From an uncultured Chloroflexia bacterium (GTDB taxonomy: Bacteria; Chloroflexota; Limnocylindria; Limnocylindrales; CSP1-4), in contig CAVVJT010000003.1 in NCBI GenBank assembly GCA_963748625.1, positions 128,001 to 192,000 of the forward strand: DNA of 64,000 nt, in the 5' to 3' direction. Shown here piece after piece: positions 1 to 64,000 of the stretch (positions are counted from its first letter, which is position 1; each line of letters opens with the position of its first letter). Below the pieces are notes generated by a model, which saw only the letters and a list, made by a program, of their open reading frames with translations, had not been told where the DNA came from and did no database searches. The position numbers were made by a program, and so were the translations under genes.

Positions 1-243
1 GCCGACGGCGGGCCAACCGACGTCGACGGGCGCGCCGCGGGCAACTGGGGCGCCTGGGAGTCCACGGGCATCGTGGATGCATCGGCCGCCTTCGGCCCCG
101 GCGCGTTCCTGCTCAACGTCCAGGCGCACACGCTATGGATCGAGAAGGCGCCGGGCGAGGACAACAACGGCGACGGCCAGCCCGACTTCACCTACAAGCG
201 CGAGGGCGGCCAGCTGATGCTGGTGCGCATCCCGGGCATCTAG
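1..243 (+). CDS. C-terminal part of a PhoX/DUF839-like secreted phosphatase (runs off window start)
   Basis: Frame 1 is open to TAG at 241-243 and reads ...GAWESTGIVDASAAFGPGAFLLNVQAHTLW...REGGQLMLVRIPGI*. WESxGIxD..FLxxVQAH resembles PhoX-like C-termini. Confidence 0.55.
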   Translation, partial: ADGGPTDVDGRAAGNWGAWESTGIVDASAAFGPGAFLLNVQAHTLWIEKAPGEDNNGDGQPDFTYKREGGQLMLVRIPGI

Positions 244-301
244 ACCTCCCACGCATTGCTGCAGGAACGGCGGGTCGCTCGCATCGCGGGGGCCCGCCGT
301 T

Positions 302-917
302 TCAGCGTCTGCGCAACCGCGCGAGCCAGGCATCGACGTGGCCGGGCTCCAGGCGCGTCTCGAGAACGGCCGCTTCGATCGCCGTGACGCGCCATCCCGT
401 CGCCGCACAGAAGGCGTCACGGATCTCCCGGCGGCGCACCCGCGCAGGCCCTCGCCCGAAGGCATTGCGGTCGCTCCAGGCCACGATGAAGGCCGTGCCA
501 CCGGTCCGCGTGACGGTGGCCAGCGTTGCGGCGTACAGCGCGCCTGTCAGCGGGCTGGAGGACGTGGAAGAGGCCGACGTCCAACACGGTGTCGAAGCCC
601 GCGCCGACTTCCATCTCCAGCTTCGGCAGGTCGAAGATGTCCGCTACCAGGAACCTCGCCGAGCCACCGCCGGCAACCGGTCGCGAGCGCGCCCGTTGGA
701 TCGCGGCATCGGCCACGTCGATCCCGGTGACGTCATGGCCGTCGGACGCCAGCAGGGTTGCGTGCAGGCCCGTCCCGCAGCCTGCGTCGAGCACGCGGTG
801 GCCCAGTGCTCCGTCGGCCATCAACTGGAGGACCGCCGGCTGGGGTCGGCCCGTCTCCCACGAAGGGGTCCCCTCGTAGGCGACGTCAAACGCTCGGGGT
901 GTCACGAGTCGCTCCAC
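302..917 (-). CDS. Class I SAM-dependent methyltransferase (frameshift near 540)
   Basis: YEGTPSWETGRPQP, VLDAGCGTG and FDTVLDVGLFH motifs. The C-terminus continues in ORF 302..484. Confidence 0.8.
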
Positions 918-987
918 GTGACGACGATACCGGGTACACCCTGCCATAAGGATGCGAGGGTAATCACCCTCGCTGGTTACAATCCTG

Positions 988-1489
988 ATGTGGATCCGCG
1001 TCCTGCAGGACTACGTGTCGCCTTGCGTTCGCTCACCGTGCCCGAAGAACCAGCTGATGCTCATCGCCGCCATGGTCTGGTGCACTGCCGGAACCATGGT
1101 GATGTTGGCCGGCATGCCACTCGAGCTCCGCCTCGCGCCCGAGCACCTCGTGCTCGTCCCCCTGGCCCTGCTTGTCTTCCTCATCTTCGACCTGCTTGGT
1201 GTTCTCGCGCCTGGTGTACAAGCACACACGCCGGATCCGCGACGCCCACGAGGAGCGTCTCCCGTTCTGGAGCTTCTTCACCGCTTCGTCGTGGGCCGTG
1301 ATGCTCGTGATGATGGCCGGGGGCGTGACACTGCGGGCCAGCCACCTCGCCCCGGACTGGGCGGTCGCGTTCTTCTACACCGGTCTCGGGACGGCGCTGT
1401 TCATCGGTGGTCTGCGGTTCATGGCGGCGTACCTGCGCAAGGACGTCCTGACAACAGCACCCGGGATCGTCCGCGCCTCGGACGACTGA
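988..1489 (+). CDS. Hypothetical 4-TM membrane protein (frameshift near 1195)
   Basis: The hydrophobic N-part (LMLIAAMVW...LALLVFLIF) joins ORF 1172..1489 (VFSRLVYKHTRRI...FYTGLGTALFIGG). Confidence 0.65.
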
Positions 1490-1635
1490 GCGGCCGCGAA
1501 CTGGTTGCCCTCCCGCGGCAGAGCCCCAGCCCGAGGCCCACCCGCACGACGAGGAAAGCCCAGGCTCCGGTCAGGCCCGTTCGTGCTCGCCTGACCCGCC
1601 GGACGTCACCCGACCCGGTCTGCGAGACTGCCTCC

Positions 1636-2427
1636 ATGACGGACCCGGCACAGGAGATACCCCTCGCGGGTGGCATGGGATCCGGTGGAGCCGTGGTCCG
1701 GGTGGGAGACACCGTCCGCAGGCCCGTGCGCCCCCATTCGCCGGCCGTGGCTGCGTTCCTGCGCCATCTCGAGGCCGCTGGCTTCCAAGGTGCCCCGAGG
1801 TACCTCGGGATCGACGAGCGCGGGCGCGAGATGCTCAGCTGGATCGACGGCGATGTCGCGCTCCCGCCGTTCCCGGCATGGGCGGGGTCCGAGGCGCTGC
1901 TCGTGGGCGTGGCGCAGCTCCAGCGGGAGCTGCAGCGGGCCGCGCGCGACTTCATCCCGCCGTCCGACGCGCGATGGGAGCGCGCCAACCTGCCGGACGC
2001 CGGTGCAGGCGCCGTCGTGTGCCACAACGACCTGTGCGTCGAGAACGTCGTGGTTCGTGACGGCACGGTGGCAGGCTTCATCGACTTCGACTTCGCCGCC
2101 CCGACGGATCCGCTGCTCGACATCGCGATCGCGGCCCGCCACTGGATCCCGGTGAGGGACCCGCGCGACATCGACCCCGGGCTCCATGGTCTTGACCAGG
2201 TCCGCAGGTTCCGGTCGTTCTGCGATGCCCACACCCTCGGGCGCCCGCAGCGACGAGCGGTGGTCGACCATCTCGAGGGCTTCCTCGACCGGGCGCTGGT
2301 GTCCATGCGGGCACGCGCGGAGTCCGGCCAGGAGGCCTATCGGAAGGCGTGGGATGCCGGGTACGAGGCCCAGAACCGGCGTTCCAAAGCCTGGCTGGCG
2401 AGCCACGTCGACGAGCTGCTCCGGTAA
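1636..2427 (+). CDS. Aminoglycoside phosphotransferase/choline kinase-like protein
   Basis: VVRVGDTVRRP, CHNDLCVENVV (HxDxxxxN) and IDFD motifs. Confidence 0.85.
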   Translation: MTDPAQEIPLAGGMGSGGAVVRVGDTVRRPVRPHSPAVAAFLRHLEAAGFQGAPRYLGIDERGREMLSWIDGDVALPPFPAWAGSEALLVGVAQLQRELQRAARDFIPPSDARWERANLPDAGAGAVVCHNDLCVENVVVRDGTVAGFIDFDFAAPTDPLLDIAIAARHWIPVRDPRDIDPGLHGLDQVRRFRSFCDAHTLGRPQRRAVVDHLEGFLDRALVSMRARAESGQEAYRKAWDAGYEAQNRRSKAWLASHVDELLR

Positions 2428-2444
2428 GGCGCCCGCGCCGGCCG

Positions 2445-2768
2445 TCAGCCCTCGTTCTTGCGAGGCGTCCACCAGGACGACCAGTAGTCGTCCCATTCGC
2501 CGTCGAAGCGCTTGCCAGTGTCGGGAGCGACATGGGCGCCCGAGGTGGACCGGCGGTCCTTGGGTGCATGCCGCAGCAGATCGTCGCGGGCGGCCGAGAG
2601 TGCCGCCATGGCATCCGTGGTGTCGCCGCCCGACACGTCGGGGTGCACCTCCCGGGCCTTCGCGCGGAACGCTCGCTGGACCTCCGCACGCGTGGCGCCA
2701 CGGTCCACGCCGAGCACTTCGTGGGGTTCCTGGGGGACGCGCTGCGACATGGCCACAGGGTCGGGCAT
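2445..2768 (-). CDS. Small J-domain (DnaJ-type) protein
   Basis: PHEVLGV...EVQRAFRAKAREVHPD with the HPD motif, and a Trp-rich C-terminal tail. Confidence 0.85.
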   Translation of the reverse strand: MPDPVAMSQRVPQEPHEVLGVDRGATRAEVQRAFRAKAREVHPDVSGGDTTDAMAALSAARDDLLRHAPKDRRSTSGAHVAPDTGKRFDGEWDDYWSSWWTPRKNEG

Positions 2769-2889
2769 GTCGAGCGTGCGGTCAATCGGCGGGCGAGCGA
2801 AGCGCCGTGGCGCGCGGAGGCTTCCCTTCTTCTGTGCTGGGGCCTGATCCCACTGGACGAGACCGGCGGCCACCCGCGACCATGCGCCG

Positions 2890-4024
2890 ATGCGCATGTC
2901 CGCCCAGGAGCTCAACCGCGCCACCCTTGCCCGCCAGCTGCTCCTCGCCCGCGAGCCGCTCGAGCCGGTCGCCGCGATGGGACGGATCGTCGCTGTGCAG
3001 GCCCAGGAGCCCGCCTCGCCGTACATCGCGCTGCACAACCGCATCGCACGGTTCGAACCGGCCGACCTCGATGAGGCCTTCGCCCGGCGCGCCATCCTCA
3101 AGGCATCACTGATGCGGATCACCCTCCACGCCGTCACGGCCGGCCGACCACCCGGTGTTCCACGAGGCGATGCAGACGTCGCTCCGTGCCGCCCGGCTCA
3201 ATGACCGCCGCTTCCAGGCGACGGGCCTGACCGCCGCCGATGCCGATGCACTCCTGCCGGCCGTCCTCGCCCATGCCGCCGAGCCCCGCTCGAACGCGGA
3301 CATGGAGGCCTGGCTCGACGCACGGCTCGGCGAGACGCCCAAGCCCGGGGTCTGGTGGGCCATGCGCCACTACGGACCGTTCGTCCATGCGCCGGTCGGC
3401 GCCACGTGGAGCTTCGGTCCGCGGCCCGCGTACCTTGCGGCGCCCGAGGCGGCACGGCCCGGGGACCGGGCGGCCGCAGTCCGCGGTCTCGCGCTGCGCT
3501 ACCTCGCCGGGTTCGGACCTGCGTCCATCGCGGACATGGGCCAGTTCTCGCTGATCTCGCGGGCGGCCATCCGAGAGGCCCTCGAGCCGGTCAGGGCCAC
3601 GATACGCATCTCGACCGGCCCGGCCGGCGAGGAGCTGCTGGACATCGCGGACGGCCTCCTGCCCGACGGGGAGACGCCGGCCCCGCCCCGTCTCATGGCG
3701 ATGTGGGACAGCGTCCTCTTCGCATATGCCGATCGCAGCCGGCTCATCCCGCCGGAGCACCGGCGTCATGTGATCAGGACCAACGGCGACACGCTCCCGA
3801 CGCTCCTCGTTGACGGACGGGTCGTCGGGGTCTGGCGTCCCACCGCTGACGGCATCGAGGCGACGGCCTTCGAGCGTCTGCCCGCGGATGCCTGGGATGG
3901 TCTGCAGGACGAGGCCAGGTCGATGCTGGCCTTGATCGAGCCGCGGGAGCCGCGCGCGTACAGCCGGTACGGACGCTGGTGGCCGACGCTCCCCGCCGAA
4001 GAGGTGCGGGTGCTGGGACGCTGA
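2890..4024 (+). CDS. AlkZ/YcaQ-family (HTH_42) DNA glycosylase (frameshift near 3140)
   Basis: LNRATLARQLLL, VQAQ catalytic QxQ, LMRITLH, RYLAGFGPAS, WDSVLFAYADRSR and TLLVDGRVVGVW motifs. Confidence 0.85.
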
Positions 4025-4057
4025 ACCGGCCCGCACGCGGGCGCCGGCGCGGGTACG

Positions 4058-5498
4058 GTGAGCGGCATCGTGGAGCGCAAGTGGCTGATCCTCACCGCGG
4101 TCTCCGTGGGCTCGCTGATGTCCACGCTCGACGGCAGCATCGTCAACATCGCCCTGCCCGCCCTGCAGCAGGACTTCGGCGTTGACCTGACCACGGTGCA
4201 GTGGGTCACGGTCGCCTACCTGCTCATGATCGGAAGCCTGCTGCTGCCGATGGGCAGGCTCGGCGAGGTGCTCACCTTCAAGCGCGTGTACCTCGGGGGC
4301 TTCGGGCTGTTCACGGTCGCGAGCGTCCTCTGCGCGCTCGCCCCGGGCGTGGCGGCGCTCATCGGCTTCCGCGTGCTCCAGGCGGTCGGCGCCGCCGCCA
4401 TCACCGCGATCGGCCCGGCGATCATCGCCCGGACGTTCCCTGGCCCGGAACGCGGTCGAGCGCTGGGCCTCAACGGGGTGAGCGTGTCCCTCGGCCTGAC
4501 GCTGGGCCCGATCCTGGGCGGGCTGCTCACCACCACGGCCGGCTGGCGCGCCATCTTCCTGATCAACCTGCCCATCGGCATCCTGGCGATCCTGTGGGCG
4601 CGCCGGGTGCTGCCACGCGAGACCCCGGGTGCAGGCGTGACCTTCGATGTCCGCGGTGCGGTGCTTTCGGGCCTCTCGCTGCTCGCGCTCCTGCTCGCGC
4701 TCTCAGAGGGCCAGGACCTCGGCTGGACGAGTCCCGCCATCGTGGGCCTGTTCGCCGTCGCCGTGGGCCTGGGCGTCGCCTTCATCGCCGTGGAACGGCG
4801 CTCCGCCCAGCCGCTGATCGACCTCGCGCTGTTCCGCATCCGGCAGTTCACCTTCGGCCTCGCGAGCGTGATCGTCGCGTTCGCGGGCCTGTTCACGGCC
4901 ACCTTCCTGCTCCCGTTCCTGCTGCAGCGGGGTGAGGGCTACACGCCGGTGCAGGCAGGGCTGCTGCTCGCCCCCGTGCCCATCGCGATGGCGATCGTCG
5001 CCCCGTTCGCCGGCGCGGCCTCCGACCGGTGGGGACCGGCCATCCCCGCCAGCGCCGGCATGGTGCTCATGGTGGTTGCCCTGCTCTCACTGACCACCCT
5101 GCGCCGTGGGTTTCACGGTCCCGGACCTGCTCTGGCGCCTGGTCATCATGGGGATCGGCCAAGGCCTGTTCATGAGCCCGAACAGCAGCGCGGTCCTGGG
5201 CTCGGTGCCCGGGCGGCGGGTGGGCACCGCGTCAGGTGTGCTGGCCCAGATGCGGGTCAACGGCCAGGCTCTCGGGATCGCGATGTCCGCGGCCGTGGTG
5301 GCGATCCGGCTGCCGGTCCACCTGGAGGCCGATGCCGCAGCCGGCGCCGCAAGCGAGGCGACCGCCCTTGTCGCCTCCATCCACGATGCGTTCGTGGTCG
5401 CAGCCGCCATCTGCGCCGTCGGCATCGTGACGAGCCTGGTCCGCGGCGGGGGTGGGCAGCGCGCGCAGCGCGTCGAGGAACCGGTCCTCACCCGCTGA
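4058..5498 (+). CDS. MFS drug:H+ antiporter, DHA2 (EmrB/QacA) family (frameshift near 5100)
   Basis: LDGSIVNIALP, WVTVAYLL and GWRAIFLINLPIG motifs. The C-terminal TMs lie in ORF 5106..5498. Confidence 0.85.
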
Positions 5499-5538
5499 GC
5501 GCAACGCAAGGCAACGCCCGCCGCCGTACCATGCGCCC

Positions 5539-6418
5539 ATGCCGACCCTGCCGTCCCCCGCCGACCTGTCCCGACCCCTCGTCGCCGATGGCGCCATGGG
5601 CACCGCGCTCTTCGCCGCCGGCATGCCCGTCGGCGAGGCGCCCGAGGCCTGGCTGCTCACGCCGGAGGGAGCTGCCGCCATCACCGCCATCCACGCCGGC
5701 CACGTCGCCGCAGGCGCCAGGCTGGTCCTCACCTCGCACCTTCGGGGCGAACCCGATCCGTCTCACCGGCTCCGAGATCGAGGGCCGCTCCGACGAGGTC
5801 TGTCGTGCGGCAGTCGCGGCCGCCCGGGCCGGTGCGGGTCCCGACGTCCTGGTCGCGGGATCCATGGGGCCGACCGGCGGCCTGCTGATCCCGTACGGCC
5901 TGCTCGACGCGGGAGAGGTGCGTGACGCCTACGCCGCCCAGGCCGCCGTCATGGCGGACGCCGGGATCGACGTGATCTGGGTCGAGACGATGATGGACCT
6001 CAACGAAGCGCTCGCGGCCGTGGACGGCGCGCGGGCCGGCGCGCCAGGACTGCCAGTCGTCGCCACGATGGTGTTCAGCCGTGGCCGGACGATGTTCGGC
6101 GACAGGCCGGCGGCGGTCGCCTCGGCGCTCGTGGAGCATGGCGTCAGCGGACTTGGCGCGAACTGCGGTGACGGCTGGGCCCCGGTGGAGGAGGTCCTGC
6201 CGGAGCTCGTCGCCGCGGCACCGGACCTGCACATCATCGCCAAGGCCAACGCCGGCATCCCGGTGGGCACCGCCGAGGGGACCACCACGTATCCGGGCAC
6301 AGAGGCCGAGGCCGCGGCCTACGCCCGCCGGGTCGCGGACATGGGCGCCACGATCATCGGGGGGTGCTGCGGGACCACCGCGGCCCATCTCGCCGCCATC
6401 GCAGGCGCCCTGGCCTGA
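5539..6418 (+). CDS. Stand-alone homocysteine S-methyltransferase domain protein (frameshift near 5735)
   Basis: LVADGAMGT, TFGAN, AGSMGPTG, GANCG and IIGGCCGTT Zn-binding motifs. Confidence 0.85.
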
Positions 6419-6557
6419 CGTCGGGCCGCATGACAGGGTGGCAGACGGCCTGTCCACTTCGGGCGGGAGCGCCGACGCCCGGCACAGCGCACCCGTGCGA
6501 CGATGCGGGAAACCGCCCGGGGGCTGCACCGCCCCGGGGCTGCAAGGTGAGGTCGGC

Positions 6558-7772
6558 ATGACAGCGGAAACGGCATCGCAGAGCGCGCTCGAGATCGAGC
6601 GGGTCGAGGCCCACGCGGCCCACAACTACCACCCCCTTCCGGTCGTCCTGGCCGAGGGCGACGGCGCGTGGGTCACCGACGTGGACGGCCGCCGCTACCT
6701 CGACCTGCTCGCGGGCTACAGCGCGCTCAACTTCGGGCACCGGCATCCGCGCCTGGTGGCCGCCGCCGAGCGGCAGCTGGGCCGTCTCACGCTGACCAGC
6801 CGCGCCTTCCACAACGACCTGCTGGGCACCTTCGCCGAGGAGCTCACGGCGCTGTGCGGCATGGACATGATGCTGCCCATGAACACGGGCGCAGAGGCGG
6901 TGGAAACGGCGCTCAAGATGGCCCGCAAGTGGGGCTACACGGTCAAGGGCGTGCCGGACGGCCAGGCGAAGATCATCGTCATGGGCGGCAACTTCCACGG
7001 CCGCACCACCACGATCGTCGGCTTCTCTGACGACGAGACCGCCCGCGACGGGTTCGGGCCGTTCGCACCCGGCTTCGTGCGTGTGCCCTACGGGGACGCC
7101 GACGCCCTGGCCGCCGCCATCGATGCCGACACGGTCGCGGTGCTCCTCGAGCCGATCCAGGGCGAGGGCGGCGTCGTCATCCCGCCCGAGGGCTACCTGC
7201 GGGCGGTCCGCGACCTGTGCACCACGAACAACGTCCTGATGCTCGCCGACGAGATCCAGTCCGGTCTCGGCCGCGCCGGGACCACCTTCGCGTGCGATCA
7301 CGAGGGCGTCGTCCCCGATGCCTACATCCTGGGCAAGGCCCTCGGCGGCGGCATCCTGCCGGTCTCCGCGGTTGTCGCGCGAGCGGACGTCATGGGCGTC
7401 TTCCACCCCGGCGAGCACGGCAGCACGTTCGGCGGCAACCCGCTCGCCTGCGCGGTGGGCATCGAGGTCGTCCGGATGCTCGCCACCGGCGAGTTCCAGG
7501 ACCGGGCCCGGGACCTGGGCGCGGAGCTGGCAGCGATGCTGGCGACGCTCCCCGCCGAGCAGGTCAGCGCCGTCCGCATCCGCGGACTGTGGGCGGGCAT
7601 CGACGTCGTCGGGCGGACGGGGCGCAGCGTCTGCGAGGGCCTGATGCGCCGCGGCGTGCTGGCCAAGGACACCCACGGCTCCACGATCCGCATGGCCCCA
7701 CCGCTGGTCATCGAGCGCGATGACCTTGCGTGGGCCGTCGAGCAGCTGCGGGCCGAGCTCGCGGAAGGCTGA
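6558..7772 (+). CDS. rocD: Ornithine--oxo-acid aminotransferase
   Basis: AHNYHPLPVV, YSALNFGH, MNTGAEAVETA, EPIQGEGG, DEIQSGLGR and LGKALGGG (PLP lysine). Confidence 0.93.
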   Translation: MTAETASQSALEIERVEAHAAHNYHPLPVVLAEGDGAWVTDVDGRRYLDLLAGYSALNFGHRHPRLVAAAERQLGRLTLTSRAFHNDLLGTFAEELTALCGMDMMLPMNTGAEAVETALKMARKWGYTVKGVPDGQAKIIVMGGNFHGRTTTIVGFSDDETARDGFGPFAPGFVRVPYGDADALAAAIDADTVAVLLEPIQGEGGVVIPPEGYLRAVRDLCTTNNVLMLADEIQSGLGRAGTTFACDHEGVVPDAYILGKALGGGILPVSAVVARADVMGVFHPGEHGSTFGGNPLACAVGIEVVRMLATGEFQDRARDLGAELAAMLATLPAEQVSAVRIRGLWAGIDVVGRTGRSVCEGLMRRGVLAKDTHGSTIRMAPPLVIERDDLAWAVEQLRAELAEG

Positions 7773-7833
7773 CCACGGGCCGCCCGGCACGACGGGCGAC
7801 GCCGCACCGGGTCCTCCGGAAGGAGTGCCGCGC

Positions 7834-8841
7834 CTACGTGATCGCCACCGGGCGCTCGATGGCGGCGTCCGGCATGAACTTGCGGTCGACCAGCACCCGG
7901 ATCACATAGCGGTTCTCGAGGCCCGCCCCGTCGAAGCTGGGCGGTACCCCGGCCGGGATGACGAGCTCCGCCTCCGCGCTGCCGGACTTCACCGCATCCG
8001 CGGTGGTGCCAACCGAGGACAGGATCCCCTCGGTGGCGTTCGGGGCGTTCGTCCGCCGGTGCAGCTCGATGCGGGCGTTGCCGCCCGGCGCCTTCGGCCA
8101 GACCGCGCGGACACGGAGGCTCGATCCCGGCGCCGCCGGCAGCGGGCTCGCGACGTGGACGGTCGCACCCTCGCCGCAATCGACGGTGTCGAGCACGGCG
8201 AGACCCCCCTGCTTGCCCACGCCGGCCTTGATCAGGTCGGGATGCTGGGCGATGGGCAGCAGGAGCGCGACGAACGCGTCATCGCCCATCGCAATGTCCC
8301 ACCGGACGTCAAGCGCCCAGGCCACGATCGCCTCGCCCAGGTGGGCGCTGGGCGGGCCGAGCCGGGGCGCCGGGACCATGAAGGTCGTCTCGAACACCTG
8401 GCCGGGCTGGAGCATGGCCGGGATCGCCGGCTCCAGGAACGCATCCTCGATGAACAGCGAGCCGTTGGCCTCGACCCAGCGCTCCGTGCGGGTGGTGTCG
8501 TCATCCACCCGGTGCTCCATGCTCTTCTGCTCCTCGACGAGGCGCAGGCCGACGAGGCGAAGCGACGCCTTGCGCGCATCGATCGGCTTGATCGCCCGGA
8601 TGCGCACGGTGCCCTCGATCCCCTCCCCCACCCGGACAGCGTGGTCGAGGATGATCTCCCCGGCGACCTGGTCCGACGACGGGCGCACGAGGTACTCGGG
8701 TGCGACGGTGTGCAGCGGATGCGAGCCCTCGGAACCCGCCAGCCGGGAGCCGTTGAGCGCATCGAACGGCTCGGGACAGCTCCCCTCGTGGCTGGAGAAG
8801 CCGAAGCTGCCGGCCGTCGACCCGAATGAGAACGAGCCCAT
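7834..8841 (-). CDS. Hypothetical protein with tandem arrestin/SpoOM-like beta-sandwich domains
   Basis: Good codon usage and an RBS (GGAG). Both halves end in similar P..PPS...WxLxV patterns typical of arrestin-like folds. Confidence 0.6.
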   Translation of the reverse strand: MGSFSFGSTAGSFGFSSHEGSCPEPFDALNGSRLAGSEGSHPLHTVAPEYLVRPSSDQVAGEIILDHAVRVGEGIEGTVRIRAIKPIDARKASLRLVGLRLVEEQKSMEHRVDDDTTRTERWVEANGSLFIEDAFLEPAIPAMLQPGQVFETTFMVPAPRLGPPSAHLGEAIVAWALDVRWDIAMGDDAFVALLLPIAQHPDLIKAGVGKQGGLAVLDTVDCGEGATVHVASPLPAAPGSSLRVRAVWPKAPGGNARIELHRRTNAPNATEGILSSVGTTADAVKSGSAEAELVIPAGVPPSFDGAGLENRYVIRVLVDRKFMPDAAIERPVAIT

Positions 8842-8853
8842 GTGTCTCTCCTG

Positions 8854-10485
8854 CTACCTGGTGAGCGCCGCTCCCGTCAGCCGTGAGGCCACGGCGCCGC
8901 GTCGTATCTTCCGGGTGTGGGTCCGCGGATAGTCGGCCTCCGGCCAGGCGACCCGCCCGGAGATCCGCTGGTGCGGCGCCAGCTTGGCGTTCGCCGCCTT
9001 GGTGGCCGCGGCCAGCGCCGCCTGCTCGTCGTCGGGCTGGACGCTGAAGGCGGCGCCCGGGCGGTACGCGAAGGCGATCGTGCCGGCGCTGTGCTCGAAC
9101 ACCACCGGCTCCACCATGCCGTGGGCCATCAGCTCGTTCTCGACATCCTCGGGGTGGACCTTCATGCCGTTGGGCATCGCGAACATCGCCCGCGACCTGC
9201 CGATCAGCCGGAGCGACCCGTCGGCGGCGAGCTCGCCCATGTCGCCGGTCCGGTACCAGCCATCGGGCGTGAAGGCGGCGGCGTTGGCCTCCGCGTCCTC
9301 CCAGTACCCGCGGAAGACGGATGGGCCGCGCACCAGGATCTCCTCGTCGGGCGCGATCCGCACCTCCAGCGGCGGCAGAGCCCATCCAACCCGACCGGGC
9401 GGCGTCGTGCCCAGGAAGTTCGTCGTCACCAGACCCGCCTCGGTGGACCCGTAGCCCTGGACCACCTCGATCCCCAGCGCCTCCCAGAGACGCTGCAGCG
9501 ACGGCGGCAGGTGGGCGGCGCTGCACATGAGGATCTGCAGCTCGCCGCCGAGCGCCTCGTGCACCCGGCGGAAGAGGCGCCGGCGCAGGCCCCGCGGCAG
9601 GTACGGCGCGATCGAGAGCGCACGGTTGAACTGCTTGGTCCGCCCGTTCTTGTCGGCCTCGCGTCGGATGGCGCCGAACAGGAGCTCCAGCACCTGGGGC
9701 ACGACGATCAGCGCGGTCGCCCGGTGCTCCCGGATGGCGGCGGCGATCAGGTCCGGCCGCAGGGTGGCGATGTACTCGGTCTCCGCGCCCGCGGCGGCTG
9801 CGTAGATGAGCCCTGCGACCTGCTCCATGATGTGCGACAGGGGCAGGATCGAGACCATCCGGTTCTCGCCGGCCGGGATCGTGGCAAGACAGCGGCGGGT
9901 CGAGGCGAGCAGCACGGACTGGTCCAGCACGGCGCCCTTGGGCGTCGCGGTCGAACCGGACGTGAAGAGGATCTCGACGGGCTCCTCTGGCGCGGCGGGC
10001 GCGCGCGCGGCAAGGGCGGCCGCCTGCTCGGGCGTCGGCGGGTCGATGAGATCGTCGAGGTCGATGACCGGCAGCGACGCGAGCCGGGGGCTGGTGGCGG
10101 GCTCGATCGTGGCGCCGGTACCCAGCAGGAACGCCGAGGCCGACGTGCGCTCCCAGATCCGCTCGATCGTCTCGGGTGTCATGCGGATGTCGAGCGGCAC
10201 GAGAATCACATTGGCGCGGGCCGCTGCGAAGATCGCGGCTGCGTACTGCGGACCCGGCGAGCCCTGGATGAACACGAGCTCGCGGGGCTCGAGCGCCTCC
10301 GCCAGGCGACTCGCCGCGTTGTCGACGGCCGTCCCGAACTCCCGGAACGTCAGCGACGCCTCGCGGGCCTTCGAGGTCCGCACGCCGAGGAACGGCCGGT
10401 CGGGGTGCTGGTGGATGGCCTGCTCGAGCAGGGCGGTGATGGTGGCCGGCAGCTCAGGGGCCGGGAACGGGCGCGGCGTTGCCAT
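8854..10485 (-). CDS. AMP-dependent acyl-CoA synthetase (long-chain fatty acid--CoA ligase-like)
   Basis: ILFTSGSTATPKG, LPLSH, QGYGSTE and WYRTGDMG motifs. TGATG overlap with the upstream VOC gene. Confidence 0.9.
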   Translation of the reverse strand: MATPRPFPAPELPATITALLEQAIHQHPDRPFLGVRTSKAREASLTFREFGTAVDNAASRLAEALEPRELVFIQGSPGPQYAAAIFAAARANVILVPLDIRMTPETIERIWERTSASAFLLGTGATIEPATSPRLASLPVIDLDDLIDPPTPEQAAALAARAPAAPEEPVEILFTSGSTATPKGAVLDQSVLLASTRRCLATIPAGENRMVSILPLSHIMEQVAGLIYAAAAGAETEYIATLRPDLIAAAIREHRATALIVVPQVLELLFGAIRREADKNGRTKQFNRALSIAPYLPRGLRRRLFRRVHEALGGELQILMCSAAHLPPSLQRLWEALGIEVVQGYGSTEAGLVTTNFLGTTPPGRVGWALPPLEVRIAPDEEILVRGPSVFRGYWEDAEANAAAFTPDGWYRTGDMGELAADGSLRLIGRSRAMFAMPNGMKVHPEDVENELMAHGMVEPVVFEHSAGTIAFAYRPGAAFSVQPDDEQAALAAATKAANAKLAPHQRISGRVAWPEADYPRTHTRKIRRGAVASRLTGAALTR

Positions 10486-10970
10486 CAGGCGTCCTTGCCC
10501 TCGTATGCAGCGCGAAGCGCGTCGACGTCGAGCCGGGTCATCGTGAGCATCGCCTCCATCGCCCGCCGGGCGCCATCGGGGTCGGGACCTCCGAGATAGT
10601 CCCCTGCCTGTTTGGGCACGACCTGCCAGGAGAGGCCGTACCGGTCCTTGAGCCAGCCGCACATGGAGTGCTCCCCACCGCCGGCGACCAGGGCCTCCCA
10701 GTAGTAGTCGGCCTCCGCCTGGTCCGCGCAGCCGATCTCGAAGGACACGGCCTCCGTGAACCGGAACTGGGGGCCGCCGTTGAGGCCGGTGAACGGCATG
10801 CCGCAGATGCTGAAGGACGCCAGCAGCACAGCGCCCTCACGAGTGCTGGGATTGTCGCCCGGCGCACGCAGGACCGAGGTCACGGCGCCCCCCGGGAAGA
10901 TCGAGGCGTAGAAGGCCGCGGCCTCCTCCGCGTTGCCGTCGAACCAGAGGTTCGGGGTGATCGAGGGCAC
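10485..10970 (-). CDS. VOC family protein (PhnB/3-demethylubiquinone methyltransferase-like)
   Basis: ITPNLWFDGNAEEAAAFY, LNGGPQF and CGWLKDRYGLSWQVVP motifs. Confidence 0.92.
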   Translation of the reverse strand: MPSITPNLWFDGNAEEAAAFYASIFPGGAVTSVLRAPGDNPSTREGAVLLASFSICGMPFTGLNGGPQFRFTEAVSFEIGCADQAEADYYWEALVAGGGEHSMCGWLKDRYGLSWQVVPKQAGDYLGGPDPDGARRAMEAMLTMTRLDVDALRAAYEGKDA

Positions 10971-11129
10971 TGGCGGGCTCCTGGATGGCCGGGGACACCG
11001 GGCGGGCGCCGGGGGTTCCGGAGGGCGTGGACGGCGCGGACGACAAGCGTCGGACCAATCGGGTCCGGGGTCAAGGACCGGTCCCTTCAGGGGAACCAAT
11101 CCAATCGTCTGTGCCGGCCCGACTGGCTC

Positions 11130-11400
11130 CCGGTTCCCGGCTCCCGCTCAGGTTCCCGGCTCCGGCCCGGATGCCCGGCCAGCGCGCGTACGGGCGGGCG
11201 CCCTGCGGTTCCTGCGCGCCAGGCGCGCAGGAATCGATGCTCCCGGGCCCGAGAGGCGCGGAGATGGGCGCTGGGCGCGCAGGAGTGACGGCTCACGCTC
11301 CCGTAGGCGCCCGGCACGTACCGGCGCATGGGCTGGGGCCAGGGCCGGCGGGGCCAGCGGCGAGGGCCAGGCCTGCGCAGGAGCTGGGCGTGGACCGGGA
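11130..11400. repeat. Dispersed palindromic intergenic repeat, copy 1 (REP/REPIN- or MITE-like)
   Basis: Core 11184-11310 closely matches 23075-23201. Contains a 12-bp inverted repeat TTCCTGCGCGCC-A-GGCGCGCAGGAA at 11209-11233. Confidence 0.8.
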
Positions 11401-11406
11401 GCGGAC

Positions 11407-11463
11407 CCGGCCGCCCGTCAGCACACCGGCCAGCCGTCAGCACACCGGCCAGCCGTCGGCACG
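11407..11463. repeat. 19-bp tandem repeat x3
   Basis: CCGGCCGCCCGTCAGCACA / CCGGCCAGCCGTCAGCACA / CCGGCCAGCCGTCGGCACG. Confidence 0.85.
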
Positions 11464-11540
11464 CCGGGCACAGGCCGCCGGGCGCGGCACGGCCCGCCAC
11501 GCGCACGAGGGCCAGCACGCGACGTTGGGATGCTTCCCCG

Positions 11541-12206
11541 TCAGGCGTCCGCCTCGAGGTAGGCCAGGACCGCGAGGACCCGCCGGTGGTCCGTCTTCCC
11601 GTCGGGCAGGTCCAGCTTGCCGATGATGCTGCTGATGTGCTTCTCGGCGGCGCCCTCGGTGATGGAGAGTGCGGAGGCGATGCCGGCGTTGGTGCGCCCC
11701 TCGGCCATGATCGCGAGGACTTCCCGTTCGCGCGGGGTCAGGCCGGCGAGGCGGTCGTCGCGCCTGCGGCGGACCATGAGCTGGGCGACGACCTCGGGAT
11801 CAAGGGCGGTGCCGCCCGCGGCGACCCGGCGCAGGGCGTCGAGGAAGTCCCGGACATCGGCAACGCGGTCCTTGAGCAGGTAGCCGACGCCGCCTGCCCG
11901 GTCCGCGAGCAGCTCGCTCGCATACTGGCGCTCCACGTATTGCGACAGCACCAGGATCGGCGTACCGGGCACCAGGCGCCTCGCCTCCAGCGATGCCCGC
12001 AGGCCCTCGTCGCGCTGCGTCGGCGGCATCCGGACGTCCACCACGGACACGTCGGGCCGGAGCTCCCCCACCGCAGCGACGAAGGACGGCCCGTCGCCCA
12101 CCTTGGCCAGCACGGTTCCGCCCGACTCCTCGATCAGGCGAGCGAGACCCTCGCGCAGCAGGACCGAGTCCTCCGCGATCACCACCCGCAGCGTGAAGCC
12201 GTCCAT
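11541..12206 (-). CDS. NarL/LuxR-family response regulator
   Basis: RVVIAEDSVLLREG and VVDVRMPP receiver motifs, plus LTPREREVLAIMAEGRTNAGIA HTH. Confidence 0.95.
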   Translation of the reverse strand: MDGFTLRVVIAEDSVLLREGLARLIEESGGTVLAKVGDGPSFVAAVGELRPDVSVVDVRMPPTQRDEGLRASLEARRLVPGTPILVLSQYVERQYASELLADRAGGVGYLLKDRVADVRDFLDALRRVAAGGTALDPEVVAQLMVRRRRDDRLAGLTPREREVLAIMAEGRTNAGIASALSITEGAAEKHISSIIGKLDLPDGKTDHRRVLAVLAYLEADA

Positions 12207-12249
12207 GCGTCGATCATGCCGCATCCCGCGGCCGTCCGGGCGGCCCGGG

Positions 12250-12267
12250 GGTGGGGCTAGCACCACC
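12250..12267. promoter_or_regulatory. Imperfect 18-bp palindrome, probable response-regulator operator
   Basis: GGTGGGGCTAGCACCACC (16/18 self-complementary) between the divergent regulator and kinase genes. Confidence 0.55.
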
Positions 12268-12352
12268 ACGCGAACGCCCGCCTCCCGGCTGGTGCGCCGC
12301 CCGCGCGGCCCGTACGGTCAGGGCACGAACGACCACTCCCGAGGACACTGCC

Positions 12353-13858
12353 ATGACTGCCGACGAGACGACGCCCTTCTCCGCCCCGCTCGCGGGCCAG
12401 GCACCCGAGCCGGAACCGACGATGGTAGGGTCGGCACCGATGGCTGCCCCGCCCCCTCCTGCCGCTCCGTCGACCGGCATGCAGCAGGCACCCGCCCTGC
12501 CGCAGCCCCAGCCTGCGCCCGACGCCGGGCGGCACGCGCGACACCCGGTCGTCGCGTTCCTGCGCTCGCCGATCGAGGCCGCCTCGTGGTGGGCGCTGCT
12601 CGCGACACTGCTCGGGTTCCTGGTCGCGGTCACGTCGTTCACGGTCGTCACGACGCTGTTCTCCACGGGCGGCTCCCTGCTGTTCCTGCTCGTGGGCATC
12701 CCGGTGATCGCCGTCGGCCTGGAGGCTGCGCGCGTGTTCGCCCGTGTCGAGCGCTGGCGGGTCACGCTCGCCGATCCGCGCCCGCTCGCCCCCCACCCCT
12801 ACCGCCCCGTGGACTGGAGCCCGAGCTCGCCATACGGCCCGTGGGTCCGGCAGTGGGCCGAGGGCACCTTCCTCGATGCCTCCCGCTGGCTCGACGTCGC
12901 CTACGCGGTGGTCGCACTCCCACTGGCGTTGGTGGAGCTCCTCCTCGTGACGGTCCTCTGGACGCTGTCGCTGGGGCTCATCGTGGCGCCCGCCGTCTTC
13001 GCCGTCTTCGCCTGGGCCGGCTTCGAGCCAGTCATCTACCCGGGGTCGATGCGGCTCGGGACGCCCGTGGCGCTGGGCATCACCTTCGCGATCGGCCTCG
13101 TCCTCCTGCCGGTGGCGGCCTCGATCACCCGCGGCCTCGCGATCCTCCACCGCGCCGTCGTCCAGGGCCTCCTGTGCGTCGATCCGAACGAGGCGCTGCG
13201 GCGTGACGTTGCGCGCCTGCGCGTCAGCCGGTCGGCCGCCCTCGAGCTCGAGGCGAGCGAGCTGCGCCGCATCGAGCGCGACATCCACGACGGTGCCCAG
13301 CAGCGGCTGGTCAAGCTGGCGATCGACCTCTCCCTCGCCGAGGAGAAGATCGCCACGGATCCGGATGGCGCACGAGCCCTCGTGGTGGAGTCGCGCGACC
13401 AGGCCCGCCAGGCCCTGGCCGAGCTGCGCGAGGTCGTGCGCGGCGCTGCCCCGGCCATCCTGCAGGACCGCGGGCTCACTGCCGCGCTGTCGGCGGTCGC
13501 CGGTCGGACCCCGGTGCCCACATTCGTGGACAGTGGCCTCGCCGCCAACCAGCGGCTGCCGCACGCGGTGGAGCGCGCCGCCTACTACGTGGTCACCGAG
13601 GCGCTCGCGAACGTGGCCAAGCACGCGGACGCCACCCGCTGCGATGTCCTGATGCGCATGGTCCCGGGCTATCTCCTGGTGGAGATCCGGGACAACGGCC
13701 GTGGCGCAGCGGCGGTCGTGCCGGGTGGTGGCCTGGCCGGCCTGCGGGACCGGGTGGAGGCACTCGATGGACGCCTTGACCTCGCGAGCCCGGTGGGCGG
13801 CCCGACCATGATCCGCGCGTGGCTCCCCGTGCCCGCCTACCCTGCCGAACCCGCCTGA
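12353..13858 (+). CDS. Membrane sensor histidine kinase (HisKA_3 type)
   Basis: TM sensor region, ELRRIERDIHDGAQQRL (phospho-His), EALANVAKHA and DNGRG...GGGLAGL. Confidence 0.93.
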   Translation: MTADETTPFSAPLAGQAPEPEPTMVGSAPMAAPPPPAAPSTGMQQAPALPQPQPAPDAGRHARHPVVAFLRSPIEAASWWALLATLLGFLVAVTSFTVVTTLFSTGGSLLFLLVGIPVIAVGLEAARVFARVERWRVTLADPRPLAPHPYRPVDWSPSSPYGPWVRQWAEGTFLDASRWLDVAYAVVALPLALVELLLVTVLWTLSLGLIVAPAVFAVFAWAGFEPVIYPGSMRLGTPVALGITFAIGLVLLPVAASITRGLAILHRAVVQGLLCVDPNEALRRDVARLRVSRSAALELEASELRRIERDIHDGAQQRLVKLAIDLSLAEEKIATDPDGARALVVESRDQARQALAELREVVRGAAPAILQDRGLTAALSAVAGRTPVPTFVDSGLAANQRLPHAVERAAYYVVTEALANVAKHADATRCDVLMRMVPGYLLVEIRDNGRGAAAVVPGGGLAGLRDRVEALDGRLDLASPVGGPTMIRAWLPVPAYPAEPA

Positions 13859-13902
13859 CCCCTTCCCGCCACGGTCCCGCCTGGCGCCGGCCTGCTACCA
13901 TG

Positions 13903-13916
13903 CGAACAGACGTTCG
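13903..13916. promoter_or_regulatory. LexA (SOS) box
   Basis: CGAAC-AGAC-GTTCG, just downstream of an extended -10 (TGC-TACCAT, 13893-13901) and upstream of RBS GGAG. Confidence 0.8.
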
Positions 13917-13934
13917 ATATGGAGTGACAACGGC

Positions 13935-14135
13935 ATGGCGGACTGGATCGTGGCGATCTCGACGGACCCCAGGCGGTTCCCGGTGGTGGACCACCGCCAC
14001 CCCAACGGCACGCTGCGCGCCGTTCGCGAACGGACCCCGCGCGTGACCGCGGACGCGGTCGGCCGGCGGCTGGAGACCTGGGCGTATGCGTGCGCCTGCG
14101 GTGACATCTACGTGTGGGAGCGGCGCGCGGCCTGA
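13935..14135 (+). CDS. Small hypothetical protein (66 aa; HxH and CxC motifs), probably SOS-regulated
   Basis: Has its own -10, LexA box and RBS. Sequence ...DHRHPNG...YACACGDIYVW. Confidence 0.7.
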   Translation: MADWIVAISTDPRRFPVVDHRHPNGTLRAVRERTPRVTADAVGRRLETWAYACACGDIYVWERRAA

Positions 14136-14194
14136 CCCCCGGCAAGCCAGATCGGCCGACCGGTCAGCGGGCGGAGCCGCTTGAGGGCCGCCCG

Positions 14195-15418
14195 TCAGGG
14201 CGCGGAGCCGCTTGCCCGGAAGCGCTCCATGAGCTCCGTATAGCCGGGCAGGCCCCGTTCGTACCCGATGGCCCAGAAGCCGGCCCCGGCCAGCCCTCGA
14301 TCATCCACGAGGGCGAGCTTGGCCTCGAGGGTCGCCGGGGAGTCAACATAGATCGCCTCCCACGTCCGATCCGGCGCGTCTCCGCTCGCCGCGGGATCCA
14401 CCGAGGGCGCCCCGACCGTCCCGTCGGACCCGAGCAGGTACACCTCGACCTGCTCCACCTCGTCGCGCACCGGCGTGGCGGCAGGGTCCGTGAGCAGGTC
14501 CACGTGCCGGCGCAGGATCCACGCCTCACCGCGTCCGGTGCTGGGCGCGCCGACAACGGGGCCGGCCACGGGCCAGGTGACCCCGTACAACGGCAGGCCC
14601 AGGAGCGTCCGCTCGGGCGGGACCCCCAGGGCCTGGTACAGGTCGAGCGAGCTGCGCAGGGACGGTGAGCCCCCGTCGCCCCGGTCGAGCGGTGAGCTCG
14701 CCCCGGGGTTGGAGCGGCCCGTCCGGTAGTCGTAGCCCATCAGGAAGATCCGGTCCGCCCCGGCATTGGCGGCTGCGACCGCCATCCCCGCCCCGAGCGT
14801 GCCGGCTCCCGTGGCGGCGGAGACCTGGTCGTCGGGGTCGGCGGCCACCACGGCCGCGCGCACATCCGCCACGAAGGCGCCGAATGCCGGCACGAGCTCG
14901 GGATCGAGCGCCTCCACATCCACGTTGATCCCGTCGAGCCCCAGCTCCTCGACGAGCGCCACCAGGGCGGTGATCACCGTCGCCTGCAGCGTCCTGCTCT
15001 CGAGGAGCTTGCGGTTGCGGCTGCCGCCGAAGCTCGTGTAGACGAGCTCCACGCGGACGCCGCGGGCATGGGCGTCGGCGATGATGCGGCGGCCCGTGTC
15101 GCCGGTGATCGCGAGGTAGCCCTTCGTCTCGCGCAGCGCTCCCTTGGGCGTGTGCGTGACGCTGAACAGGCCGAGCGTCGTGAGCGGCGTGCGCTCGAGG
15201 TGGGCGGCCATGGTGTCGTCCATCTCCCAGTACGGCACGTAGCCGTAGAGCTCGTGGCCTGACGGAGGCGGCGCACCCGTGGCGGGAGCACCGGTCACCC
15301 CGGCATCGGGCGAGGGCGCCCCGTTCGTCGCCGACGGGGACGGCGCATCGCCGCAGGCAGCGACAAGGAGTGCGGCCGAAAGGGCCAGCAGAAGAGCTCG
15401 GGGGAAGGAGGGAGTCAC
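14195..15418 (-). CDS. Glycoside hydrolase family 18 lipoprotein
   Basis: Lipobox LVAAC, LDGINVDVE, FLMGYDY and GAGFWAIGYE motifs. Confidence 0.88.
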   Translation of the reverse strand: MTPSFPRALLLALSAALLVAACGDAPSPSATNGAPSPDAGVTGAPATGAPPPSGHELYGYVPYWEMDDTMAAHLERTPLTTLGLFSVTHTPKGALRETKGYLAITGDTGRRIIADAHARGVRVELVYTSFGGSRNRKLLESRTLQATVITALVALVEELGLDGINVDVEALDPELVPAFGAFVADVRAAVVAADPDDQVSAATGAGTLGAGMAVAAANAGADRIFLMGYDYRTGRSNPGASSPLDRGDGGSPSLRSSLDLYQALGVPPERTLLGLPLYGVTWPVAGPVVGAPSTGRGEAWILRRHVDLLTDPAATPVRDEVEQVEVYLLGSDGTVGAPSVDPAASGDAPDRTWEAIYVDSPATLEAKLALVDDRGLAGAGFWAIGYERGLPGYTELMERFRASGSAP

Positions 15419-15516
15419 AGCCAGAGGGTGACCCTGATGGCCGCGATGGTCAAACGCGCCGTTCGCCAGTGCCAGGCCGCGACGCAGCTTCCGGGCAGGG
15501 ACCTGCGCGCACGCAC

Positions 15517-17337
15517 CTACCCCGCAAGGGCCTCAGCGGCCTCGAACTGCAGCCGGTAGAGCCGCGCATACAGCCCGTCGCGGGCCAGCAGCTCCTCGTG
15601 CGGACCGGTCTCCACGAGCCAGCCGTCGTCGAGGACCGCGATCCTGCCGGCGGTCCGGATCGTCGAGAGCCTGTGCGCGACGATGATCGTGGTGCGCCCC
15701 ACCTGCAGCCGGTCGAGGGCGTCCTGGACCAGGCGCTCCGACTCGTTGTCCAGCGAGCTCGTCGCCTCGTCGAGCAGGAGGATCGGCGGATCCTTGAGGA
15801 TCGCCCGGGCGATGGCGATGCGCTGGCGCTGCCCGCCCGAGAGCCGTGATCCACGGTCGCCCACGACGGTGTCATACCCCTCCGGCTGGGCGCTGATGAA
15901 GTCGTGCGCGTTGGCGGCCCGCGCCGCCGCCTCGATCTCGTCCTGCGTGGCACCCAGGCGCCCGTACCGGATGTTGTCGCGGATCGTGCCGCCGAAGAGC
16001 GTCGCCTCCTGCGGCACCAGGCCGATCTGGCCACGCAGGCTCGCGGTGGTGACGTTCCGGATGTCGTGACCGTCGACGAGGATCCGCCCGTGCGTCGCAT
16101 CCCACAGCCTCGGCAGCAGGGCGACAAGCGTGGTCTTCCCCGAGCCGGACGGGCCCACGAGCGCGATCACCTCGCCCGGCGCGATGTCCAGGCTCACGTC
16201 GCGCAGGACGTCGCGGTCGGGCCGGTACTTGAAGGACACGTGCTCGAGCGTGATCCGGCCGGCCAGCGGGCCGAGCTCACGTGCGTCCGGCGCGTCCAGC
16301 ACCGTCGGCTCCGTGTCGAGGATCTCGAAGACGCGGGTCACAGCGCCCGTCCCCTCGCGGAACTGGCCGTACAGGCTCGCGATCGTCGCCAGGCTGCCGC
16401 CGATCGTGACCCCGTACAGCAGGAACCCGGTCAGGGTGCCGATCGCCAGCGTCCCGTCGATCACCTGGTGCCCCGTGTACCAGAGCAGCACGATGATCGC
16501 GCCGAAGCCCAGGAAGCCCATCACTCCGCCGAAGCCCGCGCGCCAGAGGGCGAGCCTCGACCCCTGGTCCACGACCCCCGCGAGGTCGGAGGCGTAGCGG
16601 TCCGTCTCGAACCCCTCGCGCACATAGCTCTTCACGACCCGGATCCCACCGAGGGCCTCCTCGGCCGTGACGGTGCTGTGGGCGATCGCGTCCTGGACCT
16701 GGGTGCTGACGCGCTGCAGCGGCCGGCCGAAGACGATCGCGACGGCGATCAGCGCGGGTGCCAGCAGGAGCGCGATCAGGAGCAGCGACGGGCTCAGGGT
16801 GAACAGGATGATCACCGAGCCCACCAGGCCGATCAGCGACGAGAGTAGCTGCGTCGTGGTCTGCGTGAGCATCGTGCGCACGAGGGTCACGTCGCTCGAG
16901 AGGCGCGACACGAGCTCGCCCAGCCGGGTGGCGCTGTGGAAGTCGAGCGACAGGGTCACCAGGCGCTCGAACAGCTCGGCGCGCAGCCGGGCGACGACAC
17001 GCTCGCCGACGACGCCCAGCATCCAGGTCTGGATGAACCCGCCGAGGGACTGCGCGAGGAACAGGACCACGAGGCCGGCCACGAGCCGGTCAAGGCCTGC
17101 CGCATCCCCGCCGGAGACGACCTCGCTCACCAGCCCCGCCACGACCAGCGGCACCAGCAGCGCGAGCCCGGACCCGATGACCAGCCCGACGAGCGCGAGC
17201 GAGAACCTCGGCAGCTCGGGGCGCAGGTAGGCGAAGAGGCGGCGCCACGGGACCCCGGTGACCGTGCGCACACGGCCGCGCACGCCTGCCGCCGGGATGG
17301 GCGTCACCGCGGGCAGATCGAGCTGCGGGTCCTCCAT
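15517..17337 (-). CDS. ABC exporter, fused permease/ATPase (MsbA-like)
   Basis: TM domain followed by GPSGSGKT, LSGGQRQRIAIAR and LLLDEATSSLD. Confidence 0.93.
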   Translation of the reverse strand: MEDPQLDLPAVTPIPAAGVRGRVRTVTGVPWRRLFAYLRPELPRFSLALVGLVIGSGLALLVPLVVAGLVSEVVSGGDAAGLDRLVAGLVVLFLAQSLGGFIQTWMLGVVGERVVARLRAELFERLVTLSLDFHSATRLGELVSRLSSDVTLVRTMLTQTTTQLLSSLIGLVGSVIILFTLSPSLLLIALLLAPALIAVAIVFGRPLQRVSTQVQDAIAHSTVTAEEALGGIRVVKSYVREGFETDRYASDLAGVVDQGSRLALWRAGFGGVMGFLGFGAIIVLLWYTGHQVIDGTLAIGTLTGFLLYGVTIGGSLATIASLYGQFREGTGAVTRVFEILDTEPTVLDAPDARELGPLAGRITLEHVSFKYRPDRDVLRDVSLDIAPGEVIALVGPSGSGKTTLVALLPRLWDATHGRILVDGHDIRNVTTASLRGQIGLVPQEATLFGGTIRDNIRYGRLGATQDEIEAAARAANAHDFISAQPEGYDTVVGDRGSRLSGGQRQRIAIARAILKDPPILLLDEATSSLDNESERLVQDALDRLQVGRTTIIVAHRLSTIRTAGRIAVLDDGWLVETGPHEELLARDGLYARLYRLQFEAAEALAG

Positions 17338-17472
17338 CGCCCGATGATGCCATGGGCGGCGCTCGCACCCGTCCGCCACCGCTTGCCGGGGGGTCCGGTG
17401 TCTGGGATGCTGCGCGCCACCCCCGGAGGGTGACGAGGCCGGCTGTCCAGACCGGCGCGAACGGAGAGACGC

Positions 17473-17883
17473 ATGACCGCCATCGATGCCGCAGGCGTTC
17501 CGATCCTCGCGGTCCTCAAGGAGAAGGATCGCGCCAGCGTGCTCGAGACCGCGCGCCAGCGGACGTGGGAGGCCGACGCCGTGGTGGTCCGCGAGGGCGA
17601 CAGCTCCCTCAACCTGTTCATCGTGCTCGACGGGTGCGCCCGCGTGGAGCGCGAGGGTGCCGGCAGGATCGGCGAGCTCCGGGCCGGGGACTTCTTCGGC
17701 GAGATCGGCCTGGTCGAGCAGCATGCCCGGATGGCGACGGTCATCGCGCAGGAGCGCCTCACCTGCCTCCTGCTGCCGGCATGGGAGTTCCGCACCCTGT
17801 TGCGCGAGCACCCGGAGATGGCGATCCCGATGCTCGAGGCGTTGATCCGGCGCGCGCACGACCGCGACGCGCACCAGCACTAG
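17473..17883 (+). CDS. Single-domain cyclic nucleotide-binding protein
   Basis: VVREGDSS, LFIVLDG and GDFFGEIGLV...RMATV motifs, with RBS GGAGA. Confidence 0.88.
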   Translation: MTAIDAAGVPILAVLKEKDRASVLETARQRTWEADAVVVREGDSSLNLFIVLDGCARVEREGAGRIGELRAGDFFGEIGLVEQHARMATVIAQERLTCLLLPAWEFRTLLREHPEMAIPMLEALIRRAHDRDAHQH

Positions 17884-17939
17884 GCCGGTCGGCTACGCTT
17901 GCGCTCCATCGCCTGCTTGCGTCCCCCAGGGAGGCCGAA

Positions 17940-19019
17940 ATGCCCGAGCCGCGCGTCCTGATCCTGGTCGGCACCCCCAAGGGCGCCTTCATCCTCGATG
18001 GCAAACCCGCCCGCGATGCCTGGCGTATCCGGGGGCCGCTGTGCGAGGGCTGGCCGGTCCACGACATCTCGGCGGACGCCGACGGCACGCTCTACGCCGC
18101 CGCCGGGAGCCCGTGGTTCGGGCCGGCCGTCTTCCGCTCGGACGACCTGGGCGCCACCTGGACGCACTCCAGCGAGGGACTGACCTACGGCGATGACGGC
18201 CCGCCCGTCAAGACCGTGTGGAGCGTCACGGCGGGCCTCGACGGGATCTACGCGGGCGTGGAGCCCGCCGGCCTCTTCCGCAGCACTGACCGCGGCGCCA
18301 CCTGGCAGCACGTGACCGGGCTGACCGAACACCCCAGCCGCCCCGAGTGGATGCCCGGTGCGGGTGGGCTCATCCTGCACACCATCGTCCCCCACCCGTC
18401 GGACCCCGCCCGGATGTGGGTGGGCATCAGCTCGGTCGGCGTGTTCGAGACGCGCGACGGCGGCGCCAGCTGGCACACCCGCAACACGGGCGTCCGCGCG
18501 GAGTTCAACCCGGAGAACCGCTTTCCCGAGTACGGCCTGTGCGTCCACAAGCTGGTCATCGCGGCGGACAGCGGCGAGCGCCTCTTCCAGCAGAACCACT
18601 GCGGCGTCTACCGCTCCGACGACGGGGGCGCCACCTGGCTGGACCTGACGCCCAACGGCCTGCCGGGCGACTTCGGCTTCGTGGCCGGCGCCCACCCCCG
18701 CAACCCCGACGCCTTCTGGATCATTCCGCTCACGGAGCCGGAAGGGGGCCGGATGATGCACGACGGTGCGGCGGCCGTCTGGCGGACGACCGATGCCGGC
18801 GCCACCTGGAGCCGTGAGGCCGCCGGTCTCCCGCAGGAGCACGCGTACGTGGGCGTCCTGCGCGAGGCGATGGCCGTGGACCGCCTCGACCCTGCCGGGG
18901 TCTACTTCGGCACCAGCACCGGCCAGCTCTACGCGTCCGCGGATGAGGGCGTCACCTGGCGCAGGATCTGGGACAACCTCCCGCCCATCTGGTCCGTGGA
19001 GGCGCTTGTCGTTGGCTGA
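17940..19019 (+). CDS. BNR/Asp-box beta-propeller (sialidase-like) protein
   Basis: Multiple SxDxGxTW Asp-boxes (RSDDLGATW, RSTDRGATW, RSDDGGATW, SADEGVTW). Confidence 0.88.
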   Translation: MPEPRVLILVGTPKGAFILDGKPARDAWRIRGPLCEGWPVHDISADADGTLYAAAGSPWFGPAVFRSDDLGATWTHSSEGLTYGDDGPPVKTVWSVTAGLDGIYAGVEPAGLFRSTDRGATWQHVTGLTEHPSRPEWMPGAGGLILHTIVPHPSDPARMWVGISSVGVFETRDGGASWHTRNTGVRAEFNPENRFPEYGLCVHKLVIAADSGERLFQQNHCGVYRSDDGGATWLDLTPNGLPGDFGFVAGAHPRNPDAFWIIPLTEPEGGRMMHDGAAAVWRTTDAGATWSREAAGLPQEHAYVGVLREAMAVDRLDPAGVYFGTSTGQLYASADEGVTWRRIWDNLPPIWSVEALVVG

Positions 19020-19300
19020 GCCCGACCCGGGGGCGCCCGCGGTCGTCCACGTGCCGCGCTCGCTGGTCGCGCTGTTCCCGGGCGCCGACCGGGTCATGCC
19101 CGTCGAGGGCCGCACCGTGCTCGAGGTCGTCCGCGCGCTCGATGCTCGCGTGCCCGGACTTCGCGAACCGGGTGCTGGACGCGGGTCCGGTGATCCGCAC
19201 CCACCTCAACGTCTTCGTCGCTGGTGACCGCGCCACGCTGGACACGCCGGTTCCGGCCGGTGCCGAGGTCTACATCGTCCCGGCGGTGTCCGGCGGCTGA
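19012..19300 (+). CDS. MoaD/ThiS ubiquitin-like protein (frameshift near 19160)
   Basis: VHVPRSL...VEGRTVLEVVRALD, then a shifted frame RVLDAGPVIRTHLNVFV...IVPAVSGG* with a C-terminal di-Gly. Not present as a single ORF in the track. Confidence 0.8.
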
Positions 19301-19971
19301 CGGCCGCCAAGCAGGTCCGCTGCGTCGTCCACGGAGGCCCGCTGGGCATCGGTCTGCAGGTGCCGCCGGTCGTGCGCGCTCGCGTGCGCGAAACCGTCGA
19401 GGCGATCGCGGATGTCACGCAGGCGGTCCAGCTGGCGGGCCTCCACGGGCAGCCACCACGCTGGTACCGGTCGCCGGTCCATAAGCGCCCCAAGGTGCTC
19501 CAGGCAGAATGGCGCGGCAGCCGTCGCCCCGGCCCACGCCGCGTCGGCGCACAGGGCGACCAGGCCTTCGACCTGGCCCGCATCGGAGACGCGCATGCGC
19601 TCGCAGGCGGGGCACGCGGGCTGGCGGACGGCATCCGACGCCTTGCGGGCACGTCCGCGGCCACCGGCGCTGTGGACCACCTCCAGCTCACGCAGGCGGA
19701 CCGCGAGAGTCGCGCGCAGCAGGATCGAGGCGCCAAGGCCCCCTGATCCCCGTCGCGCGTGCCCGAGGAGGCCCCGGCTGTGCGCGGCGCAGAAGCCCCG
19801 TGCGTCGTCCAGGCGGGTGCGGAAACCCACGTCGAGCACGCTCTCGGCCAGCACCGACTCCAGGTACGCGCGGTCCAGCCTGTCGCGCTCCCGGCACAAC
19901 GGGCAGCCGGGCCTGGCGAACGCGTCGGCGAGGTGGATGTCGGCGCCGGTGCGCACGGGCAGCTGGTGCAT
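19270..19971 (-). CDS. DUF6062-like protein with duplicated CxxC...CxxH Zn-binding motifs
   Basis: GCPLC...GFCAAH...ACPAC...FCLEHL. Confidence 0.7.
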   Translation of the reverse strand: MHQLPVRTGADIHLADAFARPGCPLCRERDRLDRAYLESVLAESVLDVGFRTRLDDARGFCAAHSRGLLGHARRGSGGLGASILLRATLAVRLRELEVVHSAGGRGRARKASDAVRQPACPACERMRVSDAGQVEGLVALCADAAWAGATAAAPFCLEHLGALMDRRPVPAWWLPVEARQLDRLRDIRDRLDGFAHASAHDRRHLQTDAQRASVDDAADLLGGRQPPDTAGTM

Positions 19972-20126
19972 GGGCCAATGGTGGGGCCAGCGGACGCCGT
20001 GCGCCACCGGGTGGGTACCGGTGCGGTGCAGGACCTTCTGGTGATGCCCCACGAAGCGCTCAAGGATGACCATTGCCGTCCCGGTCACCCCTGCCCGGTC
20101 TCCAAGCGTTGCACAGAGGGCACACC

Positions 20127-22967
20127 TTGCACCGCGGCCTCATCGCCGTCCTGTCCGCGCTCCTGGTCCTGCTGGCCATTCCGGCCGCACCGGTTCGAGC
20201 TGCCTCGGACGCCAAGGTCGTGGTCATCGTGGGTCCCGTCGGCGGCAGCACCGCCCACTACAAGTCCGACGCGAATGACATCGTCGCCGAAGCCCGCAAG
20301 TACACGTCCAACGTGGTCAAGGTCTACACGCCCAATGCCACGTGGGCGAAGGTGAAGGCCGCGGCCCAGGGCGCCAACGTGCTCGTCTACCTCGGCCACG
20401 GCAACGGCTGGCCGAGTCCGTATGCGCCGTTCCAGACCAACACCAAGGACGGCTTCGGCCTCGACCCGTCCACCGGCGCCGACTCCACCAAGACCGTCTA
20501 CTACGGCGAGGAGTGGATCCGCTCCTCGATCCGCCTTGCTCCCAACGCCGTGGTCCTGCTCTTCCACCTCTGCTACGCCTCGGGCAACACGGAGCCCGGC
20601 AAGGCGGTGGGCTCCTTCGCTGATTCGCGCGAGCGGATCGACAACTACGGGGCCGGCTTCATCGGCGCAGGCGCCCGCGCCGTGTTCGCCGAAGGTCACC
20701 CGGAGCACCCGACGGCAAGCTACATCCGCCAGCTGTTCACCACCGACCGGACGATGGAGAAGGTGTTCCGGTCCGCTCCGACATTCCACGACAACGTCCT
20801 GGGTCCCTACCCCAGCCAGCGCACGCCCGGGCTCCGCTACCTCGCCGACCCGGACACCGACACACCGTCCGGCTTCTACCGATCGCTGATCGGTGACCTC
20901 GCCCTGACCGCGCGCAGCGTCACCGGCCCCACGCTCGAGAGCACCGGAACCCACCCTGCCGACATCGTCGTGCCCGGCGCGGCCGAGGTTCGCGCCGGTG
21001 GAGCGGGCGTGTTCACGAGTGCGGCAGCGGCTGCGGATCCGGCCGCCAAGCCCGCGTCGACCCTCGAGGCAGGCACGCGGCTCCGCGTGGGCGAGGAAGC
21101 TGAACCGGCAGCCGACGGCTCCCGCATCCTGGGGGTCAGCGTCCTTGGCGGCGGGGCAAGCGGCTTCGTGCGCGCCTCCGACGTCGCCCCGCGGGACAGC
21201 ACCCCGACCGTCGCGTGGAACGCGGACGCCTCCAACGGGATGCTCTCGCCCAACGCCGACGGCCTGTACGACGCGCTGGTGGTGACCACCCGGTTCTCCG
21301 AGTCGGTCGCGTCGTCCATGGTGGTCAGGAACGCGGCGGGCACCAGGATCAAGTCGATGGACGCCACCAACGACATCGCGCGGTTCGCCTGGAACCTGCT
21401 CGACGCGGACGACAAGGCCATCCCGGACGGGACCTACACCTGGACGGTCAAGGGCAAGGACACCTGGGGCAACAGCGGCGTCACCCGCACGGGAACGTTC
21501 GTCGTGGACTCCACGGCGCCCGTCTCCAAGGTGGCATCCGAGGCCACCGCCGGCGGCGACGGATGGCTCGTCTCCCCGGCCACCATGACCGTCACCGCCA
21601 CCGACAAGCTCTCCGGCGTCTCCTACATCGTCTGGCGCGTGGACGGCGGCACCGCGGCACGCTACGGGGACCCGGTTGCGTACGGCGGCAACGGCACGCA
21701 CACGTTCGAGTACCGCGCCGTGGACAAGGCGGGCATCAAGGAGGCATGGCGCTCGGTCGACCTCAAGATCGACACCCGGCCGCCCGCGATCGCCCTCCCG
21801 TTCAGCGGCAAGGCCGGCGACGTGGCCGACACCTGGCGCAGCGACATCACGATCGCCCCCGACGTGAGCGACGCCACCTCCGGCGTGGCCACCAAGAGCG
21901 TGGCGATCGACGGCGCGGCCGCCGAAGCCCTCGGCAAGAGCGTCGCGGTGAAGGGTGACGGGGACCACACGGTCACCGTGAAGGCGAAGGATGCCGCGGG
22001 CAACGTGCGCACGACCACCGTCGCGTTCCGTATCGACACCACCGTGCCCGTCATCGAGCTGCCCGAGGCCCAGGGCGAGGCTCCCGCCACCGTGCCCACC
22101 GTCAGCCCCAATGGCGACGGCGTCGCCGAGAGCATCACGCTCCCCTTCTCCGTGTCCGAGGCGGGCAAGGTCACCGCGGTCGTCACCAACGCCGCCGGCG
22201 CCTCCGTTCGCATCTTGAGCGCCGCCGTTGGCGAAGGTGCGGGGTCGCTGGCCTGGGATGGCCGGACCGCCACCGGGAAGGCCGTCGCGGACGGGCGCTA
22301 CACCGTCACGCTCACGCCGCGCGACGTGGCCGGCAACAACGGCGAGCCGGTGGTCACTGAGGCAGACGTCTACAGCGCCCTCTCCTCCATCGCTCGCACG
22401 CCGTCCCTGTTCTTCCCCCAGGACGAGGACACGCTGGCACGCAAGACGGCGGCCTCGTTCACGCTCCTTGCGCCCGCCACGGTGCGCACGCGCGTGCTCG
22501 ACGCCGCCGGCGCGGTCGTGCGGACCGGCCTCGTCGACGCCGCCCTTCCTGCCGGCCCCGCCAGCTGGGTCTGGAACGGCAAGCGCGACGACGGCACCTA
22601 CGTCCCGCGCGGCACCTACCGGATCGAGATCGCCGCCACGAACGGCGCGCAGGCGGCGTCGCTCTCCACGCCGGTGCGGGCGGACGCCTTCAAGATCACC
22701 ACGTCTGCCACCGCCGCGACCCGCGGCAGGAAGCTCACCCTCACTGCCGTCACAGCCGAGGCCCTCGGCGGCACGCCCAAACTCGTCGTGCGTCAGCCCG
22801 GCCTGGGCGCCTGGACAGTCTCGATGACGAAGTCCGGCGCCACCACGTGGACTGCCACGATCACGCTCAAGAAGGGCGGCACCGCTGGCTCGCTCGGGCT
22901 GCTCGTGAAGGCGGTTGACAGCAAGGGTGGCGCCAACAGCAGCAGGATCGCCCTGCCGCTCCGCTGA
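20127..22967 (+). CDS. Large secreted protein: putative clan-CD peptidase-like N-domain, SH3-like domain, FlgD-Ig and Ig-like repeats
   Basis: Signal peptide after RBS AGAGGG and TTG start. VYLGHGNG and LFHLCYASG motifs, and repeated SPNxDG / WDG..G..V.DG.Y FlgD-Ig signatures. Confidence 0.8.
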   Translation: MHRGLIAVLSALLVLLAIPAAPVRAASDAKVVVIVGPVGGSTAHYKSDANDIVAEARKYTSNVVKVYTPNATWAKVKAAAQGANVLVYLGHGNGWPSPYAPFQTNTKDGFGLDPSTGADSTKTVYYGEEWIRSSIRLAPNAVVLLFHLCYASGNTEPGKAVGSFADSRERIDNYGAGFIGAGARAVFAEGHPEHPTASYIRQLFTTDRTMEKVFRSAPTFHDNVLGPYPSQRTPGLRYLADPDTDTPSGFYRSLIGDLALTARSVTGPTLESTGTHPADIVVPGAAEVRAGGAGVFTSAAAAADPAAKPASTLEAGTRLRVGEEAEPAADGSRILGVSVLGGGASGFVRASDVAPRDSTPTVAWNADASNGMLSPNADGLYDALVVTTRFSESVASSMVVRNAAGTRIKSMDATNDIARFAWNLLDADDKAIPDGTYTWTVKGKDTWGNSGVTRTGTFVVDSTAPVSKVASEATAGGDGWLVSPATMTVTATDKLSGVSYIVWRVDGGTAARYGDPVAYGGNGTHTFEYRAVDKAGIKEAWRSVDLKIDTRPPAIALPFSGKAGDVADTWRSDITIAPDVSDATSGVATKSVAIDGAAAEALGKSVAVKGDGDHTVTVKAKDAAGNVRTTTVAFRIDTTVPVIELPEAQGEAPATVPTVSPNGDGVAESITLPFSVSEAGKVTAVVTNAAGASVRILSAAVGEGAGSLAWDGRTATGKAVADGRYTVTLTPRDVAGNNGEPVVTEADVYSALSSIARTPSLFFPQDEDTLARKTAASFTLLAPATVRTRVLDAAGAVVRTGLVDAALPAGPASWVWNGKRDDGTYVPRGTYRIEIAATNGAQAASLSTPVRADAFKITTSATAATRGRKLTLTAVTAEALGGTPKLVVRQPGLGAWTVSMTKSGATTWTATITLKKGGTAGSLGLLVKAVDSKGGANSSRIALPLR

Positions 22968-22989
22968 TCCGGTGGATGCATCCCATCTC

Positions 22990-23270
22990 CTGGGCCGGCC
23001 CCCGCCCAGTTCCCGCGCAGGCCCTCGCCGCTGGCCTTAGCCGTACGCACGCCCGTCGCCAGTGCGCGCCGGGCGTGCGTACGGACGGGTGCCCTTCGAT
23101 TCCTGCGCGCCTGGGGCGCAGGAACGATGCTCCCCGGGCCCGGGAGGCGCGGACCTGCACGCTGGACGCGCAGGAGTGACGGGCCACGCTCCCGTACGCA
23201 CGCTGGCCGCGCACCCGCGAGCCGGAGCCGGGGGCCGCATCCGGGGGCCGCGAGCCGGCAGCTGGGCCAG
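22990..23270. repeat. Dispersed palindromic intergenic repeat, copy 2
   Basis: Core 23075-23201 matches copy 1. A perfect 15-bp inverted repeat spans 23041-23055 / 23070-23084, and CCGTACGCACGC recurs at 23192-23203. Confidence 0.8.
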
Positions 23271-23680
23271 CACCGTCGCTCCCGCGCCACTGACACGAAT
23301 TTGGGGGCTTGCGGGGATGGCGCTGGTGTTGATAATGAGGGCATAGGAACCCTCCTCCCCCTCGGGGACGTCCCGGAGGAACCCGGTGATGGCGATGCGA
23401 ATGGCCTCGGGCCGACACCTGCAGCGGCGCAAGGATGTAGCGCGCCGACCTGTCGCAGGCGTTGATGCATCGTGCGGCTCCGCGAACTCCGCGACCCGGC
23501 CCCGGGCGGGCAATCTCTCGAGCGACACCAGGGCCGGCTGACGCCGGCGGTTGGGACGAGTTCCCGCCGCCATTCGCACGAGGAGCCGGTTCTGCGCCCG
23601 GCTCCGGGCCATCATCAGCCGGGCCGTCGTCCGCAAGGACGACGGCCCAAGTGATTCTGGTGGGGGTAGACTCCCCCGCC

Positions 23681-24553
23681 ATGACCCTCCCGCCAGACCT
23701 TCCCAGCGATCACGACGCTGACCTCGTCCGCCCCGCCAGGCCTGACGAGGAGGCGGACACGACCGCATGGCACGCGGCCAATCGCGTCGCCTGGGACGAG
23801 GCCGCGGAGCGGTACGAAGGCTGGTTCGAGGAGGCGGTCGCCCTCATCCGGTCCGGCGGCTCCAACCTCTACCCGGTGGAGCAGGATCTCATCGGCGACC
23901 TCCACGGCGTCTGCCGCCGGGCGATCCACCTCCAGTGCGCCGGCGGACGGGACACGCTCTCGCTGTGGAACCTTGGCGCGGACGAGGTCGTGGGCGTGGA
24001 CTTCAGCCCCCGGATGCTCGATCTCGCGCGGCGGCTCACCGAAGCCACCGGTGCACCCGCGACCTGGGTGGAGTCGGACGTGCTCGACGTCCCCCACGAG
24101 CTCGACGGGACCGCGGACCTGCTCTACACGGGCCGCGGATCGATCATCTGGCTCGCGGACCTTGACCGCTGGGCGGCGGTGCTGCAGCGCCTGCTCGCGC
24201 CGGAGGGGCGGCTGGTCATCTTCGAGGGGCACCCTGCCGAATGGCTGTTCGACGGGGACGGCGAGGGCGGCTGGATCCTCACCGACTACGACTACTTCGG
24301 TGGCGCCGAGGCCTCGCGGGGCTGGGCCACGGAGTACATCGACCACCTCTCCATTCCCGACGAGGAGCAGGCCCTCAAGTACGCACGGGCCTGGACGCTG
24401 GGCGAGATCATCACCGCCCTGCTGGGCGCCGGCCTGTGCCTGGAGCGCGTGACCGAGCACCCGGTGGACTGGTGGGCGGGCCATCGCGACGTGCGCGCCG
24501 ATCAGCGCGGGCGCGTGCCGCTGTCGTTCTCGGTGGTCGCCCGCAAGGGCTGA
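23681..24553 (+). CDS. Class I SAM-dependent methyltransferase
   Basis: NRVAWDEAA, IHLQCAGGRDTLS, VVGVDFS and FEGHP motifs. Confidence 0.88.
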   Translation: MTLPPDLPSDHDADLVRPARPDEEADTTAWHAANRVAWDEAAERYEGWFEEAVALIRSGGSNLYPVEQDLIGDLHGVCRRAIHLQCAGGRDTLSLWNLGADEVVGVDFSPRMLDLARRLTEATGAPATWVESDVLDVPHELDGTADLLYTGRGSIIWLADLDRWAAVLQRLLAPEGRLVIFEGHPAEWLFDGDGEGGWILTDYDYFGGAEASRGWATEYIDHLSIPDEEQALKYARAWTLGEIITALLGAGLCLERVTEHPVDWWAGHRDVRADQRGRVPLSFSVVARKG

Positions 24554-24597
24554 GGCTGGCCGCGCGAGGCAACCGGGCCCGCATTGGCGCGCGGAGG

Positions 24598-25881
24598 TCA
24601 GGCCCCGGCCGGCGGGACCGGTTCGCGTTGCGCCTGCGCACCACGTGTCGCACGTGCCGGGTGGAGGCGGCCCGGGGCCAGCGTCCAGGAGACCGGGATC
24701 ATCGCCGCAGCGATCGCCACCAGCAGCCAGAGGCTGGCCGCGAAGTCCCCCGTCGCGTCCCTCACGGCACCCAGCGCGAACGGCGCGACCGAGGCGAGCA
24801 GATAGCCCACCAGGAACATCATCGCCGCGGCGCCACCGGTCTCGCGGGGACCATCGGCGATGTCGGTCGGCAGGGTGAGCACCAGGGTGAAGGTGGTCCC
24901 GAGGCCGACGCCCATAAGCGTCGCCCACAGGAGGGCGGGATCCGGGACGAGGACGACGCCCAGCAGGCCGGTGGTCGCCAGCACCGCGGCCCCCACCAGG
25001 AGCGAGCGGCGGGACACGCCACGGTGCGAGGCCCACGGAACGAGCAGGTTGCCGCTCAGGCTGGTGACGCTCACAAGCGTGAGGAGCAGCGCGGCGATGG
25101 CCGGGTCCCAGCCCCGCTCGATGTACACGCTCGCGAGCCACGCCATGACCCCGTAGTAGAGCCAGGACTGCATCCCGAAGAGCAGCCCGATCACCCAGGC
25201 GATGACGCGGCGCACGGGCAGTTGCGGGCGCACGAAGCGCGGTTCGGGAACCGAGGCCTCAGCGGGGTTCGGCTGCGGCAGGCCTCCCGCGGGGTGCGGG
25301 CGGCTCGTGCGGACCATGAGCACCCACGCGACCACCGCCGGCACGGACGCGACGGAGAGCGCGAGCAGGGAGCCCCGCCAGCCGCCGAGCGCGGTCTCGA
25401 GCGGGACCGCGAGCGTGCTCGCGATGGCGGCGCCGATCGTGATCCCGGCCGCATAGGCCGCGGTGCCCGCCACCATGCGCAGCGGCAGGCGCGAGCGCAC
25501 GTACATCGGCAGGATCGGCCCCACGACGGACGTACCGATGCCCACCCCCACGGTCAGCACGAGCAGGAGGCTCGCGTCACCCGCGAACGGGCGCAGCAGC
25601 GCGAACAGGAGCAGCAGCCCGACGCTGACGGTGATGCCCGAGCGCACGCCCGTGAACCGGGTCAGGCCGGGCCCGAACGGCGCGAACAGGCCCATGCACA
25701 GGACCGGGATCGTGGTCAGCAGGCCGACGAAGGCGTACGTGACGCCCAGGTCCGAGATGATCCCGGGCGCGAGCGGACCCACCGCCGAGAGTTGCGGACG
25801 CAAGGTGAGGGCGACGACGAGGAGCGCGGCAAGGGGGACCGCCTGGGCACGCGCTCCGGCGGGTCGGTTCGGGGAGGTCAA
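24598..25881 (-). CDS. MFS transporter, CynX/NimT (cyanate permease) family
   Basis: LRPQLSAVGPL, GLLTTIPVLCMG and FGMQSWLYYG..WL motifs. Confidence 0.88.
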   Translation of the reverse strand: MTSPNRPAGARAQAVPLAALLVVALTLRPQLSAVGPLAPGIISDLGVTYAFVGLLTTIPVLCMGLFAPFGPGLTRFTGVRSGITVSVGLLLLFALLRPFAGDASLLLVLTVGVGIGTSVVGPILPMYVRSRLPLRMVAGTAAYAAGITIGAAIASTLAVPLETALGGWRGSLLALSVASVPAVVAWVLMVRTSRPHPAGGLPQPNPAEASVPEPRFVRPQLPVRRVIAWVIGLLFGMQSWLYYGVMAWLASVYIERGWDPAIAALLLTLVSVTSLSGNLLVPWASHRGVSRRSLLVGAAVLATTGLLGVVLVPDPALLWATLMGVGLGTTFTLVLTLPTDIADGPRETGGAAAMMFLVGYLLASVAPFALGAVRDATGDFAASLWLLVAIAAAMIPVSWTLAPGRLHPARATRGAQAQREPVPPAGA

Positions 25882-25961
25882 GCCCCAAGCATGCCAGAGG
25901 TCCGGTCAGGACCCGTCCAGTAGGGATTGACGACGCCCTGCCGCAGGCCGACGATGACGGC

Positions 25962-26276
25962 ATGGACGAGGATCGGGCGATTCCTGACGAGACGGCGCCG
26001 CAAGAGAAGGCCCCGCCGGACGACGAGGCGGCGCAGGACGACGAGTTGACGCCCGTCGAGGAGCCGACGCCTGAGGATGTCGACGACTTCGACGCCCGTG
26101 AGGCGGCACGCATCCACCGGCGCGACCACGATGCGGAGGCCCACCGGCGCGAGCTCATGCGCCCCGGCATGGGCAAGGTGTTCAAGCAGATCACCGACTC
26201 CTGGGCGAAGGAGGCTCCTCCCGATCATGATCGTGCGCGGAAGGGGGCTCCAAGGGGCGACGATCGGCCACGGTAG
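25962..26276 (+). CDS. Small acidic hypothetical protein
   Basis: 104-aa ORF with plausible codon usage, divergent from the MFS gene. Confidence 0.5.
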   Translation: MDEDRAIPDETAPQEKAPPDDEAAQDDELTPVEEPTPEDVDDFDAREAARIHRRDHDAEAHRRELMRPGMGKVFKQITDSWAKEAPPDHDRARKGAPRGDDRPR

Positions 26277-26663
26277 CCGCCGAGGCCGCGTGCGTCGCCC
26301 GTTGTTGGTCCGTTCAACACAGCGCCGCGATGACGCGTGTCGTCACCACTGCAGCCGCGGGGCTCGGCGCTGGCATGGGCCGGGCGGCTACCGTGCGCCC
26401 ACGAGGTCGGCGATCGTCGAGTAGACGTCCCTGGCATACGCGGTCGGGGGCGAGCCCCAGGAGAGGCAGTTGCCGAACCTCTCCGCCCTTCCGATCCCCT
26501 TGAAGTAGAGATCCGCCATCAACCACCGGTCCTGGCCCATGGGGGAAGCGACCATCAGCGGGGCCGGTGCCGATGCGTGTCGCCCGACGGAGTCCCTCTC
26601 CGTTCATCGGACGACCACGATGGCGTCCGGACAGGCCCGCGGGAGGCCGGACGTCCGCCATCT

Positions 26664-28091
26664 TCATCGAGCCGGGACACGCGTGACCATCGTGACTCCA
26701 TCGCCCATCAGTGTCGTGACGAGGCTCCCGTCCGGGGCCACCGCACCGACCTGGTAGATGTCCGCATCTCCGGGCACCGCCTCCCCGATCTCCTCGCCGT
26801 CGACCCCGAGGTGGTGGATGAGGAACGCTGTCCCGTTGGCTCGCTCGATGATCCAGATGCTGCCGTCCGGAGCGACCGGAAGCGGAGCCGTGCCGAGCCC
26901 GTTGACGGGGAAGTCCTCGGTCTTGACGGGCCAGCCCGGGAGGGGTCTCGCATCGGGGCCGTACGCAACGACCAGGCCCGGCCGGGCATCGACGACCTTG
27001 CCGTCCGCCGGCGACCAGCCACCGGAGCCGTAGGCGACGTACACGACGCCGTCACCGGCGACTCCGGGATAGGTGGATAGGCCGCCCGTTCCCGCGGCCT
27101 TGACCGCGTCGCCGGAAGCCAACCCGTCGGCACGGAGCGGCGTGACCGTCGTCGGGTTCGTCGTCATCCACTCGCCGACCTGGAACAGGAGCAGGCCATC
27201 ACCCGCCGGTGCGAGATACGCGAAGCGACCCTTCTTCGTTGCGGGTTGCTGCCAGCCGGGAACGGGTGATCCATCGGGACCATAGGCAGTGATCGACTCC
27301 GCGTTGACCGTCGTGATGCCCTCGCTGTAACTGTGCACGGAGACGTAGAGCGGCCCGTCCCAGGTGCGCGGCAGCGGCCCGACAAACGCACTCATCTGGA
27401 GATCGAGCGGCCAGCCGGGGACGCTCGCTCCGTCGGCTGCCAGCCGCTCGACGGTGGAGGCCTCGCGGGACCGCCGATGCACGAATGCAATGTCGTTGCC
27501 CACGAGCACGGGGGCGGAGGCGAGATAGTCGCCCTCGATGGTGACCGGCCAGCCCTCGACGACGGTGCCATCCGGCGCAAGGCGGTAGACGACCACCGAT
27601 TGCGGAATCTCCTTCTGGGCATGCGGGTCCGGGCCGATCGTGAGGTAGACGCTGCCGTCATCTGCCGCCAGGGCCGCGCTGACGACGTGGTCGGCCGGGA
27701 TCGCCGGTCCGGTCCAGTCCGCCCGGGGCGCGCCGCTCGCGTCGAGGGCGACGAGTTGGACTTCGCCACGCTCGCCATTCGCGCCCACCGTGAACATCTC
27801 GAGGTAGGTCGTGTCGTCGGCGCCGATGACGAGGACCGTGGCGGTGCGGCCATCGGGCACCTGCCAGTCTGCCCACGTCGGCGCAGGTGTCGCCGTGGGT
27901 GCGGGCTCGGCGGTCGGTGCCGCGGTCGCGGCGGGTACTGCCGACGACGGCGCGACGGCCCCTTGGGTGGGGATCGCGGGCGCACTGGCTGCGACACCAC
28001 CCGTCGTCGCCTCCGGCGCTCCGCCGCATGCTGCCACGATGCAGGTCAACCCCAGCAACAGCGCCTGCATGCCCGTTCGTGCCGTACTCAC
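26664..28091 (-). CDS. Lipoprotein with Ala/Pro/Thr linker and beta-propeller-like GWP repeats
   Basis: Lipobox IVAAC and repeats APDGTVVEGWP / AADGASVPGWP / GPDGSPVPGWQ / GPDARPLPGWP. GTG start after a purine-rich RBS. Confidence 0.75.
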   Translation of the reverse strand: MSTARTGMQALLLGLTCIVAACGGAPEATTGGVAASAPAIPTQGAVAPSSAVPAATAAPTAEPAPTATPAPTWADWQVPDGRTATVLVIGADDTTYLEMFTVGANGERGEVQLVALDASGAPRADWTGPAIPADHVVSAALAADDGSVYLTIGPDPHAQKEIPQSVVVYRLAPDGTVVEGWPVTIEGDYLASAPVLVGNDIAFVHRRSREASTVERLAADGASVPGWPLDLQMSAFVGPLPRTWDGPLYVSVHSYSEGITTVNAESITAYGPDGSPVPGWQQPATKKGRFAYLAPAGDGLLLFQVGEWMTTNPTTVTPLRADGLASGDAVKAAGTGGLSTYPGVAGDGVVYVAYGSGGWSPADGKVVDARPGLVVAYGPDARPLPGWPVKTEDFPVNGLGTAPLPVAPDGSIWIIERANGTAFLIHHLGVDGEEIGEAVPGDADIYQVGAVAPDGSLVTTLMGDGVTMVTRVPAR

Positions 28092-28167
28092 GCTCCCATC
28101 CCCTCCTCTGCCGTATCGCCTCTCATCGCGACAGTCGCGACCCATGGGCGACTGCGCGTCCGGCCCC

Positions 28168-31100
28168 TCACCGCAGCACCACGATGGCATCGAGGCTGGC
28201 CCTCGGGTGGCTCGTGGTGCCGAGGTTGACGACACGCAGCGTGTGCTTCCCCGCCGTCGACCATGTCTTCGTGAACACGATCCGGCGCCACTGGGTGGAA
28301 CTCGCGTTGAGGTTGACCGTCGTGGCGTACCTGCCGTCGAGATAGACCTTCGCCTTCCCGTACCCGGTGCCCTTGGTGGCCACCCAGGCCACGGTCCGGC
28401 CGGTGAAGGTGTAGGTGGCCGAGGCTCCCTTCGCCTTGGCCATCCGGTAGGAGCCGCCCGAGGCGCTGCTTGCACGACTTGTGCTCCAGGTGCCCCGGTA
28501 GCGGACGGCGCTGCTCGACTGCTGGGTGCGCAGGACCCGGAACGCAGGTCCCGCCTGCGGGGCCGAGGCGTTGCCGGCAGCGTCGAGGGCTCGCACCGAG
28601 AAGCGGTAGGTCCGCGTGGACGAGGGCGCGAGGTTCCGGGTCGCGGGCGGCGTGACCGGGCTGGCGACCACCGTGTAGGCGCCGCCGTTGGTCGACTGCG
28701 CGAGCTCGTAGTGGTCGATGCCGCTGCCGCCTGTATCGCTGCCCGGTCCAGGCGAGCACGACCGGCACGGTGGAGGTGCCCAGCGTCGAGCCCGACCGTG
28801 ACGCTCGCCTTGGGTGCCGTGGCGACCGGGGGCGTCCGGTCGATCGTCACGACGGCCGAGACGATCACGGCCGACGGCATCGTGTTGGCCGCGGCATCGG
28901 CGACCGAGTCGCGGCTCCGAGGACGAGGCCGACGGTCCCTTCGCCGCAGCCGCTTACGGTCGACGGTGTACGAGTGGTCGCCCGTGGCGACCGGCTCCCC
29001 GATCTGGCAGCCGGTCGCGGTGCCGGTGACGGAGAAGTCATCAGCTGGCGAGGCCGCTGACCGCGATCGGGAAGGTCACCGCGAAGCCGACCACCGGCGC
29101 GTTCGTCGGCGCCGTCGGCCCGGCCAGGGAAGGGGCGTCCAGGGCGACCGCGACATAGGTGCCGTCGCCGTCGACCTGCGCCGTCACCATGCCCGCCTCC
29201 ACATCGACCGTGGTCGGAACGGGGACGAGCCCGGGACCTCCGCCGGCGCCGCAGCCGTCTGGCGCATCGGAGCGAGCTGCCGGCGCGTCCTTAACGACGA
29301 CGAACGAGCCACCAAGGGACCCCACGGCGGAGGAGTACGGGAAGGTGAGCGTGGCCGACGTCCCGGTCGCGAGGTTCAGGCCTCCCACCGCGTGCGGGAC
29401 ACCCGCCTGCGTGGCGCCGTCGGGCAGAGCTCACGAGCTTCTGCAGCGCCGAAAGCGTGACCTCGCCCGCGGTCGCCATGGCTCCCCCGCCGATCGTGAG
29501 GCGGCCAAGCCCGGTCAGCGTCTTGATCACGCCGCCGGCGGCATCGATCGGCACGTGGACGGCGGCATCGGCGACCGACCTCGGTGCCTGCCAGTGCTCG
29601 CCGTCATCCTGGCCGACCCAGGAGACCAGGTCGTTGTCGGGCGACAGGCCGTGGAGCAGGCGGTCGATCCCGCGATTGACCACCGGCGCCTCCAGGACGG
29701 CGCCGTGGGAGATCTGGCAGTGGAGGTAGTCGCCGCAGAGGCTTGCCCGCGCAGGACTCGGCCGCGTGGATCTCCCGTGCGTACACATTGGAGCCCGGCG
29801 GCCCGTCCTCGAGGAACTGGGTGCTGTAGAACCCGGACGAGAGGTAGGACTCGTCGCGCAGGTTGCCGACCGAGAGCACCGCGATCCCGGCCGCGCCCGC
29901 AGCCTCGGCCGCGTCCTGGTTGATGACCGGTGCCGTCTGGATCGGATGGGTGTCGTCGTCCCACACCTCAAGCCGGGAGGCCTTGGCGCCCCACGGCCAC
30001 GTCGGCGCGGGATCGGCTATCGTCGCTGCCGTCTGGAGGAAGTCGTCGAAGTCGGCCGGGGTCGGCATCGCCGCACTCCCGCCAGCTCTTGACCGCCGCC
30101 GCCGTCCACGCGGCGAGGTCCACGCCGCCCACCGGACTGTCGAGGCTCACGACGCCGGCCAAGGTCAAGCCGGGGATCGCCGTGACCATGTCCCTGCCAG
30201 TCGCCTGGAGCCAGGCAGGATAGCCGAGCGCGATGACGCCTCCCTGGCTGTGGCCGACGAGGTAGACGTCGACGCCTTCGTGGCCGACGGCGTAGTTCGT
30301 CAGCTCGGTGTGAAGCAGGGCCTCATCGTTCCAGATCGAGTCGAGCGTCTCGCACGAGTCATATGCCCGTCCAAACGTGCGCTGTGACGCGGTTCCGTCC
30401 TTGGCGTAGCTGAAGTCGACGAACACCTCGTTGGGCCACGGCTGTCCGGACGTGGCTGCGTTGGACTGAAGGAATGCCTGGTAGCTGACGTTGTTCCGGG
30501 GCCAGCCCGTGTCGGTCGAGCCCGTGTACCTCGACGTCCAGCCCCGGATGGACACGACCGCGAGCCCCCGGTACCGGTACGTCCCGACCTTGGTGGTCAC
30601 CCCGCCAGCCGTCACGGTCACGTCGAGTTCTGGACCGCCCTTGGCGGACGGCACCTTGCTGGCAGGGGCTGGTACGACGACCGAGAGTCGCGTCGGGCTG
30701 ACCTGGGTGAACGATGTCGCATCCTGGCCGCCGATGGCGACCCTCGTGGCGCCGGCGAGGCCGTCACCGGTGATCGTGACGGTGTTGCCGCCGTTCCAGC
30801 GCCCGCTTGAGGGGGAGACGGCCAAGTCCCCAAGTCCGACGACCAAGACCGGAAGGGTCCGGTCGGTGGTCGTGCCGTCGCCGAGCTGGCCGTAGTAGTT
30901 CCAGCCCCAGCACATGGCGGTGCCGGCGTCGAGGCGGGCGCAGGTGAAAGACCCGCCGGCGGAGATCGCGGTCACGCCGGTCAGGACGCCGGTGTTGCCC
31001 GCGTTCCGGACCGCGACCGGGAGGGACCGGCCGGTGGTCGTGCCGTCGCCGAGCTTGCCCCAGATGTTCTGGCCCCAGCAGGCAGCGGTGCCGGCGTCGA

Positions 31101-32148
31101 GCCGGGCGCAGGTGTGGCCGCTGCCGGCGGAGATCGTGGTCACGCCGGTCAGGACGCCGGTGTTGCCCACGTTCCGGACCGCGACCGGGAGGGACCGGCC
31201 GGTGGTCGTGCCGTCGCCGAGCTGGCCGTAGGTGTTGTCGCCCCAGCAGGTGGCGGTGCCGTCGTCGAGCCGGGCGCAGGTGTGGCTGACGGGACCGGCG
31301 GAGATCGAGGTAACGCCGGTGAGGACGCCGGTGTTGCCCGCGTTCCGGACCGCGACCGGGAGGGATCGGCTGGTGGTCGTGCCGTCGCCGAGCTGGCCGC
31401 TGACATTCCAGCCCCAGCAGGCGGCGGTGCCGGCGTCGAGCCGGGCGCAGGTGTGGCCGTCTTGGGTGGAGATCGCGGTCACGCCGGTGAGGACGCCGGT
31501 GTTGCCCGCGTTCCGGACCGCGACCGGGAGGGACCGGTCGGTCCTCGTGCCGTCACCGAGTTGGCCGTCCCCGTTGTCGCCCCAGCAGGCGGCGGTGCCG
31601 GCGTCGAGTCGGGCGCAGGTGCCGTCGTAGCCGGCGGAGATCGAGGTAACGCCGGTGAGGACGCCGGTGCCGGCGGGGTTGCGCACCGTGACGGGCAGGG
31701 CCCGGTCGGTGGTTGTACCGTCGCCGAGCTGACCGTATTCGTTGTCGCCCCAGCAGACGGCGGTGCCATCGTCGAGGCGGGCGCACGTGTGGCCATAGCC
31801 GCCACCGGTGGAGATGGAGGTCACGCCGGTGAGGACGCCGGTGTTGCCTGCGTTCCGGACCGCGACCGGGAGGGACCGGTCGGTGGTCGTGCCGTCGCCG
31901 AGCTGGCCGCTCCAGTTGTCGCCCCAGCAGGCGGCGGTGCCATCGTCGAGGCGGGCGCAGGTGTGGAGGTATGTCGCTGACACCTGCGTGACGGCCGGCC
32001 CACCCGCCACCAGCGGGAGTCCAACAGTCGGGGACGTGGCCGCGGGAGCCGCGCTGCCTTGCACCGCGGGCGCTGCCGCTCCAACCAAGGCGCCGAAGGC
32101 CATCAGCACCACCAGCCGCATCGGCATCGAAGTGCGCCTGGCGTTCAT
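28168..32148 (-). CDS. Giant secreted protein: 7x RCC1, IPT/TIG, alpha/beta-hydrolase, Ig/FN3 and a conserved basic C-terminal module (several frameshifts)
   Basis: Pieces lie in ORFs 29968..32247, 29604..30068, 29291..29971, 29041..29388, 26664..28880 (N-part) and 28168..28671. Nucleophile elbow VYLVGHSQGG. Confidence 0.75.
30840..31990 (-). repeat. Seven ~170-177 bp intragenic RCC1 repeats
   Basis: Near-identical DNA encoding TCARLDxGTAxCWGxNxxGQLGDGTTTxRSLPVAVRNAGNTGVLTGVTxIS. Confidence 0.92.
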
Positions 32149-32509
32149 CCGCCTGAGTTGCCCAGCGCCGCAGTCACCCCACTCCGTCCCGACTCGCACC
32201 ATGACCCCTGCTCCCCTCACTGTGGCGCCACCTCGCCGCGTCAGCACGGGCAGGCACCGCAGGCATCGCGGTCACGTGCGCGGCCGTCCACCGCCAAACC
32301 CCCTCGTACACGTCTCCCCCTGCGGGTGCGTTCCCGGCATCGTGCATGCTTGGATCACCGCCCTCCCAGTGCCCAACGGCCTCCCGCAACTGCCTGCTGG
32401 TGCTGGTACTGGAAGGACCAGCGATCGCAGAAGATGGAGCGGTCGAGCGCCACCGGGCGGACAACCGCTGGCGCCTGATCGGTCTCGCCACGGTCCGTGG
32501 GCGCACCCG

Positions 32510-33472
32510 CTACGGGACACGGAACGGGAACTCCCACGGGCCCGACAGCCGGACCTGTGTTCCATCCTGCTGATCCCCGACCAATTCGGTGATGACCAGC
32601 GTCCACTCGCCCTCAGCCGGATCGGCCCCTTCCACCGTGCCGGCGATGAGGTCTGCATCCTGGCCCGGTGCCCTGGTCTCCCACGCGAAGTCCATGGTCT
32701 GCCCGTCGTGCCTGAGGTAGCCGGCCACCCACCAGTCGTCGACGTCGTGCTTCGGCGAGTCGACGTCCAGCCAGGCTCGGGCCATGGTCGGGCTCAGCCA
32801 CACCTCGCTGACGCCGATCGAAGTTCCAGCGACATCCTTGACCTGTGCGACGTCGACGACCGTGCCGACGGGCGGCGGAAGCCGGAAGCGGTACGTCCAG
32901 GCAGGCCCGTCGCGGCCGGTGGTGACCCGGAGCGTGTAGTCACCCTCGGCCGCGGTCGCCGGGCCGAAGGAATAGACCTCGGCGGTGCCGTTTGCCCCGA
33001 CGATGCCGAAGCCCGGCGTTCCCCCTGGCGGCAGTGATACGCCGGCCGGATCCGTGAGGTCCGCGAACATGTCCACGCCGACTGGACCACGACCGTCGGC
33101 TTGCTCGATAGACAGCGCGATGAAGACCTGGTTGATGTCCGCGTAGCCCCGTTCGAGCGTGATGGCGTAGTCACCGTGGACCTGCCGCTCGTTGAACTCG
33201 ACACCAAGGTCCAGCGCGACCGACGTGCCGGGTGTTGCTGACGCGACGAGCTCGATCAGCCGCACGGCGGCGACCGTTGCCCCGGCCAGGACAACGAGCG
33301 CGGCAGCCACGGCCAGCGCGAGGCGGAGGCCACGCCACCGGTGGCGTGACGGCGGGGCAGCCGCCCCCGTGGTCAGGGCCGCGACCCGGCGATCGGCAGC
33401 CTCGAAGCCATCTGCCGGCAGCACCGCGTAGGCCGCCGCGAGCCGATCCTCGAGCGCTCTTGCATCAATCAT
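32510..33472 (-). CDS. Putative single-TM anti-sigma factor (DUF4179-like)
   Basis: Overlaps the ECF sigma stop. Short cytoplasmic N-terminus, one TM and two extracellular Ig-like halves ending in GPxWxFxF. Confidence 0.7.
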   Translation of the reverse strand: MIDARALEDRLAAAYAVLPADGFEAADRRVAALTTGAAAPPSRHRWRGLRLALAVAAALVVLAGATVAAVRLIELVASATPGTSVALDLGVEFNERQVHGDYAITLERGYADINQVFIALSIEQADGRGPVGVDMFADLTDPAGVSLPPGGTPGFGIVGANGTAEVYSFGPATAAEGDYTLRVTTGRDGPAWTYRFRLPPPVGTVVDVAQVKDVAGTSIGVSEVWLSPTMARAWLDVDSPKHDVDDWWVAGYLRHDGQTMDFAWETRAPGQDADLIAGTVEGADPAEGEWTLVITELVGDQQDGTQVRLSGPWEFPFRVP

Positions 33473-34002
33473 TCGAGCGCCTCCCGGAGGGCCTCGAGTC
33501 CACGCTGGATCTGCTTCTGGACCGCCGCCTCGGACTTGCCCAGGACGTGGCCGATCTCCCTGGCGTTGAGCCCGCCCGCATAGCGCAGCCAGATCGCGTC
33601 GCGCTGCACCTCGGGCAGGCCTGCAACCGCGTCGCGCACCTCCTCGTGCGCATGCTGTGCACGGTCGGCTGCGGCTTGCCGGGGATCCTCGTGGTCGACC
33701 AACGACAACTCGGGCCGGCGGCGGCGATGGGCGTCGATGGCGGCGTTGCGAGCGATCCGCAGCAGCCAGGCCCCGAGACCGCCGTCACGTGGCCGAAACG
33801 TGTGGCGATTGGCGAATGCCCGCTCGAAGGTGACGGCCGTGAGGTCCAGCGCGTCCTCGTCGGTGGCACCGCGCGCCCGCAGGTAGCGGTAGACCGACAG
33901 CCGGAAGCGCACATAGGCCTCGGCGAACACCGCCGGGTCGCTGATGCCGGTACCGAGCGCGTCGGCATCCACTGCATCATCGACGACCGTCGCTGTGTCC
34001 AC
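33469..34002 (-). CDS. ECF-type RNA polymerase sigma-70 factor
   Basis: VYRYLR...DLTAVTFERAF, WLLRIARNAAID and LPEVQRDAIWLRY..GL..REIG motifs, with RBS GGAGG. Confidence 0.92.
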   Translation of the reverse strand: MDTATVVDDAVDADALGTGISDPAVFAEAYVRFRLSVYRYLRARGATDEDALDLTAVTFERAFANRHTFRPRDGGLGAWLLRIARNAAIDAHRRRRPELSLVDHEDPRQAAADRAQHAHEEVRDAVAGLPEVQRDAIWLRYAGGLNAREIGHVLGKSEAAVQKQIQRGLEALREALE

Positions 34003-34229
34003 CCCACCTCCATGCGCTGCAAAGCGTCTCACACGGACAACGCAGCCCGCCGGCGGAATCGGACAAGCTGCCGGACGCACGCATGTGCGAACCTGGCGCA
34101 CGGTTGCGGCCGAACCCCGAGCGGCTGTACGCGAACAGGCGTGGCGCGTCGCCAGGCCCCTCGACCGCGCAGTTGCGGGGCAGGTCCGCCACGTCGCCGG
34201 GCTTCAGGTGGTCGTGCGACCGCCCGTCG

Positions 34230-34658
34230 TCAACCCTGCTCCGATGCCAGGAGAGCCCCGGCTCGCTCGGCGATGGCGAGCAGGGTCCCGCGCTCATACG
34301 CGGCGGCAATCTCACCGTCGCTGAAGCGCTCGCCGCGGAGAATCGTGGTGAGCAGGTAGACAAGGTCTTCCTGGGTCGCGCCGGCGATCTCCGCCGGGTC
34401 GGCGATGAGCCGCTGCCCCTCCGGCGTGCGCGACCACTGCATCCAGTCGACCGGCCGGACGAGCTCGGCCTGGTACATCTCGGTGACGAATCGATTGATC
34501 TCGTCGGAGTACTCGAACCACGACAGGTGGATCACGCCGGCGGCGTCCGTCTCGCCACCCTCCCAATGCCCGATCGATCCGCGTCGGGCGAACGTGTCGG
34601 CCCAGCCCGCAAGGATGCGCAGGCTGGCAGGTGAGATCTCCACTGGTCCGTCGTGCAT
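34230..34658 (-). CDS. DUF6508-like protein
   Basis: DWMQW...LLTTILRGERFSDG. Confidence 0.65.
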   Translation of the reverse strand: MHDGPVEISPASLRILAGWADTFARRGSIGHWEGGETDAAGVIHLSWFEYSDEINRFVTEMYQAELVRPVDWMQWSRTPEGQRLIADPAEIAGATQEDLVYLLTTILRGERFSDGEIAAAYERGTLLAIAERAGALLASEQG

Positions 34659-34756
34659 GGCTGCCTCGAATCTCCCCGTGCTCAGCTGCCCCCGGATCTC
34701 GCAGGAACAGGTCGCCACATGCTTACCGACCCGGGGCCACACGATATCCTCCCGGC

Positions 34757-35020
34757 ATGGCCGACCTCGTGATCCGCGACTGGGCAGCGCGCCTGCTCGG
34801 TCACCGCCCCGCCGACCTGGACCTCGCCGGCATCGACCACCGCGACGACGGGTTCACCGCGCGCTTCACCGTGGCCGGCGAGGCCGACGGGGTGCGCGTG
34901 GACTGCACGCAGGCTCCCGACGGCAGCTGGCGCATCCACGCCGCCCTGGACAACGAGCACCGGACGAACCTGGCCAGGACCATCGCCTACGGCGACATCG
35001 TGGTGGCACCTCCCCGCTGA
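34757..35020 (+). CDS. Small hypothetical protein (87 aa), leaderless
   Basis: TATCCT -10 six nt before the ATG, with high-GC3 codon usage. Confidence 0.6.
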   Translation: MADLVIRDWAARLLGHRPADLDLAGIDHRDDGFTARFTVAGEADGVRVDCTQAPDGSWRIHAALDNEHRTNLARTIAYGDIVVAPPR

Positions 35021-35067
35021 CGCGAGGCGCGACGCCGCGCCGGGTCCGTCTGGTAGCGTCGGACGTG

Positions 35068-36384
35068 ATGCGCCAGCGCGAGCCCGCCCCCTCCTACAGC
35101 GACCTGTTCAAGATCCCGGGCCTGACCCGGATCCTGATCGGGATGGCGATCTCGCGGATCGGCGGGAGCATGCTGGGCGTGGCGATTGTGCTGTTCGCCC
35201 TCGACCTGTTCGAGTCCCCGGCGATCGCTGGGGCCGTGACGTTCGCCTCGGTCGCGCCCGGCCTGTTCGTGAGTCCCATCGTGGGCGCACTCCTCGACCG
35301 GCACGGCCGGACGCGCCTGATCATCCTGGACCAGCTCGTGGGCGCAGTGGCACTGCTGCTGATCGCCTGGCTCGCGGTGGCCGGGAGCCTGACCCCGGTG
35401 GGGATGGTGCTGATCACGGCGGTCGCCGGGCTCACCGCGCCGCTGTCGGCGGTCGGGCTGCGCACGCTCTTCCCGATCCTGGTGCCCAAGCCGCTCTGGG
35501 AGCGGGTGAACGCGGTGGACTCCAACGGCTACGTCGTGGCGACGCTCGTGGGGCCGCCGCTGGCCGGCGTGCTCTTCCAGGTCGTCGGCGGCGCGGCGAC
35601 GATGACGGTGATCGCGGTCCTGTACGGGGTGTCGGCCATCGTGTTCATCGGGGTACCCGATCCGCGCACCCAGGTCGTGAGCACGGGGCGGCTCCTCGTG
35701 GACTCCTGGCGGGGGCTCGTCTACACGCTGAAGAACCCCACGCTGCGCGGCCTTGGGGTGTCGCTCTCGGTGCTCAACCTCGGCTGGGGGATCGTGACGA
35801 TCCTGCTGCCGGTGCTGCTGCTGGACCAGCTGGGCTACGGCCCGGCGGTGGTGGGCGCGGTCTGGGCGGTGTCGGGGATCACGGGCGGCATCGGGGCGCT
35901 GGTGGCGGGCCGCTGGCGCATCTTCGGGCGGGAGCGGGCGATGCTCGTCTGGACGATGGCAGGCATGGCGCTCTGCCTCGTCGGGTTCCTCGTCTCCCCC
36001 ACCCTGCCGGTGATCGTGGTGGTGATGGCGATCGCGGGCTTTCTCAACGGGCCGATGGACGTGGCGCTGTTCACCCTCCGTCAGCGTCGGACCGACCCGG
36101 CCTGGATGGGCCGTGCGTTCGCGGTGTCGATGTCGATCAACTTCATGGGCTACCCGTTCGGCGCGGCGCTTGGCGGTGCGCTGGTGACCGTCGGGATCCC
36201 GATCACGATCGCGACCGCGGCGGCGCTCACGGGGCTTGCGGCGGTCCTGGGCGCCGTGATGCTGCCGGGCGGAAGCGCGTCGAAGGGGACGCCGGACGCC
36301 GCGCCAGCACCGGACCTAGCGGGCGGTGATACCGGTGAAGGTGCCGCCCTCGTCGCGGACCATGCGCCGGACCTCCATGACTGA
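35068..36384 (+). CDS. MFS transporter (DHA3-like)
   Basis: About 12 TMs, GALLDRHGR motif A and QRRTDPAWMGRAF. Confidence 0.88.
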   Translation: MRQREPAPSYSDLFKIPGLTRILIGMAISRIGGSMLGVAIVLFALDLFESPAIAGAVTFASVAPGLFVSPIVGALLDRHGRTRLIILDQLVGAVALLLIAWLAVAGSLTPVGMVLITAVAGLTAPLSAVGLRTLFPILVPKPLWERVNAVDSNGYVVATLVGPPLAGVLFQVVGGAATMTVIAVLYGVSAIVFIGVPDPRTQVVSTGRLLVDSWRGLVYTLKNPTLRGLGVSLSVLNLGWGIVTILLPVLLLDQLGYGPAVVGAVWAVSGITGGIGALVAGRWRIFGRERAMLVWTMAGMALCLVGFLVSPTLPVIVVVMAIAGFLNGPMDVALFTLRQRRTDPAWMGRAFAVSMSINFMGYPFGAALGGALVTVGIPITIATAAALTGLAAVLGAVMLPGGSASKGTPDAAPAPDLAGGDTGEGAALVADHAPDLHD

Positions 36385-36657
36385 TGACGGATCCACCGGC
36401 CCGTAGATGTGCGGGTACGGGCTGCCAGGCTCGTCGAAGCGCCATGGGCTGCCCGTCTGCTCGAGATCCAGCGTTAGCAGCAGGAACGGGCGCGGATCGC
36501 CGCGGTAGAACCGGTTGGCGACCACGACCATCTCGGCGTCCCCGTCCGTGCAGTGGATGAACCCGTCCTCTTCGTAGGCGGCCGGCAGATACGGCGCGGC
36601 CGGATCGCGCGCGTCCCACGTCGCCTCAGGCACGAGGTGGAGCGTGGGCCGTGTCAC
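36316..36657 (-). CDS. DUF952 domain protein
   Basis: [14 protein letters not shown] and YPHIYGP motifs. Confidence 0.88.
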
Positions 36658-38771
36658 GCGTCGGCAGCCACGGCGGGAAGGTCCACGCTCATCCAGCGCC
36701 GGTCGAGCGCCACCTGGATCACCGTTGACGCCGAGGCGGCGAGCGCCGTCCGCAGCGCCGCCTCGAAGGTTGCGTCGCTGTCCACCCGCACGCCGCGGGC
36801 ACCGCAGGCACGGGCGGCAGCGGCGAAGTCCACCGGGCCCAGGTCCGTTCCCGGCGCCGTGGGACTGCCCATGCGGTCCTGGTAGCCGCGGATCATGCCG
36901 TAGCGCTCGTTGTCGAACACGATCGCCACGACGTGCGCCCCCTCACGCACGGCCGTCTCCAGCTCGGCGAGCGTCATGCCCATCCCGCCATCGCCCACGA
37001 GGGCGACCACGCGCCGCTCGCGATGGACGAGGGCTGCCGCGAGTGCAGCCGGGAACCCATAGCCCATGGCGCCCGAGGTGGGGCCAAGGAACGTGCCCGG
37101 ACGCTTGAACCGGAAGCCGCGCGCGGCCCAGCCAGCGAACGAACCGGCGTCGGTGGTGAGAATGGCGTCATCGGGAAGCAGGCGCCGCAGGACCGCGACG
37201 ATGCGGCCCGGGTGCACGCCCGGACCGGTCCAGGCGCCGGCGTCCACCACGGTCGCCGCCTCCCAGGCTGCCCGGTCCACGGCATTGTGCGCATCGCGAG
37301 CGGCAAGCGGCTCCGCGAGCAGCACGCCGTCCTTCAGGCGTGCGACGGCCGCCCGCAGGAACGCGCGGGCATCGGCGCGGATCGCGCGTTCGGGCGCCTC
37401 GGCGAAGCCCACCGGCCCCGTCCGCGGCTCCAGGTCCACGTGCATCCAGCGCTGGCCCATGGACGGGATCCGATACTCGAAGCTCGTGGGCTCGTTGAGC
37501 CGGGAACCGACGACCAGCAGCGCATCCGCCGCCTCGAGGCGCTCGCGGACGACCCGCGGGCTGCCGAAGCCCGTCATGCCCAAATACAGCGGGTGATCGT
37601 TGGGGATCACGTCGCCGCGCCGCCAGGAGGCGATCACAGGGACGTGGAGCAGCTCCGCGAGCCGCACGAGGTCGTTGGAGCACCGGGCACGCAGGACACC
37701 GGCTCCCGCGAGGATCACCGGGCGCTCCGCGCCGGCCAGGAAGTGCAGGGCGGCGCGGATGTCCGCGGCCGTCGGCGTCTCCGGATGCGGACGCACCACC
37801 GGTGCCTTCGTCCCCTCCGGGATGGCCAGGTCCAGGACATCCTCGGGCAGGGCGAGGAACGCCGGACCCGGGCGGCCCTCCACTGTGGCCCTGACCGCGG
37901 CCTCCAGCGTGGCGGCGGCAGTAGCCGGGTCGTCGATCCGGCCCGCCCACTTGGCGAGGCCGCCGACGGTGCCGACCAGGTCCACCTCCTGGAATGCCTC
38001 CCGACCGGCCAGTCCGCGGGCGACGTCGCCCACGAGGACGAACATGGAGGTGGAGTCGGCGGTGGCGGTGTGGATACCGATGGACAGGTTGGCCGCGCCC
38101 ACGGCGCGGGTGCCGAGGCAGGCGGCCGGACGGCCGGTGAGCTGGCCGTAGGCCTCGGCGGCGAAGGCGGCGGCACCCTCGTGGCGGGTGGGCACGATGC
38201 GGATCCCCGCAGCGACGAGCGCATCGAGGACGGGCAGGAAGCTCTCCCCGGGGACCGTGAAGGCCATGCGGACGCCGGCGGCGCGCAGGGTGGCTGCGAC
38301 CAGCTCGGCTACCGTGGCCGGCTCGGCCTGCGGGCCGGCGGCGTCATCGGCGTCGTGGTGGGGCTCGCCGTTGTGGTCGGCGGCTGGCGCAGCGGGTTCG
38401 GGTTCGTGCTCGACGTCACCGGCGGCCGGGGCATCGACGATCTCGGCCTCGACCACGGGCGCGGGTGCCTCGGACGCGGCCACGGGCTCAGGCTCGGCGA
38501 CCGGCTCGGGCGCCTGCGCGGGCTCGGGCTCCGGCTCGACAGCGGGCTCGGACTCCGGCTCGACAGCGGGCTCGGGCTCCGGCTCGACAGCGGGCTCGGG
38601 CTCCGGCTCGACAGCGGGCTCGGGCTCCGGCTCGACAGCGGGCTCGGACTCCGGCTCGACAGCGGGCTCGGGCTCGGGTGCCTCCACCTCGGCAGTCGGC
38701 TCCACCTCGGGAGACGGATCTGCGCCGACCTCGGCGACCTGCTCGACCGGCTCGTCCTGCTGCGGGTGCAT
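36654..38771 (-). CDS. Thiamine pyrophosphate-dependent enzyme (acetolactate synthase-like) with acidic repetitive N-terminal extension
   Basis: [24 protein letters not shown] and GDGG...N TPP motif. Strong RBS GAGGAGG before ATG 38771. Confidence 0.88.
38521..38678 (-). repeat. 24-bp tandem repeat x6.5 encoding AVEPE(P/S)EP
   Basis: GGCTCGG(G/A)CTCCGGCTCGACAGCG repeated. Confidence 0.92.
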
Positions 38772-38852
38772 CGACGACCTCCTCGTGCCGGCCGGGACGG
38801 CGGTCCGCCCGGGGCCGGTGTCTGCGGATGGGGGCTGGGTCTGCTGCGGAGT

Positions 38853-38963
38853 CTACGTGGCCGGGCCGACCATCGCGGTCGCCATCGTGCCGAACAGCAA
38901 GGCCGCGACCACGACGATCGCGACGAGGATCATGATCTTGCGAGCCGCGCCTGCGCCGGGCAT
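38853..38963 (-). CDS. 36-aa single-TM microprotein
   Basis: MPGAGAARKIMILVAIVVVAALLFGTMATAMVGPAT*, with RBS GGAGG directly following the yajQ stop. Confidence 0.7.
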   Translation of the reverse strand: MPGAGAARKIMILVAIVVVAALLFGTMATAMVGPAT

Positions 38964-38972
38964 CGTGGCCTC

Positions 38973-39464
38973 CTACCGGTAGTTTTCGAACTGGAGCGGC
39001 ACGACCTCGTCGAGCTCGCGCAGCCAGGCGATCACCCGCTGCAGCTCATCCTTGGACTTGCCGACGACACGGATCGCGTCGCCCTGGATACGCGGCTGGA
39101 TCTTCGGGAACTCGTCACGGATCTGCTTGACGAGCTTCCGTGCGAGGTCGTCCGGGAGGCCGCGCCGCAGCGTGATCTCCTGGCGCACCTTGTTGCCGCC
39201 GGACGGGACCACGTCGCCCCAGTCGAAGATCTTGAGCGAGAGGTTGCGCCGCACGGCCTTCGACTCGAGCAGGTCGCGGATCGCGCGCGCCCGCATGTCA
39301 CTGTCGGTGACCAGGACGATGCGGTCCTTCTCCTGGGTCAGCTCCACGTGCGCGCCCTTGAAGTCGTAGCGCTGCTGCACCTCGCGCCTCACCTGGTCCA
39401 GCGCGTTGCGGAGCTCCTGCTCATCGAAGTCCGACACGACGTCGAACGAGACCTCGCCCGCCAT
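38973..39464 (-). CDS. yajQ: YajQ family nucleotide/c-di-GMP-binding protein
   Basis: SFDVVS..D.QELRNALDQ..RE...RYDFKG, IQGDAIRV.GKSKDELQ and PLQFENYR. Confidence 0.95.
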   Translation of the reverse strand: MAGEVSFDVVSDFDEQELRNALDQVRREVQQRYDFKGAHVELTQEKDRIVLVTDSDMRARAIRDLLESKAVRRNLSLKIFDWGDVVPSGGNKVRQEITLRRGLPDDLARKLVKQIRDEFPKIQPRIQGDAIRVVGKSKDELQRVIAWLRELDEVVPLQFENYR

Positions 39465-39476
39465 CGACCCTCCTTG

Positions 39477-39863
39477 TCAGCCCGCGAGGTGCTCGCGGGA
39501 CACCGTCCACAGCTTCAGGCGCTCGATGCGCCCGTCCTCCCCCATCTCGGCGGAGAGGAACCCTGCCTGCCGGACCTTCGCCTCGTCGGCGTTCCTGGTC
39601 CAGCTGGCGTGCCATGCGGCCAGCACGGTCGAGCCGGACACCCAGTGCCGCTCGATCGCGAGGTCGAACCATCGTTCGGCCTCCGCCGCGTCGTTCAAGT
39701 ATGCGCGGAGGGCATTGTGCCCGACCAGCGGCGCCTCGAACGGGTCGATCACCACGTCGCAGGTCTCGGTGAACTGGTCCACCAGGGCATCGCCCAGGTA
39801 CTGCATGCGTGCCTCGACGAGGCGGCCGAGCAGGTCGTGTGCCTCGGCATAGGTGATGTTCAC
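39477..39863 (-). CDS. NTF2/SnoaL-like protein
   Basis: FTETC....PF..P..G..AL.AY and GRIERL patterns, in an operon. Confidence 0.75.
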   Translation of the reverse strand: MNITYAEAHDLLGRLVEARMQYLGDALVDQFTETCDVVIDPFEAPLVGHNALRAYLNDAAEAERWFDLAIERHWVSGSTVLAAWHASWTRNADEAKVRQAGFLSAEMGEDGRIERLKLWTVSREHLAG

Positions 39864-41386
39864 GTCGCCTCCAGCTGCTCGAGGAGGAGCTCACCGATCC
39901 GGTATGAACGGCCGCCACCCATCACGAGGACGACGTCGCCCGGCTCGACATGGACCGCCAGCCACGCGGCAGTGGCCTCGACCGACCCCGGGGCGACCGA
40001 CGTGATCGACGGGTTGCGCGTGGCAACGGCGGCGGCAAGCCCGGCTGCGCTGGCGATGGTCGTGTCGGGGTCCCGCCCGGCCCAGATGTCGGCGATGGCG
40101 ACGGCGTCGGCACCGGCGAGCACCGCGGCGAAGTCCTGGAGCAGGGCAGCCGTGCGGTGGAAGGTGAGCGGCTCGTACACGGCCCAGGTCCGCCGGCCCG
40201 GCTCCCGCTGGCGGACGGCGGCAAGCGTCTCGCGGATGGCCGTGGGATGGTGGCCGTAGTCGTCGTAGACCACGACGCCCTTCGCCTCGCCCTTGCGCTC
40301 CAGGCGGCGCCCGACGCCGGGGAACGTTGCGAGCGCCGGCAGCGCGACCTCGGGCGGGAAGCCGGCCGCGAAGCACGCCCCGATGACGCCCAGGGCGTTC
40401 GAGGCATTGTGGCGGCCCGCCGTCGGCAGCCTGACTCCATAGGCGCTGCCGTCGGCGAAGGTGACCGTGAGCGCGGTCCCGTCGGGCTCGGCAGCCACGA
40501 TGTGGCCCTCGATCTCGGCCTCGCCGGGCCGCTCCGGGTCCACGGCGGTGCGAACGACGAGGCCGCCCCAGCCGCCCGCCAGCAGCCGCTCCACGAGCAG
40601 GGCGACGCCGGTATCGCCCGTGTTCGCCACGAGCACCACCGGGATGGCATCGTCGGGGCGGTCCCGGGCAGCGCGCAGGATCCACTGCTCGAACGCCACG
40701 ATGACGGCCTCCCGGTCGGCGAAGACATCGGGATGGTCCCACTCCGCCGAGGTGAGGACGATCACGTCCGGCCGGTACGGGTCGAAGTTGCCGGCGTACT
40801 CGTCCGCCTCAACCACGAACGGGACGCCCGCGCCACGCCGGCCCGTCGCCGCCACGCCGATGCCCGTGATGGCCGCCGGCAGCAGTGCCCCGACGAACGC
40901 GCCGGGATCGCCCCCGGCACCCACGAGCGTGTGCACCAGCCAGCCGGACGTCGTGCTCTTGCCGTGCGTCCCGGCCACCGCGATGAGCAGGCGCCCGTGG
41001 GCCGCGTCCGCCACCACCTGCTGCCAGGGCTCCAGGGGGATGCCTGCGGCACGGGCGGCGGCCAACTCGGGGTTGTCGGGATCGATGGCCGTCAGCGCCT
41101 TGGTGACCGCCAGGCGGGCGGGCGGTCGGTTGCCCGCGACGTGCGCGGCGTCATGGTGGTCCGCCACCCGCACCCCCACCGCCTCGAGCGCCGGCGTGTA
41201 CTGCGACGGACCCCCCGGATCGCATCCGTCAACGTCGGCACCTGCCCACGCGGCGAGCAGCGCGGCCGCCGACGCACCGGCCCCCTGGGCACCCAGGACG
41301 TGGATCCGCTCGCCGGGCGTGATCGGCCGGGAGGGCCGGGCCGGGGCGAGTCCCGCGCCGATCTCCGCCGCCCCTCGGACGGTCAT
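39860..41386 (-). CDS. murC: UDP-N-acetylmuramate--L-alanine ligase (MurC/Mpl family)
   Basis: AVAGTHGKSTT, VVEADEY, EWDHPD, GRHNASNA, GVGRR and YDDYGHHPT motifs. Confidence 0.85.
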   Translation of the reverse strand: MTVRGAAEIGAGLAPARPSRPITPGERIHVLGAQGAGASAAALLAAWAGADVDGCDPGGPSQYTPALEAVGVRVADHHDAAHVAGNRPPARLAVTKALTAIDPDNPELAAARAAGIPLEPWQQVVADAAHGRLLIAVAGTHGKSTTSGWLVHTLVGAGGDPGAFVGALLPAAITGIGVAATGRRGAGVPFVVEADEYAGNFDPYRPDVIVLTSAEWDHPDVFADREAVIVAFEQWILRAARDRPDDAIPVVLVANTGDTGVALLVERLLAGGWGGLVVRTAVDPERPGEAEIEGHIVAAEPDGTALTVTFADGSAYGVRLPTAGRHNASNALGVIGACFAAGFPPEVALPALATFPGVGRRLERKGEAKGVVVYDDYGHHPTAIRETLAAVRQREPGRRTWAVYEPLTFHRTAALLQDFAAVLAGADAVAIADIWAGRDPDTTIASAAGLAAAVATRNPSITSVAPGSVEATAAWLAVHVEPGDVVLVMGGGRSYRIGELLLEQLEAT

Positions 41387-41428
41387 GCGCCGGCTCCGTG
41401 GAGACTCACGCGCCGGACCCTCGATGGC

Positions 41429-41920
41429 TCACGCGCCGCCCGCCTGCTCGAGCAGCAGCCGCAGGGCCGCCTCCGCGCTGTCGGTCTTGTTCGTCGCGCG
41501 ATCGCCCGGCCAGTGGTAGCGGCGGACCACGGGCTCACGACCCCCACCCGCAACCGCGACGTACACCAGCCCGACCGGCTTCTCCTCGGTCCCGCCGTCC
41601 GGGCCGGCCACGCCGGTCACCCCGACGCCGAGGTCCGTCCCCAGACGCGAGCGGGCGCCTTCCGCCATCGCGAGGGCCACCTGGGCGGAGACGGCGCCAT
41701 GCGCGGCCAGCACCTCCGCCGGGACGTCGAGCAGCGAAGCCTTCACGTCGTTGGCATAGGCCACGATCCCACCCCGCAGGTACGCGGATGACCCGGGGAT
41801 CTCGGTGATCACGTGGGCGACCAGACCGCCCGTGCAGGACTCAGCGGTCGCCACGGTCAGGCCGCGCTCGAGGCAGACCGCCTGCAGGCGGCGGGCGAGC
41901 TCCACCAGGGCATCGGCCAT
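41429..41920 (-). CDS. cinA: CinA C-terminal domain / NMN amidohydrolase (PncC)
   Basis: [18 protein letters not shown] and [14 protein letters not shown] motifs. Confidence 0.92.
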
Positions 41921-41921
41921 G

Positions 41922-43328
41922 TCAGGTCCGGCTGGTCTCCACCGGCGGATCCGGCGGGTCGAAGAGGTAGGTGGCAGGGTTGCTCTGGCGCGAGAGCCGT
42001 CCAAGGTCCTCGCCATTGAGGGTGAAGTACGTGGCGCTCGACTTGCCGGTCCGGACCTCGATGGTCTCCTTGGCGGTGATGGTCAGCACCTTGCCCGGGT
42101 TGTAGACCTGGCCGGCCGCGCCGGTCGTCTTCCAGATCTTGCCGTCCACCCAGACCTTGAGCCACGCGTTGGCACCCTTGATCCGGACCACGAGGTTCAC
42201 ACCGCGGTAGACGATGGCGACATTGCGCGCAAGCGAGACGGCCTTGCCCTCGGCCGAGGTCGCCGTGACGACGATCCGCCACTTGCCGGTGGACAGGTCG
42301 AGCGGCGCGTCGAACGAGCCGTCAGCGGCGACGTCCACCGTCGTGGGACCCACCACCTCGCCCACCGGCGCCGGCGTCGCCGTTCCGGGCGATGCCGATG
42401 GATCCGGCGTGGCCGGCGCCACCACCGGGACACCATCCTCGGTCTCGGTCTGGTACGCCGTGATGGAGACGGTCTTGGCGTTGGAGGTGGATCCACGGAC
42501 CGGGACCGCCCCGTTCTCGAACTGCGAGCCCTCCGCGGGCGATTCAACCGAGAGCGTGGGGGCCTCGATGACCAGGAACGGCACGGTGATCAGGTACTGC
42601 GGCGTCTCCTCGGCCGTCTTGCCGGTCTCGGGATCCAGGGCGCTGACGTCGAACTGGTTGCGCCCACGGCGGAGCTCCACCTCGGACTCCCAGCGCCCGG
42701 TCGCGTCCGCGGTCACCCGGTACGGCTGGTCCCGGCCGGCGACGGCGATGGTGACGGTCGCACGCGGGATCGACGTGCCGCGGAACGTGTAGGTAGTCGT
42801 GTCCTCAGGCACCTCGATGACCGCCTCGGTCGGACTGATCACCGTGAGCGTGGGCGGCTTTGCGAAACGGACCAGCTGGACGCCGATGTACAGCGCGAAG
42901 GCTCCCGCGAGCAGCACCAGCAGGACCGCGATGATCGCCACGGGCGAGAACGTGATGCCCTGGCGCGGCGCGGCGAGGGGCTTGGGAACGGCGAGCACTG
43001 GCTCTGCCGGGATGGAGGCGTCACCGCGCTCGCGCTTCCACTGGCGGATGACGTCCTCGGGATCCAGGCCCAGGTACAGCGCGTAGTTGCGCAGGAACCC
43101 CTTGGTGTAGACGGCACCGGGCAGCTCCCGGTAGTCGCCGGCCTCGAGGGCGGCGAGATAGCGGGACCGGATCTTCGTGTCGCGTTCGGCCCGGAACAGG
43201 TCAACGCCCTTGCGCTCCCGCGCGGCGATCAGCCGCTCGGGCAGCGTGGGACCGGCTTCCGTCGCGTAGGCGGGGTCGGCGTCACGCGCACCACCGCGCC
43301 CTCGCCGTGCCTCGTCCCGCGTCGTCAT
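41922..43328 (-). CDS. rodZ: RodZ-like cytoskeleton protein with Ig-like extracellular inserts
   Basis: [30 protein letters not shown], a TM, two Ig-like domains and a DUF4115-like AWLKVWVDG end. Located between ftsK and cinA. Confidence 0.85.
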
Positions 43329-45883
43329 GCATCGTCCTCGTCAGCGTCCAGACCGGGACCGTCGTCCCGCCGGAGCACAGCCCGCGCGGTCGAACCGTCG
43401 AACGCGCCGATGTATCCACGTGCCTCGAGCTGGTCGATGATCCGCGCAGCCCGGGCGTAGCCGATCCTGAGGCGCCGCTGCAGCAGGGACGCCGAGGCCC
43501 GATCGTACTCCCGAATGACATTGACCGCCTCGAAGAGCAGGCGGTCCGCGTCGTCGTCGGCAAGCTCCTCGACGTTGCCCACAGCCTGCCCGGTGAGCGA
43601 CGTGATGGCGCTGTCGTACCGGGGGTCCTCCACCTGGTCGCACCAGTGCTGGACGACCGCGGCGATCTCCCGGTCCGAGACGAACACGCCCTGGTGGCGG
43701 ATGGGCCGTGGCAGGTCGCTCGGCTGGTAGAGCATGTCGCCGCGGCCGATGAGGTCCTCGGCGCCGGGCGAATCGAGGATGGTGCGCGAGTCGATCTGGG
43801 AGGCCATCGCGAACGCGATCCGGCTGGGGAAGTTGGCCTTGATCAGGCCCGTCACCACGTTGACCGACGGCCGCTGCGTGGCCAGGACCATGTGGATCCC
43901 GGTCGCGCGCGCCTTCTGGGCGAGGCGGACGATCGGGTCCTCCACGTTCTTGCCCTCGCGCATCATCAGGTCGGCGAGCTCGTCGATGACGATCACGATG
44001 TACGGGAGGCGGCGCCGCTCGGGGACCTTGGGGCTCTCGTTGTAGGCCTTGATGTTGCGCGCGGAGACCCCGGCGAACTTCTTGTAGCGGCGCTCCATCT
44101 CCTCGACGGCCCAGTTGAGGGCGGCCTTCGCCTTCTCGGGCTCGGTGATCACCGGGACGAGCAGGTGCGGCAGCTTGTCGCCCTCGCTGTAGGAGGCGAG
44201 CTCCACGCGCTTGAGGTCCATCAGGATCATCCGGACCTCGCGCGGGTTCGCGTTGCACAGCAGGCTCGTGATCAGCGCGTTGACCATGACGCTCTTGCCG
44301 GAGCCCGTGGCGCCCGCGATGAGCAGATGGGGCATCCGGGCGAGATCCACGGCCTGGGCACGCCCGGCCACGTCCCGACCAAGCGCGAAGGTCAGGCGCG
44401 AGATGTGCGGCGCACCGAGGTCCACCTCGTCGAGGATCCGGCGCAGCGCGACGACGTTGAACTCCTGGTTCGGGATCTCGATCCCCACGGCCGCCTTGCC
44501 GGGGATCGGCGCCTCGATGCGGATGCTGCGAGCGGCCAGGGCCATCGCCAGGTCGTCGGCGAGCGCCTCGATGCGGCTCAGCTTGATGTGGGCCGCGGGC
44601 TGGACCACGTACTGCGTGACCACCGGCCCGGCGTTCTTGCCGATGACGTCGGCCTCGATGCCGAAGCTCGCCAGCTTCTTCTTGATGATCGCCTCGTTGC
44701 GCTCGTGCACGATGGACGAGTCCGCCGGCTGGGCGGGCGGATCGCCGGGGTCGAGGAGGTCGCGGGCGGGCAGCATGAAGTCCGCGTCGTCCACCGTGAG
44801 CGCGGCGCGCGACGCATCCACCGGCTCGTCGGCGGGGTGGCCCAGCACCTCGGGCGGCGTGAGCTCTGCGGCCTCGGCAGGGACGCCGGACGCCGTGCCG
44901 TCACCAGCAGTCGGGGGCACAGGGACATCCGCCGGGCGAACCGGGCCGTCACCCCCGGTCGAGCCCGGGGCGCGGGCGGGCGCGAAGGTCGCGGACATCG
45001 GACCTGCCGACCCGGAGGTCACCGGCACCGGCACCCCCAGGTCCTGGTCCACGTCCTGACCGAACGCACCGGTCTGACCCGGCACCGAGCCCGTACCGGT
45101 GGAGATGCGGCCGCCTCGTCCGCGACGCCCGGTCTCCTTGTCGGCCGTTGCGACGCCCCCAGCGGCGGCGGTTGCCGCGGTCCGCGCTGCAGACGATCCG
45201 TCCGCGGCCTGCGTGGGCTTGGTGGTGCGGTCCTGGAGCGTGCCGCCCGCAGCCTTCGCGGCACGCGTCGCGGGCGACAGGAGTGAACGCAGCGGGATGT
45301 CGAACGCGATCAGCAGGCCCGCGAGCACGAGCGCCAGCAGGATGACGAAGGCGCCAGGTGACGTGAGCAGGGACTCCAGGACGCCCGTGAGCAGGCGGCC
45401 GATGCGCCCCCCGCCGGTCGGCTCGCCGTCGAGCGGGTTGACAGCCTGGAACAGTTGGAGCAGCCCCAGGAACCCGACATACGCCATGCCGATCCCCAGC
45501 AGGGTGCGGCCCCAGGGTGCGCCCGGCTGCTTGCCAGGTCCCCATTCCACGTACCAGCCGGACAGCAGCAGTACGAACGGCAGCAGCCAGCGCCCGGTGC
45601 CGAAGAACGGGCCCGAGATGCTGATCCACCAGTCGGTCAGGCTCCCCTCCCCCGGCAGCATCAGCGCGATCAGCGTGACGGCACCCAGCGCGAGGAGGGC
45701 GAGACCCACAAGCGAGCGGACGACATCGGGTGACAGGCCCGTGGAGAGCTTCGGCAGCGGCAGACCCCCGCCCGACGAGCGGGCGCCCCGAGCCGTGCCG
45801 GACCGCGAGCGGGACCTGCTCGTGGTGCCGGACCGGGATCGGGACGACGGCTGACGGGAGGACGTCCTGGGCTGCTTCGCCAC
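43325..45883 (-). CDS. ftsK: DNA translocase FtsK/SpoIIIE
   Basis: N-terminal TMs, MPHLLIAGATGSGKS, IDELADLM, LATQRPSV and gamma domain ASASLLQRRLRIGYARAARIIDQLE. Confidence 0.96.
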   Translation of the reverse strand: MAKQPRTSSRQPSSRSRSGTTSRSRSRSGTARGARSSGGGLPLPKLSTGLSPDVVRSLVGLALLALGAVTLIALMLPGEGSLTDWWISISGPFFGTGRWLLPFVLLLSGWYVEWGPGKQPGAPWGRTLLGIGMAYVGFLGLLQLFQAVNPLDGEPTGGGRIGRLLTGVLESLLTSPGAFVILLALVLAGLLIAFDIPLRSLLSPATRAAKAAGGTLQDRTTKPTQAADGSSAARTAATAAAGGVATADKETGRRGRGGRISTGTGSVPGQTGAFGQDVDQDLGVPVPVTSGSAGPMSATFAPARAPGSTGGDGPVRPADVPVPPTAGDGTASGVPAEAAELTPPEVLGHPADEPVDASRAALTVDDADFMLPARDLLDPGDPPAQPADSSIVHERNEAIIKKKLASFGIEADVIGKNAGPVVTQYVVQPAAHIKLSRIEALADDLAMALAARSIRIEAPIPGKAAVGIEIPNQEFNVVALRRILDEVDLGAPHISRLTFALGRDVAGRAQAVDLARMPHLLIAGATGSGKSVMVNALITSLLCNANPREVRMILMDLKRVELASYSEGDKLPHLLVPVITEPEKAKAALNWAVEEMERRYKKFAGVSARNIKAYNESPKVPERRRLPYIVIVIDELADLMMREGKNVEDPIVRLAQKARATGIHMVLATQRPSVNVVTGLIKANFPSRIAFAMASQIDSRTILDSPGAEDLIGRGDMLYQPSDLPRPIRHQGVFVSDREIAAVVQHWCDQVEDPRYDSAITSLTGQAVGNVEELADDDADRLLFEAVNVIREYDRASASLLQRRLRIGYARAARIIDQLEARGYIGAFDGSTARAVLRRDDGPGLDADEDDA

Positions 45884-45886
45884 CCG

Positions 45887-47551
45887 TTAGACCTCGACCA
45901 CCACGGGGAAGACCATCGGGCGGCGCTTGGTCTGCTCGTAGAGGAACCTGGACACGCCGTCCTTGATCTGGACCTTGAGCAGCGCGACCTCGGAGATCCG
46001 GTCCCCGGGCGCTTCGACAGCCTCGCGGATGCGCCGGATCGCCTCCTCGATGATCCGGTCCTCCTCGGGCCCGTGGACGAAGCCGCGGGTGATGATCTCG
46101 GGCCGCCCGACCACCTTGTTGGTCTGCTTGTCGATCTGGATGACGACCATGAACATGCCGTCGTTGGCGAGCGCGCGACGGTCGCGCAGGACGATGTCGC
46201 CCACCTCGCCCACGGACAGGCCATCCACGTACACGTAGCCCGCCGGGACCGACGCACCGCGACGGGCTGAGCCGTCGGCGAAGATCTCGATCGGCGTGCC
46301 GTTCTCGATGATGTACACGTTCTCCGGCGCAACGCCGGTGTCGATGGCCAGGCGGCCGTGCTGGACCAGCATCCGGAACTCGCCGTGCATCGGGATGAAG
46401 TACTTGGGCTTCGTGAGCCCGAGCATGAGCTTGAGCTCCTCCTGGCTGGCGTGCCCGGAGACGTGCGCCCGCTTGATCGTGTGGTAGAACACGTTGGCGC
46501 CGGCCTTGAACAGGTTGTCGATCGTGCGGGCCACGTACTCCTCGTTGCCGGGGATCGGGCTCGCTGAGACGATGACGGTGTCGCCGGGCTGGATCTCCAC
46601 GAACCGGTGGTCCCGGTTGGCCATGCGCGCCAGGCCGGCCATCGGCTCACCCTGGGCACCGGTCGTGGCGATGACGAGGTTGGGTGGCGCGTCCTTGATC
46701 CGGTCCTTGGAGACGATCGCAGACGGCTCGTACTTGAGGTAGCCGAGGTCGGTCGCGATCCGGAAGTTCTGCTCCATCGACCGGCCGATGACGGCGGTCT
46801 TGCGCTTCATGTCCGCGGCGGCGTCGAGCACCTGCTGGAGGCGCGCGATGTTCGAGGCGAACGTGGCGACGATCACGCGCCCATCGAGCGGCTCCATGAT
46901 CTCGCGGAAGGCCTCGCCGACGATCCGTTCGGACGGCGTGTAGCCCGGGTTCTCCGCACGGGTCGAGTCGGACAGGAGGCAGATGACGCCCTCCTCGCCG
47001 AGCCGCGCGAGGATGTGGAAGTCGGACAGCTTCCCGTCGACCGGCGTGTGGTCGAACTTGAAGTCACCCGTGTGGACCACGGTGCCCACCGGCGTGCGCA
47101 GGGCGATGCCCATCGCATCCGGGATGGAGTGGCCGATGCGGAACGGCACCGCGGTGAACGGCCCGATCTCCAGCTCGTCGCCCGGCTCCATCGCGATCAG
47201 CGGGTTGTTGTGGAGCTTGTGCTCCTTGATCTTGTTGCCCAGGAGTCCACGGGCCAGGGTGCTCGCGTAGACGGGCACGCCGGGGAACTCGGGCAGGACG
47301 TACGGGAGGCCGCCGACGTGGTCCTCATGGGCGTGCGTGATCAGGAAGGCCCGGACCTTCTCGCGGTTCTCCTTGAGGTAGGTGACATCGGGCACGACCA
47401 GGTCGATGCCGAACATCTCCTCGTCGGGGAACATGAGGCCGCAGTCGATGACGACGATGTCATCGCCGTACTCGAAGACGTACATGTTCTTGCCGATCTC
47501 GCCCACCCCGCCAAGCGGGATGATTCGGAGCGGTGTGCTGGGATCTGCCAT
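45887..47551 (-). CDS. rnj: Ribonuclease J
   Basis: PLGGVGEIGKN, THAHEDH, HTGDFKFD and HVSGH motifs. Confidence 0.96.
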   Translation of the reverse strand: MADPSTPLRIIPLGGVGEIGKNMYVFEYGDDIVVIDCGLMFPDEEMFGIDLVVPDVTYLKENREKVRAFLITHAHEDHVGGLPYVLPEFPGVPVYASTLARGLLGNKIKEHKLHNNPLIAMEPGDELEIGPFTAVPFRIGHSIPDAMGIALRTPVGTVVHTGDFKFDHTPVDGKLSDFHILARLGEEGVICLLSDSTRAENPGYTPSERIVGEAFREIMEPLDGRVIVATFASNIARLQQVLDAAADMKRKTAVIGRSMEQNFRIATDLGYLKYEPSAIVSKDRIKDAPPNLVIATTGAQGEPMAGLARMANRDHRFVEIQPGDTVIVSASPIPGNEEYVARTIDNLFKAGANVFYHTIKRAHVSGHASQEELKLMLGLTKPKYFIPMHGEFRMLVQHGRLAIDTGVAPENVYIIENGTPIEIFADGSARRGASVPAGYVYVDGLSVGEVGDIVLRDRRALANDGMFMVVIQIDKQTNKVVGRPEIITRGFVHGPEEDRIIEEAIRRIREAVEAPGDRISEVALLKVQIKDGVSRFLYEQTKRRPMVFPVVVEV

Positions 47552-47576
47552 CGGTGTTCTCGGTATAGGGGTTGGG

Positions 47577-48347
47577 TCAGAACAGGGTCATCTGGTCGGC
47601 GCCGGGCTCCGCGGGACGGGCGGACTCGGACGGCGCCACGGGTGCAGGCGCGGTGTCGGCCGCGACGGGCGCGGCAGGAGCGGTCGGCGCGGCCGCGGCT
47701 GGCTCGATGATGGCGGGTCCGGACGCTGCCGTCACGGTGCTTCCGTCACCGCCGCGCAGGGCGCGGGCACGGAGGAGGGTCTCCGGTACGCGGGCGATGT
47801 CACGGTAGCTCTCCTGCTCGAGGGCCGCTGTGCGCAGTGCGGCCGCCGGGTGGTACATCGCGAAGACGAGCGCGTTGCGGGCGCCGGTCTCCGGGTCCAC
47901 GGCGGCCGTGGTCCCGTGGACCTGGCCGATTCGGGCGCCGGGCATGAACGTGCCCATCGAGTAGCGGCCAAGCGTCACCACGACGGCCGGGTCGAGCACC
48001 TCGAGCTGGCGGCGCAGGAAGCCCGCGCAGGCGGCGATCTCGTCGGGTTGCGGGTCCCGGTTGTCCGGCGGGCGGCACTTCACCACGTTCGTGATGAACA
48101 CGTCCTCCCGCTGCCAGCCGATCGAGCCCAGCAGGCGGACGAGGAGCTGGCCGGCACGCCCGACGAACGGCCGGCCCTCCCGGTCCTCGTTCATGCCCGG
48201 ACCCTCGCCCACGAAGACGACCTCCGTGTCGGGATCGCCCTCTCCGGGGACGGCTCGAGTCCGGCCCTCGTGGAGCCGGCAGGCGGTGCAGGCGCGGACC
48301 TCGTCCCCAATCCGCTCGAGCGCCTCGCGACGCTCGTCGGGGGTCAC
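47577..48347 (-). CDS. Uracil-DNA glycosylase family 4 (Fe-S)
   Basis: CTAC, GEGPG..ED..GRPFVG, NVVKCRPPDNR and YHPAA motifs. Confidence 0.93.
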   Translation of the reverse strand: MTPDERREALERIGDEVRACTACRLHEGRTRAVPGEGDPDTEVVFVGEGPGMNEDREGRPFVGRAGQLLVRLLGSIGWQREDVFITNVVKCRPPDNRDPQPDEIAACAGFLRRQLEVLDPAVVVTLGRYSMGTFMPGARIGQVHGTTAAVDPETGARNALVFAMYHPAAALRTAALEQESYRDIARVPETLLRARALRGGDGSTVTAASGPAIIEPAAAAPTAPAAPVAADTAPAPVAPSESARPAEPGADQMTLF

Positions 48348-49417
48348 GCGGGCGTTCCCCCGGCGACCCCGGCGGTGTGGCGCTCGCTGCCCTTGCGGAT
48401 CCAGCCGCGCTCGATCAGGACCTCGGCGATCTCCACGGCGTTCGACGCGGCGCCCTTGCGCAGGTTGTCGCTGACCACCCAGAACGCTAGGCCCCTGTTG
48501 TCAGGGACCGACGGGTCCTGGCGGACGCGGCCCACGAACACGAGGTCGCTCCCGGCGGCGTGCTCGGCGAGCGGGTAGATCCTGTTGGCGGGGTCGTCCT
48601 GGATCACGACGCCCGGCACCTTCGCCATGACCTCGCGGGCCTCGTCGGGGGTGATCGGGGCCGTGGTCTCGACGTGGACGGCCTCAGAGTGGCTCATGAA
48701 GACCGGGACGCGGACGGCCGTGCAGGAGACGCGCAGGTCCGGCAGGTGCAGGATCTTGCGGCTCTCCGTGACGACCTTCCACTCCTCCTTCGTGTAGCCG
48801 TTGTCCATGAAGACGTCGATCTGCGGCAGGGCGTTGAAGCCGATGTTGTACGGGTAGACGCTGGCGACCTTCGGGCGGCCCTCGGCGTGGGCCTTGACCT
48901 GCTCCTCGAGCTCCACGATGGCCTTGTGGCCCGTGCCGCTCACCGCCTGGTAGGTGTCAACGATCAGGCGCTCAATGCCGACCGCGTCGCGCAGCGCCAT
49001 CAGCGGCGGCATGAGCTGCATGGTGGAGCAGTTGGGGTTCGCGATGATCCCCTCGTGCCAGTCGAGATCCTCGGGATTGACCTGGCTGACCACCAGCGGG
49101 ATGGCCGGGTCCATGCGCCAGGCACTGGAGTTGTCGATCACCGTGCAGCCGCGCTTGGCAGCCTCGGGTGCAAGCTCCTTGCTGGTGCCCCCACCCGCGC
49201 TGAAGAGCGCGATGTCGATGCCCTCGAAGGCCTCGGGGGTGGCCTCCTCCACGGTGATGTCCCTGCCGTCCACCGTGAGCGTGGTGCCCGCGCTGCGCGC
49301 GGAGGCGAGGAGGCGCAGCTCGGTGTACGGCAGCTGCTTCTCGAGGAGGACCTTGATCATCGTTCGACCGACAGCGCCGGTGGCGCCGACGACGGCGACG
49401 GTGAGCTTCTGGGGCAC
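48344..49417 (-). CDS. asd: Aspartate-semialdehyde dehydrogenase
   Basis: VVGATGAVG, DNSSAWRM, ANPNCST and SDNLRKGAA motifs. Confidence 0.96.
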   Translation of the reverse strand: MPQKLTVAVVGATGAVGRTMIKVLLEKQLPYTELRLLASARSAGTTLTVDGRDITVEEATPEAFEGIDIALFSAGGGTSKELAPEAAKRGCTVIDNSSAWRMDPAIPLVVSQVNPEDLDWHEGIIANPNCSTMQLMPPLMALRDAVGIERLIVDTYQAVSGTGHKAIVELEEQVKAHAEGRPKVASVYPYNIGFNALPQIDVFMDNGYTKEEWKVVTESRKILHLPDLRVSCTAVRVPVFMSHSEAVHVETTAPITPDEAREVMAKVPGVVIQDDPANRIYPLAEHAAGSDLVFVGRVRQDPSVPDNRGLAFWVVSDNLRKGAASNAVEIAEVLIERGWIRKGSERHTAGVAGGTPA

Positions 49418-49430
49418 GTTTGCCTGCCTT

Positions 49431-50450
49431 CTACGCGATGGTTGGGCCGGGCGGGAGTATACCAGCGGGCTCCTGCGCTCCCGAGAGTCCGAGCTCCACC
49501 CCGAGCTCCAGCCCGAGCTCTGCGGCATGCTCCATGCACACGTGGCTGGCGATGTCCACGAACGCGCGTGCGGCCGGTGTGCGGTAGCGCTCCCGGTGCC
49601 AGATGAGGGCGATGCGGCGGGGCGGCAGGTCGGTCGGGATGACGGTGACCGCCGGATCGCCGGGCGTCACGGCCAGCAGCGGCATCAGGGCCGTGCCCAG
49701 GCGCGCGCCGGCCATCGCCTGGACGGTCGCGTTGTCGTCCGAGCGGAACACGAACTGGGCCTCGTAGCCCTTCGCCCGGAGCGCGCGCTCCACGGTCTGC
49801 GTGCTGCCCGCAGAGCGGAAGCCGATCAGGCGCAGGGCGGCGATCCCACGCATCGGCGGGTGCGGCGGGAGGAGCGCCGCCTTCGATCCGGTTGCCGCCA
49901 GGAGGACCCACGGGTCACGAACCAGCTCCACCGCCTCGAACGGCCCGTCCGGAAGCGGCAGGCTGCCGAACGTCAGGTCGAGTCGGCCGAGCTCAACGAG
50001 GTCGAGGAGGCCCTGGTCCGGCGCCTCCGAGAGCTCCACCTCGATCCCGGGCCACGTCGCACCGAACCGCTTCACGATCGCAGGCAGCAGCTTGGACCCG
50101 ACACTCGAGTAGACGCCGACGCGGAGCGTCCCGTGCTCACCGGCTGCGTAGGCGAGCAGGTCGGCGCGGGCCGCCTGGAGGCGCGTGGAGATCGCGTTGA
50201 CATGGCGCAGGAGGAGCTGGCCCGCCTCGGTGATCGTGACCGCCCGCCGTCCGCGTCCCCGGTTGAAGAGCCGCACCCCCAGCGCGCTCTCGAGCGAGGC
50301 GATGTGCTGGCTTACGGCGGACTGGGTGTAATCGAGCGCGTCAGCTGCGCCGTGGAAGGATCCGTGCTCCGCCACGGCCTGGAAGCTGAGCAGCTGGCGC
50401 AGGGAGACGTCGGCCAGCGCCTCGGGCAATACGGCCGGCAGGGTGGTCAT
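49431..50450 (-). CDS. LysR-family transcriptional regulator
   Basis: GSFHGAADALDYTQSAVSQHIASLE HTH plus a substrate-binding domain. Confidence 0.93.
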   Translation of the reverse strand: MTTLPAVLPEALADVSLRQLLSFQAVAEHGSFHGAADALDYTQSAVSQHIASLESALGVRLFNRGRGRRAVTITEAGQLLLRHVNAISTRLQAARADLLAYAAGEHGTLRVGVYSSVGSKLLPAIVKRFGATWPGIEVELSEAPDQGLLDLVELGRLDLTFGSLPLPDGPFEAVELVRDPWVLLAATGSKAALLPPHPPMRGIAALRLIGFRSAGSTQTVERALRAKGYEAQFVFRSDDNATVQAMAGARLGTALMPLLAVTPGDPAVTVIPTDLPPRRIALIWHRERYRTPAARAFVDIASHVCMEHAAELGLELGVELGLSGAQEPAGILPPGPTIA

Positions 50451-50525
50451 AATATCAGTTTGGCTACTCATTACGCTCATGATACGAGATTGCTCTAATC
50501 AGCGCGAGCACGCAGGATACAACTC

Positions 50526-50636
50526 ATGGAACTCCTGATTGCCCTGATCGTCGTGGTGATCATCGGCGCCCTCGCCCAGACGATCGGTACTGACTCCCGC
50601 GACGCCAACCCCAACCGCCAGGTCGCCTCGATCTAG
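50526..50636 (+). CDS. 36-aa membrane microprotein with GTDSRD motif
   Basis: MELLIALIVVVIIGALAQTIGTDSRDANPNRQVASI*, with RBS AGGA and its own terminator, divergent from the LysR gene. Confidence 0.75.
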   Translation: MELLIALIVVVIIGALAQTIGTDSRDANPNRQVASI

Positions 50637-50656
50637 CCGCACCGCTCCTCAATTCG

Positions 50657-50689
50657 AACGCCCCCGGGCCGCAAGGCCGGGGGGCGTTT
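50657..50689 (+). terminator. Intrinsic terminator hairpin
   Basis: AACGCCCCCGGGCC-GCAA-GGCCGGGGGGCGTTT. Confidence 0.75.
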
Positions 50690-50733
50690 CCCGTTCATGG
50701 GGGCCGGCACGGCGGGTCACCCGGTTCAGCCGC

Positions 50734-51168
50734 TCAAGCCCCTGCGCGGACCATCCACTTCTCGGGCTGCTGCAGGGGCTCGAACCCGAACGCCGCATAC
50801 AGGCCGTGCGCGTCATCGGTGGCCAGCATCATCCGCTTGAGCCCCTGGAGGCGGGGGTCCTCCATGATCGCGACCAGCAGGCGCTTCCCCACCCCGCGGC
50901 CGCGCACCGACTCATCCACGAAGACATCGCAGATCCAGGCGAACGTGGCCTGGTCGGTGATGACGCGGGCGAACCCCACCTGGCGCCCACCACGGTAGGC
51001 CCCGAAGACCAGCGAGTGCTCGATCGACCGCTCCACAACGGAACGGTCCCGCCCCAGCGCCCAGTAGGCGCGTTCCGACAGGGCCGGATGAAGCCAGTCG
51101 AGATCGAGCTCCGACTGATCCGTGCTGATCCGCAGGTCGTCTGCAGGATCGTGGGGTCCGGCCGTCAT
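50734..51168 (-). CDS. GNAT family N-acetyltransferase
   Basis: QVGFARVITDQATFAWICDVFV..RGRGVGK and DAHGLYAAFGF. Confidence 0.92.
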   Translation of the reverse strand: MTAGPHDPADDLRISTDQSELDLDWLHPALSERAYWALGRDRSVVERSIEHSLVFGAYRGGRQVGFARVITDQATFAWICDVFVDESVRGRGVGKRLLVAIMEDPRLQGLKRMMLATDDAHGLYAAFGFEPLQQPEKWMVRAGA

Positions 51169-51341
51169 CGGCTGATGGTACTTGGCGCGGCGGCGCTGCA
51201 TCGCAGCCGCCCAGGGAGCGCGGCAGAAGCCCAGCGCAGCGGCATTGCGCAAGCCTATGATCCGGAGTACCCGGCCACCGCAGAGGTGGCGCGTGCTCGT
51301 CCCGGACCGCGCCGATGTGACCGCACAGCACCGGAGGAACC

Positions 51342-52109
51342 GTGGAACCCACCCGCAAGGCACCCTACTCCGTCTCGAACGACGGCACGGGGCCGTACGC
51401 CATGTTCACCTGCGAGTCGTGCGGGCGCGACTACCGCGCGCAGCCGGTCCTCGTGGAGGAGGTCAAGGAGACCATCGCCAAGTCCGCCTTTGGCGGGCTG
51501 CTGCGCAACATCCCGCTGGTCGGCAACGCCGCCGCGAACCAGGTCGACAACGACCGCTATCGGAACACGCTGACCAACGACGAGCTCGAGAAGGCATGGG
51601 CCGAGGTGAAGGTCAACTTCGCCGAGTGCCAGTCCTGCCGCCGGATCGTGTGCATCCCCGACTTCGACATGGCCTCCGGCTTCTGCAAGGAGGACTCGCC
51701 GCGCAGCGAGGAGCTCCAGGCGCGGGATGCGGAGCAGGCCGGCGCGGCCGCCGCGAGCTTCCTCGGTGGCATCGCGAACGCATTCGGCATCCCCGACGCG
51801 ATGAAGGCCGCTGCGGCCCAGCAGGCGGCCGCGGCTCAGCCCGGAGCGGCTCCGGCAGCACCGTCAGGGTGGGGGGCGCCTGCAGCCGCGACTCCGGCGG
51901 CAACCCCGGTGGCGCCGGCTGCGGCACCCGCCGCGGCGGCCCCTGCCGCCACGTGCGCCTCCTGCGGAGGAGCGTTGGCGGCAGGGGCGAAGTTCTGCGC
52001 CAACTGTGGAACGCCCGTGCCCACCAAGGCCTTCTGCACCGGCTGCGGGAAGGAGCTCGCGCCGGGCGCGAAGTTCTGCGCCAACTGCGGCCAGCCCGCC
52101 GCAAGTTGA
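51342..52109 (+). CDS. Multi-zinc-ribbon protein (double zinc ribbon C-terminus)
   Basis: CESC and CQSC...C...C N-domain, then four CxxC (AKFCANCG x2) after an Ala/Pro linker. RBS GGAGG. Confidence 0.85.
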   Translation: MEPTRKAPYSVSNDGTGPYAMFTCESCGRDYRAQPVLVEEVKETIAKSAFGGLLRNIPLVGNAAANQVDNDRYRNTLTNDELEKAWAEVKVNFAECQSCRRIVCIPDFDMASGFCKEDSPRSEELQARDAEQAGAAAASFLGGIANAFGIPDAMKAAAAQQAAAAQPGAAPAAPSGWGAPAAATPAATPVAPAAAPAAAAPAATCASCGGALAAGAKFCANCGTPVPTKAFCTGCGKELAPGAKFCANCGQPAAS

Positions 52110-52187
52110 GCGTGAGCGGCCCTCGGGGCGCCTGCCCAACATGCGGCCGTTGATGCCGGCGCTGGAGCGCCGGTAGAGGCTCGTCGC

Positions 52188-54443
52188 CTACCGGATCACG
52201 GTGAACGCGTCGATGTCGACGCGCGGACGATTTGCGGTGCCGAGGCACGTGATCTTCACCGTGTGCCTTGCTGACGTCGTCCACGACTTCGAGAACACGA
52301 TCCGCCGGTTCTGCGTGGAGCCGGCCCGCAGGTCGATGATGACGGGTGTGGCACCGTCGACAGAGACCGACGCCTTGCCGAGGCCGGTCCCCCGCATCGC
52401 GACCCAGGCGACAGCCCGTCCCGTGAATGCGAACGTGGCCGAAGCGCCTCGCGCGGTCGTGGCCCTGTACGACCCTCCGGATGCTCCCGTGGCACGGACG
52501 GTCTTCCAGGTCCCGCGCCAGGCGACCGCCGGGCTCGACTGCTGGCTCAGGAGCACACGGAACGTCGATCCGGGTCTGTCCGTGGAGGAGTTGGCCGCGT
52601 AGTCGGTCGCGCGGGACCGGAACCGGTACGTCCTCGTCGAGGATGCGGTGAGCGCTCGAATGACGGACGGTGTCACCGGGGACGACACGGTGACCCAGCT
52701 GCCACCGTTCGTCTGCTGCTGCAGCCGGTTCGCCTTGACGTTCGAGCCTGCGTCCGTGGCAGACCAGCGGACCTCGACGGGCACGGACGTCCGCCCCAGA
52801 ATTCCGCCAAGGTGGATCGAGACGCCTGGTGGGCCCACCGAAGGCAGCGTCTGGTCGGAGATCGGGATCAGTGCCGCGTCTTCCCAGTCTGCCGTGTAGC
52901 CGGCGCCGGACCAGTAGCCCGAGCGATACGGGGAGCCGAGCGGCGGGTCGATGGACAGCTTGTAGGAACCGCTGACAAGGCCGGATACGGTGAAGTTCCC
53001 GTTCGCATCCGTCTCGACGCCCCCGGGCCCAAACTCCCAGATCCCGCCAGACGACAGACCCGCGAAGACGCCGATCCCAGCGAGCGGCACGCCGCCGGGA
53101 CCCGTGACCCTGCCACTGATCGTGTTGCCGAGCGGGAGCACGATCGCGACCCCGCCGACGCTCGTGGTACCGACCTTCACCGGGATCGTGGCGTACGGGT
53201 CGGGGTTCGAGCGGCCGGCGGCATAGCCAATGACGACGTGATGCGCGGCGCCTGCCTGGATCTCGTACGACCCGGGGGGCACGTTGCGGACGGTCCACGT
53301 GCCGTCCGCACCCGTCACGGCACGAGCGCACCCGAGGTCCGGATCGCACGCGTTGAGCATCGCGTTGGCGACGGGCCCCGCAACGTCGCGAACCGTGCCG
53401 GACAGCGTCGGCAGCACGGGCAGGGCTGCTTGAAGCCCACTCACGTCACCCGCGGTGGTGTCGATCGCCACCCCCTCCGTGGACTGATCGACGAGGACCT
53501 CTCCGGGGCCGTTGTAGTTCCCGTACGGGAAGTTGCCGCCGAGGCTCTCCGGGACGGTGAACTGGAGGTGGTAGGAGCCCGGATACAGGCCCCTGACCTT
53601 GAACTCGCCGTCGGCATCGACCGGGAACAGGACGCTGGTCGAGGCATCGAGCGCCCGCACCTCGACCAGCTTGCCGGTCGCTCCTACGAGGGTGCCGCTG
53701 ATCGACCGGCCACGGGACAGCGTGATGTCCTGGTCCGTCAGGTCGGCCGCGACGACCTCATATCCCGTCGGCACGACCTCGCTGTCCTCCGCCACGACGA
53801 TGCCGTCAACCACGACGCCGCTCGGGAAGTCGCTGCCGTCGGGTCCGTAGACGCGCAGCGTGTAGGTGCCAGGCGTGAGGCCGACGACCTGGTAGTGGCC
53901 GTCGACGTTCGACGCGACCGACGAGCCGCTGACGGGCCCGTCCGCCGAGACCCACGCGCCCGGGACAGGGTCGCCCTCGGGGCTCTTCACGAGACCGGTG
54001 ATCCGAAGGCCATCGGCCAGGTGGATCTCGCGCCCGGCGACGTTCGCCGCGACGACGATCGAGACTGCGTCCGCCGGGTCCTGCGACCCGCCGGGCATGC
54101 CGATGTCCCACGCGCCGAACAGGTTGGTGCCCTCCGGGGCGAGCGCCTGGAGCAGATAGCTGCCATCAGGGACCGGCTGGATCGTGAACGTCCCGTCTGC
54201 TTCCGACACCCCATCGCCCCCGTCGAAGCAGTTGTCGACGGAGGAGCACAACCCCACCGAGGCGCCGGCGACCGGATTGCCGTGCGTGTCCATCACGATC
54301 CCGGAGACGGACAGGCCAACGGGGAGCTGCACGTTCTTGCCGGTCGCGCTCGCCGCGACGGCAACGGGGGGCGCTACCAGCGCCGCGGCCACCACGATGG
54401 CGACGGCTATCGAGAACATCGCCCGGATCGAGCCCCTCACCAC
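52188..54443 (-). CDS. Secreted protein with carboxypeptidase-regulatory-like (transthyretin-like) repeats and conserved basic C-terminal module
   Basis: Signal peptide, repeated ISGxV...PxxGAxV...DGxFxxxGLxPGxY, then an FN3-like plus jelly-roll C-terminus. Confidence 0.82.
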   Translation of the reverse strand: MVRGSIRAMFSIAVAIVVAAALVAPPVAVAASATGKNVQLPVGLSVSGIVMDTHGNPVAGASVGLCSSVDNCFDGGDGVSEADGTFTIQPVPDGSYLLQALAPEGTNLFGAWDIGMPGGSQDPADAVSIVVAANVAGREIHLADGLRITGLVKSPEGDPVPGAWVSADGPVSGSSVASNVDGHYQVVGLTPGTYTLRVYGPDGSDFPSGVVVDGIVVAEDSEVVPTGYEVVAADLTDQDITLSRGRSISGTLVGATGKLVEVRALDASTSVLFPVDADGEFKVRGLYPGSYHLQFTVPESLGGNFPYGNYNGPGEVLVDQSTEGVAIDTTAGDVSGLQAALPVLPTLSGTVRDVAGPVANAMLNACDPDLGCARAVTGADGTWTVRNVPPGSYEIQAGAAHHVVIGYAAGRSNPDPYATIPVKVGTTSVGGVAIVLPLGNTISGRVTGPGGVPLAGIGVFAGLSSGGIWEFGPGGVETDANGNFTVSGLVSGSYKLSIDPPLGSPYRSGYWSGAGYTADWEDAALIPISDQTLPSVGPPGVSIHLGGILGRTSVPVEVRWSATDAGSNVKANRLQQQTNGGSWVTVSSPVTPSVIRALTASSTRTYRFRSRATDYAANSSTDRPGSTFRVLLSQQSSPAVAWRGTWKTVRATGASGGSYRATTARGASATFAFTGRAVAWVAMRGTGLGKASVSVDGATPVIIDLRAGSTQNRRIVFSKSWTTSARHTVKITCLGTANRPRVDIDAFTVIR

Positions 54444-54560
54444 GTCCCTCCCTCGTCCCGACCGAATCCGGTCCCGGGCCACGGTAGCCCGAGGACCAGC
54501 GTCGAGTGAAGGCCAGCCGGCCCGTGTGCGAACGCCGAAGCGACCTGAGCCGCCTGAATC

Positions 54561-54597
54561 GAAAACGCCCCCGGGGCCCGAAGGCCCGGGGGCGTTT
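54561..54597 (-). terminator. Intrinsic terminator of pnp
   Basis: AAACGCCCCCGGG...CCCGGGGGCGTTT hairpin just after the pnp stop, with a U-tract on the minus strand. Confidence 0.8.
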
Positions 54598-54609
54598 GCC
54601 AGTACGGGG

Positions 54610-57195
54610 TTACTTGGCGAGGTGCCGCTGCATCGCAGCCTTGCGGCTGAGGTTCACGCGGCCCTGGCGGTCGATCTCGGTGACCACCACCATGACCTCG
54701 TCGCCGACGGACACGACGTCCTCGACGCTGGGCACGTGGTAGTCGGCGAGCTCGCCGATCCGGATGAGGCCTTCCTTGCCGGGCAGGATCTCCACGAAGC
54801 AGCCGAAGTTCATCAGCCGGGTGACCTTGCCGAGGTACAGGGAGCCGACCTCGACCTCACGGGTGAGGCTCTCGATCCACTGGATCGCCTTGCGCGAGTT
54901 CTCGCCGGAGACGGCCGCGATCTCGACGGTGCCGTCATCCTCGACGTTGATCTCGGTCTGGGTCTCCTCCTGGATCTTGCGGATCATCGACCCACCCTTG
55001 CCGATGATCTCGCGGATCTTCTCGGGGTTGATCTTGATCGTGATGATGCGCGGCGCGAAGTCGCTCATCGTCTCGCGGGCGGACGGCAGGACCTCGGTCA
55101 TCTTGTCGAGGATGTGCAGGCGGGCCGCAAGGGCCTGCTTGAGCCCCTCGCGGATGACCCGCTCGTCGATCCCCTTGACCTTGATGTCCATCTGCAGGGC
55201 GGTGATGCCCTCGGACGTCCCGGTCACCTTGAAGTCCATGTCGCCGATCGAGTCCTCCTTGCCGAGGATGTCGGTCAGCACCACGAAGTTGCCGGTGTCG
55301 CCATCGAGCACGAGGCCCATCGCAGCGCCGGCGACCGGCGCCTTGATCGGCACGCCCGCGTCCATGAGGGCGAGGGTCGAGCCGCAGGTCGACGCCATGG
55401 ACGTGGAGCCGTTGCCGGCCACGACCTCGGAGACGAGGCGGATGACGTACGGGAACTCCTCCTGCGACGGCAGGACGGGCAGGAGCGCGCGGGCGGCCAG
55501 GTTGCCGTGGCCGATGTCGCGCCGGCTCGGGCCGCGCATGGGCTTGTTCTCGCCCGTGCTGTACGGCGGGAAGTTGTAGTGGTGCAGGTACCGCTTCTCG
55601 GTCTCAGGGCTGATCGTGTCGATCCGCTGCACGTCCGAGGACGCACCGAGGGTGGCGACGGTCAGGGCCTGGGTCTGGCCGCGGGTGAACAGGCCCGAGC
55701 CGTGCGCGCGCGGCAGAAGGCCAACCTCGACCGAGATCGGGCGGACCTCGTCGGTGGCGCGGCCGTCCATGCGGAGGCCCTCGGTCAGCACGAGCTGGCG
55801 GACGGTCTTCTTCTGGACGAGGTTGAACAGGCTCTTGGAGACGCGCGCCTCGCGGCGGGCGGCCTCCAGCTTCGTCGCGGACGCGGCGGCGTCGCCCTTG
55901 ACGGCGCGGATCGCGTCGGCGATACCGGCCTTGAGGGTCTCGATCCGGCCCGGGAGGTCCTTGCCGAACCAGATGAGCAGGTTCGCGGTGGCCTCGGCGT
56001 CCGGCAGCGCGCGGTGGCTCTCCTTCAGCTCGACACCGAAGAAGTTGGCCAGGGTCGCCAGCTTGTAGTTCTCGAGGTCCGGGTAGCCCTCACGTGCGAT
56101 CACGAGCGTGTCAAGGTACGCGCCCTGCTCCACGCGGGTGCCGTCGGCGAGCGCCTCCTGGAGGAAGGCGATGTCGAAGCCGACCGAGTGGCCGACCATC
56201 GGCGCGCTGCCCACGAAGTCGAGCGCCTTGCGGGCAGCCTCGGCCGGGGCCATGGCGCCCTTGACGTCCTTGTCCGTGATGCCGTGCATCTGGTTGCCGA
56301 CGATCGGGCGTCCGGGGTTCACGAAGGTGGACCAGCGGTCGGTGATCTTGCCACCCTTGACGCGGACCGCGGCAACCTCGACGAGGTCGGCCATCTTCGG
56401 GTCCGTGCCGGTGGTCTCGACATCCACGACGACGAACTCGCCGCCCGCCTTCGCCAGTGCGGCGAACGTGAGCACGGAGTCGGTGTTGGGCTCGATGTAC
56501 GGCACGCGCTTGGGCTTGCCCACGAGCTCCCGGAGCTTCTCCTGGATCTCGATGAGCGGCACGAGCGCGCGGTGCCCGAAGAGGATGGCCTCGGCCATGA
56601 CGTCCTCGGGGAGGATCTTGACGCCCGCCTCGACCATCATGATGGCGTCGCGGGTGCCCGAGACGACAAGGTCGAGCTCGCTGTCCGCGAGCTGGGGGTA
56701 CGTCGGGTTGAGGACGAACTCGCCATCGATGCGGCCGACGCGCACGGCGCCGACGGGCCCCTGGAACGGGATCTCGCTGATGGTGAGGGCGGCGGATGCG
56801 GCGATGGTGCCGAGGATGTCCGGGTCGTTCTCGTGGTCCGTCGAGAGGACCGTGATCACGAGCTGGATATCGTCCTTGTAGCCCTCGGGGAAGAGCGGGC
56901 GGATCGGGCGGTCCGTGAGGCGCGCGGCGAGCGTCGCGGCCTCGGACATGCGACCCTCGCGCTTGATGAAGCCGCCGGGGATCTTGCCCGCGGCGTACAT
57001 CCGCTCTTCGAACTCGACCGTCAGCGGGAAGAAGTCGAGGCCGGGGCGGGGCTCGGACCGGTTCGCGGTACCGAGGACCATCGAGTCGCCGTAGCGCAGG
57101 GTGACGGCGCCGCCCGCGAGGCCGGCGAGCTTGCCGGTCTCGAGCGTGAGGGTGCGACCGCCGAACTCGATCTCGAGAGTGGTGGGAGTGGGCAC
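54610..57195 (-). CDS. pnp: Polyribonucleotide nucleotidyltransferase with inserted DEDDh exonuclease domain (861 aa)
   Basis: DFFPLTV, GGFIKREG, RLTDRPIRPLF, RMDGR, HGSGLFTRGQTQ, HHYNFPPYS and EDSIGDMDFK motifs, plus KH and S1 domains. Follows rpsO. Confidence 0.97.
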   Translation of the reverse strand: MPTPTTLEIEFGGRTLTLETGKLAGLAGGAVTLRYGDSMVLGTANRSEPRPGLDFFPLTVEFEERMYAAGKIPGGFIKREGRMSEAATLAARLTDRPIRPLFPEGYKDDIQLVITVLSTDHENDPDILGTIAASAALTISEIPFQGPVGAVRVGRIDGEFVLNPTYPQLADSELDLVVSGTRDAIMMVEAGVKILPEDVMAEAILFGHRALVPLIEIQEKLRELVGKPKRVPYIEPNTDSVLTFAALAKAGGEFVVVDVETTGTDPKMADLVEVAAVRVKGGKITDRWSTFVNPGRPIVGNQMHGITDKDVKGAMAPAEAARKALDFVGSAPMVGHSVGFDIAFLQEALADGTRVEQGAYLDTLVIAREGYPDLENYKLATLANFFGVELKESHRALPDAEATANLLIWFGKDLPGRIETLKAGIADAIRAVKGDAAASATKLEAARREARVSKSLFNLVQKKTVRQLVLTEGLRMDGRATDEVRPISVEVGLLPRAHGSGLFTRGQTQALTVATLGASSDVQRIDTISPETEKRYLHHYNFPPYSTGENKPMRGPSRRDIGHGNLAARALLPVLPSQEEFPYVIRLVSEVVAGNGSTSMASTCGSTLALMDAGVPIKAPVAGAAMGLVLDGDTGNFVVLTDILGKEDSIGDMDFKVTGTSEGITALQMDIKVKGIDERVIREGLKQALAARLHILDKMTEVLPSARETMSDFAPRIITIKINPEKIREIIGKGGSMIRKIQEETQTEINVEDDGTVEIAAVSGENSRKAIQWIESLTREVEVGSLYLGKVTRLMNFGCFVEILPGKEGLIRIGELADYHVPSVEDVVSVGDEVMVVVTEIDRQGRVNLSRKAAMQRHLAK

Positions 57196-57283
57196 GAGCA
57201 AACGACCTCCTTGGTCGTGGATGGAGGGAGCGACCTCAGGCGGGTTGGCCTGGGCTCGCCGGGAAAGCAGGGCCGGATGCGAA

Positions 57284-57308
57284 CGACCCCGGGACGCTCC
57301 CGGGGTCG
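57284..57308 (-). terminator. Stem-loop between rpsO and pnp (terminator or processing site)
   Basis: CGACCCCGGGA-CGC-TCCCGGGGTCG, an 11-bp perfect stem. Confidence 0.6.
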
Positions 57309-57323
57309 CGATGCGGCAAGTGC

Positions 57324-57593
57324 TTAGCGGCGCAGTCCGAGCGAGCCGATGACGGCCCGGTAGCGCGCAGGGTCCTTCTTCACGAGATACGCGAGAAGGC
57401 GACGGCGCTGGCCCACGAGCTTGAGGAGGCCGCGGCGCGAATGATTGTCCTTCGGGAAGCGTCGGAGGTGTTCGGTCAGGTCCCGGATACGCTCCGTCAG
57501 GAGGGCGATCTGGACCTCGGGCGAACCGGTGTCGCCGTCCTTGACAGCGTACTCCGCGATGACCTCTTGCTTCTTCTCCCGCGCGAGCGGCAC
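57324..57593 (-). CDS. rpsO: 30S ribosomal protein S15
   Basis: [21 protein letters not shown]...[23 protein letters not shown]. Confidence 0.98.
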
Positions 57594-57709
57594 TCGATCC
57601 TCCGACACGAACGATGGCGTGACTACACAATTTGTTCTTCGACCGGGGCAGGATAGCAGGGCATCCACATTTCGCCAAACGGGGCGGCTCCCCGGCAGCC
57701 GCCACCCGA

Positions 57710-58717
57710 TCAGGCGACAGTCCGGCCCGCGGCTTCGAACAGACGCTCCAGGACCCGCATGTTGGCGATGGCATCGGCCATGGGTACAGGCGTGGGGTCA
57801 CCGTCGAGGACCGCCGCTGAGAAGGCGTCCACCTCGCATGCATACGGGTCGGCCGGCGCGAGCTCGATCACATCGGTCTGCCAGTCCTCAGGCGCGTTTC
57901 TGCCAGTCGTGACACGGATGCGGGTGGGGATCGTGGGCGGGATGTTGAACGGGATGTCGATCGCAATCCGGCCCGTCGAGCCGTAGATGTGGACGCGCTG
58001 GTCCGGCTCCACCCGCGTCGAGCAGGTGAACGATGCCACGCCGCCTGCGAAGCGCATCGTGCCTGAGGTCAGGACGTCCACGTCTGAGGCCGGGTCGACC
58101 ACCATCACCGCGGCCACCTCAAGCGGCTCAGCACCGAACAGGAGTCGCGAGAGGTTGACGTTGTAGCAGCCGATGTCGTAGAGCGCGCCGCCCCCCATGG
58201 AGCGGACGCTGCGGATGTCCAACGGATCGTCGAGGAAGTAGCTGAACCAGCTGTCGACCGCACGCAGCTCGCCGATGGCCCCGTCCGCCACCAGCTTGCA
58301 GGCCGCCTGCCACGAGGGATGGTGGCGGTACATGAAGGCTTCCATAAGCACCCGCCCGGTGGCCTCCGCCTCAGCCGCCATGCGCTCGGCCTCCGCCACG
58401 TTCAGGCCGACCGGCTTCTCGCATAGCACGTGCTTGCCGGCCCGGAGCGCCGCGATCGTCCACTCCGCGTGCAGATTGTTCGGGAGCGGGTTGTAGATGG
58501 CGTCCACGTCCGGATCAGCCAGGAGCTGCTCGTACGACCCATAGGCCTTCGGGATGCCGAGCTCGCCGGCCACGCGCTCCGCCGTGGCGGCATGGCGTGA
58601 TGCGATGGCCACGACCTCGGCCCGCCCGGCCCGGTGCATGCCCGGAATGACCTTCCCGGTCGCGATCCGCGCGGTCGAGAGCACGCCCCAGCGGAGAGTT
58701 TCCACGCGTTCCTCCAT
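57710..58717 (-). CDS. Gfo/Idh/MocA oxidoreductase
   Basis: [29 protein letters not shown] and [11 protein letters not shown] motifs. Confidence 0.93.
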
Positions 58718-58796
58718 CGTCCGTCCTGCCAGGGTCCCGATGATGCGGCCTGCCGCCGGATCGCGCTCGGTGGAGCACGGGGACGGTGTGTCGCGG

Positions 58797-59570
58797 CTAG
58801 GCGCCGAAACGGACCCGAACGCGGGATCCCGCCGGGACGGGTGGCACCACGAGCCGCCCTCCATCAACGAGCACGTCGACGCGATGCTCGCGCGTCCCGG
58901 TGTCGAGTGCCGCGGGCCACCGTCCGTCCGGTGGCAGCATCACCGGCAGCGGGAACGCCACGACCGTGTCCTCTCCCTCATCCTCGTCCCGACTGGCCAC
59001 CCCGACCACGGTGTGCGGCCGGCCCAGGAGCTCAGCAGCCGTGTCCAGGTCGCCCGCGCCGATGGCCGTGCGGACCTCCGTGCTGCGTACCGAGCGTCCG
59101 TCCAACGTGAACGGCGGCACCACCACCACGTCGAACCCCTGCTCGATCCCGAGCGCCGCGAGCGCCTCGGGCGTGCCCTCGCGCCGGTAGCCGAAGGCGG
59201 CGTCGGGGGTCATCAGGAAGCCGGCCACGGGCGCACGGTCGGCGATGGCCGCCAACGAAGTCCCGGTAGGTGGTCTCGCGCAGCCGCTGGTCGAAGTGGA
59301 CCACCACGGTCGCGGCAACCCCTTCCGATCGGAGACGCTCCAGGCGCTCATGTGGGTCGCACAGGAGCGGCGGCGCCTGGCCCGTGATCACCTCGTCGGG
59401 GTGGTGGTCGAACGTGACCACGACCGGGCGGGCGGCCCGCCTGCCGGCCTCGGCAACAAGATGCTCCAGCAGGTACGCGTGCCCGCGGTGGAGACCGTCG
59501 AACACCCCGACGACCACGAACACGGGTGACTCGCTGCGGGGAGGTCGGCAAGGCCGCGTGCGACGTCCAC
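58797..59570 (-). CDS. ribF: RibF-like FAD synthetase; intact FMN adenylyltransferase domain, degenerate kinase domain (frameshifts near 59530 and 59255)
   Basis: GVFDGLHRGH, VTFDHHP, FGYRREG and STEVRTAI..GD...A.ELLGRP motifs. Located after truB. Confidence 0.8.
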
Positions 59571-59573
59571 GGA

Positions 59574-60674
59574 CTAGGCCTCCCCGTCCCCCGCCGGAGA
59601 CGGCGCGGGGATCGGCTCGGCGACCGTTGGCGCCGGCAGGTCCGATGTCATGGGCTCCGCCGGCAGATCCGATGTCACGGGCTCCGCCGGCAGGTCGCCC
59701 GTTGGTGCCGGCGCGGCGGCGATCGGTCTCCCGCCCTCCGACGGCCGATCGACGAGAACCTTCTGCGGGTGGAGCAGCCCGCCCACCGCCCTGCAGACCG
59801 CAGCCACCTTGCCGTCCGGCGTCATCGCCAGCACCAAGGGTGCGTCGCGGATCTCCATCGGCGTCTTGGGGCCGGTCACAAGGCCCTCCCACATGCGGCG
59901 GACCTCGTCCCAGGTGATCCGGGCGTGCGGCAGATCCTCCAGGCCGGCATCCATGGGGCGCAGGGCCAGCTCGATGCCGGCAGGCCCGTCGGCAGCGTGC
60001 TCGCGCAGCTCGTCGAACGAGACGGCGTCGTCGGCTGTGAAGTGACCGGACGCCGTGCGCACGAGGGCGCCGAGATAGGCGCCGCTATCCAGGCCCTTCC
60101 CGAGGTCACGCGCCAGCGCCCGGATGTACGTCCCGGCGGAGCACCGCACGTCCACGACGGCGATTGGCCTGGCCGGGTCCGCGTCGTCCCACTCGAGCAG
60201 CGCCGCCTCCAGGATGACGACCTCGCGCGGCGCCAGAACAACCTCCTCGCCGCGACGGGCCATCTGGTAGGCACGCCGGCCTTCGACCTGTACGGCGCTG
60301 TACTGGGGAGGCACCTGCAGCTGGGGCCCGACCGATTCGCGAAGCGCCGCCTCGAGGGCCGCGCGGGTGACCAGCGGGCCGTCAACCGTCACGCGTTCGC
60401 CGTCGATGTCGTCAGTGGTGGACGTCTCACCGAAGCACAGCGTCGCCCGGTAGCGCTTGGGCATGCCCAGGTGGTACTCGGCGAGGCGGGTCGCCTTGCC
60501 CAGGAAGATCGGCAGCACGCCCGCGGCGAATGGATCGAGCGTTCCGCCGTGACCCACGCGGCGCGTGGACGAGAGCCTGCGCACGAGACCTACCACGTCG
60601 TGGGAGGTGGGACCGGACGGCTTGGCGACCACGAGGACCCCGTCGAGGCCACCGCTCCGGTCCCGCGGGCTCAC
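59574..60674 (-). CDS. truB: tRNA pseudouridine(55) synthase
   Basis: KPSGPTSHDVV, VGHGGTLDPFAAGVL, PPQYSAV and CSAGTYIRALARD motifs. Confidence 0.96.
   Translation of the reverse strand: MSPRDRSGGLDGVLVVAKPSGPTSHDVVGLVRRLSSTRRVGHGGTLDPFAAGVLPIFLGKATRLAEYHLGMPKRYRATLCFGETSTTDDIDGERVTVDGPLVTRAALEAALRESVGPQLQVPPQYSAVQVEGRRAYQMARRGEEVVLAPREVVILEAALLEWDDADPARPIAVVDVRCSAGTYIRALARDLGKGLDSGAYLGALVRTASGHFTADDAVSFDELREHAADGPAGIELALRPMDAGLEDLPHARITWDEVRRMWEGLVTGPKTPMEIRDAPLVLAMTPDGKVAAVCRAVGGLLHPQKVLVDRPSEGGRPIAAAPAPTGDLPAEPVTSDLPAEPMTSDLPAPTVAEPIPAPSPAGDGEA
59631..59697 (-). repeat. 27-bp repeat x2.5 in the truB C-terminal tail (DLPAEP(V/M)TS)
   Basis: GCCGGCAG(G/A)TCCGATGTCA(T/C)GGGCTCC repeated. 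Confidence 0.75.
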
Positions 60675-61705
60675 CGCCGGACCTCGCCTGCCAGGCGCTG
60701 CGCCACGTCGAGCACGACCGGGATCGCCGCCTCGAGCGGCAGCGGGACCGACGCCCCGGCCGCGCGCGCATGGCCGCCGCCACCGAAGACGCCCGTCAGG
60801 ACCGTGGCATCGACGCCGCCAGGCTTCGTCCGCACCGACAGGCGGGTGGCGCCGTCGGCATAGCCCTTGAACAGCATCGCGACCTCGGCGGCCTCCGCCT
60901 GCGCCAGCAGGTCGATGATCCCCTCGGAGTGGGCGCCGATGGCGCCGGTCGCGACCAGGTCCGCCTCGGTGAGGGTGGACCAGATGACCAGGTGGTCCTC
61001 GCTCGCGACGAGCCGGTCCAGCACCCGCCCGAAGAGGCGCAGCTGGGCGTCGGGCTTCGTGCGGTACAGGCGGCGCGAGATGTCGGACAGCGGGGCGCCG
61101 GCCTCGACGAGCGCCGCCGCCACGGCGAGCGTGCGTGGCGTGGTGTTCGGATGGGCGAAGGTGGCGGTGTCCATGACGACGCCGGCCATCAGCGCGTTCG
61201 CGAGGACGCCATCGTGCAGTCCGAGGGGCAGCCCGAGCCGGACCGCAAGCAGCGCGACCAGCTCGCAGGTTGCCGCGGCGTCGGGATCGATCCAGTCGAG
61301 GTCGCTGCCATCGTTGTTGGACGCGTGGTGGTCGATGATGACCCGCGGCAGCTTCGCGAACAGCTCCGCGTTCCGCTGGGCCACGTCGCCCACCCGGTCG
61401 GCGGTCGCACAGTCGCACAGGACCAGCAGGTCGTAGGCTTCGGCTGGATCGGGATCGCGGCGGAAGCGCTCGACACCGGCGATGAAGCCGTAGAGCGGCG
61501 GCACGGGGTCCGTCGAGATGGCGGTGGCCCGGCCACCCAGCGCCTCGACGAGATGGCAGATGCCCAGGACCGCGCCGAGGGTGTCGGCATCGGGATTCTC
61601 ATGGCTGACCGCGAGCACGTGGCGGGCACCGCGGATCCGCTCCAGCACGGGCGCCGGGACGGTCTGCATCGCGAGCCCGCTGATGTCCACGTGCTGGGGC
61701 CTCAA
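60671..61705 (-). CDS. nrnA: DHH/DHHA1 nanoRNase/pAp phosphatase
   Basis: HENPDAD, IDHH, SVR and GGGHARAAG motifs, between rbfA and truB. Confidence 0.9.
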   Translation of the reverse strand: MRPQHVDISGLAMQTVPAPVLERIRGARHVLAVSHENPDADTLGAVLGICHLVEALGGRATAISTDPVPPLYGFIAGVERFRRDPDPAEAYDLLVLCDCATADRVGDVAQRNAELFAKLPRVIIDHHASNNDGSDLDWIDPDAAATCELVALLAVRLGLPLGLHDGVLANALMAGVVMDTATFAHPNTTPRTLAVAAALVEAGAPLSDISRRLYRTKPDAQLRLFGRVLDRLVASEDHLVIWSTLTEADLVATGAIGAHSEGIIDLLAQAEAAEVAMLFKGYADGATRLSVRTKPGGVDATVLTGVFGGGGHARAAGASVPLPLEAAIPVVLDVAQRLAGEVRR

Positions 61706-62292
61706 CGCTTGCCTCCCTTGCCCTGCGGCGGGTGCGAGGCCTTCGGGTGCTTCTGGCCGCTCGGCCGGTCGACGCCCTTGGGTCCTCCGGAGCGGCGGCG
61801 CACCGGCTTTGTGCCGGGCGGCGGGAGGCGCTCCGCCGCCGCTGCACCGAACTCGTCTCCCGGGTCCTCGGATCCGGGCGCCGCGTCGTGGTGGAGCCGC
61901 TTCACCGGGGTGGGCAGGGACTCGTCGAACGGCTCGATCTCAAGCGGTTCCACGCCGGACTCCAGCTCCTGGAGCAGGTGCAGGACACGTGTGCCACGCT
62001 CGGCGGAGTCGTCGAGCCGCACGTGGAGAGCCGGGATTCGCCGGATGCGCAGCCGCTTGCCCAGCTCGCGCCGGATGAACGGCATGGCGTCGGCGAGCGC
62101 GCGCAACGTCTCGTCGCGATCGCCCTTGCCGCCGATGACGCTGACCCACACCTTGGCGTGGCCCAGGTCCGGGCTGGTCTCCACGTCCGTGATGGTCGCG
62201 AACCCGATCCTCGGATCCGAGACCTCTTTCGTGAGGAGCGCGCCGATCTCCTGCCGGAGCAGCTCGTCGACGCGCTCGGTGCGCTGGCTCAT
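61702..62292 (-). CDS. rbfA: Ribosome-binding factor A with C-terminal extension
   Basis: RTERVDELLRQEI, DPRIGFATITDVETSPDL and LRIRRIPALH..LDDS motifs. Confidence 0.95.
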   Translation of the reverse strand: MSQRTERVDELLRQEIGALLTKEVSDPRIGFATITDVETSPDLGHAKVWVSVIGGKGDRDETLRALADAMPFIRRELGKRLRIRRIPALHVRLDDSAERGTRVLHLLQELESGVEPLEIEPFDESLPTPVKRLHHDAAPGSEDPGDEFGAAAAERLPPPGTKPVRRRSGGPKGVDRPSGQKHPKASHPPQGKGGKR

Positions 62293-62317
62293 CGCTTGGT
62301 CTCCCCGACCGGGGCCG

Positions 62318-64000
62318 TCAGCCGGTGATGCGGCTCTTGGCCTGGTGCGTGAAGCACTCGATGATGTCGCCCTCCACCTGGTCGTTCCAGCCCTCGAGGC
62401 CGATACCGCACTCGTAGTTCTGGGCGACCTCGCGGACGTCGTCACGGAACCGGCGGAGCGACTCGATCCGCTGGTCGTTGGCCACGATCCTGCCACCACG
62501 CCACACCCGGGCGAACCCGTTGCGCACGATGCGGCCGTCGGTGACGAAGCAGCCGGCGATGACGGTGACCTTGCCCACCTTGAAGAGCTGGCGCACCTCG
62601 GCGCGGCCCTCGATGACCTCCACGATCTCCGGCTCGAGCATGCCCTTGAGGGCGGCGTCGATGTCGTCGGTGAGCTTGTAGATGATGTCGTAGAGGCGGA
62701 CATCCACACCGTCCGCCTCGGCCGCCCGGCGGGCGGTCTCGGTGATACCGGTGCTGAAGCCCACGACGATGGCATTCGACGCGGTCGCGAGCATGATGTC
62801 GTTGTCGGTGATGTCCCCCGCGGCCTCGTGGAGGATGTTGATCTTCACCTCGTCCGTGGACAGCTGCTGCAGCGCATGGTCGATCGCGCCCAGCGAGCCC
62901 GACACGTCGGACTTGAGGATGATCCGCAGCTCCTTGGCCTGGCCGGCCTGGATCTGGCGGTAGAGGTCCTCCAGGGTCGCGCGCCCGGAACCCGCGCCGG
63001 CCGCCTGGGCCGCCGCGATCTTCTTGGCCTCGACCTGGTCACGGGCCACCATCACGTCCTTGACGACGCGCAGGATGTCGCCGGCCTCGGGGACGTCTGA
63101 CAGGCCGAGGATCACGGCCGCGGACGCGGGGCCCGCCTTCGTGATGCGCTTGCCCGTGGAGCTCTCGAGGGCCTTGATCTTGCCGTAGCTGGTGCCGGCG
63201 ACCACGACGTCGCCCACGCGCAGGGTGCCCGTCTGGACGATGATCGTGGCGACGGCGCCGCGACCCTTGTCCAGGCGCGCCTCGATGACCGTGCCCACGG
63301 CATCGCGCTTGGGGTTCGCCTTGAGCTCCTGGAGGTCGGCGACCAGCAGGATGATCTCGAGCAACTCGGGGATGCCCACGCGGGTCTTGGCCGACACCGG
63401 CACGAGCGGCGTGTCGCCGCCGTAGTCCTCGACCACGACGCCGGCCTCGGCCAGCTCGTTCTTGACCCGGTCCGTGTTGGCATCCGGCTTGTCGATCTTG
63501 TTCATCGCGATGACGAGCGGGACCTTCGCCGCCTTCGCGTGGCTGATCGCCTCGAGCGTCTGGGGCATGACGCCGTCGTCCGCCGCGACCACGATCACCG
63601 CGATGTCCGTGACCTTGGCGCCTCGGGCGCGCATCGAGGTGAACGCCTCGTGGCCCGGGGTGTCGAGGAAGACGACGCGCTTGCCGTCCTTCGTGGTCAC
63701 CTCGGACGCGCCGATGTGCTGGGTGATGCCACCACGCTCGCCCGCCGCGACGGTGGTCGAGCGGATGGCGTCAAGCAGGCTCGTCTTGCCGTGGTCCACG
63801 TGGCCCATGACGGTGACGATCGGGGCCCGCGGGAGGAGGTCCTTGGGATCGTCCGCCTCCTCGTCCCAGAGCTGCACCTTGGCAGCCTCCGCGGCGGGGG
63901 CGCTGTCCTCGTCCTCGTCCTCGTCGACGGCGCCCTCCTCGGCGATCTCGTAGCCGAGCTCCTCGGCGACGAGCGACGCGGTGTCGCGATCGATCAGCTG
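62318..64000 (-). CDS. infB: Translation initiation factor IF-2 (5' end beyond window)
   Basis: [34 protein letters not shown] and [12 protein letters not shown]...ECGI motifs. Confidence 0.98.

What the first reader, a model, noticed from the sequence alone, without database searches (positions are those of the whole stretch)
55975..56440. PNPase with a complete DEDDh (DnaQ/Pol III epsilon-like) exonuclease inserted in frame
Seen: pnp sits in its canonical rpsO-pnp position but is 861 aa. After the first RNase PH domain (...ELVGKPKRVPYIEP) comes a ~155-aa insert with ExoI (FVVVDVETTG), ExoII (VGHSVGFD) and ExoIII (SHRALPDAEAT), so all four acidic residues and the His are intact. It rejoins a remodelled helical segment and the second PH domain (RMDGR...EDSIGDMDFK), KH and S1 with no frameshift. 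Known: PNPase is normally ~700 aa and a phosphorolytic homotrimer; DEDDh enzymes are hydrolytic 3'-5' nucleases (DnaQ, RNase T, oligoribonuclease); the eukaryotic exosome pairs a PH ring with the DEDD nuclease Rrp6. Inference: a single-chain dual-chemistry, exosome-like enzyme with three hydrolytic sites at the helical-domain face, which could finish short products, trim stable RNAs or process DNA 3' ends. I do not know of this architecture being described.
Basis: partly seen in the sequence, partly recalled or inferred. Interest (0 to 1): 0.88.

Follow-up and report, generated by a model that had tools for sequence, protein, structure and literature searches.

The report
PNPase with built-in DEDDh exonuclease
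The housekeeping RNA-degrading enzyme PNPase of this uncultured Chloroflexota bacterium carries a complete, conserved second nuclease domain of the DinG/PolC proofreading type inside its helical linker, and the relatives that have it lack the DinG exonuclease-helicase that their insert-free sister lineages keep.

Summary
Observation confirmed. pnp (window 54613-57195, minus strand, 861 aa) follows rpsO and scores as RNase_PH x2, RNase_T/DEDDh (residues 255-407, E 2.8e-25), KH and S1. It is not a chimera. Junction-spanning copies occur in 129 of 201 sampled genomes of the class: f1 61/61, f2 7/7, f4 61/66. Families f3 and f5 of the class, and 32 of 32 other Chloroflexota, have insert-free pnp. 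So this is one gain, not a trait of the whole class.

All five DEDDh residues are invariant in 66/66 insert-bearing sequences, and the PNPase core residues checked in 70/70. The insert's dN/dS is 0.14, like PH1. The domain is DinG/PolC-type.

New here: a DinG-type helicase domain was found in 22/22 insert-free genomes but in only 2/69 insert-bearing ones.

Best reading: an active dual-chemistry 3'-5' nuclease in which PNPase now carries the DinG-type exonuclease. Substrate and geometry are untested.

No paper describing it was found in six searches. This scan had flagged the same architecture before on other genomes.

The parts
57324..57590 (-). rpsO (ribosomal protein S15), directly upstream of pnp
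   Evidence: Pfam Ribosomal_S15 E 4.3e-36
57206..57212 (-). Shine-Dalgarno-like AAGGAGG, 10 nt before the GTG start
   Evidence: read from the sequence
54610..57195 (-). pnp coding sequence, 861 codons plus TAA
   Evidence: TIGR03591 942.9 bits
56500..57195 (-). first RNase PH module (residues 1-232)
   Evidence: RNase_PH and RNase_PH_C matches; alignment
56440..56499 (-). linker with one helix (residues 233-252), probably the remnant of helix 1 of the alpha-helical domain
   Evidence: alignment with insert-free relatives; helix 239-249 in the model; dN/dS 0.45
55975..56439 (-). DEDDh 3'-5' exonuclease domain (residues 253-407)
   Evidence: PF00929 E 2.8e-25; model pLDDT 92 and Foldseek hits to DinG, PolC and epsilon
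56416..56424 (-). ExoI codons D258-V-E260
   Evidence: D and E invariant in 66/66
56173..56175 (-). ExoII codon D341
   Evidence: invariant in 66/66
55999..56016 (-). ExoIII codons H394 to D399 (H-x4-D)
   Evidence: H and D invariant in 66/66
55774..55974 (-). remodelled rest of the alpha-helical domain (residues 408-474); the ExoIII helix runs on as one long helix 396-430
   Evidence: PF03726 model 28-80 at residues 427-479; secondary structure of the model
55081..55773 (-). second RNase PH module with the phosphorolytic site (residues 475-705)
   Evidence: RNase_PH 483-616; R558, R559, S597, S599, D648, D654 and K656 invariant in 70/70
54862..55080 (-). KH domain (residues 706-778)
   Evidence: KH_1 718-775, E 3.6e-11
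54613..54861 (-). S1 domain and C-terminus (residues 779-861)
   Evidence: S1 781-852, E 1.1e-17

Best explanation
This is the cell's single housekeeping pnp gene. [quoted passage not shown]

Shown: both catalytic centres are kept, and the insert is under purifying selection.

Inferred: the protein is a homotrimer with three phosphorolytic sites in the ring channel. It also has three hydrolytic, phosphate-independent DEDDh sites on the face opposite S1/KH, beside the side pore that the helical domain lines.

The lineages with the insert have no DinG-type exonuclease-helicase, and their insert-free sisters have one. I therefore propose that PNPase has taken over the job of the DinG exonuclease. 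That job is hydrolytic trimming of 3' ends that phosphorolysis handles badly, such as pre-rRNA tails, RNA in hybrids, or single-stranded DNA. In this reading PNPase's S1/KH domains and ring supply the substrate grip that the helicase domains supplied before.

My odds:
- real conserved fusion: 0.97
- insert catalytically active: about 0.8
- it replaces DinG's exonuclease function: about 0.4
- main substrate is RNA rather than DNA: about 0.55

The confidence figure given for this explanation (0.6) is for the core claim: a real, active two-chemistry 3'-5' nuclease.
For: Architecture and scores.

Conservation:
- 41/41 genomes of the genus and of family f2 have a match. It is in one piece without stops in 18 of 24 other genomes of the genus and in 13 of 16 f2 genomes. 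The rest are cut by contig ends or split into adjacent pieces.
- Junction-spanning matches in 129/201 genomes of the class: f1 61/61, f2 7/7, f4 61/66 plus 3 partial.
- These include one-contig genomes such as G006, G210 and G125.

One origin: insert-bearing PNPase cores form one group (SH-aLRT 99), and so do the inserts (95). Insert-free pnp was found in 4 f3 genomes and 1 f5 genome and in 32/32 other Chloroflexota, so the insert is the derived state.

Selection: D258, E260, D341, H394 and D399 are invariant in 66/66. PNPase core residues are invariant in 70/70. dN/dS is 0.14 for the exonuclease domain, 0.16 for PH1 and 0.09 for PH2, over 45 pairs of the genus.

Fold: full model pLDDT 83.5, pTM 0.77; module model pLDDT 92. 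Best structural matches are S. aureus DinG 8zef (E 6.5e-11) and PolC 9qrn (rmsd 1.9 over 166 columns, 35% identity). By sequence, PolC scores 8e-23 and DinG 1.4e-13.

Complementarity with DinG:
- The only strong RNase_T match in f3 and f5 genomes lies in an RNase_T + DEAD + Helicase_C_2 protein of about 885 aa.
- With that protein as query, full-length matches came from 17 of 21 f3 genomes and from the f5 genome. The other 4 f3 genomes gave it in two pieces or cut at contig ends.
- In 68 of 69 f1/f2/f4 genomes the best match covers only its exonuclease part and lies inside pnp; 1 of the 69 had no match. One f1 genome has an additional helicase-region match and one f4 genome a fragment.
- Helicase_C_2: f3 21/21, f5 1/1, f1 1/31, f2 0/4, f4 1/34.

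Literature:
- Listeria DinG is a 3'-5' exonuclease on RNA and DNA that removes unprocessed rRNA (PMC12774634, abstract and passages).
- B. subtilis DinG degrades ssDNA and the RNA strand of hybrids (PMC12525004, passages).
- The E. coli helical domain lies opposite S1/KH and lines a pore to the active site (PMC2723993, passages).

Reads: contigs of two RNA libraries and two DNA runs cover all 30 bins of the gene. One RNA-library contig (56371-56649, 7 differences) bridges the PH1-insert junction. One DNA contig (55742-55983, 3 differences) reaches from the end of the exonuclease domain into the helices.
Against: - No activity, substrate or trimer geometry was tested. The structure tool returns no coordinates, so I could not see where the DEDDh site points.
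- The DinG pattern may rest on as few as one gain and one loss on one branch, so it has little statistical weight.
- The exonuclease tree does not place the insert with the class's own DinG exonuclease domains. These form a separate group (SH-aLRT 98-99) inside a Chloroflexota DinG clade. Holding the two together costs 14.1 log-likelihood units, which the AU test does not reject (p 0.233).
- By score to this window's insert, the class's DinG domains (55-88 bits) rank below many unrelated DEDDh domains (100-138 bits).
- Two insert-bearing genomes do show a Helicase_C_2 match: G121 in a 2041-aa frame, and G075 as an 85-residue fragment at a contig end.
- Listeria DinG prefers DNA in vitro, and B. 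subtilis DinG does not cut linear ssRNA with Mg2+. So an RNA role for the insert is not implied by its relatives.
- The exonuclease domain evolves faster than the PH modules between families: 43-47% against 66-77% identity.
- RNA-library contigs do not prove transcription.
Confidence: 0.6

Rival explanations
1. DNA-directed role. The insert trims 3' ends of single-stranded DNA (repair, replication stress, R-loop-associated ends), and PNPase serves as a DNA-end-binding scaffold.
For: The closest families and structures are DNA enzymes. These are the PolC proofreading domain, DinG and epsilon. Listeria DinG prefers DNA in vitro. B. subtilis DinG degrades ssDNA and does not cut linear ssRNA with Mg2+. 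From my own recall, not from any call: bacterial PNPases have been implicated in DNA repair.
Against: The host protein is an RNA enzyme in the rpsO-pnp translation-gene cluster. DinG-type exonucleases also act on RNA in vivo. Nothing in the sequence separates RNA use from DNA use.
Confidence: 0.25
2. Built-in nanoRNase. The DEDDh site finishes the 2-5 nt end products that PNPase leaves.
For: Short products would be released close to the helical-domain pore (PMC2723993, passages). DEDDh enzymes include oligoribonuclease. E. coli Orn and human REXO2 do appear in the fold search, at ranks 48 and 50.
Against: An NrnA-like DHH protein is present in all 5 genomes checked, with or without the insert. 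One copy lies in this window (60671-61705), although its NrnA model score of 77.5 bits is far below the cut-off of 350. The insert is closest to the DinG/PolC type, not to Orn. The gene whose presence alternates with the insert is DinG, not a nanoRNase.
Confidence: 0.15
3. The insert is a non-catalytic structural or nucleic-acid-binding module, or a regulatory plug of the side pore.
For: The helical domain influences PNPase activity and is dynamic. The insert is joined rigidly through one long helix, 396-430.
Against: All five catalytic residues are invariant in 66/66 sequences, even where domain identity falls to 43-47%. dN/dS is 0.14.
Confidence: 0.05
4. Assembly chimera, or a recent mobile insertion in this genome only.
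For: The genome is a 10-contig assembly with 7.7% estimated contamination. Another gene in the window, ribF, looks frameshifted.
Against: The same in-frame architecture occurs in 129 sampled genomes of the class, including one-contig genomes. It also occurs in the 120 listed database proteins from several sources. There is no compositional break. Independent contigs bridge both ends of the domain.
Confidence: 0.01

Closest known systems
Canonical bacterial PNPase (TIGR03591; for example E. coli 7ogk/3gcm, C. crescentus 4aim)
   Same: PH1, helical domain, PH2, KH and S1 in the same order. The rpsO-pnp position is the same. The phosphorolytic-site residues are kept. Foldseek to 7ogk_A gives E 1.5e-75 and 40% identity.
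   Different: A 155-aa DEDDh domain plus new helices is nested in the helical domain. The protein is 861 aa, against 736-737 aa in insert-free relatives of the same class.
Firmicute-type DinG (N-terminal DEDD exonuclease + XPD-like helicase; S. aureus 8zef, L. monocytogenes, B. subtilis)
   Same: The exonuclease domain is of the same type. It is the best structural match (8zef, E 6.5e-11), with NCBIfam DinG at E 1.4e-35. Its presence in the class alternates with the insert.
   Different: There are no helicase domains in the protein, and none were found in the genome. The exonuclease domain sits inside PNPase instead of at an N-terminus.
PolC proofreading domain (DEDDh nested in the PHP domain; 9qpc, 2p1j)
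   Same: A DEDDh domain nested inside another enzyme's domain. It is the best sequence match among solved structures (E 8e-23), with rmsd 1.9 over 166 columns.
   Different: The host is a DNA polymerase, not a phosphorolytic RNase. The insert is not placed with the PolC rows in the tree of exonuclease domains.
Non-covalent pairings of a PH ring with a DEDD nuclease: eukaryotic exosome with Rrp6, and the C. crescentus degradosome with PNPase and RNase D
   Same: A phosphorolytic-type ring and a hydrolytic DEDD 3'-5' nuclease work in one assembly (PMC4245959, abstract and discussion passages).
   Different: Those are separate polypeptides. RNase D and Rrp6 being DEDDy enzymes is from recall. Here there is one chain and an H-x4-D (DEDDh) motif. 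The ring is also catalytically active, unlike the eukaryotic exosome core (recalled).
RNase T / oligoribonuclease
   Same: The same DEDDh superfamily and the same polarity (ranks 13-50).
   Different: They are weaker matches than DinG, PolC or epsilon. No oligoribonuclease or RNase T model appears among the listed NCBIfam hits of the insert.

Membership tests
Polynucleotide phosphorylase (TIGR03591) | Whole-protein score over the curated cut-off | tested here: met
   942.9 bits against 525; the match is split into two stretches by the insert
Polynucleotide phosphorylase (TIGR03591) | Two RNase PH modules followed by KH and S1 | tested here: met
   Pfam RNase_PH x2, RNase_PH_C x2, KH_1, S1
Polynucleotide phosphorylase (TIGR03591) | Complete alpha-helical domain between the PH modules | tested here: inconclusive
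   PF03726 matches only model positions 28-80, at exactly its cut-off of 24.6 bits. The first third is interrupted by the insert.
Polynucleotide phosphorylase (TIGR03591) | Phosphorolytic-site residues in PH2 kept | tested here: met
   R558, R559, S597, S599, D648, D654 and K656 are invariant in 70/70 sequences. Which of these are the catalytic residues is assigned from recall and from the human equivalents named in PMC12599292.
Polynucleotide phosphorylase (TIGR03591) | Homotrimeric ring | not testable with these tools
   Three chains exceed the size limit of the complex tool, and the monomer model comes without coordinates.
DEDDh (DnaQ-like) exonuclease, PF00929 | Family score over the cut-off across the full model | tested here: met
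   90.2 bits against 24, model positions 1-164 of 164
DEDDh (DnaQ-like) exonuclease, PF00929 | ExoI D-x-E, ExoII D, ExoIII H-x4-D | tested here: met
   D258, E260, D341, H394 and D399 are present and invariant in 66/66
DEDDh (DnaQ-like) exonuclease, PF00929 | DnaQ-like fold | tested here: met
   Model pLDDT 92. Foldseek hits to DinG, PolC, DnaQ, epsilon and RNase T, all with probability 1.00.
DEDDh (DnaQ-like) exonuclease, PF00929 | Metal-dependent 3'-5' exonuclease activity | not testable with these tools
   Needs an enzyme assay.
DinG exonuclease-helicase (NF005981 / TIGR01407) | XPD-like helicase domains (DEAD, Helicase_C_2) behind the exonuclease domain | tested here: not met
   None in the protein. 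No Helicase_C_2 match in the genome. The score of 122.5 bits is far below the cut-off of 789. It is therefore not a DinG; only its exonuclease domain is DinG-like.
Oligoribonuclease / nanoRNase | Match to an oligoribonuclease or NrnA model | tested here: not met
   No such model appears among the 25 of 29 NCBIfam hits of the insert that were listed.
Rrp6 / RNase D (DEDDy) | ExoIII with Y-x3-D; PF01612; HRDC domain | tested here: not met
   ExoIII reads H-x4-D. There is no PF01612 or HRDC match at E up to 0.01.

The most novel reading that the evidence does not exclude
The PNPase ring has replaced the DinG helicase as the delivery engine for a DinG-type hydrolytic exonuclease. That would make a one-gene, exosome-like machine. 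S1/KH and the channel would grip RNA such as pre-rRNA tails or R-loop RNA. The 3' end would then be handled either by phosphorolysis inside the ring or by hydrolysis at the distal face, for instance when phosphate is scarce, NDPs are high, or structure stalls the ring. It would be a natural case of a nuclease domain changing its motor partner.
Probability: 0.2. Interest if true: 0.85.

Novelty: new variant of a known kind. Interest (0 to 1): 0.66.

Why it matters
PNPase is one of the most studied RNA-decay enzymes, and its five-domain plan is regarded as universal. Here a second, chemically different 3'-5' nuclease is built into the same chain and kept under selection across an abundant, uncultured group of soil and freshwater bacteria.

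It offers a simple bacterial model for a question usually studied in the eukaryotic exosome: how a PH ring and a hydrolytic DEDD nuclease share substrates. It may also bear on what the poorly understood DinG exonuclease is for. Lineages that put this type of domain into PNPase have dispensed with DinG.

RNase R/II is rare in the phylum (12 of 121 genomes). A hydrolytic partner for PNPase may therefore matter more here than in model bacteria.

All of this can be tested with one recombinant protein and two point mutants.

Tried and rejected
- **Chimera or mobile insertion:** rejected.
- **Trait of the whole class:** rejected. Families f3 and f5 have insert-free pnp.
- **Same architecture in other classes of the phylum:** not found. 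In 301 genomes searched with the insert plus its junctions, only class members gave junction-spanning matches among the 150 of 390 matches listed. pnp was insert-free in 32/32 other genomes.
- **Same architecture elsewhere in the world library:** the 150 best of 28,298 hits held PNPase-type proteins only from this family. The non-PNPase hits I scanned were PolC-type, FAN1/VRR_NUC-exonuclease, GIY-YIG multi-exonuclease, HTH or CBS fusions. A less similar, independent insertion would rank lower and would be missed. Atlas clusters that pair RNase_PH with RNase_T are labelled Chloroflexota.
- **Compensation for a missing RNase R/II:** rejected as a specific cause. RNB is missing from insert-free relatives too (0/5) and from 109 of 121 genomes of the phylum.
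- **Compensation for a missing nanoRNase:** not supported.
- **Direct descent of the insert from the class's own DinG exonuclease domain:** neither recovered by the free tree nor rejected (AU p 0.233). The AU test on the full 139-row set did not finish in two runs.
- **Read laying:** only short contigs of relatives at 85% likeness or more. None spans the whole gene, and depth is not interpretable.
- **Earlier notes near this place in the genome:** none.
- **Complex prediction:** not used. Three chains exceed its size limit, and no pairwise binding claim is made.
- **Supplementary files of the papers:** not opened.
Full report
**1. What is there**

The long minus-strand frame 54610-57843 holds pnp. 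An AAGGAGG box at 57212-57206 lies 10 nt before GTG 57195-57193. A TTG two codons upstream has only a 4-nt spacer. From the GTG the product is 861 aa and ends at TAA 54610-54612. Nine relatives of the genus begin at the same place.

rpsO lies directly upstream at 57324-57590 (Ribosomal_S15, E 4.3e-36). Further upstream are a GFO/IDH/MocA oxidoreductase, ribF, an NrnA-like DHH protein, rbfA and infB.

Pfam gives:
- RNase_PH (E 6.5e-50, two stretches)
- RNase_PH_C (2.5e-25, two stretches)
- RNase_T PF00929 (2.8e-25, residues 255-407, the whole model)
- KH_1 (3.6e-11) and S1 (1.1e-17)
- PF03726, the helical-domain family, only over its model positions 28-80 at residues 427-479

NCBIfam TIGR03591 scores 942.9 bits against a cut-off of 525, in two stretches. 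The insert matches DEDD-exonuclease (NF005906, 7.3e-38), PolC (4.1e-36) and DinG (1.4e-35) models.

GC content is even across the junctions.

**2. Anatomy of the insertion**

I aligned 15 insert-bearing and 5 insert-free PNPases of the class. One row, G078, failed through my own trimming.

After the conserved GKPK motif, insert-free proteins go straight into a helical domain of about 85 aa. Insert-bearing proteins have, in order:
- a 20-aa linker with one helix (239-249)
- the DEDDh core
- a long helix (396-430) that continues the ExoIII helix
- two more helices (436-450 and 454-472) before the RxDGR motif of PH2

The domain is therefore nested in the helical domain, not placed between domains. 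The net gain is about 125 aa: 861 against 736-737 aa.

**3. Is it real, and how widely spread?**

The full protein finds a match in 41 of 41 genomes of the genus (f1/g1) and of family f2.
- It is in one piece and without stops in 18 of 24 other genomes of the genus, at 87-94% identity.
- It is in one piece in 13 of 16 genomes of f2, at 69-71% identity.
- The rest are cut by contig ends or split into adjacent pieces.

A search of 5.8 billion proteins with residues 225-440 gave 1778 hits among 8000 scored candidates. All 120 listed carry RNase_T together with RNase_PH. Sources name them Chloroflexi or Candidatus Limnocylindrales. NCBI calls them polyribonucleotide nucleotidyltransferase, and JGI calls them a DNA polymerase III epsilon family exonuclease.

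I then searched 201 genomes of the class with the insert plus both junctions (216 aa). Matches that start at query residue 1-2 and reach residue 207 or beyond came from f1 61/61 (with G000), f2 7/7 and f4 61/66. Three further f4 genomes gave partial matches, and two gave none (92% and 85% complete). The hits in f3 (60/66) and f5 (1/1), as far as they were listed, cover only the exonuclease core (150 of 203 matches listed).

Searching four f3 genomes and one f5 genome with the whole protein showed pnp as residues about 6-246 and about 431-855 in one frame of 737-814 aa. The exonuclease core matched elsewhere, in a frame of 890 aa or more, in the four f3 genomes (for f5). These two families therefore have an ordinary pnp.

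In 301 genomes of the phylum, only class members gave junction-spanning matches among the 150 of 390 matches listed. With an insert-free pnp as query, 32 of 32 genomes of other classes gave a collinear match whose DNA span equals the query span. It was in one piece in 31, and in two adjacent pieces in G347.

In the library of 1.84 billion representatives, the insert alone has 28,298 hits, 45 of them below 1e-30. Among the 150 listed, those scoring 140 bits or more against this insert look like full or partial copies of this same PNPase. P0140 shows RNase_T followed by RNase_PH. The non-PNPase hits I scanned are PolC-type, FAN1/VRR_NUC-exonuclease, GIY-YIG multi-exonuclease, HTH or CBS fusions. 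Atlas clusters that pair RNase_PH with RNase_T are labelled Chloroflexota.

Counts include a few genomes flagged as unpublished. The conclusions do not depend on them.

**4. One origin**

I built a tree of PNPase cores with the linker, insert and helical columns removed. It has 45 rows; two loci were dropped because my frame filter missed them.
- The 12 insert-bearing proteins fall on one side of a branch (SH-aLRT 99), with f1+f2 (100) and f4 (100) inside.
- The four insert-free class members form another group (100), among the other Chloroflexota.

In a tree of 139 exonuclease domains the inserts group together (93). Two short database proteins sit among them. Fifteen of the 154 cut domains were dropped: fragments of this same family, domains covering fewer than 145 query positions, and one small protein. 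In a 44-row subset the inserts are one group (95).

All outgroups are insert-free, so the insert is derived and was gained once.

**5. Selection and catalytic residues**

Alignment A1 has 70 rows: this protein, 20 locus translations, one representative, and 48 of the 120 listed database hits.
- D258, E260, D341, H394 and D399 are invariant in all 66 insert-bearing rows.
- R558, R559, S597, S599, D648, D654, K656 and others of the PNPase core are invariant in all 70 rows.

Between f1 and f4 the exonuclease domain is 43-47% identical, against 66-77% for the PH modules. Among ten genomes of the genus, dN/dS is as follows:

| Region | dN/dS |
|---|---|
| exonuclease domain | 0.14 |
| PH1 | 0.16 |
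| PH2 | 0.09 |
| KH+S1 | 0.15 |
| remodelled helices | 0.36 |
| linker | 0.45 |

**6. Fold**

The full-length model has pLDDT 83.5 and pTM 0.77, with 75-96 across the insert by blocks of ten residues. Its best PDB matches are PNPases (7ogk_A, E 1.5e-75).

A model of residues 225-480 has pLDDT 92. Its best matches are:
- S. aureus DinG (8zef_A, E 6.5e-11, 200 columns)
- PolC (9qrn_A, rmsd 1.9 over 166 columns, 35% identity)
- then DnaQ, epsilon, RNase T, exonuclease X, and Orn/REXO2 at ranks 48-50

By sequence against solved structures, PolC scores 8e-23, Cas2-DEDDh 7.7e-14 and DinG 1.4e-13.

The tool gives no coordinates, so the direction in which the cleft faces could not be examined.

**7. 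The DinG pattern**

I searched five genomes, one per family, for RNase_T.
- In the f3 and f5 genomes the only match lies in a frame of about 890-911 aa.
- In the f4 genome the only match is the pnp insert.
- G000 and the f2 genome also have a small DEDDh protein.

The f3 and f5 proteins are RNase_T + DEAD + Helicase_C_2, which is the exonuclease-DinG architecture.

I used the f3 protein as query on 91 genomes of the class that are at least 90% complete.
- 17 of the 21 f3 genomes and the f5 genome match over its full length. The other 4 f3 genomes match in two pieces or are cut at contig ends.
- 68 of 69 f1/f2/f4 genomes match, and their best match covers only residues of about 1-180 and lies inside pnp. 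One f4 genome gave no match.
- Additional helicase-region matches are a 35%-identical stretch in a 2041-aa frame (G121) and an 82-residue fragment at a contig end (G075).

The Pfam model Helicase_C_2 gives f3 21/21, f5 1/1, f1 1/31, f2 0/4 and f4 1/34.

The pattern is clean, but it may reflect only one gain and one loss on one branch. It is a lead, not a statistical result.

The exonuclease tree does not put the insert next to the class's DinG exonuclease domains. Those sit in a Chloroflexota DinG clade (98-99). The AU test does not reject holding the two together (log-likelihood difference 14.1, p 0.233). The source of the domain therefore stays open.

**8. Other nucleases**

- RNB (RNase R/II) was found in 0 of 5 class genomes and in 12 of 121 genomes of the phylum. 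Its absence is general and does not explain the insert.
- A DHH pair, a RecJ-sized frame plus an NrnA-like frame, is present in all 5 genomes. The NrnA-like gene of this genome is in the window at 60671-61705, but it scores far below the NrnA cut-off. This weakens the nanoRNase reading.

**9. How it probably works**

In E. coli PNPase the helical domain lies on the face opposite S1/KH. It lines a side pore to the active site that may pass phosphate and nucleoside diphosphates (PMC2723993, passages). By homology, three DEDDh domains would crown that distal face (inferred).

DinG-type exonucleases cut 3'-5' on both RNA and DNA. Listeria DinG removes unprocessed rRNA in vivo while preferring DNA in vitro (PMC12774634, abstract and passages). 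B. subtilis DinG degrades ssDNA and the RNA strand of hybrids, but not linear ssRNA with Mg2+ (PMC12525004, passages).

My best reading is an active two-chemistry 3'-5' nuclease in which PNPase carries the DinG-type exonuclease. Both catalytic centres being intact and selected is shown. Activity, substrate, trimer geometry and the take-over of DinG's role are inferred.

**10. Known or new?**

Six full-text searches found no description of this architecture. About 1.7 million PMC articles and most subscription-journal papers are not in the searched library, and supplements were not opened.

The closest described situations are non-covalent:
- RNase D with PNPase on the Caulobacter degradosome (PMC4245959)
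- Rrp6 with the exosome (PMC4245959)

The proteins are already in public databases under automatic names.

This scan flagged the same architecture before in more than a dozen other genomes. Several of those notes say "whole class". My data narrow that to f1, f2 and f4.

**11. Reads**

Twenty-three listed runs hold part of the gene or of a relative's gene, none with half of the sampled words. Seven are RNA libraries.

I laid contigs of two DNA runs and two RNA-library runs at 85% likeness or more. They cover all 30 bins.
- An RNA-library contig (56371-56649, 7 differences) bridges the PH1-insert junction.
- A DNA contig (55742-55983, 3 differences) reaches from the exonuclease end into the helices.

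This is weak support next to the genome comparison, and it does not prove transcription.

**Verdict**

The fusion is real, conserved and single-origin. It is a new variant of PNPase and is probably active. Its function is open, with a testable link to DinG.

Noticed in passing
window 58797-59892 (-): ribF looks split between two frames. FAD_syn model positions 5-98 lie in ORF 59032-59892, and positions 111-157 lie in the overlapping ORF 58797-59351. This is either a frameshift or an assembly indel near 59250-59350. No flavokinase domain was reported.
   Followed up: partly
window 60671-64000 (-): The translation-gene cluster upstream of pnp contains infB (IF-2, 706 bits), rbfA, and an NrnA-like DHH protein (77.5 bits, far below the NrnA cut-off of 350). 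Then come ribF, a GFO/IDH/MocA oxidoreductase at 57710-58867, and rpsO.
   Followed up: partly
phylum sample; five class genomes: The RNB domain of RNase R/II was found in only 12 of 121 Chloroflexota genomes that are at least 90% complete, and in none of the class members sampled. PNPase may therefore be the main processive 3' exoribonuclease in most of the phylum.
   Followed up: partly
L029 1043-3694 (+); L030 847-3513 (-): In the exonuclease-DinG genes of f3 and f5, the first ATG/GTG/TTG of the frame lies 16 and 47 codons inside the RNase_T match. Either an unusual start codon is used, or the domain starts earlier than a standard gene call would give.
   Followed up: no
G121:C10:21127-22632: One insert-bearing f1 genome has a Helicase_C_2 match (E 2.1e-22) inside a 2041-aa open frame. 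It is 35% identical to the DinG helicase part. This is a different, giant helicase-containing protein.
   Followed up: no
G000:C10:258319-258813 (L031 478-1035, -): The genome has a second, small DEDDh protein of 185 aa (RNase_T E 3e-10; best NCBIfam hits are generic 3'-5' exonuclease and epsilon models, all below their cut-offs). The f2 genome has a different one of 181 aa. The f3, f4 and f5 genomes checked have none.
   Followed up: partly
window 52188-54482 (-): Downstream of pnp lies a 764-aa protein with four CarboxypepD_reg repeats (E 7.9e-38). It has a hydrophobic stretch near its N-terminus and is probably a secreted or cell-surface protein.
   Followed up: no
G184:C1:2220219-2220842: In one single-contig f1 genome, the open frame around the insert is only 429 aa, although the insert itself matches in full. 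This is a possible frameshift or break in that genome's pnp.
   Followed up: no
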